Source: an uncultured virus (IMG/VR IMGVR_UViG_3300028165_000034)
Lineage: Duplodnaviria > Heunggongvirae > Uroviricota > Caudoviricetes
IMG/VR virus record: IMGVR_UViG_3300028165_000034
Coordinates: 62,001 to 119,354 of that record
Reading direction: 5' to 3' (one strand)
Length of the DNA: 57,354 nt
The notes under the pieces were generated by a model. The model was not told where the DNA came from. It saw only the letters and a list, made by a program, of their open reading frames with translations, and did not search any database. Shown here in pieces: positions 1-57,354 of this stretch; position 1 is the first letter of the stretch; the number at the start of each line of letters is the position of its first letter. The translations under genes and the position numbers were made by a program.

Positions 1-201
1 TACAGGGTTGAACGCCATGATCTTGTAGGTACTGCCGCCGAGTGCCATCTGCACTTCTTGGCTTTCGTGCTTCTCGTCCTCAAACACAAAGCCCTGGTCG
101 CCCATCTCGGTGAGCGCACGGTGCACCTCTTCGTCCAGTGCGACGTAGCCCCAGCGCAGGTAGTTGTAGTTACCACGAGCGATAAAATGATCGAGAGTCA
201 T
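1..201 (-). CDS. Hypothetical protein, runs off window edge (partial)
   Basis: Read by hand: ATG at 201-199 overlaps the thyA stop (ATGA coupling); open frame MTLDHFIARGNYNYLRWGYV... to position 1. Confidence 0.7.
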   Translation of the reverse strand, partial: MTLDHFIARGNYNYLRWGYVALDEEVHRALTEMGDQGFVFEDEKHESQEVQMALGGSTYKIMAFNPV

Positions 202-1367
202 ACGGCCACCGGTGCGTTGATTACTTTGCCTGGAACATAGCCGTCGATGGTAATGTCTTCGACCTTGAAGTCCAGAATGGAGGAGTAGCTGCGGCGTTCA
301 ATGATGACGCGCGGCTGGGATGCTTCGTTGATTGGCGTCGCCAGTTGCTCACGCACTTGGTCAACGTGGTTGCTGTAGACGTGCGCATCACCGACGGTGT
401 GGAACAGCTTGCCTGCCTTGAGCCCGTAGATCGCGCAGAGCATGTGGGTGAAGATGGAGTAGAACGCGACGTTGTACGGCACGCCCAGGAACCAGTCACC
501 AGAGCGTTGGTAGAGCTTGCAATGCAGCACCAGCTCGCCAGTCGCATCGCGCTCGATACCCCACTGAGCGAGAGTGTGGCAAGGCGGCAGTGCCATGTCT
601 TCCAGATACGCGACGTTCCACGCCGACAGCACGTTGCGCCGTGCAGCGCTATCGTCACGCTCCTTGATGGCTTTCTCCAGACGTGCGATCTGGTCAATCT
701 CGCGGCGGATCATCAGGCGACCATCATCAGCGGTGCCCATGTGGACAAAGCCGCGCTTGCCGTACTGCTCCCATGCTGCGTTGCCGTTGTACATGACGCT
801 CGGGTCGATCAGACGCAGGTCTTCCCAGTGACGCCACTGCACGCCATACACAGGGCCCAGGTCACCGTCGAGAATCTGGTACTGGGGAATGCCGAACTTC
901 TTGAACAGTGCTTCCTGAGCTTCGAGGCGCACGGCATCATCGTTGTACCCTTCGGATGCAGCCTGCATTTCATCCCACTGGCTGCCCTTGAGCATACGGA
1001 AGCGCTCGCCCTGCTCCAGCATACGACCGAATACTTCGGTACCTGGCTTCACCCAGTTGTTCCAGAAGGCGACCTTGTTGTCGATCAGGAACTTCAGGCG
1101 ATTGGAGCCGCTGAGCATCCAGATCAGTTCGACGACTGCCTTATCCCAAAACACGTTCTTGGTAGAGGGCAGCATCACGGTAGCGCAGCCATCGTCGGCC
1201 AGCAGGTCATACTCGACGTTCACCACACCGAAGCGCGAGTAGGTGCCAGTGCCAGTACGGTCAGCCTTGATTGCGCCGCGTTCGAGCAGATACTCGGCTA
1301 CGGTCAGATAGCCATGCTCACCGTTGAGAGCAATTGGCATCATGTTACCGCTGGGAAGTTTGCGCAT
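198..1367 (-). CDS. thyA: Thymidylate synthase
   Basis: DRTGTGT, ELIWMLSG, LGPVYGVQWR, RR..SAWN, catalytic LPPCH, YQRSGD..LGVPYN, GDAHVYSNH, C-terminal APVAV; AAGGAG RBS upstream. Confidence 0.97.
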   Translation of the reverse strand: MRKLPSGNMMPIALNGEHGYLTVAEYLLERGAIKADRTGTGTYSRFGVVNVEYDLLADDGCATVMLPSTKNVFWDKAVVELIWMLSGSNRLKFLIDNKVAFWNNWVKPGTEVFGRMLEQGERFRMLKGSQWDEMQAASEGYNDDAVRLEAQEALFKKFGIPQYQILDGDLGPVYGVQWRHWEDLRLIDPSVMYNGNAAWEQYGKRGFVHMGTADDGRLMIRREIDQIARLEKAIKERDDSAARRNVLSAWNVAYLEDMALPPCHTLAQWGIERDATGELVLHCKLYQRSGDWFLGVPYNVAFYSIFTHMLCAIYGLKAGKLFHTVGDAHVYSNHVDQVREQLATPINEASQPRVIIERRSYSSILDFKVEDITIDGYVPGKVINAPVAV

Positions 1368-1447
1368 CGCTTATCTCCTTTGATTTGGCAGTCGCCATTT
1401 TCAGTAGTTCGTTTAACTCGGTGTTGTCCAGAACGTTGTAGCCGCAC

Positions 1448-2086
1448 TTAGCCAGCATCGAGTGCCGTGTCTTGTCTGGTAAGTGCTTGAAAATCCCGAG
1501 ACTCAGCAAGCTCGTTACCGTGCATCCCCAGAGTTTCTTGGATAGCCAATGCAATAGCTTCCGCATTTTCGTGTACCCATTGTTGGCTGATGGCGCCCCA
1601 GTTCAGGACGTATAAACGCTCCAGCCGATCGGTGGCGAACTCCACACCCAAGAGCGTGACGCCATCAATGATCCTGCCGATGTTCTTTCCAGTTGTCCCA
1701 AGCTCCTTCGCCAGTTCTTTCTGGGTTAGCTTGTTCTTGTCCATGACGTACAGCAACCACAGCTTGCGCAGGAACCCTACCTGAACTCGCTGGAATGGAT
1801 CGCGTGGGATGATGGCATTGGCACACTGCCGTCGAATATCCTCGCGAGCAATCTCGCCCATGAAGCGCCAGCGCTGTACGTCACGCATTTCGATACGGAC
1901 GTTGAGCATATTGGCGTAGCGTCCAAACTTCCACCACGAGCCCTGGTGCCAATAGGCATCCATGTAGTATTCACCCTCTACGGTGTAGTCTTGGACTGCA
2001 TACCAGCCTTCTTTCTTGGGCTTTCGCTGGCTGCATTCAATCCATGGACGTGGTTTGATGACTTCCTGCAGCATGTTCGTGTACAT
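1448..2086 (-). CDS. Putative DNA-binding protein: DUF551-like N-terminus plus winged HTH (HTH_43-like)
   Basis: WIECSQRKP N-terminus; LTQKELAKELGTTGKNIGRII helix-turn-helix followed by NWGAISQQWV. Confidence 0.6.
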   Translation of the reverse strand: MYTNMLQEVIKPRPWIECSQRKPKKEGWYAVQDYTVEGEYYMDAYWHQGSWWKFGRYANMLNVRIEMRDVQRWRFMGEIAREDIRRQCANAIIPRDPFQRVQVGFLRKLWLLYVMDKNKLTQKELAKELGTTGKNIGRIIDGVTLLGVEFATDRLERLYVLNWGAISQQWVHENAEAIALAIQETLGMHGNELAESRDFQALTRQDTALDAG

Positions 2087-2137
2087 CCCTATTAGTGGCA
2101 GACATGGTTGGTTTACAGTAATCCCGGTGTTCCTCAG

Positions 2138-2144
2138 TAATTTA
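2138..2144 (+). promoter_or_regulatory. Candidate late-promoter motif TAATTTA
   Basis: Intergenic, ~25 nt upstream of the first + strand virion gene; recurs at 19359, 38171 (+) and 45466-45472 (-) upstream of genes. Confidence 0.4.
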
Positions 2145-2169
2145 TCACCAATCGAATATGAGGTGTCCC

Positions 2170-2496
2170 ATGAGCAATCTTGAACTGGTGTTCGCTCTCA
2201 AGGGCCAGCGCAACATTCGTCTCGGCACTGATGCGAGTACGGGTCATGGTTGCTTTGGCCCGACAGTTCCAGCATCGGCATCCATGACGGTGTTCACCGA
2301 CCAGATCGCGGAAGTACGTGTGTCTGACAAGTACGTGCCACACTGCTGCCCATCGAAAGGGTGTCACAGCCCTGGCGTTATTGTAGGTGCCCGCATCACC
2401 TACACGGATCAGTTGGCAACACACAGGAATGGCGATCCATTGAGCTGCGGCGATATGTCGTCCAACGGCTCATTCACTACCTACAGTGGTAACTGA
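2170..2496 (+). CDS. PAAR-like spike tip protein (T4 gp5.4-like)
   Basis: D.STGHGCFGPT, YVPHCC, CHS, RNGDPLSCGD...GS metal-binding pattern; GAGGTG RBS before ATG 2170. Confidence 0.85.
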   Translation: MSNLELVFALKGQRNIRLGTDASTGHGCFGPTVPASASMTVFTDQIAEVRVSDKYVPHCCPSKGCHSPGVIVGARITYTDQLATHRNGDPLSCGDMSSNGSFTTYSGN

Positions 2497-2900
2497 TGAT
2501 GGCGGATTACAGAGACAGCCCGATCTATTCCGACATCAACCTGTATGTCGGCACCCACTCCAACAAGGAGCTGGTGTACAACGAAGACTCCATCAACCAA
2601 AACATCTTCCTGATCATCACCACACCCATTCGCTCCAAGTGGTTCCGGATTCGCTACGGGTCGAACATCCCAGCGTACCTGTTTGAACCCATGGACGATA
2701 TGACGGCGTCGCGTATCCGTACGGAAATCCGAACGCTGCTCAGTCGTAACGACGAGCTCCGTGTGACGATCACGAAGGTCAACGTATACCCGAACTACAC
2801 CTTGCAAGCGTACGGTGTCGAGGTGTACTACACGGCACCTAACTTGGACGGCAAGCCTGTGCTGTTCCAGTTTGCCCTCAACAAGCAGAATGCCGCATAG
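2496..2900 (+). CDS. Baseplate wedge protein, gp25/GPW-like
   Basis: YSDINL, SINQNIFLIITTP, YGSNIPAYLFEPMD, RVTITKVNV motifs; follows PAAR gene. Confidence 0.88.
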   Translation: MMADYRDSPIYSDINLYVGTHSNKELVYNEDSINQNIFLIITTPIRSKWFRIRYGSNIPAYLFEPMDDMTASRIRTEIRTLLSRNDELRVTITKVNVYPNYTLQAYGVEVYYTAPNLDGKPVLFQFALNKQNAA

Positions 2901-2908
2901 GAACAGTC

Positions 2909-4372
2909 ATGGCTCAACTAGCAATCAGTAAGGTCGTCGTTGACGAACAGGATATCTACAACGAGCTGGCGCGGCGTCTCGCAGAAAAGGGCACTTGGAA
3001 AGACCTGCTGCCCACGAACGTTTCGGCCACGCTGCTCACTCTTGCCTCTGGCGCAACCACAGTCAACCAGCACTACATCAACGTGTCTCTGCGTGAGGCC
3101 TTCCTCTCGACGGCCGTGCGTGACTCCTCCATCTTCGAGGGCGCTCGCTCTCTCGGTGTGAAGATTGCGCGCAAGGTCTCGGCTGGCTTGACTTGCTACC
3201 TGCAGAACAACCTGCAGTCGGTGAAGTTCATCCCTGCCTACAGTGAGTTCATGAACTCCTCGGAGAAGTATTTCAACCGTGAGCAATTGATGATCGCTCC
3301 GGGTACTGCCATCGAGGACGTCCAGCTCTACCAGGGTGAAGTGAAGCTCGTAGAGTTTGACGTGGACACGCTTGACCCAGCAGCCCTCCAGACGTTCGTG
3401 CTCTCCACTCCGAACTTCGTAGTCGCCGACATGGATATGCTTGTCTGGACAGAAGACAAGGTCTCGGGTGAAGCCACTGTCTGGAACTCGACTGACCAAG
3501 CACTGTACGAACTGGGTCCGACTGACAAAGCGTACTACGAGTTCACCACTGGTTCGGGTGACGTGGCGTTCATGTTCGGCACTGGCGACTACGGCTCCAA
3601 GCTGCCGGCAGGTACTCTGCTCAAGATTCGCTTCGTGGTCACGAAAGGCTCTACGGCCATCGGGATCAGTGGTGACAGAATCCGCATGACTTCCCAACCC
3701 GAGATTTCGGGTTTTACCACTTCCAACGTGGCTGGCGGTGGCGATCAGAAGTCTGCGCTGTACTACAAGCTGTTCGCACCCGTGATGTTCCGCTCCAATC
3801 GTAAGGCGATCAGCCCAAGCGAAGTGCGCGCCCACATCATGGCTTACCCTGGCGTTGCCGACTGCTCACTGTTCTTCCAGCGTGACGTTGCACCCAACGA
3901 TCCCAAGTGGCAGAACGTGTTGCGTGTGTGCATTCTCCCAGATAGCACTGATACCTGGGGTGGTGCCAACCCGAATCCGAAGTCTGCCGCATGGGCTGCC
4001 TTCGAACAGTGGTTGCTCAATCGCTGCCAAGCACTCGCCCAGATGCAGAGCTGGAACCCAGTGAAGATGTACGTTGGCGTCAAGGTGCTGCTCGCAGTCA
4101 ACAAGGATGTGGACATTGACGAAATGCGCATCCTCGTGACCGAGCGTATCCTGAAACTCTTCCAGCGTAAGCCCGGCATCTTGGGTCGCCGCCTTTCCAA
4201 GTCTGACATTGAAAACGCCTGCCGTCTGCAAGGTGTGGACTACATTGAAATCCTCTCGCCTTCTGAGGAAATCATTCCGCCTGATCGCACCATGTATTGC
4301 GTGCTCGATGGCAGCCCAGTAGTCAACATCGTGTACACCGAACGTACCGCAGGTATCTCTGGAGCCAACTGA
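2909..4372 (+). CDS. Baseplate wedge protein, T4 gp6 / P2 J-like
   Basis: EAFLSTA.RDSSI..GAR.LG, FGTGDYG..LP.G, AGGGD, R.AISPSE motifs; synteny. Confidence 0.85.
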   Translation: MAQLAISKVVVDEQDIYNELARRLAEKGTWKDLLPTNVSATLLTLASGATTVNQHYINVSLREAFLSTAVRDSSIFEGARSLGVKIARKVSAGLTCYLQNNLQSVKFIPAYSEFMNSSEKYFNREQLMIAPGTAIEDVQLYQGEVKLVEFDVDTLDPAALQTFVLSTPNFVVADMDMLVWTEDKVSGEATVWNSTDQALYELGPTDKAYYEFTTGSGDVAFMFGTGDYGSKLPAGTLLKIRFVVTKGSTAIGISGDRIRMTSQPEISGFTTSNVAGGGDQKSALYYKLFAPVMFRSNRKAISPSEVRAHIMAYPGVADCSLFFQRDVAPNDPKWQNVLRVCILPDSTDTWGGANPNPKSAAWAAFEQWLLNRCQALAQMQSWNPVKMYVGVKVLLAVNKDVDIDEMRILVTERILKLFQRKPGILGRRLSKSDIENACRLQGVDYIEILSPSEEIIPPDRTMYCVLDGSPVVNIVYTERTAGISGAN

Positions 4373-7300
4373 TGGACAAGCTCACATTCGAGCGGCTGCA
4401 GCCTGAGATTTTCTACGCGCAGCCGTGGATTCAGGACTTCGTGGACGTCTACGCCGAGGTGCTGAACGACCGCATCCGCTATCCGATCTACCAGCTTGAG
4501 ACCATCCGTGACATTACCAAGGTCATCGACCCATGGGTAGTGACGCAGACCCTAAAGCAAATCGGCTTCGACCTGCCACAGGACTTCATCAAGCACAACA
4601 TCCCCACGCTCAACCAAGCGATTCCGCAGCTGTCGATCTACGCAGAGCGCTCTGGTACCAATGACTACCCGCATACCATTGCGTTCATCCTGGGTCGTTC
4701 AGTTGATGCGATTGGCCTGTACACCGAGAACTACCAAGACTTCTACTCGCAAGCCTACGGGCCACTGCAGGTAGATGGTGGTGACTGGTTCAAGACCACG
4801 CACATCGAACTGGGGATGCAGTACCTGCCACAGGACTACAAGTTGCTGCTCCCACGTGGGAAGACCATCAAGGACCGGTTCCTCGAGGCGTTCTATGAGT
4901 TCGCCCCATGGAACATCGTGGTAGAGCGCTTCTTCTTCAACGTGGACGTGGGTGCAAACCTTCACCTATCTGGGCGCATCGTCAAGCAGCCCAAGCGTTA
5001 CATCGACGTGGGTGTTGGTGAAATGCACGTGGAGAACGTGAAGATCGTTGGCCCAACTGAGGTATACGAGGGCAGCGAGCAGGAGTTTGAGCTAATCATC
5101 ACGCTCGCCAACGGCAGTGAAGGCACACCGGGTACTCCTGACATTCCAGGCACTCCCGGTACGCCGTACATTCCCGAGGTACCATATCAGCCTGCTGTCC
5201 CAGCTGTTCCAGGCAGCCCTGAGATTCCGTACCAGCCTGCGAAGCCTGAGGTGCAAGCGCAACCTGCTGTGCCAGAGATACCGTACCAGCCAGCAGTGCC
5301 TGAAGTACCTTATCAGGCAGCCGTTCCAGAAGTGCAGTACAAGCCCGCTGTGCCTGCTACGCCGTATCAGCCAGCAGTACCACCGCAAGATGCGTATACC
5401 CAGACAGGCACGTTCAAGCCTCTCATGGGTGTCGCTGGTTGGAACGCACAGGAAGCCACGATCAGCACCTTCGCCGAGATTGAGCCGAACTCGGAGTTCA
5501 GCATCGACGCGCCGGGTGAGAACGACTACGGCTATGTGTGCTATCCAAAGGCAATGGGTGAAGCACGGTTCACCGACAAGGTGTCCAACTTCGAAGGTGG
5601 ATGGGATGGTGCATCGTGGCCTGATCAGGACGTAGGTGATGAATACGGGCCTATTGAGATTGAGCGCACAGTCAATGGTGTGACGCTCACGTGGTACCTG
5701 TACCGTACCGACTTCTCGGGCATTGGTTCAGCTACATACGACTTCCAAGTGCCTAACCCGCAGAACGGTAGTTACTCGATCTACCACGAGGCAGTCCCGG
5801 GCAAGCCAGAAGTACCGGCTAACCCAGGCTCTCCTGAAGTGCCGTACCAAGCAGCCAAGCCAGAGGTCCCATATCAGGCTGCTGTTCCAGAAATCCCGTA
5901 TCAAGCAGGTAAGCCAGCAGTGCCTTATCAGCCTGCGACGCCTGAGATTCCATACCAACCTGCTGTGCCTGCTGTACCAGGTAAGCCAGAAGTCCCATAC
6001 CAGCCAGCAGTGCCAGCAACACCAGGCACTCCAGCGATTCCGGGTACTCCTGCTACGCCAGCAGTGGACACCTACTTCACGCAGACAGTCCGTGTGAAGG
6101 GTGTATGGAACAGTAGTCGCACTGGCCTCGTGGGCTTCAATGGTGACTTCGCCTCCTTTGGCAACGTCAGCTTTGATACCGACGTGGTGATCTATGGCGA
6201 GTACGAGGGTATGTCCGCCAGCCTGAACGTCAAGGTGAAGAACAGCGCCAGCAACATCAGGACCATCGAGATTCAAGGCCCTGACAGTGTCCGTGCGAAC
6301 GAGTTTGGCACCTACCAAGTGGTAGCTCATACCACAGGCGGTGATGAAACCCACGACCTGACGATCACCACGCGCTCCACACTGGGTTACATGCAGGGCA
6401 ACAACCTCCATGTGTACCAGATCGACGCTGATGGTGAGGTGATCCTGAGCGCCGAGTGCAAGCTCCCTGATGGGCAGACGCTCACCGCCGTGAAGAAGGT
6501 GCAGGCCATCTTCGTGGACCCTGATGTTCACCTTGTGGACCTTGAGATACTCGGCCCTGACAGCTTCTACGAGAACGAGGTGAAGCAATACACCCTCGTG
6601 GCGCATTACTCGGATGGAACGCACAAGGGCGTACTGGGTGCATGGGATCCCGGCTGTGGTGCCATCTACATCACACCTGATGGTGAGGCCTACATCACCG
6701 AGACACTGGCCGAGTTGGACATTACCTTCAAGGCCACGCACCAGTACAAGGGTGTCAAGCTCACGGCAACCAAGCCTGTGTCCTTCCTCCGCCGGACGGT
6801 TAGCGTGGTGCATACGGAGATTCTTGGACCAAACCAAGTGGTGGAAAACACCAAGAATCGCTACGTTGTGTCCGCCCGATTCTCGGATGGTTCTACGGGC
6901 ATAGTGGATGCAGATTGGACAACAAATCGCTTCTATATTGACGAAAGAGGGTACCTGGAGGTGGGCTCTGTTGGCTCCACACCGGTCAATCTCCAGTTGC
7001 GTGCTCGCGTCAACGGGCGGGATGCCATCAAGCAGATCGTAGCCATCAATACACCGGTGACATTGGACAACATCCTTGTCATGGGCCCGGATAACGTCCG
7101 GGAAGGCAGCTTGGGCAAGTTCACTGCATACGCACACTACTCCAATGGCCGTGACGTGGAAATCACGCCCACGTGGTCGATTAAGGGTGATCCTGCATGG
7201 GCATCCATTGACGTCAACGGGTTGCTGTCGTTCGAGGACCCACTGGTTGGTATCGTGGAGGTTGTTGCTACATACCGGCTGGGTGGTAAGGCATACGTGC

Positions 7301-8574
7301 AGAGCAAGCCACTTGTCTTGATTCCGAACACACGGATCATTCAGGGCTTGATTATCAGTGGCCCTAACACGGTCATGGAAGGTGCACGGATTGTGCTCAC
7401 TGGCACCGCCGTGTACTCTGATGGATTGCTTGAAACGGTGAGCCCACAGTGGACCGTGCAGTCTGCTGACCCATTGAACGATCCAGACCCAATGGCGGAC
7501 ATTGTATCGCCTGGCGTGCTGCAAGGACGTGTGGTTGAAAAGGACACCAAGGTCACGGCGATTGCCCGCTACTTCAAGGAGATTGCCGAGTTTGAAATCA
7601 CCGTAACGCCACGTATCGTCAACTCGCCTGACAAGCCTGTGAGCAGCCGGATCATTGGACCTGCCGCCTTCTACGTCACCGAGCGTGGTTCGTACTCCCA
7701 TGCCATCGTGTTCGAGGAGTGTGCGAATGAGCTATTGGTGAGTAGTGACTGGACGATTGACGCTGATCCTCTCGTGGCTGCAATTGATAGTGCTGGCTTC
7801 GTCTGGTCCGTGAATGGTAAGTCCACGACTGCCACGATCACCTCGACGTACCAGTGTGGCACCTATACCCTTGTCGATTCGATGGTCATCAACATCATCG
7901 GCGATGAGGACCAGTTGAAGTCGCTGGCGATCTACGGGCCTGAGACAATCAACGGTGCCAAGCAGGAACTCTACACGTCGGAGCTCTTCCGTAATGGTGA
8001 GACTGAGACACCAGGCAAAGGGCATCCTGTGCAGCCTGAGTGGAGCATCGTTTCCCCAGATGGTCGCGTAGTTGTCAACGGCGCTGGTCAGGTGAACGTA
8101 ATTGACGCCTCCAAAGCGTTCAAGTTTATCCTGAAGGCCACGTACAAGGAAGGGTTCGAGACTGTCACGGCGACCAAGGAGATTAGCGTGATTGCTGAGG
8201 TAGACAGTACCCCGATCTACGGCTTGGCCCAGATTGGCGTGCGTAACGACCCTGCGATTGCAGACAAGCTGACCAACCATTTGCCTACAATGGCATCTGG
8301 CCAGAAGTTTACGCTGACTGCTGGCGCTGGCGAATACATGTACTTCTGCTACCCTGCGACACTCGGCCTCGCCAAGTTCGTTGACCAAGCCTCCAACTTT
8401 GAAGGCGGATTCGACGGAGCGTCCTGGCCTGATGATGGCTCTGTAGGTGAGCAGTACGGTCCAATCACTGTCGCGCGCACTGATGCGTCCGGCACAACAT
8501 CCAACTGGTATCTGTATCGCTCCGACTTTGACGGCAACGGCACGATGACCTTCGAAGTAACCTTCGGGAATTAA
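4372..8574 (+). CDS. Large baseplate-associated protein (gp7/P2 I-like N-terminus, tandem Ig-like domains, Pro-rich repeats)
   Basis: True start ATG 4372 overlaps upstream TGA; about 8 repeats of I.GP..V.E....Y...A.YSDG (Ig-like); duplicated FEGG(W/F)DGASWPD domain. Confidence 0.75.
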   Translation: MDKLTFERLQPEIFYAQPWIQDFVDVYAEVLNDRIRYPIYQLETIRDITKVIDPWVVTQTLKQIGFDLPQDFIKHNIPTLNQAIPQLSIYAERSGTNDYPHTIAFILGRSVDAIGLYTENYQDFYSQAYGPLQVDGGDWFKTTHIELGMQYLPQDYKLLLPRGKTIKDRFLEAFYEFAPWNIVVERFFFNVDVGANLHLSGRIVKQPKRYIDVGVGEMHVENVKIVGPTEVYEGSEQEFELIITLANGSEGTPGTPDIPGTPGTPYIPEVPYQPAVPAVPGSPEIPYQPAKPEVQAQPAVPEIPYQPAVPEVPYQAAVPEVQYKPAVPATPYQPAVPPQDAYTQTGTFKPLMGVAGWNAQEATISTFAEIEPNSEFSIDAPGENDYGYVCYPKAMGEARFTDKVSNFEGGWDGASWPDQDVGDEYGPIEIERTVNGVTLTWYLYRTDFSGIGSATYDFQVPNPQNGSYSIYHEAVPGKPEVPANPGSPEVPYQAAKPEVPYQAAVPEIPYQAGKPAVPYQPATPEIPYQPAVPAVPGKPEVPYQPAVPATPGTPAIPGTPATPAVDTYFTQTVRVKGVWNSSRTGLVGFNGDFASFGNVSFDTDVVIYGEYEGMSASLNVKVKNSASNIRTIEIQGPDSVRANEFGTYQVVAHTTGGDETHDLTITTRSTLGYMQGNNLHVYQIDADGEVILSAECKLPDGQTLTAVKKVQAIFVDPDVHLVDLEILGPDSFYENEVKQYTLVAHYSDGTHKGVLGAWDPGCGAIYITPDGEAYITETLAELDITFKATHQYKGVKLTATKPVSFLRRTVSVVHTEILGPNQVVENTKNRYVVSARFSDGSTGIVDADWTTNRFYIDERGYLEVGSVGSTPVNLQLRARVNGRDAIKQIVAINTPVTLDNILVMGPDNVREGSLGKFTAYAHYSNGRDVEITPTWSIKGDPAWASIDVNGLLSFEDPLVGIVEVVATYRLGGKAYVQSKPLVLIPNTRIIQGLIISGPNTVMEGARIVLTGTAVYSDGLLETVSPQWTVQSADPLNDPDPMADIVSPGVLQGRVVEKDTKVTAIARYFKEIAEFEITVTPRIVNSPDKPVSSRIIGPAAFYVTERGSYSHAIVFEECANELLVSSDWTIDADPLVAAIDSAGFVWSVNGKSTTATITSTYQCGTYTLVDSMVINIIGDEDQLKSLAIYGPETINGAKQELYTSELFRNGETETPGKGHPVQPEWSIVSPDGRVVVNGAGQVNVIDASKAFKFILKATYKEGFETVTATKEISVIAEVDSTPIYGLAQIGVRNDPAIADKLTNHLPTMASGQKFTLTAGAGEYMYFCYPATLGLAKFVDQASNFEGGFDGASWPDDGSVGEQYGPITVARTDASGTTSNWYLYRSDFDGNGTMTFEVTFGN
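5122..6066 (+). repeat. Two Pro-rich coding repeat arrays (PE(V/I)PYQ(P/A)AV, PGT) flanking a globular domain
   Basis: Arrays at ~5122-5397 and ~5788-6066 with 9-residue period. Confidence 0.9.
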
Positions 8575-8583
8575 GGAACTACC

Positions 8584-8829
8584 ATGAAAGTAAAAATGAC
8601 CACCGGCCGTGAAGTGTACAACCCGCACGCCGAAGTACAAGCGCCAGCGCAACACACGGCTGTCGCCAATGGGAATGCCGAGATTGCTGTCGCGGCTGTC
8701 GATAACACCAGCGAAGGCAACTGCCCGAAGTGCCGTAAAGCCATGGGCACAGCGATGATCCCTGCTGGTCAGGTGTACTACTGCCCGACCTGCCGGGTCT
8801 CGACGCCAATCAGCGACTGCGAGGGTTAA
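8584..8829 (+). CDS. Small zinc-ribbon protein
   Basis: CPKC...YYCPTC; AAGGA RBS. Confidence 0.75.
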   Translation: MKVKMTTGREVYNPHAEVQAPAQHTAVANGNAEIAVAAVDNTSEGNCPKCRKAMGTAMIPAGQVYYCPTCRVSTPISDCEG

Positions 8830-8832
8830 TCC

Positions 8833-11142
8833 ATGAGCGAAGTGCTGATTCTTTCCGACGTTGGCCTACAGGCGATCAACAACGCGTCGGCAGGCGGCCA
8901 GCTCGTTGACGCTACCTTCTTCAAGTTTGGGGACTCCTCGCAGTCCCCGAGCAAGACTGATGCCGTCGACATTCTGGGCAACAACCTCTTCGAGGGTACC
9001 ATCCACCACGTGGAGGTGCTCTCCAAGAACACCGCTCGCTTCGTCTTTGAAATCCCGGGCTACCTGATCAAGGAAGACACGGAAGTCCGTGAGACCTGCG
9101 TATACCTGAGCAGCCGTACGCTGCTTGGGCGCTGTGTCTTCGAGACGCCTTACATCCTGATCAAGGGTGAGACGGTTCGCTTCAACTGCCTGCTGGTAAC
9201 TAGCCGTTGTGACCTGACGACTATCAACGTCACCATTGGCGACTACTCGTCCATTCCATCGACGCCCAACGTCTTCCGTCTGCAATCGCCTGGAGAAAGC
9301 TCGTTCAATGCGGTTACGGTACTGGATGGTACGTATAACTCGGATGGCAGTGCTACTCCTGTTCTGGCTATGCGTTCTGGTGCAGGTGGTTTCCAGTGGG
9401 CATTTAGCGACCATGATCGTATCTTCTTCGGAAAGCCCACGGCTGCCAGCGCTACTGAGATTACTCTCAGCGGAATCGACCTCGACGATAACGAGATAGT
9501 CATTGGCCACGTCGTCCTCGGCAATGGTCAAGGCAAGTCGCGCCGTTACCGTGTGTCGGGTACCAAGCTGGTTGAAGCTGACTCGCAGCCAGTCACTGGC
9601 CTCGATGCCCAATCGACTATCGCTGTATGGCGACGTCGTGGAGGTGCTGGTGGTGCAGGCGGTGCGTGCTCTTACCCGCCGATCATGGATGGTGTGCCTG
9701 CTGACTGGGTACTCGTTCGTGGTTATGACGAATGCCCACGTTGGGCGCCACCCAAGTCGTCTGGTGGGATCAATAGCACGCTGTACCGTGCGCCTTCCAA
9801 GCTGGTAATGAGCACTATCAACTACACAGGCGATGGTACCGAGGCACGCTATGCCCTTGGCGATCTGGAAATCGAGAACGTCAACTACCTGCAGCCAGCG
9901 CTTGGTGGTGTAACCCAGCACCGTGATGCGTTTGATATGAGCGGCAACGAGATTGAGTTTGTGGAGGCAATTGCCGCCCAGATTCCAATTGACCTGCGCC
10001 TGTTCACACGTATCCCGTCGAACGGCAGCCGCATGTTGATCAAGGTTGACCATGTGGTGGGTGATGGCAGCACGCAGAACTTCAAGATCAGCCAGCCCGT
10101 GCAAGACGCCAACTACATCAAGGCGTACATTCGCGGTATCCGGCAGATGCTCACCACGTTCACCTACGATGCCACAACGCAGGAGGTCAAGTTTGTAGCA
10201 CCGATCCCTGCTGGCGTTGACGTGGAGTTGCGTAGCTTCCGTATCGAAGACTTCGAGGGTTACAGCACCACCATCTCGACCATCGCCACGATCACCAGTG
10301 ACGACACGTACTTCCTCGAACTGCCGTTCACTCCGCAGTCGGTTGAGTACATCGAGGTATCCCAGTCTGGTGCGCACATCCATGGCAACCAGTACACTCT
10401 GGTAGACAACAAGGTGATCTTCACTGGGCCGATTCGCAAAGGCCTGGGTGTCGAGATTACCCTGTACGACAACGCGCCAGCACAAGGCAGTAGCAATACC
10501 AACCTTGCTGGTGTGGTCATTGATGCAGTGCTTACTGGTCGTACCTTGAAGCTCCTGCGTCATGGTGCCAAGCCGATTGTCCTGCCTGTGCCTGGCGTAT
10601 CGCTGATCGCTGGCTCGGGTATCCGTATCAGTGGTTCGCACCCTGTGTACCGGATCGAATCGACCATCAGTGAGCAACTGACTGATGCCGAGGCCAACTT
10701 CAAGTTCACGGATACTCGGAACCAGAAGGACGCCCAAGAGATTCTGTTCACGCACCGTGTCAATCTCTCCAGTGACGTGATGGTGACTGTCCACGCTGAC
10801 TTCCAAGCAGCACTCGGCCCTGGCTTCGTCACGGAAGAAGGCTTGGAGATCATGGAGTACGTGGTTGGCTTCCGTTCGTCCAAGAGTCAGGAGCCTGATT
10901 ACGGTCGCCAGATTGCAGGTACTGGTACTGCTGGCTTCTCGTCCCTTGGTGGCGACAAGAACGAACGTGCCTACTCCAACGCCTCGCTCACTCAGGTCTA
11001 CGATATTGTGACCAAGAACCACCCAGCGGGCTACATCGACGTTGTGGTGAAGATGCGGGTGAAGAACGCGAACGTGAGCCAGTACGGTTCGTTCCTGAAC
11101 GTCAACGTCAACATCATCGGTACGCCGAAGATTGCCAAATAG
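8833..11142 (+). CDS. Tail-fibre/baseplate attachment protein (tail-collar-like N-terminus)
   Basis: LSDVGLQAINNA...FKFGD N-terminus typical of tail-fibre anchors; repeated GDG...F.L...GV.Q....F...P..G..VE beta domains. Confidence 0.7.
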   Translation: MSEVLILSDVGLQAINNASAGGQLVDATFFKFGDSSQSPSKTDAVDILGNNLFEGTIHHVEVLSKNTARFVFEIPGYLIKEDTEVRETCVYLSSRTLLGRCVFETPYILIKGETVRFNCLLVTSRCDLTTINVTIGDYSSIPSTPNVFRLQSPGESSFNAVTVLDGTYNSDGSATPVLAMRSGAGGFQWAFSDHDRIFFGKPTAASATEITLSGIDLDDNEIVIGHVVLGNGQGKSRRYRVSGTKLVEADSQPVTGLDAQSTIAVWRRRGGAGGAGGACSYPPIMDGVPADWVLVRGYDECPRWAPPKSSGGINSTLYRAPSKLVMSTINYTGDGTEARYALGDLEIENVNYLQPALGGVTQHRDAFDMSGNEIEFVEAIAAQIPIDLRLFTRIPSNGSRMLIKVDHVVGDGSTQNFKISQPVQDANYIKAYIRGIRQMLTTFTYDATTQEVKFVAPIPAGVDVELRSFRIEDFEGYSTTISTIATITSDDTYFLELPFTPQSVEYIEVSQSGAHIHGNQYTLVDNKVIFTGPIRKGLGVEITLYDNAPAQGSSNTNLAGVVIDAVLTGRTLKLLRHGAKPIVLPVPGVSLIAGSGIRISGSHPVYRIESTISEQLTDAEANFKFTDTRNQKDAQEILFTHRVNLSSDVMVTVHADFQAALGPGFVTEEGLEIMEYVVGFRSSKSQEPDYGRQIAGTGTAGFSSLGGDKNERAYSNASLTQVYDIVTKNHPAGYIDVVVKMRVKNANVSQYGSFLNVNVNIIGTPKIAK

Positions 11143-11149
11143 GTGAGCC

Positions 11150-11611
11150 ATGATCTGCTACGTCATGCCCGATGGGAGTTATGGACGCAGCACACAGCCG
11201 CCACACGACGCCATTCCCATTGGTGACGACATATACAGGATGCTGGAGGACAACCCTGGCATGCTGGACATTGAAGTCACCGGTGTGAATGTTCGGATCA
11301 GCCCATCGCTTATTTCCTACAAGGCAAAGGCGCTGGAGATTATCCGTACCGAAGTGGGCAAGCTGCTGCCGTCTGAGCAGCATCTGAACCAACTGCACCG
11401 CAGCGTTGCTTGCGAGCAGTCCTGTTTCGATGAGGTCCTTGGCTGGTTAACGGTTGAGGACACGCGCAAGACGTTTGCGCAGCTTAACGAACGGCACAAC
11501 AAGCTGCGATTCATTCAACACGACAGCACCTCCATGGTGGGGCAAGCAACAGCCTGTGAACAGGTTGATACCATACTGGAGGCATTGTCGCATACACTAG
11601 GTGCACTATGA
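11150..11611 (+). CDS. Hypothetical protein, possible fibre assembly chaperone
   Basis: Operon-coupled ORF immediately after the fibre gene; function inferred from position only. Confidence 0.55.
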   Translation: MICYVMPDGSYGRSTQPPHDAIPIGDDIYRMLEDNPGMLDIEVTGVNVRISPSLISYKAKALEIIRTEVGKLLPSEQHLNQLHRSVACEQSCFDEVLGWLTVEDTRKTFAQLNERHNKLRFIQHDSTSMVGQATACEQVDTILEALSHTLGAL

Positions 11612-13017
11612 GTGTGAAAGGTGTTTCCGACTCTCCACTCCTTGGGAAGTCTATCCTAGGAGACCAATCCCGGGTGCCCATCGGTGCGCCTGTGATTACA
11701 AACCTCAGGGTGAAGAACTCGAAAGAGATTCAGGCCCTGATGACTGGCCAGACATTGACTGAGCCACAACTCAACCAGTTCGAGACGTTTGGGCAGGATG
11801 GCAGGGAAGCCTTCCGCAAAGAGTCCAACAGCATCGACTACCGTGATCGCACGCTGGAGAACGGGCGCCTTATCGAGGAGTGGAGCTACGACCCACAAAC
11901 GGGTTCGCTTGTCCTCGTGCGGAAGAACCAAGAAGAGTACCGCATCTTCAACTTCCTGCGCCAAGACGCGATGGGTCATGGTGCTACAGGTCCTCGTGGC
12001 GATCCGGGTAAAGATGGGAAGAACGGACGTCTCGGTCGTGATGGTGCTCAAGGTGCTACCGGTTGCGAAGGTGAGAAGGGTGATCCGGGTGAGACTGGTA
12101 ACCCAGGCGTCGAAGGTAATCCCGGCATCATGGGCTTGCAAGGTCCAGACGGTTGTGAGGGTGCATCGGGCGATCGTGGTGTCGTGGGTCCACAGGGACG
12201 TAACGGGTTTGAAGGCGCTCGTGGCCTCACTGGACCAAGTTGCGATGAAGAGAACACTGGCGCTCAAGGTGCACAAGGTGCCAAGTTCGGTAAGGGTGTT
12301 GCCTTTGGCCTAGCCGCTGCCTCTGATCCAGAAGTCGCAATCATGGGCTTGGACGATGACGGTGTTGATGCAGTTGCGCCAACGTGTGGCTGGACTGGTA
12401 AGCTGTGCGGTGCAACTACTGCGCCAGCAACGCCTGCTCCTGATACATCAGCGCCAGCTAACCCATCGCCTCCACCTACTGCATCTGCGCGCATCAGCCT
12501 GTGTACGAGCTTTGGTAACCAGAGTCCGAAGAGTTCGTGTGGTGGTACCTCGACTGCGTGGTATGTTGCATGGGCCAACTTCGATGCAGGTGGCGGTGTA
12601 CTGGGTCTCTCGGGACTTCCACTCGCACGGCAAAACACTGCATGGTGGCCAAACAGTGTCGTCATGTGTGGTACTCTGGCCGCTGGTGCAGCGTACACCT
12701 TCGAGTTGATTACTCCACCGGGCGTTGCCTCCACCTTGTTCCTGAACTGTGCGATCATCAGCCAGACGGACTACCCAGGTGGTACCACGCGAGTCACGAA
12801 GACACTGGACAAACCCACTGAGGTTCGCCTGCGCTTCCTCAACAACGCAGCGCGCATCCCAACGTGGTGTGCCCTGAAAATCTACAACGCCTCCACAGGC
12901 GAACTGCTGTACTTCACGGGTAAGAATGCCAAGAACGCCGGCCTCAAAGGTGAGTTTGCCTCATCCAAGACTGACGACAACTGGGCAGGCAACAGCTCCG
13001 TGCAGCAGTACCTATAA
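11608..13017 (+). CDS. Collagen-like fibre protein 1 (29 Gly-X-Y triplets, Cys-rich C-terminal beta domain)
   Basis: Uninterrupted Gly-X-Y run; YDPQTGSLVL N-domain shared with paralogues. Confidence 0.85.
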   Translation: MSVKGVSDSPLLGKSILGDQSRVPIGAPVITNLRVKNSKEIQALMTGQTLTEPQLNQFETFGQDGREAFRKESNSIDYRDRTLENGRLIEEWSYDPQTGSLVLVRKNQEEYRIFNFLRQDAMGHGATGPRGDPGKDGKNGRLGRDGAQGATGCEGEKGDPGETGNPGVEGNPGIMGLQGPDGCEGASGDRGVVGPQGRNGFEGARGLTGPSCDEENTGAQGAQGAKFGKGVAFGLAAASDPEVAIMGLDDDGVDAVAPTCGWTGKLCGATTAPATPAPDTSAPANPSPPPTASARISLCTSFGNQSPKSSCGGTSTAWYVAWANFDAGGGVLGLSGLPLARQNTAWWPNSVVMCGTLAAGAAYTFELITPPGVASTLFLNCAIISQTDYPGGTTRVTKTLDKPTEVRLRFLNNAARIPTWCALKIYNASTGELLYFTGKNAKNAGLKGEFASSKTDDNWAGNSSVQQYL

Positions 13018-13026
13018 GGATTCAAC

Positions 13027-13722
13027 ATGACAGGCTTGACTCGAATCCACAGTTCGTTGATCTATGCCCCGGGTGAATCAGACCAGACCGAAGTAGTGGT
13101 CAGGGACGAACACCTTGAGGCCAGTGCGCCGCTTGAGTCGGATATCAGTGAAGTCTCCAGCGGCTACTACGATGCCCAGCTGGGTATCCTGACGCTCACC
13201 ATGAGCAACGGTGATACCGTTCGTATCAATGGCTTTGCCACAGCGGGTAACATCCCTGCTGGTCCCACAGGCCCTCAGGGTTTGCCGGGTAAAGATGGCC
13301 AAGACGGCCGTGATGGTAAGGACGGTGAGAAAGGCGAAGAGGGTTGCCAAGGTCCAGCGGGGCCACAAGGCGCCACTGGTGCTACCGGCCCTGATGGTCG
13401 CGATGGCATGATGGGTCAGCAAGGCGTTCGTGGTTGCCCAGGTCCCAAGGGTGCACCGGGTGAACGCGGACCCACTGGCCCGCAAGGTCCAATCGGCCCC
13501 ACTGGTCCAAGAGGTGAGCAAGGTCCTACGGGTAAGCCGGGTGCTCCTGGCCCTGCAGGTACCGTGAATATCATCGTCTCCACTACTGACCCTGGTAACG
13601 TGGGTGCTGGCTGGCTCTGGGTTAACCCAAGCGCCACTGAAACTCCTGCATCGGGTGGCGGCGGTGGCGGCACTGTAACGCCTCCTGCGACTGACCCACC
13701 CATCGGCACTCCATGGCCATAA
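13027..13722 (+). CDS. Collagen-like fibre protein 2 (~34 triplets)
   Basis: Gly-X-Y run; [13 protein letters not shown]-domain; C-terminal DP....G.LWV.P; AAGGA RBS. Confidence 0.88.
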
Positions 13723-13734
13723 CAAGGTGACCTT

Positions 13735-14250
13735 ATGCTGACTCGCGTTCCACTCAAATTGCTCGATGCCAAAGGTCGCTCTGGTAGTGACGTGCGCTTC
13801 GATGGTAACAACGTCGTGGTGGAAGAGGATAGCCTCAACCAGAACGACTACGGCATCACGGCTGGTAACTACGACGCCACCTCTGGTACCCTGACGCTCG
13901 TCCTGCGCAATGGTGAAAGCCTCCAGCTCTCTGGGTTCACCACTGTCAGCGACATGGGCGTTGGCCAAGCAGGCCCCACTGGCCCAGCAGGTCAAGATGG
14001 CCGTGATGGTCTCAATGGTACTGACGGTGAGAAGGGTGCCACTGGTTGCCAAGGCCCAGCTGGCCCTCCCGGTCGTCAAGGCCCTCGCGGCGAACAAGGC
14101 AACCCAGGGGCTACAGGCCCTAACGGTGCAACTGGACCCACTGGCCCTGATGGCAAGGATGGCGTCGTTCAAATCTGGATTCAGACCGCTGACCCAGTGC
14201 TGGATGCTGCCGTCCACGTTGTCCCTGGGGCACTGTGGGTCAAGCCATAA
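13735..14250 (+). CDS. Collagen-like fibre protein 3 (~23 triplets)
   Basis: Gly-X-Y run; LTRVPL.LLD and [13 protein letters not shown]-domain; C-terminal GALWVKP. Confidence 0.88.
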
Positions 14251-14265
14251 GTTGGAGTTCTACCA

Positions 14266-17200
14266 ATGAGTAGACTAAGAATCAGGAATGCGGCCAACAC
14301 CAAGTGGTTGGATATCTGCCAGAGTGAATGGCGGGTGCGCAATCCAAGCAACACAGGCTGGACACGCATCACTCCTGCGCAGGGCATGAAGGTTCGCCAT
14401 GGTGCTGAGACCTATTGGCTGGACATTGATTGCAAGGCGGAAGGCCTAGCCAGTTGTGACACTGAGGATGAGTACGGCGGCACACCGGACGGTAAGGGTA
14501 GCAATGGTTCAGGTGGTGGTAACGGCTCCGGCGGTGGAACAGGTGGCAACGGAGGCAACGGAGGGGCGGGCGGTAACGGCACGGACCCTGGGTCTGGGTC
14601 GGGCGGAATAGGAGGCGGTTTGAACGGTCCTGGCAGCCCTTGGTACAATAATGGGGATAAAGGATCCGGCCAAGGCGGCTCTGGATGGCAGGAAGGAGCA
14701 CCATATCCAGGTGGCTATGATCTGCCAGATAGCGATGGGGATGGAGCGGGCGACAAGGGCTCGTGTATCTACCGTCCCGGACTGGGTGTCTGTGAGGAGA
14801 AGGGTGTCCTCATTATCCGTCCGGACATGGACTGCGGTACGAAGATCGCCGGTGGGTTTGATTGCCCATTCGAGTGCCCAAGTGCTATCAATGGTAGCGG
14901 TAAGGGTATCTGGGAGTTCTACCTGAACATGGGCAAGGAAGGCGGTGCGGTGCGTATGCCATGGATGGCGAACGCTGGTGCTGTTAGTGTCGATGTGTAC
15001 TACCGCGGCAAGGTCATTGCGAGCACTGGTGGGCAGCGTACTGGCAAAGGCGTATTGCAGTTCGTGTTCACGCCGGTGAATAACGACCCACTGGTGTTTG
15101 TCCGGGTTAGGGCTACTAAGGCCAGCAAGTGGACGCTCCAGATGAAGTGCGTGGGTGACGACGATACGGACGGTGAAATCACTGATCCACGTCCATGCCA
15201 CGGTACGTTCGAGGTGAAGAAAGAAGGCGGGTTGGGAACGTTTGAGTTCTATCACGCCATGGGTGATAAGGCTGGCTTGGTAGACATACACTACCAGATG
15301 TGGAACCAGCCGGATAAGCTCGAAGTATTCCAAGACGGACGGTTGCTCAAGTCTACTGGCGGATACGTGGCAGGCGAAGGCCATGTGAAGTTTGACTATT
15401 CGCCTACCGAGTCGCAGCTTGTCATGGTGCGCATCACTGCACGGGACCCTGGGACCTCGTGGATTTACCTGATCACCTGTCCGGGCGAGAAGGGTAGTGA
15501 AGATGATCCACGGCCGTGTTCGGATCAGAGCGCCGTGACGTCTGGTGGTGCTGGTGTTACTGACACCTATGTCGATATGGGTCCGAATGCTGGTAAGGTG
15601 GGTGTGCGTTACCAGATGTACAACATCCCCGATAAGCTGGACGTCTATCAAGGCGGTACGTTGGTTGCGACGACTGGTGGGCCTGTTACTGGCGATCACT
15701 GGCTGTACTTCAACTACAACCCCGCTGGTGGTCAGAAGATCCAGATTCGGGTAACTGGCAGCGGTAAGACCTCGTGGTCGTTCCTGCATACGTGCCCGGG
15801 TGATGAGGATCCAAACATCAGCATCGACGATCCGATTGTCAAGGAAGGCAAGGAGGGTGAGACTGCCCAACTCTGCTGGACCGTGACTATGGATAAGCCG
15901 CAGTCCATGCCTGTGACTGTCGATTACCAATCTGGTGGCGGTACTGCTAAGCCCTTCATCTGCCAAGGCCGGATTTTGGCGAACGACGAGTTCAACAACC
16001 CCTTTATCGCAGTCGCGGACTGTGGCGTTGGTCGTGCAGCATTCGATGGCGGGTTCCCCAAGTTCTACAACAATGCCTACAGGGCGCCGCAGGATGCACC
16101 TACTGGTCAGGCCGTATTCGACTCGTGGTGGCGGACGGCAGGCGACGAGTATTACTCGGACCCTACCACAATCCCTGCTGCATCGCAAGCTACTGCATGG
16201 CGGTTGTCGAGCGGGAACATCCAGTCGACCACGAACAGTTCCAAGATGATTTCGTTCTGTTCGCCGCTGTCGTACATGAGCTACACGTTTGAGGCCACGC
16301 TGTCGTCTGGCGAGGCGGATGACGATATGATCGGCTTGGTAGCTGCGTTCGCCCGTGTTGGTGCTGACAACTACCATCTGGTTGCATCGCGTGTACCCGG
16401 TGGCATGGGAGGTTATGGTAGTGGTAACTTCAATCTGACGCTGCTTGTCAACGGTGTACCTACTAAGGTGCTCGCGACGAAGACTTCTGGCGGCAACGGG
16501 AACTGGAATGGTCGTGGGCAGACCCGTGTGCGGGTTGAGCGTGACTGCAACATCATCACGATCTACTGCTCACCCTTTGGTTCGGTTGCACTGGACTCTG
16601 GCACCAAGATCGAAGTGGACCTGAGTGCAGATGCTGACCTGAGCGCATTCACAGGCCAGACCAGCTGGGGCTTCTGTGCCCAGTCGCAAGCAAACGCCAC
16701 GTTCAGCTCCGTGTTCGTGTCCGGCATTGGTCTGCCACCTGCATTCACCTACCTGAAGAACTTGATCCAGTGGACTGCGCGCACCAACAATCGCACAGGC
16801 AAGGTGTTGATTACCTGCGACAACGCGACTGGTGGGAACTACACGCTCGACAGTCAGCCCAACGGGTTCGGTATCAGCTTGCCGGGTACTGTCACGGCTG
16901 CTGGCTTCACGCCTGTGATGAAAGACGTGTACGCGTGGAACTCTGTGGGTGCTATCCCACTGGCTGAGCTCCTGACGTATGACACCATCATCTTCATGGG
17001 TTCGCGGGTGACGGCAACTGGTGTAGCGGCTGAAGGTATCCTGAAGGAGGGTTCGGTAGCCAACTTCGCCGAGTACGCTAAGCGCGGTGGTGGCCTTGTT
17101 GTCATCACTGACCACTACGTCTTCGAGTCTGGTGCCAACCAGTTGGCTAACCTGTTCGGGATGGAGTTCTACGGCTCAGTGGATCGTAGTGCTATCAGCG

Positions 17201-17916
17201 TAGCTGCCATGATTACTGCGTGGGGCGATCACCAAGCGTGGGATGGTCTGCACTGCGAGAAGATTCCTGCAGGCGGTAGTGAAGGTGCACTGCGCATCAA
17301 GGTTGAGGAGCGTGACTATCAGCCAACATCGGGTACCGTGACGTTCGCACCGGGTGAGACTTCCAAGCAGGTCTGTGTCCCAGTCTTCGGTAACGACGTG
17401 CAGCAACCTGATCGCACCGTGGGCATGACCATCGGCAATGCGTCGAAGGGTAACATCACCAAGTCTGGTGGCTTCGGCACGATCATGGATGACGACAGCG
17501 CGATCTGCAACCAGAACCCAAGCGAGCAAGTGTTCGAGCGCGCTGGTGGTCCTGATGGCTGCAATCTCCTGCACGTGCAGCCAAACTTCGATTGCGCTGC
17601 TGGCAACGTCATGTACCTGATGCAAGCCTTCATCCCGTTCACGTACAGCGGCTCGCACGTTATCACCGTTATCTCGGACGATGACTATGAGTTGTACATT
17701 GACTGTAAGAAGGTGGGCTCTGGTCCAATTGGCGTGGCAACACTCACTGTGGATGTACGCGCGGGGACTCGCAACGTGATCCTGCGATACAAGAACATCC
17801 CGAACTGTACGCCTGGCTATGCTGGATTCAGCGTGCGCTACAACAACCAAGTCCAGTACCTGACCAAAGCAGCAGATTGGAAAGGTCAAGCCAACAGCAT
17901 TGGGGAGATCGGATAA
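14266..17916 (+). CDS. Large Cys-rich adhesin-like virion protein (3 internal repeats, split Calx-beta, lectin/TSP-C-like domain)
   Basis: Three ~100-aa repeats ending C(P/V)G; Calx-beta motifs VTVDYQ..GGTA and DYQPTSGTVTFAPGETSKQV...IMDDD; DDDMIGLV lectin-like motif. Confidence 0.75.
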   Translation: MSRLRIRNAANTKWLDICQSEWRVRNPSNTGWTRITPAQGMKVRHGAETYWLDIDCKAEGLASCDTEDEYGGTPDGKGSNGSGGGNGSGGGTGGNGGNGGAGGNGTDPGSGSGGIGGGLNGPGSPWYNNGDKGSGQGGSGWQEGAPYPGGYDLPDSDGDGAGDKGSCIYRPGLGVCEEKGVLIIRPDMDCGTKIAGGFDCPFECPSAINGSGKGIWEFYLNMGKEGGAVRMPWMANAGAVSVDVYYRGKVIASTGGQRTGKGVLQFVFTPVNNDPLVFVRVRATKASKWTLQMKCVGDDDTDGEITDPRPCHGTFEVKKEGGLGTFEFYHAMGDKAGLVDIHYQMWNQPDKLEVFQDGRLLKSTGGYVAGEGHVKFDYSPTESQLVMVRITARDPGTSWIYLITCPGEKGSEDDPRPCSDQSAVTSGGAGVTDTYVDMGPNAGKVGVRYQMYNIPDKLDVYQGGTLVATTGGPVTGDHWLYFNYNPAGGQKIQIRVTGSGKTSWSFLHTCPGDEDPNISIDDPIVKEGKEGETAQLCWTVTMDKPQSMPVTVDYQSGGGTAKPFICQGRILANDEFNNPFIAVADCGVGRAAFDGGFPKFYNNAYRAPQDAPTGQAVFDSWWRTAGDEYYSDPTTIPAASQATAWRLSSGNIQSTTNSSKMISFCSPLSYMSYTFEATLSSGEADDDMIGLVAAFARVGADNYHLVASRVPGGMGGYGSGNFNLTLLVNGVPTKVLATKTSGGNGNWNGRGQTRVRVERDCNIITIYCSPFGSVALDSGTKIEVDLSADADLSAFTGQTSWGFCAQSQANATFSSVFVSGIGLPPAFTYLKNLIQWTARTNNRTGKVLITCDNATGGNYTLDSQPNGFGISLPGTVTAAGFTPVMKDVYAWNSVGAIPLAELLTYDTIIFMGSRVTATGVAAEGILKEGSVANFAEYAKRGGGLVVITDHYVFESGANQLANLFGMEFYGSVDRSAISVAAMITAWGDHQAWDGLHCEKIPAGGSEGALRIKVEERDYQPTSGTVTFAPGETSKQVCVPVFGNDVQQPDRTVGMTIGNASKGNITKSGGFGTIMDDDSAICNQNPSEQVFERAGGPDGCNLLHVQPNFDCAAGNVMYLMQAFIPFTYSGSHVITVISDDDYELYIDCKKVGSGPIGVATLTVDVRAGTRNVILRYKNIPNCTPGYAGFSVRYNNQVQYLTKAADWKGQANSIGEIG

Positions 17917-18086
17917 TGGCAGTCAGACTCCGTGTTCGACAGTCCGTTAGCGACCCGTGGATTCAAAACTTTGACAAGCTGGGTTGGAAAGTCAGGGCGA
18001 GCGACAACAAGTCGTGGATTCAGATGAACCCGCTCAACACCAAGGTGCGCTCCTCGGACAACACCAAATGGCTCAACGTGAAGTGA
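17916..18086 (+). CDS. Small protein homologous to the N-terminus of the upstream adhesin
   Basis: ATG overlaps upstream TAA; (R/K)VR...N..W repeats match MSRLRIRNAANTKW...WRVRNPSNTGW. Confidence 0.75.
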   Translation: MAVRLRVRQSVSDPWIQNFDKLGWKVRASDNKSWIQMNPLNTKVRSSDNTKWLNVK

Positions 18087-18093
18087 GAAGACT

Positions 18094-18903
18094 ATGACTG
18101 GTAGACTGACCAGGGTGCCATTGCCGCTGCTCGATCCGGGCACGGGTGATACCAACGACATTGTGAAGTTCAACGGCAATGAGCTGGAGCTTCAGGATGA
18201 CGAGAATCTGAACGGTGATACCACAATCGTCTCCGGTGATTATGACTCGGAGACGGGCTCACTCGTTCTCAACCGCGCGGATCGCAGTACGCTGCTGATC
18301 CGTGGCTTCCTTACAACGCAGTCGGTGGGAGTGGGGCCTACGGGTCCCACTGGCCCTCAAGGCAAACCCGGCTCGAACGGTCGTAACGGTAAAGACGGCC
18401 GTGTCGGCGATCAGGGTTGCGTTGGCCCCAAAGGTGATCCGGGTCCTCAGGGTGCAACCGGTCCTGCAGGTTCGAGTGGTGGTCCCGGTGTTCAGGGCGC
18501 TACTGGCCCGACGGGTCCCACCGGTCCGACTGGCCCAGCAGGGCAAGATGGTAAGACGCCAACGTTCGGCGTGGGTGAAGTCGATGCCTACGAGCGATTC
18601 GACAACCTCAGCTTGAAGTGCTGGGGCCGCTTCACGTCGACCGAGGCTGCGCTTTTCCAGCGCGTGATCTTCCCAGAGTCGTTCATCACCGACAAGCCTC
18701 GGACAATGCACATCCAGTTCATTAACCCGAAGAGCAACGTCAAGAACGCTGTGCGGATTGATCGGGTGAACAAGGGTAACGCAGAGCTTTCCGTGGACAC
18801 CTCGCTGCTTGCACAAGAGAGCGATGGTGCTGGCGGGACTCAACCTGTGGCTGCCACCGGCTGGGACTTCTACTACTTCGTCATTGGCAGCGACGCTCCT
18901 TAA
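18094..18903 (+). CDS. Collagen-like fibre protein 4 (~25 triplets, C-terminal fibre-tip/H-lectin-like domain)
   Basis: LTRVPLPLLD, YDSETGSLVL..GF; Gly-X-Y run; CWG....VIFPESF...FYYFVIG tip pattern. Confidence 0.85.
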   Translation: MTGRLTRVPLPLLDPGTGDTNDIVKFNGNELELQDDENLNGDTTIVSGDYDSETGSLVLNRADRSTLLIRGFLTTQSVGVGPTGPTGPQGKPGSNGRNGKDGRVGDQGCVGPKGDPGPQGATGPAGSSGGPGVQGATGPTGPTGPTGPAGQDGKTPTFGVGEVDAYERFDNLSLKCWGRFTSTEAALFQRVIFPESFITDKPRTMHIQFINPKSNVKNAVRIDRVNKGNAELSVDTSLLAQESDGAGGTQPVAATGWDFYYFVIGSDAP

Positions 18904-18914
18904 GGAGGTGGTGT

Positions 18915-19361
18915 ATGGAAATGCCGTTTTACCTCGTGGAGTACGATCCCGTGTCTGGCGAGATTCTTGCCTTTCACAACCCTGTGACGGGTAAGCCTGA
19001 CACAGAGCATGTGATCGAACTGGACATTAGCACCAAGGAAGAAGTTGGCGCACGCCCACATCGCTATCGGATCATCGACGGGAAGCTCCATGAGACGTCC
19101 GTGCATGATGTGGAGCCCGTGCCTGTTCGCCCTGATGTGGCCTCGCAGATCGTTGCTGGCCTTGTCGTGAACGATGTGTGCTACTCGCTGGAGCCTAGTG
19201 CTCTGGCGGTACTCCAGCTTGACCTCGCCAGCAACGTCAAGCAAGTCCGTGCGATTGCCTACGTACCCGGCGGCTTCAAGCTCGTGGAACTCTCCAAGGA
19301 GGATGCCAAGAAAGTGGCGACAGCGATCGGGGACCACCTCGTCTCTCTCCATTGTGGATAA
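18915..19361 (+). CDS. Hypothetical protein, possible fibre chaperone
   Basis: AGGAGG RBS; YDPVSGEI...YRIIDGKL pattern reminiscent of tail-fibre assembly proteins. Confidence 0.55.
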   Translation: MEMPFYLVEYDPVSGEILAFHNPVTGKPDTEHVIELDISTKEEVGARPHRYRIIDGKLHETSVHDVEPVPVRPDVASQIVAGLVVNDVCYSLEPSALAVLQLDLASNVKQVRAIAYVPGGFKLVELSKEDAKKVATAIGDHLVSLHCG

Positions 19362-19392
19362 TTTAGACGCAGTGTAAATCGAGGTGAATCCC

Positions 19393-20220
19393 ATGGTCCT
19401 GCCGATTGCAAGACTCATTCAGGCAGCGCAAGTCCGAGGCCTGACTGACTCTAATCCCGTGCTGCTTACCACAGACGGGCCAAGCAAAACCCGCATCAAC
19501 ATCATCGTGAGCAAGGTGGAGCCGATTGAAGTCGTGGCTCCACTGGACCTCATCTGGATCGACCCGAGTACGTCAACGGCACTGCGCCGTGTCAACCGCG
19601 GTGCGAGTGCAAACCACACGCATACGTGGACTGCGGCAACGGAGTCCAACTTCTGGAACGCGCAGATGTGGGACGAGCCTCGTCCTAGCGATCAGGACTT
19701 CCAAGAACTGAATCGCAACATCGGCAACACGCACGACTTGACGGCATTCGACCTGGGTGCATTCGATGCAACTGGCGGCCGCTTCACTGGGCCTGTGTAC
19801 CCACGCACTCTTGGAACAAGCGAGGACTACGCGGCTGATGAAGCCGTGCCTCGTTCGTTCGTTGAGAAGCTGACGTCCGCTGCTCAGTCGCTCGCAGCAT
19901 CCGTGTACCAACAGCTTACCAGTGTGCGCAACTCGGTGCGTGCCCTGGGTACCCGTACAACTACCGTTGAGAACAAGGTGAAAGCCCTTGAGCTTGGCGG
20001 CGGTGACGGTGTTCCAAAGTTTCTGCACACGCAGGAAGATGAGGACCTGGAGTGGCTGATCGCTCACGACCTAGGTACTGAGAACCTCATCATCGCAGTC
20101 GCGTTGCCCAACGGGGATTACATGATTCCCGCTGAGCAAATCCCTCTGGACGGCAACAATGTCCGCATCACATTCGCCGCTCCACGCTCCGGCACTGCGG
20201 CGATCATTGGCATAAGGTAA
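19393..20220 (+). CDS. Virion structural protein (coiled coil plus C-terminal W.I.H.LG beta domain)
   Basis: GAGGTG RBS; GGRFTGP, EAVPRSFV, coiled coil; C-domain shared with the 22744, 24451 and 25047 products. Confidence 0.65.
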   Translation: MVLPIARLIQAAQVRGLTDSNPVLLTTDGPSKTRINIIVSKVEPIEVVAPLDLIWIDPSTSTALRRVNRGASANHTHTWTAATESNFWNAQMWDEPRPSDQDFQELNRNIGNTHDLTAFDLGAFDATGGRFTGPVYPRTLGTSEDYAADEAVPRSFVEKLTSAAQSLAASVYQQLTSVRNSVRALGTRTTTVENKVKALELGGGDGVPKFLHTQEDEDLEWLIAHDLGTENLIIAVALPNGDYMIPAEQIPLDGNNVRITFAAPRSGTAAIIGIR

Positions 20221-20225
20221 ACACC

Positions 20226-21080
20226 ATGAAAGGGCTCTGGGCACTTGCCTCGCTAATTTACTGCCTAACGGTAGATGCCCAAAGCCTACTGGTTGTGCAG
20301 TCCGCAACGGTTCACGATCTGTATGGTAACTCCATTGTAGCCCAACTCCTTGCAGTCGAGCGCGAGCCTCACATCTTCGTGTTCAACGCCCGTCGGTTTA
20401 CCTACGACACTTCCGCGTACTCCAGGGAGAGTTTGAAGCGCGTACTGAAAGCCGCTGTCGAGCGCAGCAAGCCGAGTTTGATTCTCTATCTCGGTGAACC
20501 TGAGTTCGATACTGGCTTCCCATCGAAGTACAGCTCGGTGCTTATCGGTGCAGACAGCTTCAACACGGTAGCCCTCAAGGCTGCCAGCAGTTACAACGAA
20601 AAGTGGGCAAAGACCTACATCGTCACGGACAGTTCAGCGCTCGCAACGCTACGCCTGATCGAGTTAAAAACTCGTCTGGAAGGACTGGACGTGGAAATCC
20701 ACACCGTAAACACCGTACTTGAATACCGCAAGTTGTTGCTCGATCTCCAGAAAGAAGCCGTCGGCACAATCGTGATGAACGTCTTCGGACTGAAAGATGA
20801 ATGGAACAATACGGTCGGATACGCCGAGCTAGAGAAGATCATGGTAGCTACGAACAGGCGCCACATTGACGTCGGCATCTGCCGTAGCGGGTTTAAGACT
20901 GCGCTGGCGGTTGGCCCAACTCCAAAAGAAGCGGCGTCACTCGCAATAGCGTCGTACAACAAACCACTAAACCTCCACATCAGCTCGTGTGCCAACCTGT
21001 CACGACTCAAGTCCAAGCCCAGCTGGCTTTCGTTGTACAGGAAGTCGATGGGGAAATTTGATATCGTGGAGGGAGGCTAA
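20226..21080 (+). CDS. Exported protein resembling a type I periplasmic-binding / ABC-substrate-binding-like sensor domain
   Basis: Signal peptide ending VDA|Q; alternating beta/alpha pattern LLVVQS, KPSLILYLG, TYIVTDSS, GLKD..N.TV. Fold call is by eye. Confidence 0.5.
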   Translation: MKGLWALASLIYCLTVDAQSLLVVQSATVHDLYGNSIVAQLLAVEREPHIFVFNARRFTYDTSAYSRESLKRVLKAAVERSKPSLILYLGEPEFDTGFPSKYSSVLIGADSFNTVALKAASSYNEKWAKTYIVTDSSALATLRLIELKTRLEGLDVEIHTVNTVLEYRKLLLDLQKEAVGTIVMNVFGLKDEWNNTVGYAELEKIMVATNRRHIDVGICRSGFKTALAVGPTPKEAASLAIASYNKPLNLHISSCANLSRLKSKPSWLSLYRKSMGKFDIVEGG

Positions 21081-21361
21081 TGGTAATCAACCATTCACGG
21101 ATTTCTAGAGTGCTGATACTCGTCCTGGTCGCGGTAATGCTTTACGTTCTCTGGACGTACGGCTATCGCAATCCAAGTCGAGAGTCTGTGGTCTATTCAA
21201 CACTCGCCTGCGTGCGGTCAGTTTGCACCGAGAGCCCTACGACTGGAGACCTGTGCTCCATGACTGAGCCTCGTGTGTCAGAAATCCTGATTGAGTCCGA
21301 TCCGGAGAGTCCTAACATCAAGGCAATCCGAGTGATACCGAGCGATGACAAATGCCAATGA
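21080..21361 (+). CDS. Small membrane-anchored Cys-containing protein
   Basis: TM VLILVLVAVMLYVLW; 4 Cys in the soluble part; TAATG coupling. Confidence 0.6.
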   Translation: MVINHSRISRVLILVLVAVMLYVLWTYGYRNPSRESVVYSTLACVRSVCTESPTTGDLCSMTEPRVSEILIESDPESPNIKAIRVIPSDDKCQ

Positions 21362-21370
21362 GGCTGCTCA

Positions 21371-21925
21371 ATGGACGCCATACAAACCATTTTCAGTAGC
21401 CCTCTGCCGGTTGCGATTGCGGCAGTGATCGCCATTGCGTGCTTGCTGGGCTACTGGTTCTTCGTCATTCCTCAGCAAGAGGAAATGAAGCTGCTTCGTG
21501 CTGCAAACACGGAGCTTCAAAAGAGAATGGGTGATGAGTTTGACCTGCAAAAGGCGAACGTCCAGAAGTTCATGCAGGAGCTAACGACTAGCCTGCAGAG
21601 CCAGCAGAACATCACCGAGTTAGTGAACGTGGTCGCGCAATTGCGTGCGGCCGTCGAGCAACAATCAACCCTGTTGAGCGGGAGCCTTGAAAAGGTCTTC
21701 CACGAGGTGCAGGACGCACTGCGCAAACTCGACTCGACACTTGACAATTCCTCTGAGGACATTGGTCGTAAGAATGATAACATCCAGCGAGAAGTCGAAC
21801 GCCTCAGCCGCCTGCTTGAGTCTCTGGCTCGTCAGGTTGCTGAAATCAGCGACAAGCAATCGCAAGTCGCCGGCGTACTCACTGGCATGTCCATAGCCAA
21901 GACCATGCAGAACAGAGGTTTGTAG
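21371..21925 (+). CDS. Single-pass membrane protein with long coiled coil
   Basis: TM PVAIAAVIAIACLLGYWFFVI followed by heptad-rich Q/E/L helix; GAGG RBS. Confidence 0.7.
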   Translation: MDAIQTIFSSPLPVAIAAVIAIACLLGYWFFVIPQQEEMKLLRAANTELQKRMGDEFDLQKANVQKFMQELTTSLQSQQNITELVNVVAQLRAAVEQQSTLLSGSLEKVFHEVQDALRKLDSTLDNSSEDIGRKNDNIQREVERLSRLLESLARQVAEISDKQSQVAGVLTGMSIAKTMQNRGL

Positions 21926-21936
21926 GAATTGCACCC

Positions 21937-22728
21937 ATGGCCTACGTGCTTAACAACATACGCTTTCGTTCTGTGAGTTCTAAGGCTTTGGAGCGCTACT
22001 ACAACTCCAAGTCATTCATCCTGACTGAGTTGATCGACGAACGGAAGCAGTTTAGCCAGGTCGCCCGCGAAATCCAGTTGCTGTTCTTCAACAGCTACTC
22101 TGACTGGGCTACCAAGGTGGAAAGCCTGCTGCTCAATCGCAACACCGTGGATGAATCGGACATCCAGATAATCTTCCAGCGTTTTGGTGAGATTATCAAC
22201 TCGAACAAGCACATCTTCAAAATCCACAGCGACGTGTTCCTGCCTCAGTTCCTTGAGGTATGGGGCGCGGTGCATAAGCACATCCCGAACAACTTCAAGC
22301 GTCGGGTCCGTGCTACTGTGGGTATGTCGCACCTTGAGGCCTATCCGAAGATCATCGAGGCCTTAGTAGGAGCATTGCAGTCGACCCTGTTTGAACTCTA
22401 CGAGGTCGACTGCCTGCTTGGTTCCAACTTGGTGCCCAAGACGATCACGTCGAACCGAAGTCAGGTTGATAGCCTGATCACGTACATCGGCGTGGACGAC
22501 CTTGAGTATTACAAGAAGACCAACATCTTCATCGTCAAGGAACGACTCACGCATTACCTCGACAAGGTCTTGCTACCTGATATCGTTGTCCCAGTGGTCA
22601 TCAAAAACTACACGGATGACGATATTGCGTTGAAGAACGGAGTTGTCGTTGGCGATCAGCCTCTTGGGAGGTTGCTCACCGAGCTGCAATCCAACCCTCG
22701 TATCCAAATCGTAGAGATCGCTTCCTGA
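21937..22728 (+). CDS. Hypothetical protein
   Basis: 263-aa ORF with AGGA RBS; no motif recognised. Confidence 0.7.
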   Translation: MAYVLNNIRFRSVSSKALERYYNSKSFILTELIDERKQFSQVAREIQLLFFNSYSDWATKVESLLLNRNTVDESDIQIIFQRFGEIINSNKHIFKIHSDVFLPQFLEVWGAVHKHIPNNFKRRVRATVGMSHLEAYPKIIEALVGALQSTLFELYEVDCLLGSNLVPKTITSNRSQVDSLITYIGVDDLEYYKKTNIFIVKERLTHYLDKVLLPDIVVPVVIKNYTDDDIALKNGVVVGDQPLGRLLTELQSNPRIQIVEIAS

Positions 22729-22743
22729 TCCTGGAGTATTTTC

Positions 22744-24438
22744 ATGCTGAAAAATGGTAACCTCACCCTGCTTGGTGAGATTCGTGGCCTCAAGCCGCAG
22801 CGTCTCACCAGTGATCCGGCAGCCGAAGACCTGAAGGTAGGTCTGGTTTGGGTCAACACCACCGACAAAGCTCTGCGCTGGTACGATGGTGAAGAGGTCC
22901 TGACCGTCGCCTCCGGTGGCAATCTCGACAACTACCTGTCGCTCGACGGCGGTACCCTGACCGGCCCTCTGATCCTGAGTGGCCCAGGCACCGAAGACCT
23001 GAACCCTGCCAGCTTCAAGCAACTGACCGATGGTCTGGGTGCCAAGCAGGATGAAATCACCGGTGCTGCTTCGACCGTTGCAACTCTGGACCTGGCTCCA
23101 AGCGTTGTTGTCGTGTCCGATGCTGACGGCAAGATCACTGGCAGCGCGACTGTCAACGTCGAAGAACTGGGCTACCTGGACGGCGTCACTTCTGCCATTC
23201 AGGGCCAGATCGACGGCAAACAAGCTGAGTTGGGCTTTACTCCGCTGAACAAAGCTGGCGATGCCATCAACGGCAACCTGAACTTCGGCGGCACCAACAC
23301 CGCGAAGAACCTGGCGGCTCCAGTTGATCCGACTGACCCTGTTCGTCTGATCGACATTGACAACCTGAAAGCTGACCTGGACTTCCAAGCGGACGTTCTG
23401 GCTACTCAGGTTGACGCCAGCACCATCCCTGACCTGAGCAACACTCTGCCTGACAACGCTGTTCGCTATATCATCACCGATGCAGACGCACTCGACTCGG
23501 GCTTCGGCACCATCGCCGGTCTGGAAGATGGTGACATTGTTCAGAAGGACGGCGCCAGCTTCAAAGTCGTGTACGACGTGAGCGAGCGTGGTCCTGGCGT
23601 TCTGGTCTGGGACCGCAACGCTGTCAAGTTCATGAAGTTCAACGGTACCAACTGGAGCGAGCATGGCGGCCTGAGCGGCGTCACTGTTTCGGCTGGCCTG
23701 TTGAAAGAAGGCAACACCATCAGCGTCAAGTTCGGTGCTGGTGTGACCAACCTGCCTGATGGCGAAGTCGGTATCGACGTTGGTACTACTGGCGGTCTGG
23801 CTCTGGTTGATCCGACCTCTGGCGCTGCTTCGACCGAAGAAGACGCTGTGCTGGCACTGAAACTGAAAGCCTCCAGCGGCCTGGCCGTTTCGGCTGACGG
23901 TGTGTCCATCGCTGACGAAGGCGTGACTGCTCGTACCATCGCTGCCGCTGCACTGGGTAACGGTCTGCAAGGCGGTGCCGGTACTGCGCTGAGCGTCAAG
24001 CTCGACGGCGCTACCCTGTCGCTGGGTGCTGCTGGTCTGAAAGTTGGTGACCTGAGCGATACCTACCTGAGCCTTGCAGAAGGCGGCGCTGTTACTGGCG
24101 ACGTCACTGTTCCTGCTCCGGCTGGCGACAACAGCATCGCGAACCGTAAGTCGGTGACCGATATCACTGGCCCTCTGGCTGACCGCATCGACACGCTGGA
24201 AGCTGGCGCCGGTGCAAGTCAAGTAGTGTTCGACGGCACCACTGGTGCTGCACAGGACACCTACAGCATCAACCACGGTCTGAACTACCGTTGGGCAACT
24301 GTCGCTGTATACGACGAAACCTTCACGCAGATTCTGCCTGACAACGTTACCCTGACTGACGCCAACAACCTGGTCGTCACTCTGGCCGTTGCTCAGAAGG
24401 TGTACATCGTTATCAACGGCAAGAAGGTAGCGGCATAA
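22744..24438 (+). CDS. Virion fibre/decoration protein
   Basis: YLSLDGGTLTGPL, NKAGD.ING.L, beta-spiral-like G.GL repeats; strongly biased codon usage suggests high expression; GGAG RBS. Confidence 0.75.
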   Translation: MLKNGNLTLLGEIRGLKPQRLTSDPAAEDLKVGLVWVNTTDKALRWYDGEEVLTVASGGNLDNYLSLDGGTLTGPLILSGPGTEDLNPASFKQLTDGLGAKQDEITGAASTVATLDLAPSVVVVSDADGKITGSATVNVEELGYLDGVTSAIQGQIDGKQAELGFTPLNKAGDAINGNLNFGGTNTAKNLAAPVDPTDPVRLIDIDNLKADLDFQADVLATQVDASTIPDLSNTLPDNAVRYIITDADALDSGFGTIAGLEDGDIVQKDGASFKVVYDVSERGPGVLVWDRNAVKFMKFNGTNWSEHGGLSGVTVSAGLLKEGNTISVKFGAGVTNLPDGEVGIDVGTTGGLALVDPTSGAASTEEDAVLALKLKASSGLAVSADGVSIADEGVTARTIAAAALGNGLQGGAGTALSVKLDGATLSLGAAGLKVGDLSDTYLSLAEGGAVTGDVTVPAPAGDNSIANRKSVTDITGPLADRIDTLEAGAGASQVVFDGTTGAAQDTYSINHGLNYRWATVAVYDETFTQILPDNVTLTDANNLVVTLAVAQKVYIVINGKKVAA

Positions 24439-24450
24439 TCAGGAGGCTTC

Positions 24451-25050
24451 ATGAAAATCAACGGCCACTTCGATCTTCAGGGCAACCTCCTGAAGAACGT
24501 AACGTTGGAACCCGTTGAATCTTGGCCGTCTGAACCGAAACCGGGCACGTTCATTTTCATGAACCGGCGGATTTTTATCTGCTTGGAGATTGCGAATGGC
24601 GTGCCAGCTTGGCTGCCTATGAGTACCGAACTACAGACTCACGTCCATGACCAGTTTGTAGCTTCGGCCACTTGGGAAATCGACCACGCCCTGCAGACCG
24701 CAGGGTGTATCGTTCAGGTAGTCAGCGGTGACAACAAGGCGATTGAGTTCGACGAGGTTGACTTCAAATTCAACCACGCCACAATCAGCTTCGCTCAACC
24801 GCAAGCAGGTCGTGCCATCCTCATCATGGGTGCCACCGAAGGACTGCCGCGTGCGCAAGTCGCATACGAGCAGAACTTCCAGGATCAGCAAGTGTGGGTC
24901 ATCAACCACCAGCTGGGCTATACGCCGATCATCCGCTGCTTCGTCGGGAACATGGAAATCCAACCAGTGACGCTTGTTCACTCGGAGGATATGCTCTCTG
25001 CAACCGCAACTTTCAATAGCCCAGTCACGGGCAAGGCGCGGTGCATATGA
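24451..25050 (+). CDS. Virion structural protein with two W.I.H.L domains
   Basis: AGGAGG RBS; TWEIDHAL and VWVINHQLG repeats. Confidence 0.7.
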   Translation: MKINGHFDLQGNLLKNVTLEPVESWPSEPKPGTFIFMNRRIFICLEIANGVPAWLPMSTELQTHVHDQFVASATWEIDHALQTAGCIVQVVSGDNKAIEFDEVDFKFNHATISFAQPQAGRAILIMGATEGLPRAQVAYEQNFQDQQVWVINHQLGYTPIIRCFVGNMEIQPVTLVHSEDMLSATATFNSPVTGKARCI

Positions 25051-25259
25051 GTGTCCGTTACGAGCACCAGCAACTAGAGCCGGCTTCCACCTGGATTGTT
25101 CGGCATAATTTATTCACCAGAGCCCCAGTGGTGGATGCGTATGTGGAGATTGACGGCGTGGTTCAAAAGATCCTGCCGAAGGCTGTCAAGCCTGTATCTC
25201 TGACTGAGTGTCACATCGAGTGGTCAGTCCCGCGTGCGGGCCGAGCAGGAGTAGCCTAA
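25047..25259 (+). CDS. Small virion protein (single W.V.HNL domain)
   Basis: ATGA overlap; YEHQQLEPASTWIVRHNL matches neighbouring repeats. Confidence 0.7.
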   Translation: MSVRYEHQQLEPASTWIVRHNLFTRAPVVDAYVEIDGVVQKILPKAVKPVSLTECHIEWSVPRAGRAGVA

Positions 25260-25819
25260 TGATCGCTGACGGATTGCAACTTGTCGCCGGTTCGGGCCTC
25301 TCTATTCAGATGCTCGACGATGCGCGCCGAGGGCCTCAGTTCCCTTCGAGTCCTACAGACGGCTCGCTGTGGGAACTCACGGAAGTCTCGGGAAACTTCA
25401 TCCCGGGAATCTACGAGTTCCATCAGGGTTGGAATCTTCGCAACCCTGCGCACAGCGCGTTGTCCTACGACTTGTCGGGTACTGTACTCGGTAAGCCTGA
25501 CCCTTCTGCCAAAGTGCTGTATGTGGTCGCTTCCAGGACTTTCTATCTGCAAGGATCGCTGGCTGGTGCCATTGCGTATGCGCTGCAAGCCTCTGGTTCG
25601 CAGCAAGACTTTAGCGTCGGCATCACGCGCAAATCGGAGTTTATCCCCGTAGGCACTATCCGCTTTAAAGCCTTCGTGGAAGAAGCTGAGTTTGTTCCTG
25701 CTACGACCGACCCAATTCGGGTTGAGCGTGGCGACATCCTCATCATCACAGCTCCGGACCTCGTGGATTCCACGATTGCGGACATTTCGATCACCTTGTG
25801 TGGTTACCTATCAGTGTAA
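25259..25819 (+). CDS. Putative virion structural protein
   Basis: TAATG coupling; FPSSPTDG, GDILIITAP...ADISITL beta-rich pattern. Confidence 0.65.
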   Translation: MIADGLQLVAGSGLSIQMLDDARRGPQFPSSPTDGSLWELTEVSGNFIPGIYEFHQGWNLRNPAHSALSYDLSGTVLGKPDPSAKVLYVVASRTFYLQGSLAGAIAYALQASGSQQDFSVGITRKSEFIPVGTIRFKAFVEEAEFVPATTDPIRVERGDILIITAPDLVDSTIADISITLCGYLSV

Positions 25820-25831
25820 CGGAGAAACAAC

Positions 25832-26827
25832 ATGGCTGGTAAGATTTACAAGAAGTCCAAACTGCAAGGTCTCGATCAGTTCGCGACCGCACTGTTCGCC
25901 GACCTGAAAAGCGCGGGTCTGACTCAGGTTCTGCCGGCTTCGGGCCAGAACTTCTCTGTCACCAGTGGTGCAGGCAAGTTCGTCTTCGACTCTTCGGCGG
26001 GCGTCAACCCACTGAACGAAACCCAACCATGGCGTCTGCTGCTCGACCTGTCGGGCGCTACTGCTGGTGCGGGCAAGATCAAGATGGCAATTGCCAACCC
26101 ACAGCAGATCACCACTGCGGGTGCCGTCACCTCGTTCCCAGGTTCGGGCGTAGATATCAATGGTACTCGTGTCATGGGTCAGCTGGGTACTTCCTGGACC
26201 AAACCGCAGCCTGTGATCGGCGACACCTTCATCAACCGTGACGTGCAGAACAGCGGCTACGACCTGGGTACTACCCTGTCCTACCTGCTGGTAGCCACCC
26301 CACGCGGTATCACCCTGTTCGTCTGGGAAGATGCTTCCGACGCCAACCCGCGTTACAGCTTCTTCAACGTCCAAGTTCCTGTGAACAAGGACACCGGTGT
26401 CGCCCTGATCACCGACAACTCGCCGATCTTCGTGGTCTACGAGTGCGATACCTCGGGCCCGATGAAGTTCGTTGTCAACGAGAAGGACGTCTTCCGTCCA
26501 TCCATCAGCAAGCCGGCTGACGCCGACTCGGTGAACAGCGCGGCGATCCTGAACAGTCAGGATCAGGTTGCAATCGCCAAGGGTAACAAGTACCTGGTGA
26601 CCTTCCCGAACCGTCTGAACACCGACCGTTACGCTTACACCGAGGAACTCGACCTGTTCGCGTACACCTCGGCTGACGTGATCGGCGAAGAATCGGAAAT
26701 CCCGGTTCGCGTCTACGGTGAGACTTCGGATCGTATCTACCGCGCGATGAAGGCCAACAAGCCGAACAACGCCGGCATGCGTCTGCTGCTCCTCGTGTCG
26801 GGTGGCGGTGTACCTGAAGCCGTCTAA
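25832..26827 (+). CDS. Putative abundant virion structural protein
   Basis: GGAG RBS, strong codon bias, followed by terminator. Confidence 0.7.
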   Translation: MAGKIYKKSKLQGLDQFATALFADLKSAGLTQVLPASGQNFSVTSGAGKFVFDSSAGVNPLNETQPWRLLLDLSGATAGAGKIKMAIANPQQITTAGAVTSFPGSGVDINGTRVMGQLGTSWTKPQPVIGDTFINRDVQNSGYDLGTTLSYLLVATPRGITLFVWEDASDANPRYSFFNVQVPVNKDTGVALITDNSPIFVVYECDTSGPMKFVVNEKDVFRPSISKPADADSVNSAAILNSQDQVAIAKGNKYLVTFPNRLNTDRYAYTEELDLFAYTSADVIGEESEIPVRVYGETSDRIYRAMKANKPNNAGMRLLLLVSGGGVPEAV

Positions 26828-26840
26828 TTCGGCATTCACT

Positions 26841-26872
26841 GGGGGCTAAAGACTATCTTTAGCTCCCTTTTT
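26841..26872 (+). terminator. Rho-independent terminator
   Basis: GGGGGCTAAAGA-CTA-TCTTTAGCTCCC followed by T run. Confidence 0.85.
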
Positions 26873-26891
26873 CGTTTCCACGGAGCCGCCC

Positions 26892-29846
26892 ATGTTTATT
26901 CCAGTTAGCTTGGCTTCTGGCTCAACCTACGTAGACGTAACCCTAGACGCCACTGGTGTTCTGAAAGCGGGTTGCGTGGTCACGTACAAGGGCCAAGACT
27001 ACGCTGCGAATACGGACATTCAGGTTACGAAAGGTGACACGGCACGTCTCACGACTACCGTGACTGCATACGCCGAGATTAGCGTGGTTCTCGCCGGGAA
27101 GACTTACCTCTGGTTCGTTGACCTGCCAAAGACTCTGCGTTACGTCACTACCCAGGCGTACAAGGCGATCACCGGCTCTACCTATGGCAAGCTGTACAAG
27201 CCAGGGTCGAGCAAGCAACTGTCCTACGCAGCCACCGGAACCTTCACCGTTGCCGATGCAGTCGCATCCATCGACTACGCCAAGAAGGAAATCTGGTTCT
27301 TCAACACTGCCGACGAGGTGAAGAAACTCACCTTTGCGGAAACACCTGTCGCGATCACCTTTTCTCCTATCTGGAGCGAAGCTGACAACGTTGCTGCCGT
27401 GCCTTGGGTGGTCACTGCTGGCAAGCTGTACAAACTCACCAACCTGTTCGCCGTTGACTCGTCCTACACGCTGACTGGTACGCCTCTGGCTGCCACTGGC
27501 GACATGGAAGGCAACATTGTCATCGGCTTCGCTGACCGTATCGAAGTCTGGAGCAACGCGGGCGCGCTGCTGTATACCCAGACTGGCACGTTCACTGGAT
27601 TGACCTCGATTGTGTGCGACAACTCTGGCCTGCTCTATCTGGGCATGGCTTCGGGTATCACCACAGTTGCGCGGGTTGCAGGTTCGTTCACCGTGACGCA
27701 GATTCTGGCTCGCCCAGGTTTGTACTTCGACATGGACCTGAACGATGTATACGTCTATGCGGTTGACGCAACGAACCGTTGTTTGCTGCTTATCAACCGC
27801 AACTCCAAGGCACTGGAGAAGACGGTCTACTACTCCAAGGTTCCTCTGGACGTAGTGGTCTACCGCAGTGAAATCTACGTGTCCTTCCTCGACACCACTG
27901 GCATCATCAAGTATGACCAAACACTTGGTAATGCGACCGACGTCGCTACCACTGTGCGGTCGGCTGGTGCTGCTTACATGGGCGAGGTTGTTGTCACCGA
28001 CCTGTATTCGGATGCTGCGGACGTCACCTCTGCGGAAGCGAACGTCAGCCCTGTGCAGACCATCGTGGAGAACGTGCCGTACAACGCCGCGTATGAGTAC
28101 ACGTGGACAGTCAACTGGGTTCGCCCAGAGTTTGTCAAGCTTGGCACCACGAACGCGACGGTCACGGTCAACGGTCTTCCGTGGACTTCGGGTTACCTGA
28201 AGAAAGACGACGTGGTAAAGATCAGCGTACCGGCACGGGCGTCGTACTACGATGCGCAAGCGGTCACGTTCATGGGCCGTCGGGCAACCACGTTCCAGTT
28301 GCGCACCGAGCCGAAGCTGTTCCCAACGTTGAGCACGCTTGACCAAGTGAACGATGCTCTGCCGCGCGTGCAATACGAGGACCTCTTCGCTGTCGAAGGT
28401 ATGACTGACGGGTTCAGCGTGGACATTGACACCGATGAATCCATCATCGAGTTCAGCGTCAACGGGGGTGACTTCGGTAAGACAGGCACGATCAAGAACG
28501 GTGACATTGTTGTGGTTCACGCCACTCCAGTAAGCCTCTTGGCGCAGCGTATTGCGTACACCATCAACACCGTGTACGACAAGCCTGTGGCGACGTGGAC
28601 AATCCTGATGATGCAGCTTAACGGCGCATTGGTCTGGGAAGAGAACGTGGTCGATGTGCCTCGTGGTTTGACCGTTGTGTACGAGCCGCCAGAGCGTGTG
28701 AGTAATGAGCCGCTTGTCGGTGATTGGTACGATAGCAACTCGGTGCAGAGCTGGACTGCCGACGAGCCTGATGTAAGCACGCAACCTACAGTGCTGAGCG
28801 CTGATGGGTACTCGCCAGTGTGCGACAAGACTCGCATCATCAAGCTCAACGCTGTGCCGTCACCGGTACTTACCAAGTCGCAATTTGCCAAGTCGCAACT
28901 CCAGACCGCGGATCGCCTACCTTCCCAGACAGTGCTTAAGGTGCAGGCAGAAGCCGAAGCCCAGCGCACGCATTGGGACAAGCTGATCCTGTTCAGTGCC
29001 TGGGACGCCAACCGCTCCTACCTCGGCAAGACGGTATACACACCGTCTGAGTTCAGCCGCGATGTGGCTACAGTCAAGCTGGTACAGATCGACGTGAAGG
29101 ACAACTTCAGGCTTAATCACCTGAACGCGCCGCAGTATTCACCATTGACGTACAAGCAGACTCCGCTGAGCACTCCACGGTATCGCCCGCTTGCGTACTA
29201 TCGCTATGCCGCCAAGGCTCCGATGTACCGCGACATGGAGATCAAGCTGGATCACCTGAACGCTCCGATGTATCTGGATACTGTTTGGGAACAGCCTCAA
29301 GTGAGCCGTGCGTGGCAATTCACTATGGGTGTGGACAAGTTCTACCGCTACCCAGTGAGTTTTGTTGATGCGATCTACCAGCGTCATCACACGCTTGGTC
29401 AGGCGTTCTCTCCGATGCCTTTCATCGAGGGTCTGCGTCCGAACAACAAGCGCATCGAGGTGTCGCTGAGCTTCGTTATGCGTCCGCCTCGTGTTGCCTA
29501 TGGTGTAAACACTGCGTATGAGCGGCGTCAAGCGCTCACTCGTTCTGAGCAACCCATGGCTTACGTGCGCAACGTGTCTTCGATCAAGGAAGTGGCCAAA
29601 GCCGCACCGTCGTTCGAGACGCCGAAGCGTAATAGCTACACCATGGCCGACGAATCGCGCGGTGTGTTTGCAACACAAGCACAGGCTGAGGCTTACGTCG
29701 CCACGTTGGGACTTGAGCTGGAAGTGGAGTATCGTCAGATCGACGGCAAGTGGATTTTCGTCACCTTGCCAGTAGCTGTCGCCGCGTCGTGCCCTGTCAC
29801 GCAGCCTGAGTTCAAGAAACGTTTCGGCTATGTGAGAGGTGGCTGA
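26892..29846 (+). CDS. Large virion protein with probable beta-propeller region
   Basis: 984 aa; propeller-like blades (YVYAVDATNR, PLDVVVY); GGAG RBS. Confidence 0.65.
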   Translation: MFIPVSLASGSTYVDVTLDATGVLKAGCVVTYKGQDYAANTDIQVTKGDTARLTTTVTAYAEISVVLAGKTYLWFVDLPKTLRYVTTQAYKAITGSTYGKLYKPGSSKQLSYAATGTFTVADAVASIDYAKKEIWFFNTADEVKKLTFAETPVAITFSPIWSEADNVAAVPWVVTAGKLYKLTNLFAVDSSYTLTGTPLAATGDMEGNIVIGFADRIEVWSNAGALLYTQTGTFTGLTSIVCDNSGLLYLGMASGITTVARVAGSFTVTQILARPGLYFDMDLNDVYVYAVDATNRCLLLINRNSKALEKTVYYSKVPLDVVVYRSEIYVSFLDTTGIIKYDQTLGNATDVATTVRSAGAAYMGEVVVTDLYSDAADVTSAEANVSPVQTIVENVPYNAAYEYTWTVNWVRPEFVKLGTTNATVTVNGLPWTSGYLKKDDVVKISVPARASYYDAQAVTFMGRRATTFQLRTEPKLFPTLSTLDQVNDALPRVQYEDLFAVEGMTDGFSVDIDTDESIIEFSVNGGDFGKTGTIKNGDIVVVHATPVSLLAQRIAYTINTVYDKPVATWTILMMQLNGALVWEENVVDVPRGLTVVYEPPERVSNEPLVGDWYDSNSVQSWTADEPDVSTQPTVLSADGYSPVCDKTRIIKLNAVPSPVLTKSQFAKSQLQTADRLPSQTVLKVQAEAEAQRTHWDKLILFSAWDANRSYLGKTVYTPSEFSRDVATVKLVQIDVKDNFRLNHLNAPQYSPLTYKQTPLSTPRYRPLAYYRYAAKAPMYRDMEIKLDHLNAPMYLDTVWEQPQVSRAWQFTMGVDKFYRYPVSFVDAIYQRHHTLGQAFSPMPFIEGLRPNNKRIEVSLSFVMRPPRVAYGVNTAYERRQALTRSEQPMAYVRNVSSIKEVAKAAPSFETPKRNSYTMADESRGVFATQAQAEAYVATLGLELEVEYRQIDGKWIFVTLPVAVAASCPVTQPEFKKRFGYVRGG

Positions 29847-30376
29847 TGATTACTCAAAGTCAATTCCGCTACGCCAAACCCATCACGGCAAATCTGCGCG
29901 GGCTTGTAAAGGCGCGCAGTGTCAGCTATCAGGACACGTCGTTCACCGACTATCTGGTCATGGTACCGATCAACCGCAATATGTTCGACGTGTTCACGCT
30001 TGACGGGATCACGCTCAACCGCGAAGAGGGATTCTTCCCTGAGTATTACTTCGAGGATGGGAAGCTGGTTGTACGGGAACCTGGGGACTACATTGTGCGC
30101 GTCTACTCGGAAATCCTTCCGTTTGAAGACACCACGATCAACGTCACCAGCAACATGGTACAGGCAGAAGGTAACTCGTTCGTCACGTCCATACCGTTCT
30201 GGCCTCAGATTTTGGGGCAACCACAGAATGGTGTAGCGCGTGTGAGCAACGATGGTCGGCGTATGTCGTATGTCAGTAATGGCTTCACGGGCAATGACTC
30301 GTTCAGCTACCGAATGGTCAATGCTTATGGACAAGTAAGTGAGCCAGCCTGCTGCTACGTCACAGCCGCAGCGTAA
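29846..30376 (+). CDS. Ig-like (Big_9/cadherin-like) domain protein
   Basis: QPQNG.......SY.SNGFTGNDSFSY motif. Confidence 0.75.
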   Translation: MITQSQFRYAKPITANLRGLVKARSVSYQDTSFTDYLVMVPINRNMFDVFTLDGITLNREEGFFPEYYFEDGKLVVREPGDYIVRVYSEILPFEDTTINVTSNMVQAEGNSFVTSIPFWPQILGQPQNGVARVSNDGRRMSYVSNGFTGNDSFSYRMVNAYGQVSEPACCYVTAAA

Positions 30377-30380
30377 TACC

Positions 30381-30414
30381 AGGGTTGGTAGTCTCACGGC
30401 TGCCGACCCTTTTT
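30381..30414 (+). terminator. Rho-independent terminator
   Basis: AGGGTTGGTAGTC-TCAC-GGCTGCCGACCCT then T run (G-U pairs). Confidence 0.8.
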
Positions 30415-30431
30415 CATTTAGGGACAAAAAC

Positions 30432-31886
30432 ATGCTTAGCCTAGTACCTCGCTTTGCTCTCTGGCCCAAAGATCGACTTGGGCAAGACGTATCACTTCTC
30501 GGCACGTACACAAAGGCTAGGATCAGCGATCTTGGTATGAACTATCAGCTTCACCACGATCCCAATGTGTTCTATACGCCTAACCAACCAGTGGAGCGAA
30601 TTGACCCGAACTTCCAATTTGAATCCACAAACTTCAACACTGGTGTTCCCTATCCGTCACTCTACGCTGTCGGGGACAAGTTGGTATCGAGCCGATCCGT
30701 TGCGAGTATCTCCCAGCTAGCCACAGACGGTAAGACCTTCACTACCAAGATGGCAGGTAGTACGTACGGACACGGCTCACTAACCGCCTTCAAAAATGAG
30801 TTGGTCTACCAGATCATCCGATCTAGCCAGAACGCTTATGAGGCACGGCCGAACTCCAAAGATATGTCAGGCACGGCGACGGTCAAGTCTACCGCTTCAC
30901 CGCCCGCAGTCGACCCGTACTACTGGGGTAAGAGCAAGAATGCCTTAGTCGGCTCCACATCCTGGTCAGCATCTGGCAGCAACGTGTTCGTCTGCTGGAA
31001 CTTCCCAACGTTTATTCAGTACGGTGGGCTGGGTCCAAGTATGGGTGTGACCTCAAATGCCCGTTACGTGTATTTCGGGTATAACGTGTTCTATGGGTTC
31101 CAGAGCACAAACCAGCAGATGCTGCTGTATGTAGGCCCCACTCAGGGTCAGACTGCAGGCCTGTTGGACATGCGACCATATGGAGTCCAATCCATCGCCC
31201 ACGTTGACAAGTATCTGTTCCTCGTGAAAAACAACACCCTGATGATCGCCTCACTCGCGCCGCAACCTGACGATCCTAACGCGACACAAGCGCAGGTAAC
31301 AGCCTATGTAGCCAAAATCAAGGCGCTACTTGATGACCTCTCGGTAAAGAACTGGAAGACCATCGACAAGCTCTCTGGTATTTTCCAAGCGGGTTACCGC
31401 TGGGGATCGCAGCACTTTGTCACGCATAGCCTGTTTACTGCCAACTCAACTACCAAGACCAACATCTGGAAGGTTGAGGAGAAAATCGCAAAAGCCTTCA
31501 CCATTACTGCAGGCAGGCAAGTCGGCAGTGACGCTAACTTGGGCTCAACTGGTTATGTGGACAACACAAACGGCAGTTATGGGCTTGCAGGTAACGCGGG
31601 TACGATTCAAAACACGACAGGTGAAGGTGTTCGGATTTGCTGTGATTGGATACAGGCCTCAGGTAACAACGGGTATAACGGATTCTCCATAGAAATCACA
31701 GGAGCGCACGCGGATATTCGTGCTAAGTACAAAGGGATCAAGGCAAATGGTAAATGGTTCTATTTCGACCTTAATTCAACAATTACTGCGCAGGTCGGTC
31801 TAGGTAATACCATATACAGTTGGTGGAACACACTCGCTGACTTCGTTGACGGTGAGACCTACACCATAGAATTAATCCAAGCATAG
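30432..31886 (+). CDS. Putative receptor-binding/tail protein A (N-term MLSLVPRFALWP)
   Basis: ATG 30432 after AGGGA; beta-rich; visibly more A/T-ending codons than neighbours. Confidence 0.65.
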   Translation: MLSLVPRFALWPKDRLGQDVSLLGTYTKARISDLGMNYQLHHDPNVFYTPNQPVERIDPNFQFESTNFNTGVPYPSLYAVGDKLVSSRSVASISQLATDGKTFTTKMAGSTYGHGSLTAFKNELVYQIIRSSQNAYEARPNSKDMSGTATVKSTASPPAVDPYYWGKSKNALVGSTSWSASGSNVFVCWNFPTFIQYGGLGPSMGVTSNARYVYFGYNVFYGFQSTNQQMLLYVGPTQGQTAGLLDMRPYGVQSIAHVDKYLFLVKNNTLMIASLAPQPDDPNATQAQVTAYVAKIKALLDDLSVKNWKTIDKLSGIFQAGYRWGSQHFVTHSLFTANSTTKTNIWKVEEKIAKAFTITAGRQVGSDANLGSTGYVDNTNGSYGLAGNAGTIQNTTGEGVRICCDWIQASGNNGYNGFSIEITGAHADIRAKYKGIKANGKWFYFDLNSTITAQVGLGNTIYSWWNTLADFVDGETYTIELIQA

Positions 31887-31898
31887 TAGGTAATCACA

Positions 31899-31958
31899 CT
31901 GCCGATATTTGTACCACGCTTCGCGCCCTGTCTTGTAACTAGACCGGAGAACGTTTGA
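31899..31958 (+). pseudogene. Decayed remnant of an MLSL(V/I)PRF(A/S)LWP-family gene start
   Basis: AGG...CTG CCG ATA TTT GTA CCA CGC TTC GCG CCC TGT = LPIFVPRFAPC, aligning with MLSLVPRFALW, then early TGA. Confidence 0.45.
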
Positions 31959-32120
31959 ACTGCGGATTTGGAGTCTGCACTACTTGAAGATCACATTCTT
32001 GGTTGTGTGCGGTGCCGTATTACCACATGGGTCTTTCCCTAAGTTCAAGCAGGTGGTGTAATTTCAACACTGCGTAATGGTCAATCCCAACAACGCACCA
32101 ATCCATGCAAGTAGGTGCTT

Positions 32121-35100
32121 ATGCTCTCACTCATCCCTAAGTTTTCACTCTGGCCAATCGCCAGACCTTTGAAGACCCAGAAAGGATTCACTACAATCGC
32201 AGTCGGTGCTAATGGCCTGATCGCTCGTACTACCGACGGCGTTACATGGACGGAACCCGCGTCTGGTGTCACTACTGAACTGCACATGGCAGCATATGGT
32301 GGTGGCGTCTGGATGATTGTCGGCGCAAGTTCCACGATCCTGAAGTCTACTGACGACGGCGTGACGTGGACTAAGCTCACGGTCTCTACGGATATCATAA
32401 CTAACGTGCCAATGGCACAAGCGTCGATTGTATATGACGCTGGTCGTTTTCTAGTCATCACCAATAACCGTATGTGTATCTACACTACGGACAACGGCGC
32501 TACGTGGACGCGCATCAACGCTTCCTCTATGCACACCAACTACTTCAAGCGGCGTGCGCGTCGCTGGGATGCTGACGGCAAGATTTACCAGAACGGTGGC
32601 GCATCGGGTGCGGGTTACACCGTGTTCAACTGGAACGGTACGGGCTACGTGGCTGTCAACGAGAACGCTGTCTCGGGTTCGACCTACATTGTCCAGTCGG
32701 CCATCGCAGGCAGTGCAACTACCCTAGCTTCGCTGCAACAAGGTGCGTCGATCAACCGCAAGAAAGACGGCGTCTGGACGAAGACACGTAACGGCGGCAG
32801 CAACGAAGACATGGTTGATGGCGGTATGAGCTACAACGCCAACAGCAATGCGTTCTATGCTGTAGGTAATACCGGCAGCGGCCCAACGATCTTCTTCGGT
32901 GTCGATGGTGACAACTGGCAAACGCTGCCGAACACGACCACCATGTTTGGCGGTGCTGGGCAAAAGCTCTCGGACATTAGCTCCTACGACAAGAACTCGT
33001 TCATCGTTGGCGGTACCAAAATCTTCACCTCGACGGACTGGACCACGTGGGGTCTTGCGTACACGGCAGGATCAGCGTTCAACACCGTGAGTACCCGCGA
33101 GCGCGTTATCAACACCATCGGCGATGCGTACCGCTGGCGTCTTGTGTCGTTCAAGGACAATGAGCACATCGACGACGTGACCGAGAAATTCATGACGTCG
33201 TGGAACACAATGCCTACGCTTGCCAATCAGCGTATGCGTACAACGTCCGACGGCCAAGGTCTGTACGAAGACGACATGGTGTTGTTCGATGGCACCGAAG
33301 ACTTCACTGTGGGTATCACGCTCACGCCTGCGACCCAGCTTGCGGCAAACGTGGGTAAAGACCTGCACATCTTCTCGGGTGATGCGCAAGGTGGACGTGG
33401 TACTTGGTACTGCAACTGGGCTACCAATTTCCAGAACTTCCTGTTCCGGTTCTATAAGGCAGACGGGACCCAAGTTGCAGTGATCCCATCAGGCGTTCTG
33501 ACACTGGCTGCCAACGTGGACTTCCACATTGAGTTGGGTCGCAAGAACGGTGTTCTGTACATCTTCTACAACGGTGTCAAGCAGACCATCAACGCGATTG
33601 ACACTGGTGCAAGTCAGGCGCAGCAGGCAGCAGTCAAAGGCTTGAGCCTGGGTATGACTGGCTCCAGCAACGGCTTCAACGGCTGGCGTCGCAACTTCTA
33701 CATCGACCGCGGCATCTGCCGACACACCGAGAGCTTCACGCCTGATTTGGCACCTATGGAGCACGTTCGCACTGTCTACTCGGATGAAGATGCGGCTGCT
33801 ATCCGCTGCCAGTTCGATATGCGTCGAGACTCCAATCACAACGTTGCATCTGGACGTGCGCTGACCTTCTTGGGTTACGCCAACTGCTACGTGCGCCGTG
33901 GTCGTATCTACTTCGGTGGCACACAGTCGGCGACTGCTAACTGCTATCAGATGCAGATTGACCCATGGGGTGCTGGAGACTTCACGCTAGAAGCGTCGCT
34001 GCTCGTTACGGCAACAAATGCAAACGGAGGCATCCTGATTGCTGAGTGGTACTACGGTACAGCAACGGACGAACGTAACCGTTGGGCATTCAGCATCGGT
34101 AATGACCGCAAGGTATACTTTGGCATCGCGCAGAACGCGGCTGGCTCCAGCGCAACCTACGTTATCTCGAAGCTGGCGCTAACCAATGGTCTGTCTTACA
34201 AGATCATCGTTGAGCGTGTTAGTGGTGTCATTACGATCTACCTGCTGGATGCGTACACAGGCGTGCTGCTAGACTCCACGTCTGCCAATATCCCGTACCC
34301 GATTCGCGGTAGTATGCCTCGTACAATCTCCAACTCGTCGGCCGCAGGTAACTTCTGGGCTGGTACCGGACAGATGTGGGACATTCGCATTGCTGACAAG
34401 GCAATGTACAACGGGAAGCCTGTGCTGCTCAACGGCTTCCCAGCGTTCCCAGATCGTCGCTACTCCGAGAGCGATCAGGCAAACGTCGTTGCGCAGTTCA
34501 ACGGCAGCAACCCGATCGAGCAAATCTCCTCGGCGTATGTTGCTGTCTCGGGAAGTGCAGTGATAATCAACAACCAGTTGCAGATTCCAAACGGCGGTGG
34601 ATTCCAGTTCTCGAAGACTACGCCGCCATTCATGGCAGCCGACTTCACGATTGAATGCCGCATGTTGTTCAACACCATTGCAGCCAATCCATGCTCCGTC
34701 ATCGGTCAGTTCCTGAACTCGCGCAGTGACAACTCGTGGCACTTCCGCATCATGAACGGTCACATTGGCGCTGTGTTGTCGAAGACTGGTGCTGCGCTGA
34801 CTGATCTGGTCGTGCTGGAGTCAACGATCACGGCTGTCGCTGGTGTGGAATACTACGTGGTTGTTGAACGCGTCGGGTCTACCATCACGCTGTATGTCGA
34901 TGGTGTGCCGAGTGCTACTGCAACCTACGCTGGCAACTTTGGACAATCGCCTATAGCAATTCAGCGCGGTGACATTAGCTCCTACGCTGGAGTCTTGCGT
35001 GATCTGCGTTGCTCTAAGGTGTCGCAGTACAAAGGCAACGTGCCTAAGTTCCCGCAGTATCCACGAGTGCGTAAGCCCAAGCCTCACATCACTCTCGGGT

Positions 35101-35495
35101 TCCATCAAGGTGGTGTCGGTACGCTCTACGGTTACATGGAGAACAGCGACTACACGTCTCAAGTCGGCTGGATTTCGTTGGGCAGTTGCTCGCAGAAGCT
35201 CTGGCAGGTTGGCGGAGTCGTGCGCCGCATCAAAGGCCTGTTCATTGACCGCAATAACTACATGATTATTGGCTGGGAGGTGACGAACATCACACCAACT
35301 CCGGATATCCCTCTGTGGACGGAGACGCTGGAGATAAACGGTACGCGGTTCGGTAACCTAAGTGGTCAGCCATACAGCGGTTTCACAACCCCGCTGGCTT
35401 CAATGGGTACAGGCACGTCCGTGTACTGGAGCGGAGCTGCTTCGTTCTGGGGTACGCTGCAAGAAGGGCGCATGGTGTCCTTCGACTTCGTGTAA
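32121..35495 (+). CDS. Putative receptor-binding protein B (BNR/propeller N-half plus three LamG/ConA-like domains)
   Basis: N-term MLSLIPKFSLWP; S.DDG.TW BNR repeats; repeated DFT(V/L/I)..., ER.G..ITLYVDG, DLR/DIRI LamG motifs. Confidence 0.75.
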   Translation: MLSLIPKFSLWPIARPLKTQKGFTTIAVGANGLIARTTDGVTWTEPASGVTTELHMAAYGGGVWMIVGASSTILKSTDDGVTWTKLTVSTDIITNVPMAQASIVYDAGRFLVITNNRMCIYTTDNGATWTRINASSMHTNYFKRRARRWDADGKIYQNGGASGAGYTVFNWNGTGYVAVNENAVSGSTYIVQSAIAGSATTLASLQQGASINRKKDGVWTKTRNGGSNEDMVDGGMSYNANSNAFYAVGNTGSGPTIFFGVDGDNWQTLPNTTTMFGGAGQKLSDISSYDKNSFIVGGTKIFTSTDWTTWGLAYTAGSAFNTVSTRERVINTIGDAYRWRLVSFKDNEHIDDVTEKFMTSWNTMPTLANQRMRTTSDGQGLYEDDMVLFDGTEDFTVGITLTPATQLAANVGKDLHIFSGDAQGGRGTWYCNWATNFQNFLFRFYKADGTQVAVIPSGVLTLAANVDFHIELGRKNGVLYIFYNGVKQTINAIDTGASQAQQAAVKGLSLGMTGSSNGFNGWRRNFYIDRGICRHTESFTPDLAPMEHVRTVYSDEDAAAIRCQFDMRRDSNHNVASGRALTFLGYANCYVRRGRIYFGGTQSATANCYQMQIDPWGAGDFTLEASLLVTATNANGGILIAEWYYGTATDERNRWAFSIGNDRKVYFGIAQNAAGSSATYVISKLALTNGLSYKIIVERVSGVITIYLLDAYTGVLLDSTSANIPYPIRGSMPRTISNSSAAGNFWAGTGQMWDIRIADKAMYNGKPVLLNGFPAFPDRRYSESDQANVVAQFNGSNPIEQISSAYVAVSGSAVIINNQLQIPNGGGFQFSKTTPPFMAADFTIECRMLFNTIAANPCSVIGQFLNSRSDNSWHFRIMNGHIGAVLSKTGAALTDLVVLESTITAVAGVEYYVVVERVGSTITLYVDGVPSATATYAGNFGQSPIAIQRGDISSYAGVLRDLRCSKVSQYKGNVPKFPQYPRVRKPKPHITLGFHQGGVGTLYGYMENSDYTSQVGWISLGSCSQKLWQVGGVVRRIKGLFIDRNNYMIIGWEVTNITPTPDIPLWTETLEINGTRFGNLSGQPYSGFTTPLASMGTGTSVYWSGAASFWGTLQEGRMVSFDFV

Positions 35496-35571
35496 GGACA
35501 ATCCACGGCTCAAGGACGAGCCCCACGTCATCTGACCGGATACCATTATTCGACTCTAAGAGAACCCACCT

Positions 35572-38169
35572 ATGCTGTCTCTCATACCTCGCTACTCTCT
35601 TTGGCCGATCGAAAGGAACACGGGTGGGCCACCTCCGAACAATCAGTACGTCTGGTCACAACTTACGTTCAAGGAAGGATTGCCTCTGGATGAAGGTAGT
35701 GAGACGCTGCTAACCCTGGGCAGTGGTGCGTCGATTGATACCAGCGACAGCACCTTGTTGATGACCAACACCACAGATGCTGCCCTCAACGGTATGCCTC
35801 CACCGTACATCAAGGCGAACGAAGATTTCAGCATCGAAAGCTGGGTAGCGTTCACCTCGGTCAGCCAGTATGGTGGTACCATCTTGTCTTTGGACATGCT
35901 CGGTGCTGGCGGTGAAGGCAATATCTCCATGTACTTCGCGGTTCTGCCTGCACAAGCCATCAACTTCCTGCTGACGTCCACAGGTAATCGTGGTGGTGCA
36001 GGTGACGCTACCATCACCAACATTCCAGAGCTACTGCAACCCAAGGCGCACATTGCTGCATGCCGTGTCAACGGTGTGCTGACTATCTACGTCAACGGTC
36101 AGATCAAGTATCAAGGTCCGCACAGTACCGCAGGCTTCTTGTCGACCGAAATGATGAGCATTCGCCGCGGGGCCATCGGTAAGCGCTGGAACATCCGTAT
36201 GATGCGTGGCAAGTCCGCGTACAACGGACCATTCACTCCACCTACAGAACTGCCTGCTCTGGTGTATGAGACTTACACTGAGGAAGAGCAGCGCGGCATT
36301 GTTTTTCAGGCCAGCTTCCGTCGTAACGAGTTTATCAACGAAATCACCCGCGAGCCTTTCACGCTCTCCGGTACCGCTGCGATGCAGTGGAATCGCATCA
36401 TCACGCAGCAGCCTTCGTCGTCTCGCTTCGAGGCCCCATTGGCGTACTTTGGTGCAGGTGATTTTACCATTGAGTGCAAGTTCCGCATCACTCAAGCTAT
36501 GGGTAACGGGCAGTGTGGCGTTATCACACAGTGGGCGTACGGTGGGCAAGCCGGTAACTCGTGGTGCTTGTTCTTCACTGGTGCGTTGCAGCTCCAGTTT
36601 GCCTATGTTTACTCTGGCACTTCGACGTATGCGTTCAACGCAAACAGGCTTCTTCCGAAGTACGGTGCGGACGTCCATGTCGTAGTAGAGAAGGTCGGTA
36701 ACATCGTCTCCATGTACTTCGACGGTGACCTTGTTGGGCAGATGAACGCTCCTCTGCCCATAATCAACAACTCGACAGTTCGGGGCCTGCGCGACAACTG
36801 GGACAGCTTTCCGGCAAACTCGGACGCCCTGCACGTCACCAACATTCGCATCGCAGCGAAAGCGCTTTACAACGGTAACATCGGGCGTCCGCGTGTAGCA
36901 CTGCCGCGCGTGCGCACGCCATACAACGGCCCAGGTCCACAGAAGCCAATCGCCGGTAACTTCAACCAGGGTTACTTTGGTGAAGTGCCAATGAGTGAGG
37001 TCATGCAAGGTGTTGATCTTGCGACGTATCTCGGACTCACCGAAGGTACGCCCGTCAATGCTGACACTACATGGTTGAAGTTTGCTCTCGACGGAAAGAT
37101 CCTGTTTATTCCGAAGAAGCCATTGCGCACCGGTATCTCGTGGCAGGCGCTCTACCAAGCAGGTGCTGTCTATGGTCTGGAGACGGGTACTGGCGTACAG
37201 CCGCTGCCTTCATCCAGCCCTGTGCAGCAGACTACTCGCATCACGACTGCTGGTGGGCACTTCCGCGTTCGCCTCCCCACAGGTGCAAGTCAGAACCCTT
37301 ACACTGGCAACGGTGCTGCGGGTGCGTCTGTATCTGAGTGGACGTTGCTGATGAATCGCGTGAGTGTGAGCGCCTCAGCAGCTACTCGTTGGGCTGCCTT
37401 CACCAATGAAGAGCTGGGTTTGGATGTGCCTGGGTCATGGTGCCAAGAGTACCTGTCAACAACAACCACATCGCGTGTATGTCGTGGTACCAACAACGCT
37501 ATCGCTGGTATCTCGTCGAACACTGGCGCTGTAGCCAGCCAACTTTGGCGTCCTGTCTTGGAGTTCATCACTCCTGACGTGATTCCTCTGGTAACAAATG
37601 GTAAGTTGGAGACCTTCGTGTCGGCGTACGGCTCTCCTGTCTACAACGACGGCTTCGTCCGCTTACCTGCAGGTTCGTATTTGTCAATTCAACCGTCAAG
37701 TTCTATGGTGTTCGGCACCACAGATTTCACGGTTGATATTGAATTCAACTGCGCTACGGCTGCGTCTCAAGCGGGCACGTCCATGATTACCTTGGTATAT
37801 TGGGGTACTTGGGCTGCTCCTGGCAAGTTGGTAAACTGGGAAGTGCAGTACAACACCACGAACGGTTACTTCTATTTGTCAACCGACCACGGAGGCAACG
37901 CGACTTTCTATCGCCTGTACGACTTCCCAGTGCAGATGAACAAGTGGTACAAAATGCAGATTACCCGTGACAACGGTATGATGCAATGCTGGGTTGACGG
38001 TGTGATGATCGGCGAGTTCGCGTTCCCGATCGACATTCAGCTGGACACCCCTTCTGTCATGTACTTCAACCGTCGTCTTGGTGGGAGTAGTGGTCAGGTC
38101 GTGTGGAGTAGCGACATTTCACTCCGCAATTTCCGCATTGCCCAAAAGGGTCGGTCCAAACTAGGCTGA
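35572..38169 (+). CDS. Putative receptor-binding protein C (three LamG-like domains plus WLKF..DGK..PKKP virion domain)
   Basis: N-term MLSLIPRYSLWP; DFSIESW, DFTIECK, DFTVDIE LamG starts; GYFGEV...WLKFALDGKILFIPKKPLR.GISWQALYQAG domain recalled from jumbo-phage virion proteins. Confidence 0.75.
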   Translation: MLSLIPRYSLWPIERNTGGPPPNNQYVWSQLTFKEGLPLDEGSETLLTLGSGASIDTSDSTLLMTNTTDAALNGMPPPYIKANEDFSIESWVAFTSVSQYGGTILSLDMLGAGGEGNISMYFAVLPAQAINFLLTSTGNRGGAGDATITNIPELLQPKAHIAACRVNGVLTIYVNGQIKYQGPHSTAGFLSTEMMSIRRGAIGKRWNIRMMRGKSAYNGPFTPPTELPALVYETYTEEEQRGIVFQASFRRNEFINEITREPFTLSGTAAMQWNRIITQQPSSSRFEAPLAYFGAGDFTIECKFRITQAMGNGQCGVITQWAYGGQAGNSWCLFFTGALQLQFAYVYSGTSTYAFNANRLLPKYGADVHVVVEKVGNIVSMYFDGDLVGQMNAPLPIINNSTVRGLRDNWDSFPANSDALHVTNIRIAAKALYNGNIGRPRVALPRVRTPYNGPGPQKPIAGNFNQGYFGEVPMSEVMQGVDLATYLGLTEGTPVNADTTWLKFALDGKILFIPKKPLRTGISWQALYQAGAVYGLETGTGVQPLPSSSPVQQTTRITTAGGHFRVRLPTGASQNPYTGNGAAGASVSEWTLLMNRVSVSASAATRWAAFTNEELGLDVPGSWCQEYLSTTTTSRVCRGTNNAIAGISSNTGAVASQLWRPVLEFITPDVIPLVTNGKLETFVSAYGSPVYNDGFVRLPAGSYLSIQPSSSMVFGTTDFTVDIEFNCATAASQAGTSMITLVYWGTWAAPGKLVNWEVQYNTTNGYFYLSTDHGGNATFYRLYDFPVQMNKWYKMQITRDNGMMQCWVDGVMIGEFAFPIDIQLDTPSVMYFNRRLGGSSGQVVWSSDISLRNFRIAQKGRSKLG

Positions 38170-38225
38170 ATAATTTAGTCCATAGTCAGATGCTTGGCTA
38201 TGGACTATCCTTTCGGACGTATGCC

Positions 38226-38423
38226 ATGAACGTGAGTTTCGATATTCTACCACCAGTAAAAGCCCGGCTCCAGAAGCAACTGCCCAAGGGTAAGCGCAAG
38301 AAGGAAGCTGATCGTGAACCTGAGTTTGAAGATCAATCTCGGGCAATCCAAGGTGATCTGGCTCGCCGGCTCCATCGGGTGCTCAAGCGTGCGTCTCACC
38401 AGCACTATCGAGAAGGTGAATAG
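38226..38423 (+). CDS. Small basic hypothetical protein
   Basis: ORF downstream of TAATTTA motif, ending 2 nt before the next gene. Confidence 0.5.
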   Translation: MNVSFDILPPVKARLQKQLPKGKRKKEADREPEFEDQSRAIQGDLARRLHRVLKRASHQHYREGE

Positions 38424-38425
38424 CT

Positions 38426-38728
38426 ATGGACGTTAAAGGTGCGTTGACTTCTTCCGTGAAGTGGCTCAAGTGGTTGGGAGCTTTGCTGCTCGGGGTGGCA
38501 GTAGCGGTTGTTGTGCGCGCCTTTCCCAAGGGTGGTAGTAGCTCAACTGTGACTGCTCCACCTCCACCAGATATGACCAAGGCGGATGAAAACGTCAAAG
38601 ACCTGGAGCAACAGCAGGTCGTGATAAAGGACCAACACACGCAGATCGAACAGACCCTGGCTCCAAAGCCCGTCACTCCCGACAAGAGTTTGGACGATGC
38701 TGTGCGCAACTGGAACGAGGATAAGTAG
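38426..38728 (+). CDS. Type II membrane protein, i-spanin-like
   Basis: N-terminal TM, Pro linker, short coiled coil; in lysis-like cluster. Confidence 0.5.
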   Translation: MDVKGALTSSVKWLKWLGALLLGVAVAVVVRAFPKGGSSSTVTAPPPPDMTKADENVKDLEQQQVVIKDQHTQIEQTLAPKPVTPDKSLDDAVRNWNEDK

Positions 38729-38739
38729 GAGCGTACAAC

Positions 38740-39138
38740 ATGATAACCGAGGCAGTCAAAGGGCTACTTGGTGTCGAACCCGCCGTGGCACTGACGTACT
38801 TCCTGTGCGTTGTCATTGGCGTTCTCATTAACTGGGCAAAGCGCTGTCGTGAACTCGATATCGGGCTGCTGGCTTACTGGACCACAAACCCAGTGCGCTC
38901 GCAGACTGCCATCATCGGTACGATTGCAGCGTTTGCGTTCACCATCATCACAGACCCTGAGTCGTCCAAGCTGACGTACATGGCCATTGGCTTTGCGTGC
39001 GACAACTTGCTCAACAAGGTACCTGTGACCGGTGCTGCCGCTGACGTGATCGCTCGCCAAGAGGCTGCGATCCAAGTGCAAGAGGCGAAGATGCAGGAAA
39101 TCGTCCAGCAACTACCCGACGCGCCCAAAAGCGCATAA
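38740..39138 (+). CDS. Putative holin
   Basis: 2-3 hydrophobic segments, charged C-terminal tail; AGGAG RBS; lysis-like context. Confidence 0.55.
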   Translation: MITEAVKGLLGVEPAVALTYFLCVVIGVLINWAKRCRELDIGLLAYWTTNPVRSQTAIIGTIAAFAFTIITDPESSKLTYMAIGFACDNLLNKVPVTGAAADVIARQEAAIQVQEAKMQEIVQQLPDAPKSA

Positions 39139-39143
39139 CCAGG

Positions 39144-39173
39144 ACCCGCAGTGCTGACCGTGCTGCGGGTTTT
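39144..39173 (+). terminator. Hairpin with short T tract (terminator/attenuator)
   Basis: ACCCGCAG...CTGCGGGT-TTT between holin-like and lipoprotein genes. Confidence 0.55.
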
Positions 39174-39189
39174 CGCACAGGTAACGAAC

Positions 39190-39657
39190 ATGAAAATGGT
39201 ATTGGCAGTGCTCGCCTTGAGCGTACTCACTGGGTGCAGCATGACCCAAGTGCAGCCAGACAAGAGTGATCGCTACAGCGCGTTGGCTCCAGTGGACAGT
39301 CTCAACGCCAAAGCTGTCGATCTACCTGCGGTGCCCCAGATCAAGATTCAGACGATTGGCGAGGAGCGCTTCGCCACTCTGGACACTGCTGGGATGAACC
39401 AACTGAATGCCTATCGGCAAGCAGCCAAGCAGAACACCGAAGCGTTGCAGTTACTGCTCACAGCGCACAACGGCTTGGTGACCCAGCGCAACCTGATGCT
39501 GGAGAATCTCAAGCTGGAAGAGGAACGTGGTAACTACTACGCAGAGCGCTACGCTGACACCGAGAACCAGCGACGCCAGCAGTACCGCGAACTCACAACC
39601 GAGCTGCTGATCCACAAGGCAGTCATCATATTCATGGGCATTTTCCTGGTGATGTAA
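39190..39657 (+). CDS. Lipoprotein, spanin-like (o-spanin or unimolecular spanin)
   Basis: MKMVLAVLALSVLTG|C lipobox; helical body; hydrophobic C-terminus AVIIFMGIFLVM. Confidence 0.65.
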   Translation: MKMVLAVLALSVLTGCSMTQVQPDKSDRYSALAPVDSLNAKAVDLPAVPQIKIQTIGEERFATLDTAGMNQLNAYRQAAKQNTEALQLLLTAHNGLVTQRNLMLENLKLEEERGNYYAERYADTENQRRQQYRELTTELLIHKAVIIFMGIFLVM

Positions 39658-40118
39658 TGGACAACCGTATTCAGATCAGCAAGAGCTTCACCATGTACGA
39701 CGTCCAGTTCGACGAAACGGCATTCCGCCTTGGCATCGACAACATCGTACCCAATCAGGACTACGCAGACAACGCGGCCTTGCTTGCCGAGAAAGTGCTT
39801 GAGCCTTTGTGGGCTGAGCTTGGGCCGCAGTACATCACGTCGTGGTATCGCTGCGAGAACCTGGAGCGCGAGTACAGCCGCAAAGCGTTCGCCATGTGGT
39901 GTATCGAGAACAAGAAGCCCATCCGCGAACAGCAGTGGCAAGAGTATCTGGCGATGAAGCAGCACTACACCGCGCAAGCTGTATGCCTGCGTGGTGATAA
40001 CGACGCCATCTTCGCGTTCATCAAATCGCTCAAGGACTTCGACGTCCTGCAGCACAAGGAACATTGGATCAGCGTTTCCTGCACGCTCTCCAACCGTAAA
40101 CGTGTAATCGAAAAGTGA
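39657..40118 (+). CDS. Peptidase M15A-like protein, apparently degenerate active site
   Basis: ISKSFT, A..LGIDN.P, VLEPL, ITSWYRC..L, QH..AQAV, WISVS match the M15_3 layout. Confidence 0.7.
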   Translation: MDNRIQISKSFTMYDVQFDETAFRLGIDNIVPNQDYADNAALLAEKVLEPLWAELGPQYITSWYRCENLEREYSRKAFAMWCIENKKPIREQQWQEYLAMKQHYTAQAVCLRGDNDAIFAFIKSLKDFDVLQHKEHWISVSCTLSNRKRVIEK

Positions 40119-40944
40119 GGAACGGATGCTCACGCTAATCCCAGTCAAGTCAAGCATGCCATCGACGGTTGTTGGACAGCAGACGCTGACCTCTTCGCAA
40201 ACCTTCACTGTTCCAGACGGAGCTGAGAATCTTTGCGTCGTAGCGGTGGGATCAGGTGGTACTCGTGGTGCCAACTATGTCTTTGGTTTTCCCAGCGTAA
40301 CCTACTTCGCAGGTGCTGGTGGAGGCGGTGCACTATGTTGGGCAAACTCCTTACCTGTTAACCCTGGTGATACCATCGAAGTAAAGATTGGTACCCTTGG
40401 AAGTCAGACAGATACGACCATCGCAGTCAACGGCACCGTCATACTGCGCGCTGGTGCAGGTAAGAATGGCGGCAATGGGAACTCAGCCAATGGCGGCACT
40501 CCCCAGCGAACGGGTGGTGCTGGCGGTACGTTCACATCTACTTTGCCTGCAGGTACGTGGGGTGGTGGTAAGGGTGCCGCGGGCTCTAACGGTATGACGT
40601 CAGGTAGCGCTCCACCCTCAGCTGGTGGCGCTGGTGGATATGCGGGTGACGGTGGCTTTGCTAATGGCTCGGTCGGCGGTGGTGTCGGTGCAGGTGGAGG
40701 CGGCGGCTCCAACAAGGGTAGTGCCAGCGGAGGCGTAGGTTTGCAAGGCCAAGGAACAAACGGTCAAGGCAGCTTCACCGGATACTCTGCGCAAGCTAAC
40801 GGTTCCCCACCGGGTCCATTCTTTGGAGGTGCGGAAGCTCAAGGTGGCGCTGTGCGATTCATCTGGGGTAAAGGTCGCGCCTTCCCTAAAACCAGAACAG
40901 CGGACATTACAGAAGCTGCCTAGTACCAAACGTGTAATCGAAAA
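40098..40944 (+). repeat. 17-bp direct repeat AAACGTGTAATCGAAAA (40098-40114 and 40928-40944)
   Basis: Exact match read from sequence; each copy lies upstream of one of the two Gly-rich paralogues. Confidence 0.8.
40126..40923 (+). CDS. Glycine-rich adhesin-like protein D (N-term MLTLIPV)
   Basis: FTVPDG...C.VAVG.GG, GGGGALCWAN, poly-Gly runs, GAVRFIWG..RAFP.T. Confidence 0.75.
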   Translation: MLTLIPVKSSMPSTVVGQQTLTSSQTFTVPDGAENLCVVAVGSGGTRGANYVFGFPSVTYFAGAGGGGALCWANSLPVNPGDTIEVKIGTLGSQTDTTIAVNGTVILRAGAGKNGGNGNSANGGTPQRTGGAGGTFTSTLPAGTWGGGKGAAGSNGMTSGSAPPSAGGAGGYAGDGGFANGSVGGGVGAGGGGGSNKGSASGGVGLQGQGTNGQGSFTGYSAQANGSPPGPFFGGAEAQGGAVRFIWGKGRAFPKTRTADITEAA

Positions 40945-41046
40945 CTGACGCAACATGATCTAAAGCTGTCTGGAACGGTGCCTTCCTTACGGCGATCACC
41001 TCGCAGATGCGACGCACGGGTGTTAAAGGCACCCACAGGAAGTACA

Positions 41047-41934
41047 ATGCTGACTCTAATTCCTAGACAATCCCCCAGCTTGGTCCCAAGACAACCAATT
41101 GGCCAGATCACGATTCTCGAATCTCGACAGTTCGTTGTACCCGACGGGGTCACTATGCTTAGTGCCGTGTGCGTAGGCCCTGGCGGTAGAGCAGGCAGCG
41201 GAGAAAATGGTCGCCGCATGGGTGGTGGCGGTGGCGGTGGTGCCTTATGCTGGGCCAACGAAATTCCAGTAACACCCGGCGAAGTTCTTGATATCGTGGT
41301 CGGTCAAGCCTCGCAAGTTACGGCCATATACAATGCTGTTAGCACCGTGGTGACTAGCGTATCCCGCAAAGGTGTCGTGCTTATGGCTGCAACATCTGGT
41401 CGCCATGGACGCGCAGGGTCGTTTTCAAATGGCAGTGGGCCTGGAGGCCTTGGAGGTACTTACACCCATCATGTGTCGTTGACAAACAAAGGTGGTGGCA
41501 ACGGTGGTAATGGTGGATTTGGTGGTTCTTGGTCTGGTCCGAATGATGCGTCAAGTGGCGGAGGCGGCGGAGCAGCAGGCTACACAGGTAACGGCGGTAA
41601 AGGAGGTAACGGCGGTTCCGGTACTTCTGGTTATTACTCATGGAATATAGGTGGTGCTCCAGACGTCGATAGCGGTGGCGGTACTGGTGTGTCAATGCCA
41701 GGGTCCGGAGGTAGTAGTTACATAGGTGGCGGTGTTGGATTGCAAGGTAAGGCTGAAAATGGAGTACCGCTTAATAGGTCTGATCACGGTGTCCCAGGTT
41801 CGTCCCCAGGCCCTTACTATGGCGCCGGCTCCTCTGGGCCTGGAACTGCTGCACAAAATGGCGCTTGCCGCTTGATTTGGGGTACTGGTCGAGCGTTCCC
41901 GAATACAAAGACAGCAGACATTCAAGCTGCATAA
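41047..41934 (+). CDS. Glycine-rich adhesin-like protein E (N-term MLTLIPR), paralogue of D
   Basis: Same FVVPDG, GGGGALCWAN, GVGLQG, LIWG.GRAFP.T.TADI motifs; AGGA RBS. Confidence 0.75.
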   Translation: MLTLIPRQSPSLVPRQPIGQITILESRQFVVPDGVTMLSAVCVGPGGRAGSGENGRRMGGGGGGGALCWANEIPVTPGEVLDIVVGQASQVTAIYNAVSTVVTSVSRKGVVLMAATSGRHGRAGSFSNGSGPGGLGGTYTHHVSLTNKGGGNGGNGGFGGSWSGPNDASSGGGGGAAGYTGNGGKGGNGGSGTSGYYSWNIGGAPDVDSGGGTGVSMPGSGGSSYIGGGVGLQGKAENGVPLNRSDHGVPGSSPGPYYGAGSSGPGTAAQNGACRLIWGTGRAFPNTKTADIQAA

Positions 41935-41953
41935 CTTCAATCAAGGAATTACC

Positions 41954-42406
41954 ATGACTCAGCAAAAACGCGATGTGTTTCACGTAACAGTCGAAGGTAA
42001 CGAAGACTGGCAACCAACCATCGAAGACATGCAGCAGGTCCGCGACCTGTTCATGGACGCTGCACTCGCTCCAAGTGGTGAGAGCGTGATCGTTACCCGC
42101 CAAGGTATCGAAGTACACCTCGATGTGGAATCTGTTCAAGAAGGCGAGCAGGTTGACCTGATCAGCGTCACTGTTTCCAACGCCTACCTCGACCAGACCG
42201 AGGCAGCCGAGCCTCACGAGGACGAGATTCTGGAAATCTTCCCAGTAGGCAAGATCGAAGGTCATCGCATCTTCTGCGCCTACGACGAAGAAATCTTCGT
42301 TGACGTGGATGCCGAGTATATCTCCAAGCATCCGCTGAATCGCAAAGGCTTCTACGTGACTTACGGCGACGGCCGTGAAGACTTCCTGGTACCTGCTCAA
42401 GGGTGA
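41954..42406 (+). CDS. Acidic hypothetical protein
   Basis: AAGGA RBS; host-like codon bias. Confidence 0.65.
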   Translation: MTQQKRDVFHVTVEGNEDWQPTIEDMQQVRDLFMDAALAPSGESVIVTRQGIEVHLDVESVQEGEQVDLISVTVSNAYLDQTEAAEPHEDEILEIFPVGKIEGHRIFCAYDEEIFVDVDAEYISKHPLNRKGFYVTYGDGREDFLVPAQG

Positions 42407-42410
42407 TCCC

Positions 42411-43049
42411 ATGATTATCTCCATTGCTTCGGCACTGCCGAGCCGTTACGCGATTGGCACCATCGTCTACTTCTATCCCGATATGTGGAACCTGCGTCCT
42501 GAAGTAGCAGACGCAATGGCGCTCAAGGGTCGCATCGACAAGGTGCAGTTCAGCGGCTCCAAGGTCACCTACGATCTAGCCTTGCAGTGCGCCGAGTCGG
42601 ACACCGACGGGAACATCACTGGCAAATACTTCTACGACGCCATCACCGTCAAGGACATTGACAGCACTTTCGTCAGTACCTACGAGGATATCGTCGCTGA
42701 GTGGGAACGCACCCTGCGTATCTGCCGCAACAAGGCGCTCGACCAGATTCGCGTTGCCAATCGCCGACTGGAAGACCTCGATCGTGGCATCGTGATTCCA
42801 GACAACTGGATTCTCGATCCTGAAGGTGTCTGGCACGACCCGAAAGAACAACTGTGCCCAGTCGAAGCGCCTGTCGCTGAGCCTAATGCAGGAGCGCCAG
42901 AGCCACTGACTGCCGAAGCCAGTGACAATGACCCGTTCGCTGCTGTGCGCCGCATGTTCGAGGATCTGTTCACCAAGTTGCGAGAGCGCCGCGAGTCGCG
43001 TGAAGCTCCGCGAGTAGCCTGGAAGGAGCCTGAAAATGGCTGTGCGTAA
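42411..43049 (+). CDS. Hypothetical protein
   Basis: ATG 42411 just after upstream stop; overlaps NUDIX start. Confidence 0.65.
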   Translation: MIISIASALPSRYAIGTIVYFYPDMWNLRPEVADAMALKGRIDKVQFSGSKVTYDLALQCAESDTDGNITGKYFYDAITVKDIDSTFVSTYEDIVAEWERTLRICRNKALDQIRVANRRLEDLDRGIVIPDNWILDPEGVWHDPKEQLCPVEAPVAEPNAGAPEPLTAEASDNDPFAAVRRMFEDLFTKLRERRESREAPRVAWKEPENGCA

Positions 43050-43773
43050 ACAGAGTGGTTGCGTCGTCTTCCGCTACAACCGCAAGTTCGACTACGAAAT
43101 CTTGCTGGTCAAGTCGAGCGACGGTAAGAACTGGGTATTCCCCAAGGGTGGCGTAGAGCCTGACTTGACGCCACAGCAATCGGCGCTCAAGGAGACCTAC
43201 GAAGAGGCGGGTGTTACAGGTCGCATCCTGAGCACGCTTGGCAAGTACGAGTACAAGAAGCAGGGCAAGGACCAGAAGGTCACGATGTACGGTATGCTGT
43301 ACACTCGCGATACAGAAGACTGGCCTGAGAAGCATCTGCGCAAGCGCAAGTGGTTCTCGTACAAAGATGCCATGAAGACCGTACCGAAGTTGATTCGTCC
43401 AATGCTGAAAGCTCTCAAGGAAGAGCGTATGCTCGGCCTTGCAGCCAACAGCAACATGGACAACATCGCCCAGTTCGTGCGTGCGCTGCCCGTGATCGTG
43501 GACAACGCTGGTGAAGTGGACGTCGCAGACGACAACACCGTCAACGTGATCGTCAAGCAGGGTGATGACCGCACCTTGCGTCTGCGCATCGAGGACTGGG
43601 GCCAACACCCTACTGCCGAGAAAGTGACTGTCCATTGGGACTACATGCACGGCAATCACGAAGCGCAGCACTTCAAACACACCACACTGGATAACGTCGT
43701 CGGTGTAGTGAGTCGGGTCATCGGCCGCTTCATCAGCAACACACTCGCCGAGGGACAACCGATCAAGGAGTGA
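43036..43773 (+). CDS. NUDIX hydrolase with C-terminal extension
   Basis: WVFPKGGVEPDLTPQQSALKETYEEAGV Nudix box; WPE..LRKRKW as in the DIPP/Ap6A-type subfamily. Confidence 0.92.
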   Translation: MAVRKQSGCVVFRYNRKFDYEILLVKSSDGKNWVFPKGGVEPDLTPQQSALKETYEEAGVTGRILSTLGKYEYKKQGKDQKVTMYGMLYTRDTEDWPEKHLRKRKWFSYKDAMKTVPKLIRPMLKALKEERMLGLAANSNMDNIAQFVRALPVIVDNAGEVDVADDNTVNVIVKQGDDRTLRLRIEDWGQHPTAEKVTVHWDYMHGNHEAQHFKHTTLDNVVGVVSRVIGRFISNTLAEGQPIKE

Positions 43774-43776
43774 CGC

Positions 43777-44175
43777 ATGAAGATCAACGGCAAGGTGATC
43801 GTACCTACGAACAAGGAGATTCTACCTGGTATCTCCGTGTACACGAAGGACGGTGCATTGAAATCAGGCTCGCTGCGAGTCTGGATGGGCGAGGCGGTGA
43901 CAGATACCAACGGCAACTTCACCGTTGACTGGTCTGCTGCCAAGTTTGCGTCTGCACCGATGCACGTCAGCGTGACCGCAGTTGCTGCGGCACAAGCAAA
44001 CGTCTACGACAGGATATGGGCGACCATGAACTCCAGTTTCAATATGAACAGTGGCTCAGGGTATGCGCTGCGAGGCGCTACTGGTACCATTGCGCTCGGA
44101 GGTTCGTGGACGTCCATTCGCCTTGCTGCTTCGATCAGAGTCCTGATCATGGCATGGGGAATCGTTGCAACATGA
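43777..44175 (+). CDS. Small beta-rich fibre-tip/H-lectin-like protein
   Basis: W.G...TD.NG.FTVDWS.A.F...P.V.VT...IMAWG pattern; AAGGAG RBS. Confidence 0.55.
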   Translation: MKINGKVIVPTNKEILPGISVYTKDGALKSGSLRVWMGEAVTDTNGNFTVDWSAAKFASAPMHVSVTAVAAAQANVYDRIWATMNSSFNMNSGSGYALRGATGTIALGGSWTSIRLAASIRVLIMAWGIVAT

Positions 44176-44372
44176 GCATCATGGGAAATCGTGATACACC
44201 CACAGGAAGTCCGTGCGTTGGCCGTTGCAGCCATTGTGTGAGTGACGAGGATTGCAGAGGGTGTGGCCGAACTCTCGCGGAAGTGCGCGACTGGAATGGC
44301 TACAGCGACGAAGAAAAGATCAGGGTGAAACAACTACTCCCTGAGAGGTTAGCGAAGATCAAGCGAGGTTAA
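44172..44372 (+). CDS. DUF1289-family Cys-rich protein
   Basis: SPCVGRC......DCRGCGRTLAEVRDW signature; ATGA overlap. Confidence 0.85.
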   Translation: MSIMGNRDTPTGSPCVGRCSHCVSDEDCRGCGRTLAEVRDWNGYSDEEKIRVKQLLPERLAKIKRG

Positions 44373-44373
44373 C

Positions 44374-44784
44374 ATGGCTGCCACGATGCGCCGCTCCAAG
44401 ACTCGTCCAAAGAGACGGGCCCGTAATCGCGCTGAGGCGCTCAACATTGGCAACTGGTTTGCGAAGCTCACCAAGAGCAAGCAGGACAAGTACGTCAAGG
44501 ACCATCCAAACTCCATCTACGCCAAACAGAAGCGCAAAGCTACTGACAAGAAGACCCGAGACAAGGCTGCGGATGATCGTATCCACAAGCTAGAGTCGAT
44601 GGTTGCGCAGCTGGAGAAGAAGATCGCGCACAACAAGAAGATCATTGCTGACCAGACTGGCGAGAAGGGTAAGGCCCGTGCGTCGAAAGCTGGCGAGAAA
44701 CATGCGTGGGAATATGCCCGCGAGAACATGGAACTTCGGCACAAGATCAAGGTCTACCAAGACCGCATCCAACGTCTGCGCTAA
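44374..44784 (+). CDS. Basic coiled-coil hypothetical protein
   Basis: K/R-rich; WF.KL....Q..Y...HPNS motif; GAGG RBS; followed by terminator. Confidence 0.65.
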   Translation: MAATMRRSKTRPKRRARNRAEALNIGNWFAKLTKSKQDKYVKDHPNSIYAKQKRKATDKKTRDKAADDRIHKLESMVAQLEKKIAHNKKIIADQTGEKGKARASKAGEKHAWEYARENMELRHKIKVYQDRIQRLR

Positions 44785-44796
44785 TCCGTAGACCTG

Positions 44797-44821
44797 AAAA
44801 AGGGAGCCTAGGCTCCCTTTT
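44797..44821. terminator. Bidirectional terminator between convergent blocks
   Basis: Palindrome AAAAGGGAGCC-TA-GGCTCCCTTTT. Confidence 0.85.
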
Positions 44822-44824
44822 CCT

Positions 44825-45175
44825 TTAGTTGCTGAAAATCCGCAGATACGTGTGGTATCCCATTTCCTTGCAACCCTTTGTCTCTTTGAAATCAGCCCAC
44901 ACCGTACCAGTGGTAAACTTCTGTACGAAGCCCACTCGCGCCTCCCAGTTGTTCTTCGACCCTTGATACTGGCGAAAGCCCAGGTTGTTCGCAATGCGCA
45001 GCCCGTAGTTGAAGTCCGACTCCCCACCCGACCACGTGTCCCCGCCACCCTCTGCAAACAGCTTGCCGTCATCACCACGCCAGAGCTTAGTGCAGCCAAA
45101 CAGTTCGACCATCTGGGCTTCCAGGATGTTCAGGTCATCCTTAGTGATCGACGTGTAGGTCGTCTTCTCCATCAT
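44825..45175 (-). CDS. Hypothetical protein
   Basis: Coupled to upstream ORF (ATGA), ends at terminator. Confidence 0.65.
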   Translation of the reverse strand: MMEKTTYTSITKDDLNILEAQMVELFGCTKLWRGDDGKLFAEGGGDTWSGGESDFNYGLRIANNLGFRQYQGSKNNWEARVGFVQKFTTGTVWADFKETKGCKEMGYHTYLRIFSN

Positions 45176-45432
45176 GCCACCTTTGATTTGTTCATCTGGT
45201 TATATTGGTCACGGCGCTTTTCGTATGCCCGATACTGGAGCTGCGCACCCAGCAGCATGTCGGTGAAACGATCCGCGTAGCTACTGGCACCACGACGCTG
45301 TGCTACCTTGATGGCTGTCTTCAGGAATGCGAAATACTTCCCTGGCTCCTTGACCACGCTGATGGCTTTAATGTCTTCCAGCATCTTGCTCAGAATGTTG
45401 CGGTCTTCTTGTGTCAGCGCTTCTGCGATCAT
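45172..45432 (-). CDS. Hypothetical protein
   Basis: GGAG upstream; follows TAATTTA motif on - strand. Confidence 0.6.
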   Translation of the reverse strand: MIAEALTQEDRNILSKMLEDIKAISVVKEPGKYFAFLKTAIKVAQRRGASSYADRFTDMLLGAQLQYRAYEKRRDQYNQMNKSKVA

Positions 45433-45482
45433 TACCCAAAGCTCCGGTTGATGGAATTATGGGTATAAATTAGTGCCAAACG

Positions 45483-45519
45483 AAAAAGGGCGCGGAAGCC
45501 GAAGCCTCACACGCCCTTT
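45483..45519 (-). terminator. Rho-independent terminator
   Basis: - strand AAAGGGCGTGTGAGGC-TTCG-GCTTCCGCGCCC-TTTTT. Confidence 0.8.
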
Positions 45520-45521
45520 GG

Positions 45522-46256
45522 TCATTCACGTCGCAGGAGTCGATCCAGCGGCGTATCTTCGTCACGGTTCTTCCACTCCTCAGCACGGACAGCAAACTCC
45601 GTGATCAAGGTCTTGTAGCTCAAGCGCTGCACACCCTCTGGTAGCTCCATGTCAGCGCCCGCAGCCAGCACATAACCACCGCCGATGTACCCGATCGCTA
45701 GCAGGATGTACTCAGTCTGCACCCACATGGTTCGCGTCTTGCCGTGAATGGTGACGCGAGCGGCTGGGTCGATTGCCTCGATGGCTCTGCGCAGATCACC
45801 ATACAGGTCACCTTTGTGCAGGTAGTGGTGATTGCCAAACTCGGCCAGACGTTCTGCGATCAACTCGCTGCTGTCTAGGTTGCGCTGCGTGTGCAGGAAG
45901 CCATGCACGTCATCTACGCGCGGCATCTTCACACCACAAACCCGCGCCAACAGTTCTTTGTGACGTTCGAGCATCGTCCAGAGTTCAAGGTACAGATCAC
46001 GTCGAGTGGGAACGCCGTTGATTTCATTTCCACCACGCCACTGCTTGCTGATGTACTCCTGAGACTGCTTGATGGTGAACAGCGCATCCTGCAAGCCTTT
46101 GGGAGGAAGCGGCGGCAGCGGGTGATACGTGTCGGCAGGCGTCTCGCGCAGGTTACCCTCGTAGGAGAGCAGCGCTGCTTGGTACGCAAGGAACTCAACT
46201 TGGCGAACGTCACGGGCGTGCTGTTCAAACTCGGTATCGCCAGCAATCTTATCCAT
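45522..46256 (-). CDS. Hypothetical protein
   Basis: Long ORF in tightly packed - strand operon; start uncertain (46256 or 46283). Confidence 0.65.
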   Translation of the reverse strand: MDKIAGDTEFEQHARDVRQVEFLAYQAALLSYEGNLRETPADTYHPLPPLPPKGLQDALFTIKQSQEYISKQWRGGNEINGVPTRRDLYLELWTMLERHKELLARVCGVKMPRVDDVHGFLHTQRNLDSSELIAERLAEFGNHHYLHKGDLYGDLRRAIEAIDPAARVTIHGKTRTMWVQTEYILLAIGYIGGGYVLAAGADMELPEGVQRLSYKTLITEFAVRAEEWKNRDEDTPLDRLLRRE

Positions 46257-46767
46257 GTCGGCGCGCCCCTGTTTGTTCGTCAATGTCCTCGACCACCTTA
46301 AACGCCAGCTTCAAGTTGGCATGATGAATAAACACCGCAGCCACCTCCAGTGCGTTCAGTGGGCTGATCGTCTCCATAGCGTTGACCTGCTGGAGCGCAC
46401 GCTGTACACGCGCCGTACTTTCTTCCAGCGAGTTGCCCAGCTCCTGATTGAAAGGAGACTTGAGCGCCTTCAGGATAACCAGCTTCTGCGCGCTGATCGC
46501 CACGTCACGTTGGTGCAGTTGCGTGAACTGCTGATCTTGTGGCCACGGCATTGTGCGGTACACGCCGAGTAGCATCTGCACACGACGGCTGCCGTTGAGG
46601 TACGTGACGACAACAGGACCACGCGAACGACGCTGATTCAGGTTGGGTTCCAGCAAGCCACTGAACCCAGGCAGGCTCGCGATACGCTGGAGCTCTACCA
46701 CTTGATGATCGCTCAGGTTGAGTACGTCATTGTCGATCCACGTGTTGGCGCTTAATTGAATTTCCAT
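46249..46767 (-). CDS. Hypothetical protein
   Basis: Overlap-coupled ORF with GGAG upstream. Confidence 0.65.
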   Translation of the reverse strand: MEIQLSANTWIDNDVLNLSDHQVVELQRIASLPGFSGLLEPNLNQRRSRGPVVVTYLNGSRRVQMLLGVYRTMPWPQDQQFTQLHQRDVAISAQKLVILKALKSPFNQELGNSLEESTARVQRALQQVNAMETISPLNALEVAAVFIHHANLKLAFKVVEDIDEQTGARRHG

Positions 46768-47054
46768 TTCCGTTCACCCATATTCGGCAGGTCAAGTTCA
46801 ACCGCGATGCGGTCCATGTTGTCGCGTACCCAGTCAGGATTCAGTGCACCCCAGTCGGTCACGCTGTAACGGTACGTCGCGCGCAGCTTGGTACCGGAAT
46901 CTTTTTCGAAGGTAATGCCAAACTTCTTCGCATGGTCTCGAATGGACCTGTCGATTGCTACAAGCTCCAGCCCGGAGTGATCTGCAATTTGCTGCGGCGT
47001 ATCCAAGCCGTAGTGCATCGCTCCGAGAATGTAGACGGTTCGCTTAAAATTCAT
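46752..47054 (-). CDS. Winged HTH protein (HTH_43-like)
   Basis: F.R.VYI, TPQQIADHSGL, Y.VTDWGALNPDWV motif; similar to C-half of 1448-2086. Confidence 0.6.
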   Translation of the reverse strand: MNFKRTVYILGAMHYGLDTPQQIADHSGLELVAIDRSIRDHAKKFGITFEKDSGTKLRATYRYSVTDWGALNPDWVRDNMDRIAVELDLPNMGERKWKFN

Positions 47055-47057
47055 GCC

Positions 47058-47468
47058 TCAAATCCTTTCGACGTGACCGTTCTTCCAACCGTTGATGTAA
47101 TCTAGGAAGCATCCGGTCGCACGTTTGTATTGCAACACACCGCGCGAATCGCCAACGACTTGGTAGTTATCCAAGCCTTCGTCGGTCGACTCTAGCTCAA
47201 TGCCGTGGTCAACGTAGCGATACATTGCGCGGTAGAAGTCTTTCGACAGCAGATTGGCAAAGCGCACGCACTGAACGTCACGGCGCTCCTCAGCATCCAA
47301 CCATTGGTTGTACAGGCATAGCAAAATCTTCCCCGAGTTGCCTGCATTGTCCGTCATACGTCGGGCAATCTTTCGTGGGACGTTGCGCAGAATGTACACC
47401 CGCTTGAACGTGTGGCTCACAGCAAACAGGACTATTCGGTCTTTGAACCGTGAGTTGGCTTTGCTCAT
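47058..47468 (-). CDS. Hypothetical protein
   Basis: Coupled ORF. Confidence 0.6.
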   Translation of the reverse strand: MSKANSRFKDRIVLFAVSHTFKRVYILRNVPRKIARRMTDNAGNSGKILLCLYNQWLDAEERRDVQCVRFANLLSKDFYRAMYRYVDHGIELESTDEGLDNYQVVGDSRGVLQYKRATGCFLDYINGWKNGHVERI

Positions 47469-48112
47469 TTGTAGGCTTTCCGTACCCGCTCTACCGCGTC
47501 AGCCGAAGCGATCTTCGGGTTCTTGTTGTTGAGACGCTTGAGGTGATTCTCGACCCACGTGAGCTTCTGCAGGTCTTCTTCGATCACCAGCGACATGGCG
47601 ATAACATTGTCCTGCTTGAACTTGGTAGTCAGCGGATCAACTTCCAACCCGTAGGTGTTCATCAGCTCTTCCCGCGCACTGTGATAGCGCTTGCGGATGT
47701 TGCCGATAAACTTCATCAGGTTGGTTACGGTCATCGGCAGACGCTCGACGCCGAAGTTGTACAGCTGGACAACCACTGTGTCATAGTCGGCACTGAACTC
47801 CGGCGCCTTGATGACGCGATTGCTGTCCGTGTCGAGCACGATCCAGCTCAAGTCAACCAACTCAGGCACTTCAACCGTCGCAGCGAACGCGAGAATGTCT
47901 GCTGGTACTTCACCGTAGCGGGCATCCAGCGGGTGCGGGATTTGGCGACGCTGAATCTCAGGCAGGTCGAACGGCAGATTGCGCAGCTCCACCAGCTTGT
48001 TGCGCGTAGAGTTGCTACCGTCCAGCACGTACACATAGCGCAATTCGGCTGGGTGGAAGTCTTGCAGGTCTCGGGAAGTCAGTGCGACGCCCGTGTTGTT
48101 GTTGATAAGCAT
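47465..48112 (-). CDS. Hypothetical protein
   Basis: GGAGG RBS, TAATG coupling. Confidence 0.65.
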   Translation of the reverse strand: MLINNNTGVALTSRDLQDFHPAELRYVYVLDGSNSTRNKLVELRNLPFDLPEIQRRQIPHPLDARYGEVPADILAFAATVEVPELVDLSWIVLDTDSNRVIKAPEFSADYDTVVVQLYNFGVERLPMTVTNLMKFIGNIRKRYHSAREELMNTYGLEVDPLTTKFKQDNVIAMSLVIEEDLQKLTWVENHLKRLNNKNPKIASADAVERVRKAYK

Positions 48113-48408
48113 TATGCCTCCAGTGGGGCCATTTTGACTTGGACACCATTGCGAAGATCGGCAGGCGGTGACGGCTCTGGGTACTCAACCTTTTGCTTGT
48201 CGTCACGCCACTCGCCGCCAGCAAGGATAACAGAGTGCGGCTTCTTGTATTCTGTTTTACACTTCGGACACGGCCCATCGAGTTCTGCGCAGCCGTGATC
48301 GTACTCGTCCTCAAGTCGGTTGACTGACCAGAGCAAGCCGCCACACTTGCACTGGATGCCGTTGCTGATAACGCACGGATACTTCACTTCCGTCACTTTA
48401 CCCCTCAT
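48112..48408 (-). CDS. Small Zn-binding hypothetical protein
   Basis: CKCGG...CPKC; GGGAG RBS before ATG 48408. Confidence 0.6.
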   Translation of the reverse strand: MRGKVTEVKYPCVISNGIQCKCGGLLWSVNRLEDEYDHGCAELDGPCPKCKTEYKKPHSVILAGGEWRDDKQKVEYPEPSPPADLRNGVQVKMAPLEA

Positions 48409-49132
48409 AGCCCAACTCCCTTGGATGTAGTGGCAAGCCATTCTCTTGCTGTGTGCTCGAACGATACGGCTGCGCGAATGGATCGTTGCGCCACGGACTG
48501 AACGGGTTGGTGAGCACGTGCCAGTAGAATTCGCTCAAGTGCTGACACACCTCACGGAGCTTCGCCTCGAACCCGCTGAGCTCCATGCCCTTCGTGCGTG
48601 CGAGCAGTGCGTCCACGCGGTCCTGCATATCTTGGCTGACGTTAATCATCAGCGACAGCAGACCCATCTGGCGATCAAACGCGGGCGAGCAATCCAAGAG
48701 CGGGAACGTCCAAGTGGTTTCGCAACCGTAACCATCAAGCGAGTGATGGTTGAAGTTGATGGTGTTTGGCCACCAGCCACGGAACGGCCACTGGTCCATC
48801 GCACGCATCGCACCTTCAAAGAAGCCGCGTATGTCGAGAGCCAGTTGCTCCGAGTACCCACTATCCATTGCAATGTCTAGATCGCGTTTTGGTGGCGGAA
48901 TGTACTGCTTACCGTTGCCGAAGTACAGGGTGTCGTTTTGTTTAACGACGTCCGTGATCCCGAGTCGACCCTGCCAACCTGCACGCACGTTGAGAATGAA
49001 GAAGTCGAGGTGGGTGAGAATTTCACCCTCCAGCTTCGGATCGTTCGACGCTTCCTGCAGCTCCTTGATCAGGTCAGCAAGAGGCTTGGCACGCTCGGCT
49101 ACGGCAGATCGAACTGCGGGAAGGTTACTCAT
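48398..49132 (-). CDS. Hypothetical protein
   Basis: GGAGG RBS, ATGA coupling. Confidence 0.65.
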   Translation of the reverse strand: MSNLPAVRSAVAERAKPLADLIKELQEASNDPKLEGEILTHLDFFILNVRAGWQGRLGITDVVKQNDTLYFGNGKQYIPPPKRDLDIAMDSGYSEQLALDIRGFFEGAMRAMDQWPFRGWWPNTINFNHHSLDGYGCETTWTFPLLDCSPAFDRQMGLLSLMINVSQDMQDRVDALLARTKGMELSGFEAKLREVCQHLSEFYWHVLTNPFSPWRNDPFAQPYRSSTQQENGLPLHPRELGYEG

Positions 49133-49548
49133 TCACCCTCCCGTGCGTGAATCGCATCCAGGTCGTTGAGCATGTTCGTGGAGAAGTTCTTCACGAAGTC
49201 CTCATACTCCGACTTGTGGTAGGTGTAGTGCAGTTGCGCGTGCTGCCCATTGCGCCACGTGATAAGCACGTCGATTGCCAGCCGATTCTCTTCCACCTTG
49301 TCAGGCGTGTTGTTGCGTTCGTCGCAGATGACCTCTACGGACTTCCAGAGCTCCGCAGCCTTGTTGGTCATGTACGCATCGAAGCGCATCTTCATCGCCA
49401 CGCGAATGTCTACGGTGTTGACGAAGTTGTAGGCGGCATACGTCTGGAACACGTCGTTGTCCGCGTGGTTGAACACCGCCACCAGATCGGTAGACTCGCG
49501 CTTGTTGAGCCCAGTGAGTTGCAGGCTTGCCAATGAGATACGGGTCAT
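49129..49548 (-). CDS. Stand-alone tail-sheath C-terminal-domain-like protein
   Basis: VICDERNNTPDKVEENRLAIDVLI matches the sheath C-terminal V.CD..NNTP..ID.N.L..DI motif; only 139 aa. Confidence 0.6.
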   Translation of the reverse strand: MTRISLASLQLTGLNKRESTDLVAVFNHADNDVFQTYAAYNFVNTVDIRVAMKMRFDAYMTNKAAELWKSVEVICDERNNTPDKVEENRLAIDVLITWRNGQHAQLHYTYHKSEYEDFVKNFSTNMLNDLDAIHAREGE

Positions 49549-49551
49549 CGC

Positions 49552-50844
49552 TTACTCCAGATAGTGGGGAATCCAGCGTTCGTTGTGCCAGCCAACCACC
49601 TTGCCGTTGAACTCGCGTATGCACAGCGTTGCTGCGGTGCAAGTGGCGCCGCCTTCGTCAGGCACGACAAACATACCGATGATGAAGTCGTTGCGTCCAT
49701 TGAGTTGATGCGCTGGGCAGAACTCTTGGTAGACACGGGTAGTGCCGTCGTACGGACCTTCCGACGTGTACGCTTCACCGGTTTGCGTGTGGATCGTGAC
49801 GTTAGCCGACATGCGACCCATATTGGGCTTCGAGACATACGGCGCGTTCGTGTTGATGAACGGCGACGGCTCCATGTAGGTCTTGAGCAGTGGCAGGTCT
49901 GCGTACTGCGACAGGCCGCCAAACTTCATGACCTCGGTGATGTACGCCCAGATGCCTTTGTTCGATGCGAACCAGCGCCATGCAGGCTCGAAGAAGGTGA
50001 CGTTCTGGCACCACTTGCCCCAATTGGAGAATACGCTCGGCGCAGCTTCGACCATTTCTTCCCACGGGTGCAGGATGAATACAGCGTCCAGGCGATAGTC
50101 GCCGAAGACGAATGGCTTGGACGGTTCCGAGTGATCGAAGTCCAGCTCGTTAATGTCCACGAAGAACACGTTCGGGTTGATCTGGCTCATGATCTGCGCG
50201 ATGGTTTCGCACGTCGCCATGTCCTCGAACGAGTCTTGATGGAAGACGACTGCGGAGTGCCCTGGGATTTGCCCAAGATGCCCGAACAGTTCGTCCATCA
50301 GCGGCCACAGGCTGTTGAGCTGGCATTCTTCGTCGCCGGTCACTTGCTTACACAGCAGCGTCTGGAGGTTCACCGACTCAAACAGCATGGTCGGAGTGTC
50401 GCCGTTGAATTCGTAGATGCCAGTGACTTCGTTGGTCGCAGGATCGAATGCCGCGTCGAAGCGCCCGTAGATTGGTTGCTTGTGCGAACTGCGCGACGTA
50501 TAGGTCCAGCGCGCATAGTCCAGGAACTCAGGATGCTTGGCCAGAAGTTCGCTGCCCATGTAGCGCTCGATCACCGCACGGTTCTCTTTGAACAGCATAC
50601 CCACTGCATCGTGGAGACAGGCGTAGGTGCGCTCGAAGATGGTTTCGATTTTGGCGCAGGCCGACTGCTGGAGGACGTAGAACGGCATGTTGTGCGCGTG
50701 CTCCGTGGCGTACTGGAAGTATTCGCGCACGTCCTGTTTGAGTTCGTTGCTGTTTGCCTCGCGATAGAACGCCTGGGTCCACGGCAGCTCCTCGTCCATC
50801 AAGGTGTCGAGGTTCAGATTGATTGGGTGATTCTGAATACGCAT
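49552..50844 (-). CDS. Glutathionylspermidine synthase family ATP-grasp ligase (YgiC/YjfC-like)
   Basis: YGRFD, YEFNGDTPTMLFES, F.LHPWE, FEPAW....SNKG, YVSKP.MGR.SANV, VYQEF, PHY. Confidence 0.92.
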   Translation of the reverse strand: MRIQNHPINLNLDTLMDEELPWTQAFYREANSNELKQDVREYFQYATEHAHNMPFYVLQQSACAKIETIFERTYACLHDAVGMLFKENRAVIERYMGSELLAKHPEFLDYARWTYTSRSSHKQPIYGRFDAAFDPATNEVTGIYEFNGDTPTMLFESVNLQTLLCKQVTGDEECQLNSLWPLMDELFGHLGQIPGHSAVVFHQDSFEDMATCETIAQIMSQINPNVFFVDINELDFDHSEPSKPFVFGDYRLDAVFILHPWEEMVEAAPSVFSNWGKWCQNVTFFEPAWRWFASNKGIWAYITEVMKFGGLSQYADLPLLKTYMEPSPFINTNAPYVSKPNMGRMSANVTIHTQTGEAYTSEGPYDGTTRVYQEFCPAHQLNGRNDFIIGMFVVPDEGGATCTAATLCIREFNGKVVGWHNERWIPHYLE

Positions 50845-50847
50845 TGC

Positions 50848-51459
50848 TTAGCTCCCAGAAGATACTGCGTGCGCGCCGCCACGAGCGCCAGTCGAACCTG
50901 CGAAAACTCCCGAAGTGCGGGAGGAGATAACTGCCTTTGTAGCCGAGCTGCGGAAGCTTGGCGACGACCGGATCGCAGAACGATTGTTGTTCATCATGGT
51001 GGACGTGTACGCTGCGGTACCTGCGTTTGTACGACGGCGACGATCATCCTCGTCCGCATACGACTGGTAGGAGCGTGGAGGATTCGATGCCGCATACCCG
51101 CTGTAGCCACCACGATTGTTCATCATCGACGCGACTGCGTAGCCAGTAGCTGCACCAGCGAGCAGTGGCCATACGGAACTGGAACTCGACCCGTTGGCTT
51201 CTTCGCGCACGATGTTGAGTTCCTTCTCACCCTTTTCGTTGTAGGTGAAGTAGGCATCTTTGACAGACGGGTCCTTCTTGCGCAGTTCGGCAACGGTCTG
51301 TTTCAGGTCTTCCTGATCGGCAGCCATCTGCTGTCGAGTTGCGGATGCAGCCTGATCTTCAAGGTACTTCGCCTCTTCCTCAGGCGTAGGCGGCTCGTCC
51401 TGTTGCTCACACCCGACCAGTACCAGTGCTGCGGCTGCTGCCACAAATACTTCTTTCAT
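50848..51459 (-). CDS. Lipoprotein, YgiB/DUF1190-like
   Basis: LVLVG|C lipobox; SSSSSVWPLLAG..GY...MM motif; R/S/G-rich tail; directly upstream of GspS-like gene. Confidence 0.7.
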   Translation of the reverse strand: MKEVFVAAAAALVLVGCEQQDEPPTPEEEAKYLEDQAASATRQQMAADQEDLKQTVAELRKKDPSVKDAYFTYNEKGEKELNIVREEANGSSSSSVWPLLAGAATGYAVASMMNNRGGYSGYAASNPPRSYQSYADEDDRRRRTNAGTAAYTSTMMNNNRSAIRSSPSFRSSATKAVISSRTSGVFAGSTGARGGAHAVSSGS

Positions 51460-51830
51460 CGCTTACTCCTGTTCTTCAATATGAGGCGAACTTGTTTGAG
51501 GACGCTATCACCGTGACAGCGTTTGGGTTTGCAGTAACACTCAAGCACCACATCATAACCAGTTTCGACTAGATCGGCGATGCGATTAAGTTCAGCCATG
51601 ATGCGGCGATTGTTCTTGGCAACACGCTTCTCCAGCCAGCGATCATAGCGGTCGCATACTTCGCTGCGTGTGCCGTAATACGGAGTAGGCCAGCGGTTCT
51701 GCAACACACTGGGCCTACCGATGTAGATGGTGACTGTCTTCCTAGTGCTTGGTGGACGGTCCACCTTCATGTTGACTAGGGATAGTCTCCCCAGTTTGTT
51801 CATTGAATCGAACAATCCGGGACCTATCAT
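51456..51830 (-). CDS. DUF4326-family protein
   Basis: IYIGRPS.L.N, R.EVCDRY..W, LECYCKPKRCHGD. Confidence 0.88.
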   Translation of the reverse strand: MIGPGLFDSMNKLGRLSLVNMKVDRPPSTRKTVTIYIGRPSVLQNRWPTPYYGTRSEVCDRYDRWLEKRVAKNNRRIMAELNRIADLVETGYDVVLECYCKPKRCHGDSVLKQVRLILKNRSKR

Positions 51831-52212
51831 ACTGGAACGCTCCTATCGAATGCTTTGGTCCCATGCTGAGAATATTGCGCACAGTGTCCTTGTCAATCAA
51901 GTCCACATCGACACGAGGCTTCTCACCTTCTCGCTGGCTGTTGGTAATCAACAACGTCTTGCCAGATGCGAGCAGTGCATCCAAGATGCGCGTGGAGAAT
52001 GACTTCAATGACTTCTTTGCACCCTCGCGAAGGCGGGTATGGTTGTCAAACATTTCGGCCACCTCAGGACTCACGTTGAACGAGTCCTTGAGGAAGTCTT
52101 CCGATATGTCAAGCGCAACCATCGTCATGGTCAAACGGATATTCTCGTCCGTCACTGCGATGTTGTTGCGTTGGAGCATTGCCTCAGCTTCTTCCTGCGT
52201 GATCTTTGCCAT
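51742..52212 (-). CDS. Hypothetical protein
   Basis: AGGAG RBS; 3' end overlaps the DUF4326 ORF. Confidence 0.6.
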   Translation of the reverse strand: MAKITQEEAEAMLQRNNIAVTDENIRLTMTMVALDISEDFLKDSFNVSPEVAEMFDNHTRLREGAKKSLKSFSTRILDALLASGKTLLITNSQREGEKPRVDVDLIDKDTVRNILSMGPKHSIGAFQYDRSRIVRFNEQTGETIPSQHEGGPSTKH

Positions 52213-52220
52213 GTAGACTC

Positions 52221-52559
52221 CTAGTAGTCAATGTCACCCAAGCGCACGCTAGAGAACTTCGGATAGTACGTGCTCCAGCTACCGCCTTTGAATTCCGGCT
52301 TGTTCACCATGTCAGTGTACATGCGCTGCTTTGGAAGGCGTGGTGGGTTGTAGTTCAGCGCGTTGAAGTTGGCCTGCACAGCAAGGCACGCTTCGGTAAT
52401 CGACGCACCTTCGGCACTTGCCACGTTTACTAAGTCAGGGAAGGTGGCGATGTACACTTGGCGCTCTGCATCGTAGCGCGTCCAGATGTAGTAGCGTGGG
52501 CCATCTGGGATCGACGCCATGCCTTTGCTCACGCGCCCTTTGTAGTAGCGCCTAGGCAT
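52221..52559 (-). CDS. HicB-like antitoxin-domain protein
   Basis: Y....YD...VYIATFPDL....AEGASITEA motif; GAGGAG RBS before ATG 52559. Confidence 0.6.
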   Translation of the reverse strand: MPRRYYKGRVSKGMASIPDGPRYYIWTRYDAERQVYIATFPDLVNVASAEGASITEACLAVQANFNALNYNPPRLPKQRMYTDMVNKPEFKGGSWSTYYPKFSSVRLGDIDY

Positions 52560-52752
52560 CTGGTGTCTCCTCAAGCGCCTTGTTGATCGCGTCACGCATT
52601 TCGACCAGCGATGCACGTGGCATGACGGTGTCGGCATACTGACCATCAAGGCAGACGTAGAAGCGGAAGCCGCCGTCGAGCTGGCCGACAGTGCCGTGAC
52701 TGCCACGCCCGCCATTGACGCACTCCATGGAAAACTCGTGGGACTTAGCCAT
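52552..52752 (-). CDS. Small hypothetical protein, paralogous to N-terminus of the MazG-like gene
   Basis: SHG...Y..L.G...D..MPR.SLV..RDAIN shared; AAGGAG RBS. Confidence 0.65.
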   Translation of the reverse strand: MAKSHEFSMECVNGGRGSHGTVGQLDGGFRFYVCLDGQYADTVMPRASLVEMRDAINKALEETPDA

Positions 52753-53338
52753 TGTCGGTCTCCTTGCGGTCTGGGTACACGCCCGGCAGCGCACTCATGC
52801 TCGGCTTGAGTTTCTGCTTCTCGCGAATGCGTACCAAGACTTCTGGCAGGTTGATGCGCGCCAGTTCAGTCATCATGGCAGCTTGCAGGTCAACGTCGAT
52901 TGCGTAGCACAGCGCGGCGAGAGTGACCATGGTGCCGCCGACTTCCTGCGAGACTTCACCCACGTCGCGACCGAACACATAGTCAACGAGATTGCTGGCT
53001 TCCTGTTTGGTGCAACCTGTGGCCTGTACAAGCTCCAAAGCCTCTTCGAGGAAGCGATGGTTACGCTCTTGCCCATCGAAGGCGATCTTCTTGCCGAAGC
53101 AACGAAGTAGCCAGTCACCAACTTCGGCCTGAAACGAGTTTTCACCCAGCTCAGCGTTGATGGCATCGCGCAGCGCCACGAGGCTTTCACGTGGCATGGT
53201 TTCGTCAGACTGGCGACCGCACAGGCTCAGGTACAGATTGTAACCGTTCACGTCTTCCTGAAAGCTGATGTGCCCGTGCGACTTGACGTGCTCAGGCTGG
53301 TCTGGATGGTACGAACTATCCAGCGTAAACTTGTTCAT
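52745..53338 (-). CDS. MazG-like all-alpha NTP pyrophosphatase domain protein
   Basis: FQ..V.DW...CFG, RFLEEALELVQA, EVSQEVGG..VTLAALC. Confidence 0.65.
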   Translation of the reverse strand: MNKFTLDSSYHPDQPEHVKSHGHISFQEDVNGYNLYLSLCGRQSDETMPRESLVALRDAINAELGENSFQAEVGDWLLRCFGKKIAFDGQERNHRFLEEALELVQATGCTKQEASNLVDYVFGRDVGEVSQEVGGTMVTLAALCYAIDVDLQAAMMTELARINLPEVLVRIREKQKLKPSMSALPGVYPDRKETDNG

Positions 53339-54864
53339 TAGCGGTTCCTTTTGCGGCTTGCTTTCTGCTGTTTACGCTTTTCTTTGGCGCCGGGCTTGGA
53401 TGGACGCGACTTTGGATTGGCAGCTGCCGCCTTCGCTTCGACACGTTGCTGGTGCTGCCACGCAAGCCCTTGCAGCTTGTCTTTGGTGCTCGGGTCTTCA
53501 CCTGCAGGAGGTGGTAGCGCTCCAGTATCAATGTTCCAGATACCGGGACCAGCAGGACCTGGCTCACCGGCCCAGCTACGCACACCACGAGTCACCGTGC
53601 CTGTCTTACCCAACCCTGCAGGGTACGAGTCCAGGAAGAACTTCGGCGGGTTGTTGCTGAATGAATCGAACAGCGCCTCGAACAGCGACTCACCACTTTG
53701 TGGTTCAGCGTCTTTTGGCGGTGACATACCCTCTGCAAGGATGGCAAGGCGAGCCAGTGTCAAGCGCAGCGCTATGTTGGACTTGCCGCCCATTGCATTG
53801 CGCATGAACGTTTCGGCAATGCTCGGGCGTGGCGAGTGCGGCGTGGAGAAGCTGTAGAACATCCCAGGCTTGATGCCACCAGAGAGCATTTCGGTCGCGC
53901 TAATCAGATGATCTGGAAGGTTCAGCTTCCCGAGACGCATTTCGTCAACTGGACACTCCGTCACAATGACAGTACGGCTAAACGGGTTCATGCCAATATC
54001 GCTGTCGCCGAACATGGCGCGAATACGCTCACCTTCTGCGATCTGATGCGGGTGTGGCTTAGGCCAAGTAGCAACCGGCGTGGTCCTGAACTCGAAGCCT
54101 TTGTTATTCGGAGGTGTTGGATTCGACGCACGCTCAATCCGCACGTTCTGACCCATCAGCGCTTCTGGCATGACGTTGAGCAAGTCGAGGAGCGGCGTTG
54201 GGCGTCTGACCTCGCGCTCCTGCTTTTTCTGCTTCAACTGCGAGGCGTAGTAATGTGCGATACCCAGTAGCCACGTATCCTGCAGGTACGTTTCGTCCAT
54301 GGCCAGCGCACTCTCGCCGGTCCAACCTTCGTAGTTGACGCACGACTTCTTCAGGCGTACCTCAGCGATTTCTTCAATCTCGCGCTCGGCTTCCTTGAGC
54401 ACGTACTGGACGTCGATGGCTGGAGCGCCCTTGCCTTCTTCGTGACTGTTCCAGCGCGTCATGTAGCGCTCTGGTTGATCACGGTCTGGAATGAAGTAGC
54501 TGGCGTCGCTCCAGTCCTGTTCAGCCCACCAGTCAGTAGCCAGATGCGGAAGCAGCGCAACGAACGCTTCCTGCGTATTGTCGTAGTTCTTGAAGCACAT
54601 GCCGAAGACCAGCTTGTTACCCTCAAGGTGCGTCTTGATCGGCTCGTCCCAGCTTGGTGCCTGTTTGTTGCCGTTGCTGAATGCCCCAGGAACGAAGCGA
54701 TGGCGGTCGGCGAGGCACAGCAGATGGAAAGCGTGCAGGCGTTTGAAGTGCTCAGGTACAGGCAGCATGTGCCAGTAGTCTTCGCGCTCGACGATCTGCT
54801 TAACCACGTCTACAAGTTCGGGCTTGATGGTTGCTTCGCCACGCAGGTAGTTGTAAGTTCCCAC
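53338..54864 (-). CDS. Hypothetical protein
   Basis: 508 aa, GTG start with AAGGAG RBS; basic C-terminal tail. Confidence 0.7.
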   Translation of the reverse strand: MGTYNYLRGEATIKPELVDVVKQIVEREDYWHMLPVPEHFKRLHAFHLLCLADRHRFVPGAFSNGNKQAPSWDEPIKTHLEGNKLVFGMCFKNYDNTQEAFVALLPHLATDWWAEQDWSDASYFIPDRDQPERYMTRWNSHEEGKGAPAIDVQYVLKEAEREIEEIAEVRLKKSCVNYEGWTGESALAMDETYLQDTWLLGIAHYYASQLKQKKQEREVRRPTPLLDLLNVMPEALMGQNVRIERASNPTPPNNKGFEFRTTPVATWPKPHPHQIAEGERIRAMFGDSDIGMNPFSRTVIVTECPVDEMRLGKLNLPDHLISATEMLSGGIKPGMFYSFSTPHSPRPSIAETFMRNAMGGKSNIALRLTLARLAILAEGMSPPKDAEPQSGESLFEALFDSFSNNPPKFFLDSYPAGLGKTGTVTRGVRSWAGEPGPAGPGIWNIDTGALPPPAGEDPSTKDKLQGLAWQHQQRVEAKAAAANPKSRPSKPGAKEKRKQQKASRKRNR

Positions 54865-54874
54865 TTGTCTCTCC

Positions 54875-55744
54875 TTATTTGAAGCTGTAGTCCCATTGAA
54901 GTGACGGTTCCACTACCGCCGACACGTATGCAAGGGTTTGTTCTTGGGTGAAGATTTCAGCCAGTGCACCGTTGATGCCAGTGACGTTCGCACCCTCGTA
55001 AGGGCTCTCGGTTTCCGCAGTTACTGTCACCTTGGCTTGCTCGACAGCGAATGCGTTGGCTTGCATCACCAGCAGGTACGGTGCGTACAGGGTGAGTTCC
55101 TTGTACGGTACCAGGGCAATCGTACCAAGACCGTGTGCGCGCAGTTGCACCTTGTGAGTTTCAACGCGACGGTCCGTGCGACGGAAGACTTCCCAGCCGC
55201 CGAAGAAGTCGAGCACCTTGGGCACGCTGTCAAACTCAAACACCTCGTCACCGAACAGCACTTCGATTTCACCGTTCAGGTCAGCAGGCGAGTAGCGCAG
55301 GAAACGAATCGACGCGATCACTGTCTCCACGCCGATGAAGCGCACGTCCACGCGCGGGATGTTGCTGGCATGGTCACCGAAGCCGTCGATGGTCATTTCG
55401 ACTTCTGCAGGCTCGAAGACGTCCGACTCCCGTAGGTTCTCGACGAACTGGTTGATTTCCTGACGCTGGTGCGATTGCGTCTTGCGGACCGCAGCGTTGG
55501 CTTGCACCATGCGCTCAAACCAGGAGTCGAAGTTCTGGCGCGATGCCAGTTTGCTTTGCGCACCTACACCTACCACCAGCACTGGAGTGCCAGTCTTCTG
55601 TTTGAAGGTCTTGCCGAGCAGCACCTCAAAGCGGATGTACGAGCCCTTCTTGTACGCGACTTGCTTGTCGCCGAACACGCCTTCCTCAAACTCTATGTCG
55701 GGAAAGCGCTCTTGCAAGTAGGCTAGCTGTTCTTCAAAAGTCAT
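54875..55744 (-). CDS. Hypothetical protein
   Basis: AAGGA RBS, coupled ORF. Confidence 0.7.
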   Translation of the reverse strand: MTFEEQLAYLQERFPDIEFEEGVFGDKQVAYKKGSYIRFEVLLGKTFKQKTGTPVLVVGVGAQSKLASRQNFDSWFERMVQANAAVRKTQSHQRQEINQFVENLRESDVFEPAEVEMTIDGFGDHASNIPRVDVRFIGVETVIASIRFLRYSPADLNGEIEVLFGDEVFEFDSVPKVLDFFGGWEVFRRTDRRVETHKVQLRAHGLGTIALVPYKELTLYAPYLLVMQANAFAVEQAKVTVTAETESPYEGANVTGINGALAEIFTQEQTLAYVSAVVEPSLQWDYSFK

Positions 55745-56528
55745 TGGTTCCTTCTCCTACGTACACGGTATGTTCAGTGTCGCTGTTCAGGAACTTGGCG
55801 ATCACCGTTTCTTTGCTGTCCACTCGTCCAGCGACAACGACCTTGTGGGCCTTGAAGTTGCGGTACCCTCGGGCCGTCAGGTAGATGAACGAGCTGGCGA
55901 AGTGCGAGTCTGCAAGGAAGCACACGCGGTTGCCATCGTACTGTGCATCCACTTCACGTGGTGCTGGACGCGATTCGTCCGTGAGCAGCTTGAGCAGCTC
56001 CTCCAGCGTGTGAAACTCAGTGCCGAAGTTGTTGCAGAAGAACGTGGCGCACTCAGCACCTTGACCGCACGTGCGACCCAGATCGGACGAAAACAGGCCA
56101 ACGTCGACACGGAACAGCGCACGCCCATCGAAGGTGAAGTCCAGCACAATGTCGTTGCCTGGATTGCGCTTGTGGTCGATCTTGGCTTTCACCTTTTCGT
56201 ACCCTGGGATTGCGCGAACAGCTTCCAGATAGGTACGCAGCATGCCCTCACGTCGAGTGCCTGGGTTGTGATCCGACGGGATACGGAGCTGTGCTTCGAT
56301 GATACGCATTGCAGTGAGCGACGCCAGGATGTACGTCGGGATGCGGTGATGCCGCACCATGTTGCCCAGTTGCAACGTCACACCACCACGGCCGTGCGCA
56401 TTCGCCTTGATCGTCACGTTGGAGTCGTTGAAGTAGATGAAGTCCTCGTCAACGCCCAGCTGGACAGAATTCGTGTAGTGCTTGCGCAGCATTACTAACA
56501 ACGAGGTGAGTGGGTTTTTCTTGGCCAT
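55734..56528 (-). CDS. Hypothetical protein
   Basis: AAGGA RBS, coupled ORF. Confidence 0.7.
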   Translation of the reverse strand: MAKKNPLTSLLVMLRKHYTNSVQLGVDEDFIYFNDSNVTIKANAHGRGGVTLQLGNMVRHHRIPTYILASLTAMRIIEAQLRIPSDHNPGTRREGMLRTYLEAVRAIPGYEKVKAKIDHKRNPGNDIVLDFTFDGRALFRVDVGLFSSDLGRTCGQGAECATFFCNNFGTEFHTLEELLKLLTDESRPAPREVDAQYDGNRVCFLADSHFASSFIYLTARGYRNFKAHKVVVAGRVDSKETVIAKFLNSDTEHTVYVGEGTNDF

Positions 56529-56533
56529 GGTGC

Positions 56534-56959
56534 TTATCCTTCTACCTTGAAGCCGTCTTCGATCATGCGGAGCTTCGCGCCCGGCATCTTTTGCAATTCT
56601 GGGTACCCGACGTGTAGCACTGTCTCTCGGAACGGGATTGCCATCGGGTCACCTTTGATGTGGCGGAGTTTCATAAACTTGTACATGCCCCAGCGACCGT
56701 GCGCCACCAAGCGACCATCACCGACACGTACTGGGCTGAATGCAGCGAGTGGCAGGAAGAAGTGCCGTAAAACCTCTTTGCCATAATCGAGGTACGACAG
56801 GCTCAGATAGCGAGCGTTCGCCTGCGTGATACCCATACGGTGCAGGCTCAGTTCACCAGCAGTCGAGCACACCAGCATCCATGTTGTGGCGAGCATGTAC
56901 GCGCGGCAGAACAGAAAGGCCACGATACACCAAATAATCTCAGCTGAGGAAACGTTCAT
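56534..56959 (-). CDS. Hypothetical membrane protein
   Basis: Hydrophobic N-terminus IIWCIVAFLFCRAYMLATTWMLV. Confidence 0.6.
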   Translation of the reverse strand: MNVSSAEIIWCIVAFLFCRAYMLATTWMLVCSTAGELSLHRMGITQANARYLSLSYLDYGKEVLRHFFLPLAAFSPVRVGDGRLVAHGRWGMYKFMKLRHIKGDPMAIPFRETVLHVGYPELQKMPGAKLRMIEDGFKVEG

Positions 56960-57269
56960 GGTATTTCACCTGCGATGACTGGGCGTATTCGCTTTGGTTC
57001 TGGAGAATGGCAGTATCAATCGGTCGCGATTTCTTGTTGAGTGATTCGCTCTCGCCGTAGCACTCAAGCCCTGCCGAGCCGAAGCGCACGAATCCAGCAC
57101 TGACAACATCTTCCACGTCGATGCGCATACCGTGGCGTTGGCGACCCATACGGTAGACGGTCTCGAAGAAGTTCTTGTGGGTAATGACGCACGGGAACAA
57201 CAGGATCAGTTCGTAATCCTGTTCAAGGTCCCGATTGGTAGCGCTCACCACGATGTACTTCATCTGCAT
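56940..57269 (-). CDS. Phage hypothetical protein
   Basis: MKYIVV...FP..I.H...VVSAGFV...CYGESESL..KSR..D pattern; AAGGA RBS before ATG 57269. Confidence 0.7.
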   Translation of the reverse strand: MQMKYIVVSATNRDLEQDYELILLFPCVITHKNFFETVYRMGRQRHGMRIDVEDVVSAGFVRFGSAGLECYGESESLNKKSRPIDTAILQNQSEYAQSSQVKYHERFLS

Positions 57270-57288
57270 GTTCGAGTTCCTTAAGAGG

Positions 57289-57322
57289 AAAGGCCCAATG
57301 ACAACCGTCACTGAGCCTTTTT
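57289..57322 (-). terminator. Hairpin/terminator upstream of the - strand operon
   Basis: - strand AGGCTCAGTGAC-GGTT-GTCATTGGGCCT-TT; the flanking T run on + suggests it could act in both directions. Confidence 0.55.
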
Positions 57323-57354
57323 GTTTGCACGTTTGGCGCGCCGACGCTGTTTAC

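Follow-up and report, generated by a model that had tools for sequence, protein, structure and literature searches.

Cysteines in register in four collagen-like fibre chains of a PaBG-related jumbo phage, and a possible mixed triple helix

Type I collagen has the composition [alpha1]2 alpha2, and type III collagen carries a C-terminal cystine knot. Every prokaryotic collagen characterised so far is a homotrimer (PMC8968730). The prophage-encoded Gly-X-Y rods EPclA-D of E. coli O157:H7 are fibre parts of ~30 nm with globular flanks, and these flanking domains drive trimerisation; EPclA, which contains PfN, a coiled coil and PfC, was shown to be a homotrimer by SEC/MALLS (excerpt of PMC3368898). 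In C1q and other defence collagens, stalks with different chains form an in-register bundle of ~10 nm at their N-terminal ends, complete with disulfides, before they splay into separate heads; in C1q the disulfides precede the helix and the heads are gC1q domains (excerpt of PMC11869133). For cysteines inside a helix, the alpha1(I) variants R780C and G766C provide a precedent: experiments on type I collagen showed that same-position cysteines of two chains in one helix, at Y- and Gly-positions, form an inter-chain disulfide at a stability cost of only ~0.5 °C (excerpt of PMC6039012). The accessible part of a review states that helix cysteines mostly bond other molecules and that the X-position cysteines of a single ideal helix are separated by too great a distance for two of them to bond (PMC13138384).

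We analysed a stretch of 57,354 nucleotides (the window) from an uncultured virus (IMG/VR IMGVR_UViG_3300028165_000034) that is a relative of the Pseudomonas jumbo phage PaBG. Four plus-strand ORFs, the only collagen paralogues in the whole record, are syntenic orthologues of PaBG gp241, gp240, gp239 and gp236 ('tail fiber protein') and of their counterparts in phages Lu11, Y3, JA11, NCTB, HRDY3 and fHe-Yen9-02. They are the gp241-like (11608..13017, 469 aa), gp240-like (13027..13722, 231 aa), gp239-like (13735..14250, 171 aa) and gp236-like (18094..18903, 269 aa) genes. Their products are 61-76% identical to the PaBG proteins (65% for gp241-like, 75.7% for gp236-like) and ~30-38% identical to each other. 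Gene order, N-domain, helix lengths, Cys at triplet 10 and the cysteine that ends the first chain's helix are common to the window, PaBG and these counterparts. The fibre cluster as a whole is syntenic with the tail-fibre cluster of PaBG, which comes after the baseplate wedge gene. Each chain matches the Pfam family Collagen (PF01391; 53, 64.4, 38.7 and 44.2 bits for ORFs 11608, 13027, 13735 and 18094; cut-off 27.2 bits), and the Pfam search returned no other family for the four. These observations are best explained if the four genes make collagen-stalk fibres in a jumbo myophage of the PaBG group, whose members have been described as 'hairy Myoviridae'. None of the four chains is listed in the table of the PaBG structural proteome (14 bands, PMC7412058), the word 'collagen' is absent from the full texts searched of the published PaBG and Dickeya-phage papers, and we found no printed description of this collagen family with registered cysteines in the literature.

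An earlier note on this DNA had described the four chains as paralogues in which a common N-terminal domain directly precedes a Gly-X-Y run with a cysteine locked at the tenth triplet. The motif YD..G.L.L......(G/N)F before the helix indeed aligns across eight proteins (four from the window and four from PaBG). Every chain contains this shared domain of ~75 residues, which runs straight into the helix and is best explained as a putative anchor or trimerisation domain. When the opening Gly-X-Y of every run is taken as triplet 1 (GQA in ORF 13735), GCE, GCQ, GCQ and GCV fall at triplet 10 of ORFs 11608, 13027, 13735 and 18094 (Cys codons 12064-66, 13345-47, 14047-49 and 18418-20), just as the note had it, and Cys10 is an invariant column of the eight-protein alignment. 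Its other counts were equally accurate: the charged block of the G(K/R/Q)(D/N) type before Cys10 spans triplets 4-8; Gly-Cys recurs at triplet 20 of the 469-aa protein (GCE) and the 231-aa protein (GCP), with GIM/GLQ and GMM/GQQ, respectively, at triplets 17/18; and the helix of the 469-aa protein ends on a cysteine, Cys212, after 29 triplets. The C-terminal domains differ as claimed, yet the first three proteins have in common a short post-helix strand motif that ends in (S/T)xDP. Both Cys10 and Cys20 occupy the X position, and Cys10 lies ~8.6 nm above the anchor domain. Helix length is fixed within each gene class. The spacing of 30 residues equals one turn of a 10/3 collagen superhelix. Such 10/3 symmetry accompanies imino-poor regions (excerpt of PMC13138384); Pro occupies 14-26% of the X/Y positions in the four helices, and the gp241-like helix counts as imino-poor because Pro fills only 8 of its 58 X/Y positions.

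The gp241-like chain proceeds from an N-terminal region with the anchor domain through 29 triplets (11980..12240, ~24.9 nm; Cys20 codon 12154-12156), Cys212 directly after the helix (codon 12241-12243), an interruption with eight residues between glycines and three more triplets to a tip. Cysteines at helix residues 29, 59 and 88 are kept in 21 of 21 clusters related to gp241-like. The last of these three cysteines occupies a Gly position and terminates the 29-triplet segment in every gp241-like chain. It is the most knot-like of them, as its location where a helical segment ends is similar to that of the type III collagen knot. The tip is predicted to be a beta-sandwich (residues ~318-465, 12559..13002; pLDDT ~76-95 from residue 300 onward) that matches chain B of the phage Chi tail tip (8vjh; Z 11.9, rmsd 2.2 Å over 125 residues), a Pleurotus lectin (Z 9.3), the sugar-binding domain of a rhamnosidase (Z 8.8) and PA14 domains (Z 5.9-6.1). 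A separate comparison also pointed to PA14, with scores of 0.85-0.87, as a lead only. The structural matches make a carbohydrate- or receptor-binding tip probable. The gp240-like chain consists of the anchor domain, a 34-triplet helix (13261..13566, ~29.2 nm), a short post-helix cap and a Gly/Pro-rich tail, and its only cysteines are Cys10 and Cys20 (codon 13435-13437). The 29 triplets, two non-Gly triplets and three further triplets of gp241-like add up to 34 positions, which is the helix length of gp240-like. Speaking against a shared helix, the parts that follow it are unlike in the two chains, and gp241-like is extended at its N-terminus.

The gp239-like chain combines the anchor domain with a 23-triplet helix (13963..14169, ~19.7 nm) and a 26-residue beta cap; Cys10 is its single cysteine. 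A homotrimer model of this chain is supported: it scored 0.56 against 0.00 for the best control, with at least 80% of contacts shared between runs and partner pLDDT of at least 69. The mark that it passed is attained by 20 of 30 solved pairs and, among single chains, by 1 of 23, and because collagen helices resemble solved structures, the pass speaks for likeness only. In the gp236-like chain the anchor domain is followed by a 25-triplet helix (18334..18558, ~21.4 nm) and a beta-sandwich tip (18601..18900, pLDDT ~85-95) with middling similarity to the C-terminal lectin-like domains of tailspikes and R-pyocin fibres (Z 5.4-6.7). Its residues R97, D101, C109, P112, K113 and D115 are invariant in 16 orthologues of 40-66% identity, which gives the motif GRN GKD Gxx Gxx GCx GPK GD. 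Neither charge pairing nor structure modelling gave a sign that gp239-like or gp236-like mixes with another chain.

Alignment of homologues, which the earlier note had proposed as a check, came out in its favour: ~95% of family members keep Cys10, and the X/Y positions around it drift. A cysteine occupies X10 in 152 of 166 non-redundant relatives from a profile-defined set, and the 14 exceptions comprise five family members and nine distant fibre proteins of other types. Other samplings agree: 53 of 57 N-domain matches, 103 of 110 regex-picked members (two of the 110 are false picks), all 21 gp241-like clusters, and 23 of 24 chains from the six isolates Y3, Lu11, JA11, NCTB, HRDY3 and fHe-Yen9-02. 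JA11 lacks Cys10 in its gp241-like chain and has it in the three others; four gp239-like relatives and one gp236-like relative also lack it. The replacements at X10 (A, E, F, D, N) are chemically unrelated. Column entropy is 0.48 bits at X10 compared with 0.9-3.4 bits at other X/Y columns, except for Asp at Y7 (0.50 bits), and the first 12 triplets vary less than the remainder of the helix. Among 5,994 X/Y positions of the 110 regex-picked members, the only cysteines fall at X10 (103), X20 (16) and Y28 (one). As a background, 147 profile matches, most of them unrelated, have 36 cysteines in the 62,040 X/Y positions of their collagen runs (~0.06%). The first 13 triplets of the four window paralogues are 53-62% identical at the nucleotide level and 26-49% at third codon positions, with 14 bases as the longest identical run, so that recent gene conversion is no explanation for their common Cys codon. 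This pattern indicates that selection holds Cys10 in all four classes, at a solvent-exposed X position.

The second cysteine ties the first two genes together. Cys20 is concordant between gp241-like and gp240-like in 14 of 14 genomes: five have it in both chains, among them PaBG, and nine in neither, among them the six isolates named above. On an 18-genome tree this history takes three to four changes, at least two of which are forced by well-supported branches; with only two to three independent contrasts, a sign test gives p 0.5.

Charges at the helix surface tie the same two genes together. We compared cognate with non-cognate partners in 14 genomes over 20,000 permutations, using contact rules and scores that are simple charge counts devised for this analysis. 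The cognate score exceeds the non-cognate score for Y(n)-X(n+1) (6.93 vs 3.86) and for Y(n)-X(n) (7.21 vs 4.47), and none of the 20,000 permutations reached either value. The pairings X-X, Y-Y, Y(n)-X(n-1), X(n+2), X(n+3) and X(n-2) gave no cognate excess in these genomes (p 0.15-0.85). The two geometries with an excess are the lateral and N-to-C axial strand contacts, ~5-7 Å apart, whereas the reverse axial pair is more than 12 Å apart (excerpt of PMC12086834). By these counts, charge co-variation between gp241-like and gp240-like is confined to the positions at which strands touch within one helix. The signal is present in both directions, peaks at zero register shift, persists with one genome per clade (eight clades; 13.88 vs 7.75, p 5e-5) and survives removal of the two most extreme genomes. 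Same-position like charges are not in excess (difference -0.07 for X-X, +0.45 for Y-Y), which argues against concerted evolution as its source. Small cognate excesses in the control pairs 239/236 (p 0.004), 240/236 (p 0.014) and 241/236 (p 0.09) mean that the scoring may carry some confound.

Self-pairing of gp241-like scores negative in 7 of 14 genomes (down to -19.5), which happens in no other class, and mixing brings a gain in 10 of 14 genomes, strongly in six. The cognate partner ranks best of 14 in eight genomes. In the window it ranks only fourth of 14, and the window pair has no electrostatic gain from mixing (A1B2 -5, A2B1 -4); mixing likewise scores below zero in three more genomes (-13, -5 and -8). 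The earlier interpretation is thus supported in part. Heterotrimers find specific support for ORFs 11608 and 13027 only, from the shared fate of Cys20 and the contact-limited charges, although the window pair itself would gain nothing electrostatically. Inter-chain cystine knots that set the register may also form: the distance between X-position cysteines in an ideal helix speaks against them, and the disulfides demonstrated in type I collagen speak for them.

The reading that we favour, tentatively and with slightly less than even confidence, is that the four genes make three fibre species. The gp241-like and gp240-like chains would wind into one mixed 2:1 helix and the gp239-like and gp236-like chains would form homotrimers, so the virion would carry three kinds of fibre and not four. 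Because gp240-like offers no match for the invariant Gly-position Cys of gp241-like, a helix with two or more gp241-like chains would be expected, whereas crude charge scores slightly favour one. Assembly of the particle would take place under the reducing conditions of the cytoplasm. Once the cell has lysed, the rings of thiols at levels 10, 20 and ~30 would serve as cross-link points at fixed heights, and their oxidation to covalent bonds would lock the composition and register of the chains and make a rod that lacks hydroxyproline stiffer. We surmise that these bonds preferably join fibres standing in register on the baseplate, because the cysteines have the same height in all classes and are spaced by one turn of the 10/3 superhelix; one in-helix bond plus a spare thiol per level would be nearly as likely. 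The tips would bind the host surface through the sugar-binding-like domain of gp241-like and the lectin-like sandwich of gp236-like.

Alternatively, all four chains may be homotrimers, with gp241-like and gp240-like rods standing side by side in register, held by charge patches and an inter-rod disulfide ladder at levels 10 and 20, and the other two fibres joining at level 10 to form a multi-tipped bundle comparable to the C1q stem. The equal height of Cys10 in four paralogous classes and the spacing of exactly 30 residues would fit such bundling, as would the 14 of 14 concordance of Cys20, the exposed hydrophobic triplets GIM and GMM at the same level 17, and a same-level charge complementarity above the non-cognate value (2.43 vs -0.34, reached by none of 20,000 permutations). 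Helix cysteines that mainly bond other molecules (excerpt of PMC13138384) and C1q triple helices bundled in register over ~10 nm (excerpt of PMC11869133) point the same way. The C1q stem differs in that its cysteines lie outside the helix and its heads are gC1q domains, whereas the window chains have in-helix X-position cysteines and sugar-binding-like tips; moreover, the stem is bundled in fact, while bundling in the window is a proposal drawn from sequence. Rod packing gives no cause for a charge signal limited to two in-helix geometries, and a gp241-like homotrimer would stack like charges in 7 of 14 genomes. We consider this arrangement unlikely.

Four independent homotrimers in which the Cys rings are in-helix staples, with one disulfide per level and a spare thiol, could stabilise short hydroxyproline-free helices, and the co-evolution of gp241 and gp240 would then be an artefact of scoring or of shared history. 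Such same-position disulfides are documented at a cost of ~0.5 °C (excerpt of PMC6039012), characterised prokaryotic collagens are all homotrimers (PMC8968730), as is EPclA of the E. coli prophage (excerpt of PMC3368898), and the gp239-like homotrimer model passes. The window pair without a mixing gain and the small cognate excesses of the control pairs would also be expected. Staples, however, have no need for the same triplet in paralogues of ~30-38% identity or for an exact 30-residue spacing, and they leave unexplained both the joint gain and loss of Cys20 in two genes and a geometry-specific charge signal that survives clade thinning and removal of two genomes; the X-X and Y-Y differences speak against concerted evolution. 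This reading is improbable.

Equally doubtful is a role for Cys10 at the heart of a docking patch, non-covalent or metal-mediated, through which a shared baseplate or adaptor protein clasps all fibres at one height, as integrins, or the proteases of C1q and MBL, read collagen motifs. The invariant residues of gp236-like orthologues (R and N at triplet 6, K and D at 7, C at 10, P and K at 11, D at 12), an Asp at Y7 as conserved as Cys10 in all classes and the less variable first 12 triplets are consistent with such a patch. The cluster also contains a candidate partner, a gp238-like, non-collagen fibre-like protein of 1216 aa (14266..17916, plus strand). Its N-terminal 55 residues form a triple (R/K)xR...W repeat with three cysteines (18, 56 and 64), which are kept in all genomes with an alignable N-terminus. 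A small plus-strand ORF (17916..18086; 56 aa if translation begins at an ATG overlapping the TAA of the preceding gene, as read from the junction) is homologous to this repeat module (BLASTP E 4e-8, 32% over 53 aa). It sits immediately before the gp236-like gene, an arrangement that recurs in 9 of 11 other loci. Against a docking patch, the surroundings differ between classes except for Asp7 and Cys10, the unrelated replacements at X10 suit a surface position and are unexpected for a tight docking site, and Cys20 and the helix-end Cys are not accounted for. Finally, the notion that the shared Cys is a functionless relic, inherited among paralogues from a common ancestor or spread by gene conversion, is close to refuted by its retention at 40% identity next to a Y10 that takes at least eight residues, by the low X10 entropy and Cys background, and by the divergent third codon positions.

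The mixed gp241/gp240 helix that we favour resembles animal heterotrimers in combining two paralogous chains of equal length in register, one of which pairs poorly with itself (PMC8968730, in general terms), and its strand-contact charges resemble those of designed heterotrimers (excerpt of PMC12086834). Unlike the chains of animal heterotrimers, to which they are homologous in the repeat only, the window chains have no C-propeptide to select chains and come with no hydroxyproline machinery in view, and the heteromer is deduced from the protein sequences. The animal helix cysteines are either terminal Cys-Cys pairs or pathological, whereas the window has a single, selected, mid-helix X-position Cys every 10 triplets. 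Where EPclA has PfN, a coiled coil and PfC, the helix of the window chains comes straight after the N-domain. EPclA-D are phage-borne rods of similar length but offer no counterpart to registered cysteines or two-chain co-evolution in the accessible part of PMC3368898, where the word 'cysteine' occurs once. If true, a mixed triple helix of gp241-like and gp240-like chains would be undocumented for any collagen outside animals.

The window is a structural-gene block from a relative of the Pseudomonas jumbo phage PaBG (Baikalvirus), and its ORF at 18094 is 75.7% identical to PaBG gp236. Genes for a baseplate wedge, a large Ig-repeat tail protein, a 769-aa "tail-collar fibre" protein and a small protein precede the collagen cluster in both phages, and the cluster itself runs gp241, gp240, gp239, a 1216-aa protein, a small ORF and gp236. 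All genes follow one another head to tail in + orientation, their starts and stops overlapping or nearly touching. The 119-kb record that contains the window holds the collagen module in four copies only: gp241-like (ORF 11608, 469 aa), gp240-like (13027, 231 aa), gp239-like (13735, 171 aa) and gp236-like (18094, 269 aa). Their position after the baseplate wedge gene, together with an N-terminal domain that runs directly into the helix, assigns these chains to the fibre set of the PaBG group, and six isolated phages (Y3, Lu11, JA11, NCTB, HRDY3 and fHe-Yen9-02) have a matching gene order. A megablast search of the region against phage records gave no match; the relatives were found by protein comparison. 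The label "virion structural protein" in the RefSeq records of the isolates is an annotation and not a test, and none of the four chains is among the 14 bands of the PaBG structural proteome table (PMC7412058), which may not list every virion protein. Among the fibre genes, a 278-aa ORF at 19384–20220 is called an HNH endonuclease by the PaBG record and its PHROG family. Pfam gives a weak HTH match only, and the HNH label looks doubtful.

All four chains pass the Pfam Collagen model (PF01391) with 38.7–64.4 bits against a cut-off of 27.2. Their uninterrupted Gly-X-Y runs comprise 29, 34, 23 and 25 triplets in the 469-, 231-, 171- and 269-aa proteins, with proline at 14–26% of the X/Y positions. 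We could reproduce the pattern that the earlier note had read from these repeats: a cysteine at the X position of triplet 10 (Cys10) in four of four chains, another at X of triplet 20 (Cys20) in the 469-aa and 231-aa chains, triplets 17/18 reading GIM/GLQ and GMM/GQQ in these two chains, a charged block at triplets 4–8, and a 469-aa helix that ends on a cysteine immediately after triplet 29. Cys10 is an invariant column when the four chains are aligned with their four PaBG orthologues. Total cysteine content is two, one and two residues for the 231-, 171- and 269-aa proteins.

Helix length is fixed class by class. The gp239-like helix has 23 triplets in 12 of 12 aligned sequences and in all 17 genomes having this chain, the gp240-like helix has 34 (33 in two cases), and short forms of gp236-like have 24–25; some genomes replace the latter with a long form of 40–53 triplets and a different tip. 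In gp241-like chains, 29 triplets are followed by a cysteine at a Gly position, one or two non-Gly triplets and three further triplets. The resulting 33–34 triplet positions equal the length of the gp240-like helix.

Conservation of Cys10 was examined in relatives sampled in four ways. The N-domain plus the first 13 triplets, used as query in a word-indexed protein search, returned 95 matches, 57 of which contain the N-domain; X10 is cysteine in 53 of these 57, while the Y residue next to it may be V, Q, S, A, I, T, M or P. Locus scans of viral and metagenome contigs, run with the closer alignment A3 since alignment A2 was too diverse, added some 15 genomes. The cysteine is kept there by all paralogues except one, although only the neighbouring paralogues are an unbiased sample, because the scan patterns included the cysteine motif of gp236-like. 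Searching with the 469-aa chain yielded 21 clusters of orthologues, and every one has cysteines at helix residues 29, 59 and 88. The six isolates carry Cys10 in 23 of 24 chains, the gp241-like chain of JA11 having asparagine at X10.

For a combined count we used a profile-defined, de-duplicated set; a tally based on a looser regular expression was dropped, as it drew in many unrelated collagens and misplaced helix starts. X10 is cysteine in 152 of the 166 proteins. The 14 exceptions are five family members (A, E, F, D and A at X10) and nine distant fibre proteins with other helix lengths. Column entropy is 0.48 bits at X10 and 0.50 bits at the aspartate in the Y position of triplet 7, compared to 0.9–3.4 bits for the other X/Y columns of triplets 1–15. 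Background cysteine amounts to 36 of 62,040 X/Y positions in mostly unrelated collagen matches; these came from a profile search of 1.84 billion representatives, which returned mostly long unrelated collagens with six family members among the 150 matches listed. Gene conversion can be rejected as the origin of the shared cysteine, since the paralogues are only 53–62% identical in nucleotides and 26–49% identical at third positions over this region. The registered-cysteine feature is real and under selection.

We scored inter-chain charge complementarity for cognate gp241-like/gp240-like pairs, in which both chains come from one genome, against non-cognate pairs of the same classes (14 genomes, 20,000 permutations). 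Cognate pairs reach 6.93 versus 3.86 at Y(n)–X(n+1) and 7.21 versus 4.47 at Y(n)–X(n), and neither value was attained in any of the 20,000 permutations. The same 14 genomes give no cognate excess for X–X, Y–Y and four other offsets (p 0.15–0.85). Of the inter-strand contacts in a triple helix, Y(n)–X(n+1) is the axial one in the N-to-C direction and Y(n)–X(n) the lateral one, and the reverse axial pair lies more than 12 Å apart (PMC12086834). The signal is maximal at zero register shift and holds in both directions, without the two most extreme genomes, and at one genome per clade. Self-pairing scores of gp241-like fall below zero in 7 of 14 genomes and never do so in other classes. Three control pairs, made from other class combinations, showed small nominal cognate excesses, which count against reading the signal as a mixed helix. 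The final score counts cross-chain terms only, because an early version (best of six registers, same-chain terms included) gave the control pairs p values of 0.0007–0.019; early charge and tree tests on 8 and 12 genomes were likewise superseded by the 14- and 18-genome versions.

These results bear on the suggestion of the earlier note that the chains may form heterotrimers. At the level of the family the suggestion gains support for gp241-like with gp240-like: complementarity occurs at inter-strand contact positions and not elsewhere, as would be expected of a heterotrimer. It fares less well for the window pair alone, where the signal is weak (11 versus 9.2) and the cognate partner ranks fourth of 14, with 3 of 13 non-cognates scoring higher. 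By crude charge scores, mixing gains over homotrimers in 10 of 14 genomes and loses in four, one of them the window's (−5).

Cys20 is clade-specific. Both chains carry it in the window, PaBG and three further genomes (L091, L009 and L072), and neither does in L092, L099, G001, Y3, Lu11, JA11, NCTB, HRDY3 and fHe-Yen9-02, so that none of the 14 genomes with both chains readable is discordant. Four more genomes lie outside this set: L097, L100 and L102, metagenome loci whose gp241-like gene could not be read, and L090, in which the contig end cuts this gene. On an 18-genome tree Cys20 requires three to four changes, at least two of them forced by well-supported branches; a sign test lacks power because only two or three independent contrasts result.

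A further point against the mixed helix is that the invariant Gly-position cysteine of gp241-like has no partner in gp240-like; two or three gp241-like chains per helix fit this better than one. Single Gly-to-Ala substitutions recur in gp241-like helices, at triplet 16 in L091, the related proteins P0252–P0258 and L072, at triplet 6 in G001 and Lu11, and at triplet 5 in proteins P0262–P0263. No such substitution was found in the gp240-like or gp239-like chains of 18 genomes, and this confinement fits fewer than three gp241-like copies per helix. One relative (L092, 3251–5808) encodes two gp240-like genes beside the gp241-like gene; its best charge composition is a helix of three different chains (12 versus −14, 3 and 6 for the homotrimers), by a small margin.

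We surmise, as a possibility that falls somewhat short of probable, that gp241-like and gp240-like form a natural heterotrimeric phage collagen. Co-evolving charges at the strand contacts would select the chains and set their register, and thiol rings one superhelix turn apart would lock the mixed assembly. Neighbouring fibres would be tied into a covalent, multi-tipped array once the virion has left the reducing cytoplasm.

The partners of the cysteines are a separate question. X and Y side chains face outward from a collagen helix, and a case of same-position cysteines bonding within one helix from X positions is known. A review states that two X-position cysteines of one ideal helix are too distant to bond, and that helix cysteines bond mostly other molecules (PMC13138384). 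By contrast, experiments on type I collagen carrying two mutant chains show that same-position cysteines do bond within a single helix, in one case at a Y and in another at a Gly position, with stability lowered by about 0.5 °C (PMC6039012). Taken together, these sources leave both kinds of bond viable. Bonds between molecules are possible, and are favored by the identical height of the cysteines in paralogues with only about 30–38% identity and by the spacing of exactly 30 residues between Cys10 and Cys20. Thirty residues make one turn of a 10/3 superhelix. This symmetry is linked to imino-poor helices in the same review (PMC13138384). Alternatively, the cysteines may be staples within the helix, a reading that has simplicity on its side and suits the homotrimeric members that exist. 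The Cys10 region may also be a docking patch for a partner protein, given that triplets 6–12 are invariant around the cysteine in gp236-like orthologues of 40–66% identity and that the cluster encodes a candidate partner with three conserved N-terminal cysteines.

The 1216-aa fibre-like protein within the cluster (14266–17916, +) additionally has Cys 18, 56 and 64, all three conserved in each genome for which the region can be aligned. Its N-terminal triple repeat (14266–14430) is homologous to the small ORF at 17916–18086 upstream of the gp236-like gene (E 4e-8), and this repeat may represent another type of anchor module. Residues from about 516 to 819 are 29–35% identical to the tips of long collagen-stalk fibres that take the place of gp236-like in two relatives (L097, 9992–12028; L099, 10001–12031), which indicates that tips are shuffled between collagen and non-collagen fibres. 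A Gly/Asn/Ser-rich low-complexity stretch near the N-terminus (14500–14650) falls in the bin where the GC skew of the window is strongest (0.165, 14001–16000).

Modelled as three copies, the gp239-like chain clears its control test, scoring 0.56 against 0.00 for the best control; 20 of 30 solved pairs and 1 of 23 single chains attained this mark. Contacts agree between runs to at least 80%, and the partner has a pLDDT of 69 or more. The model covers this chain only; its contacts span residues 73–145 and involve the helix, the N-domain and the C-cap. Since collagen helices resemble solved structures, a pass was to be expected, and the model is a likeness rather than a proof. The gp236-like tip is predicted with high confidence; its likeness to the lectin-like domains at the C-terminus of tailspikes and R-pyocin fibres is weak (Z 5.4–6.7), and Foldseek found nothing in the PDB for its model at E 0.001 or better. 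Structural matches of the gp241-like tip include the phage Chi tail tip, chain B (Z 11.9, rmsd 2.2 Å over 125 residues), and sugar-binding domains of lectins and glycosidases (Z 8.8–9.3). The gp241-like proteins of Y3 (L178, 9001–10434) and NCTB (L181, 7017–8534) have a different C-terminal part, annotated in the records as containing an intein domain, with weak Hint/intein-like Pfam matches. An intein-type role of the helix-end cysteine can be rejected, as these matches begin a long way downstream and stay under the Pfam cut-off.

Phages are already known to carry collagen-like fibre proteins. EPclA, the one studied in most detail, is a homotrimer (PMC3368898), and a review states the same of prokaryotic collagens (PMC8968730). 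In the E. coli prophage proteins EPcl, PfN, PCoil and PfC flank the helix; in our four chains Pfam finds no family but Collagen, and PHROG matches are to other tail-fibre families. C1q-like defence collagens carry a gC1q (TNF-like) head beyond the stalk. Fold searches of both tips list lectin-like and sugar-binding sandwiches, with no C1q entry among the matches listed, though such a listing could miss one. A type III-like cystine knot has adjacent cysteines, at Y and the next Gly, at the helix end and links all three chains. In contrast, Cys10 and Cys20 each stand alone at an X position in mid-helix, the helix-end cysteine of the window is single and at a Gly position, and added cysteines at Y28 and nearby occur only in Lu11, HRDY3 and L099. 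The pattern scan also met unrelated collagen-like proteins (L113, L117, L123, L128–L130, L145, L147 and L167; also L133, L137, L155 and L158) whose N-terminus is rich in cysteine and whose first 27 triplets include several G-C-x G-P-K G-D groups; these look like separate cysteine-bearing collagen families. The published PaBG and Dickeya-phage papers make no mention of collagen, and our literature searches turned up no printed account of cysteines in register or of a phage collagen with mixed chains.

Collagen-like phage fibres are common and are regarded as simple homotrimeric spacers. If gp241-like and gp240-like do share a helix, it would be the first case outside animals of a collagen helix built from different chains. 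The pair would also provide a small, hydroxyproline-free, bacterially encoded model of how collagens choose partner and register, a question that depends on large propeptides in animal collagens and on designed charge pairs in synthetic peptides. The chains would be candidate proteins for the fibres of "hairy" jumbo phages, appendages for which we found no gene assignment in the papers examined, and their thiols would offer a way of delaying the cross-linking of a virion appendage until the phage has left the cell.
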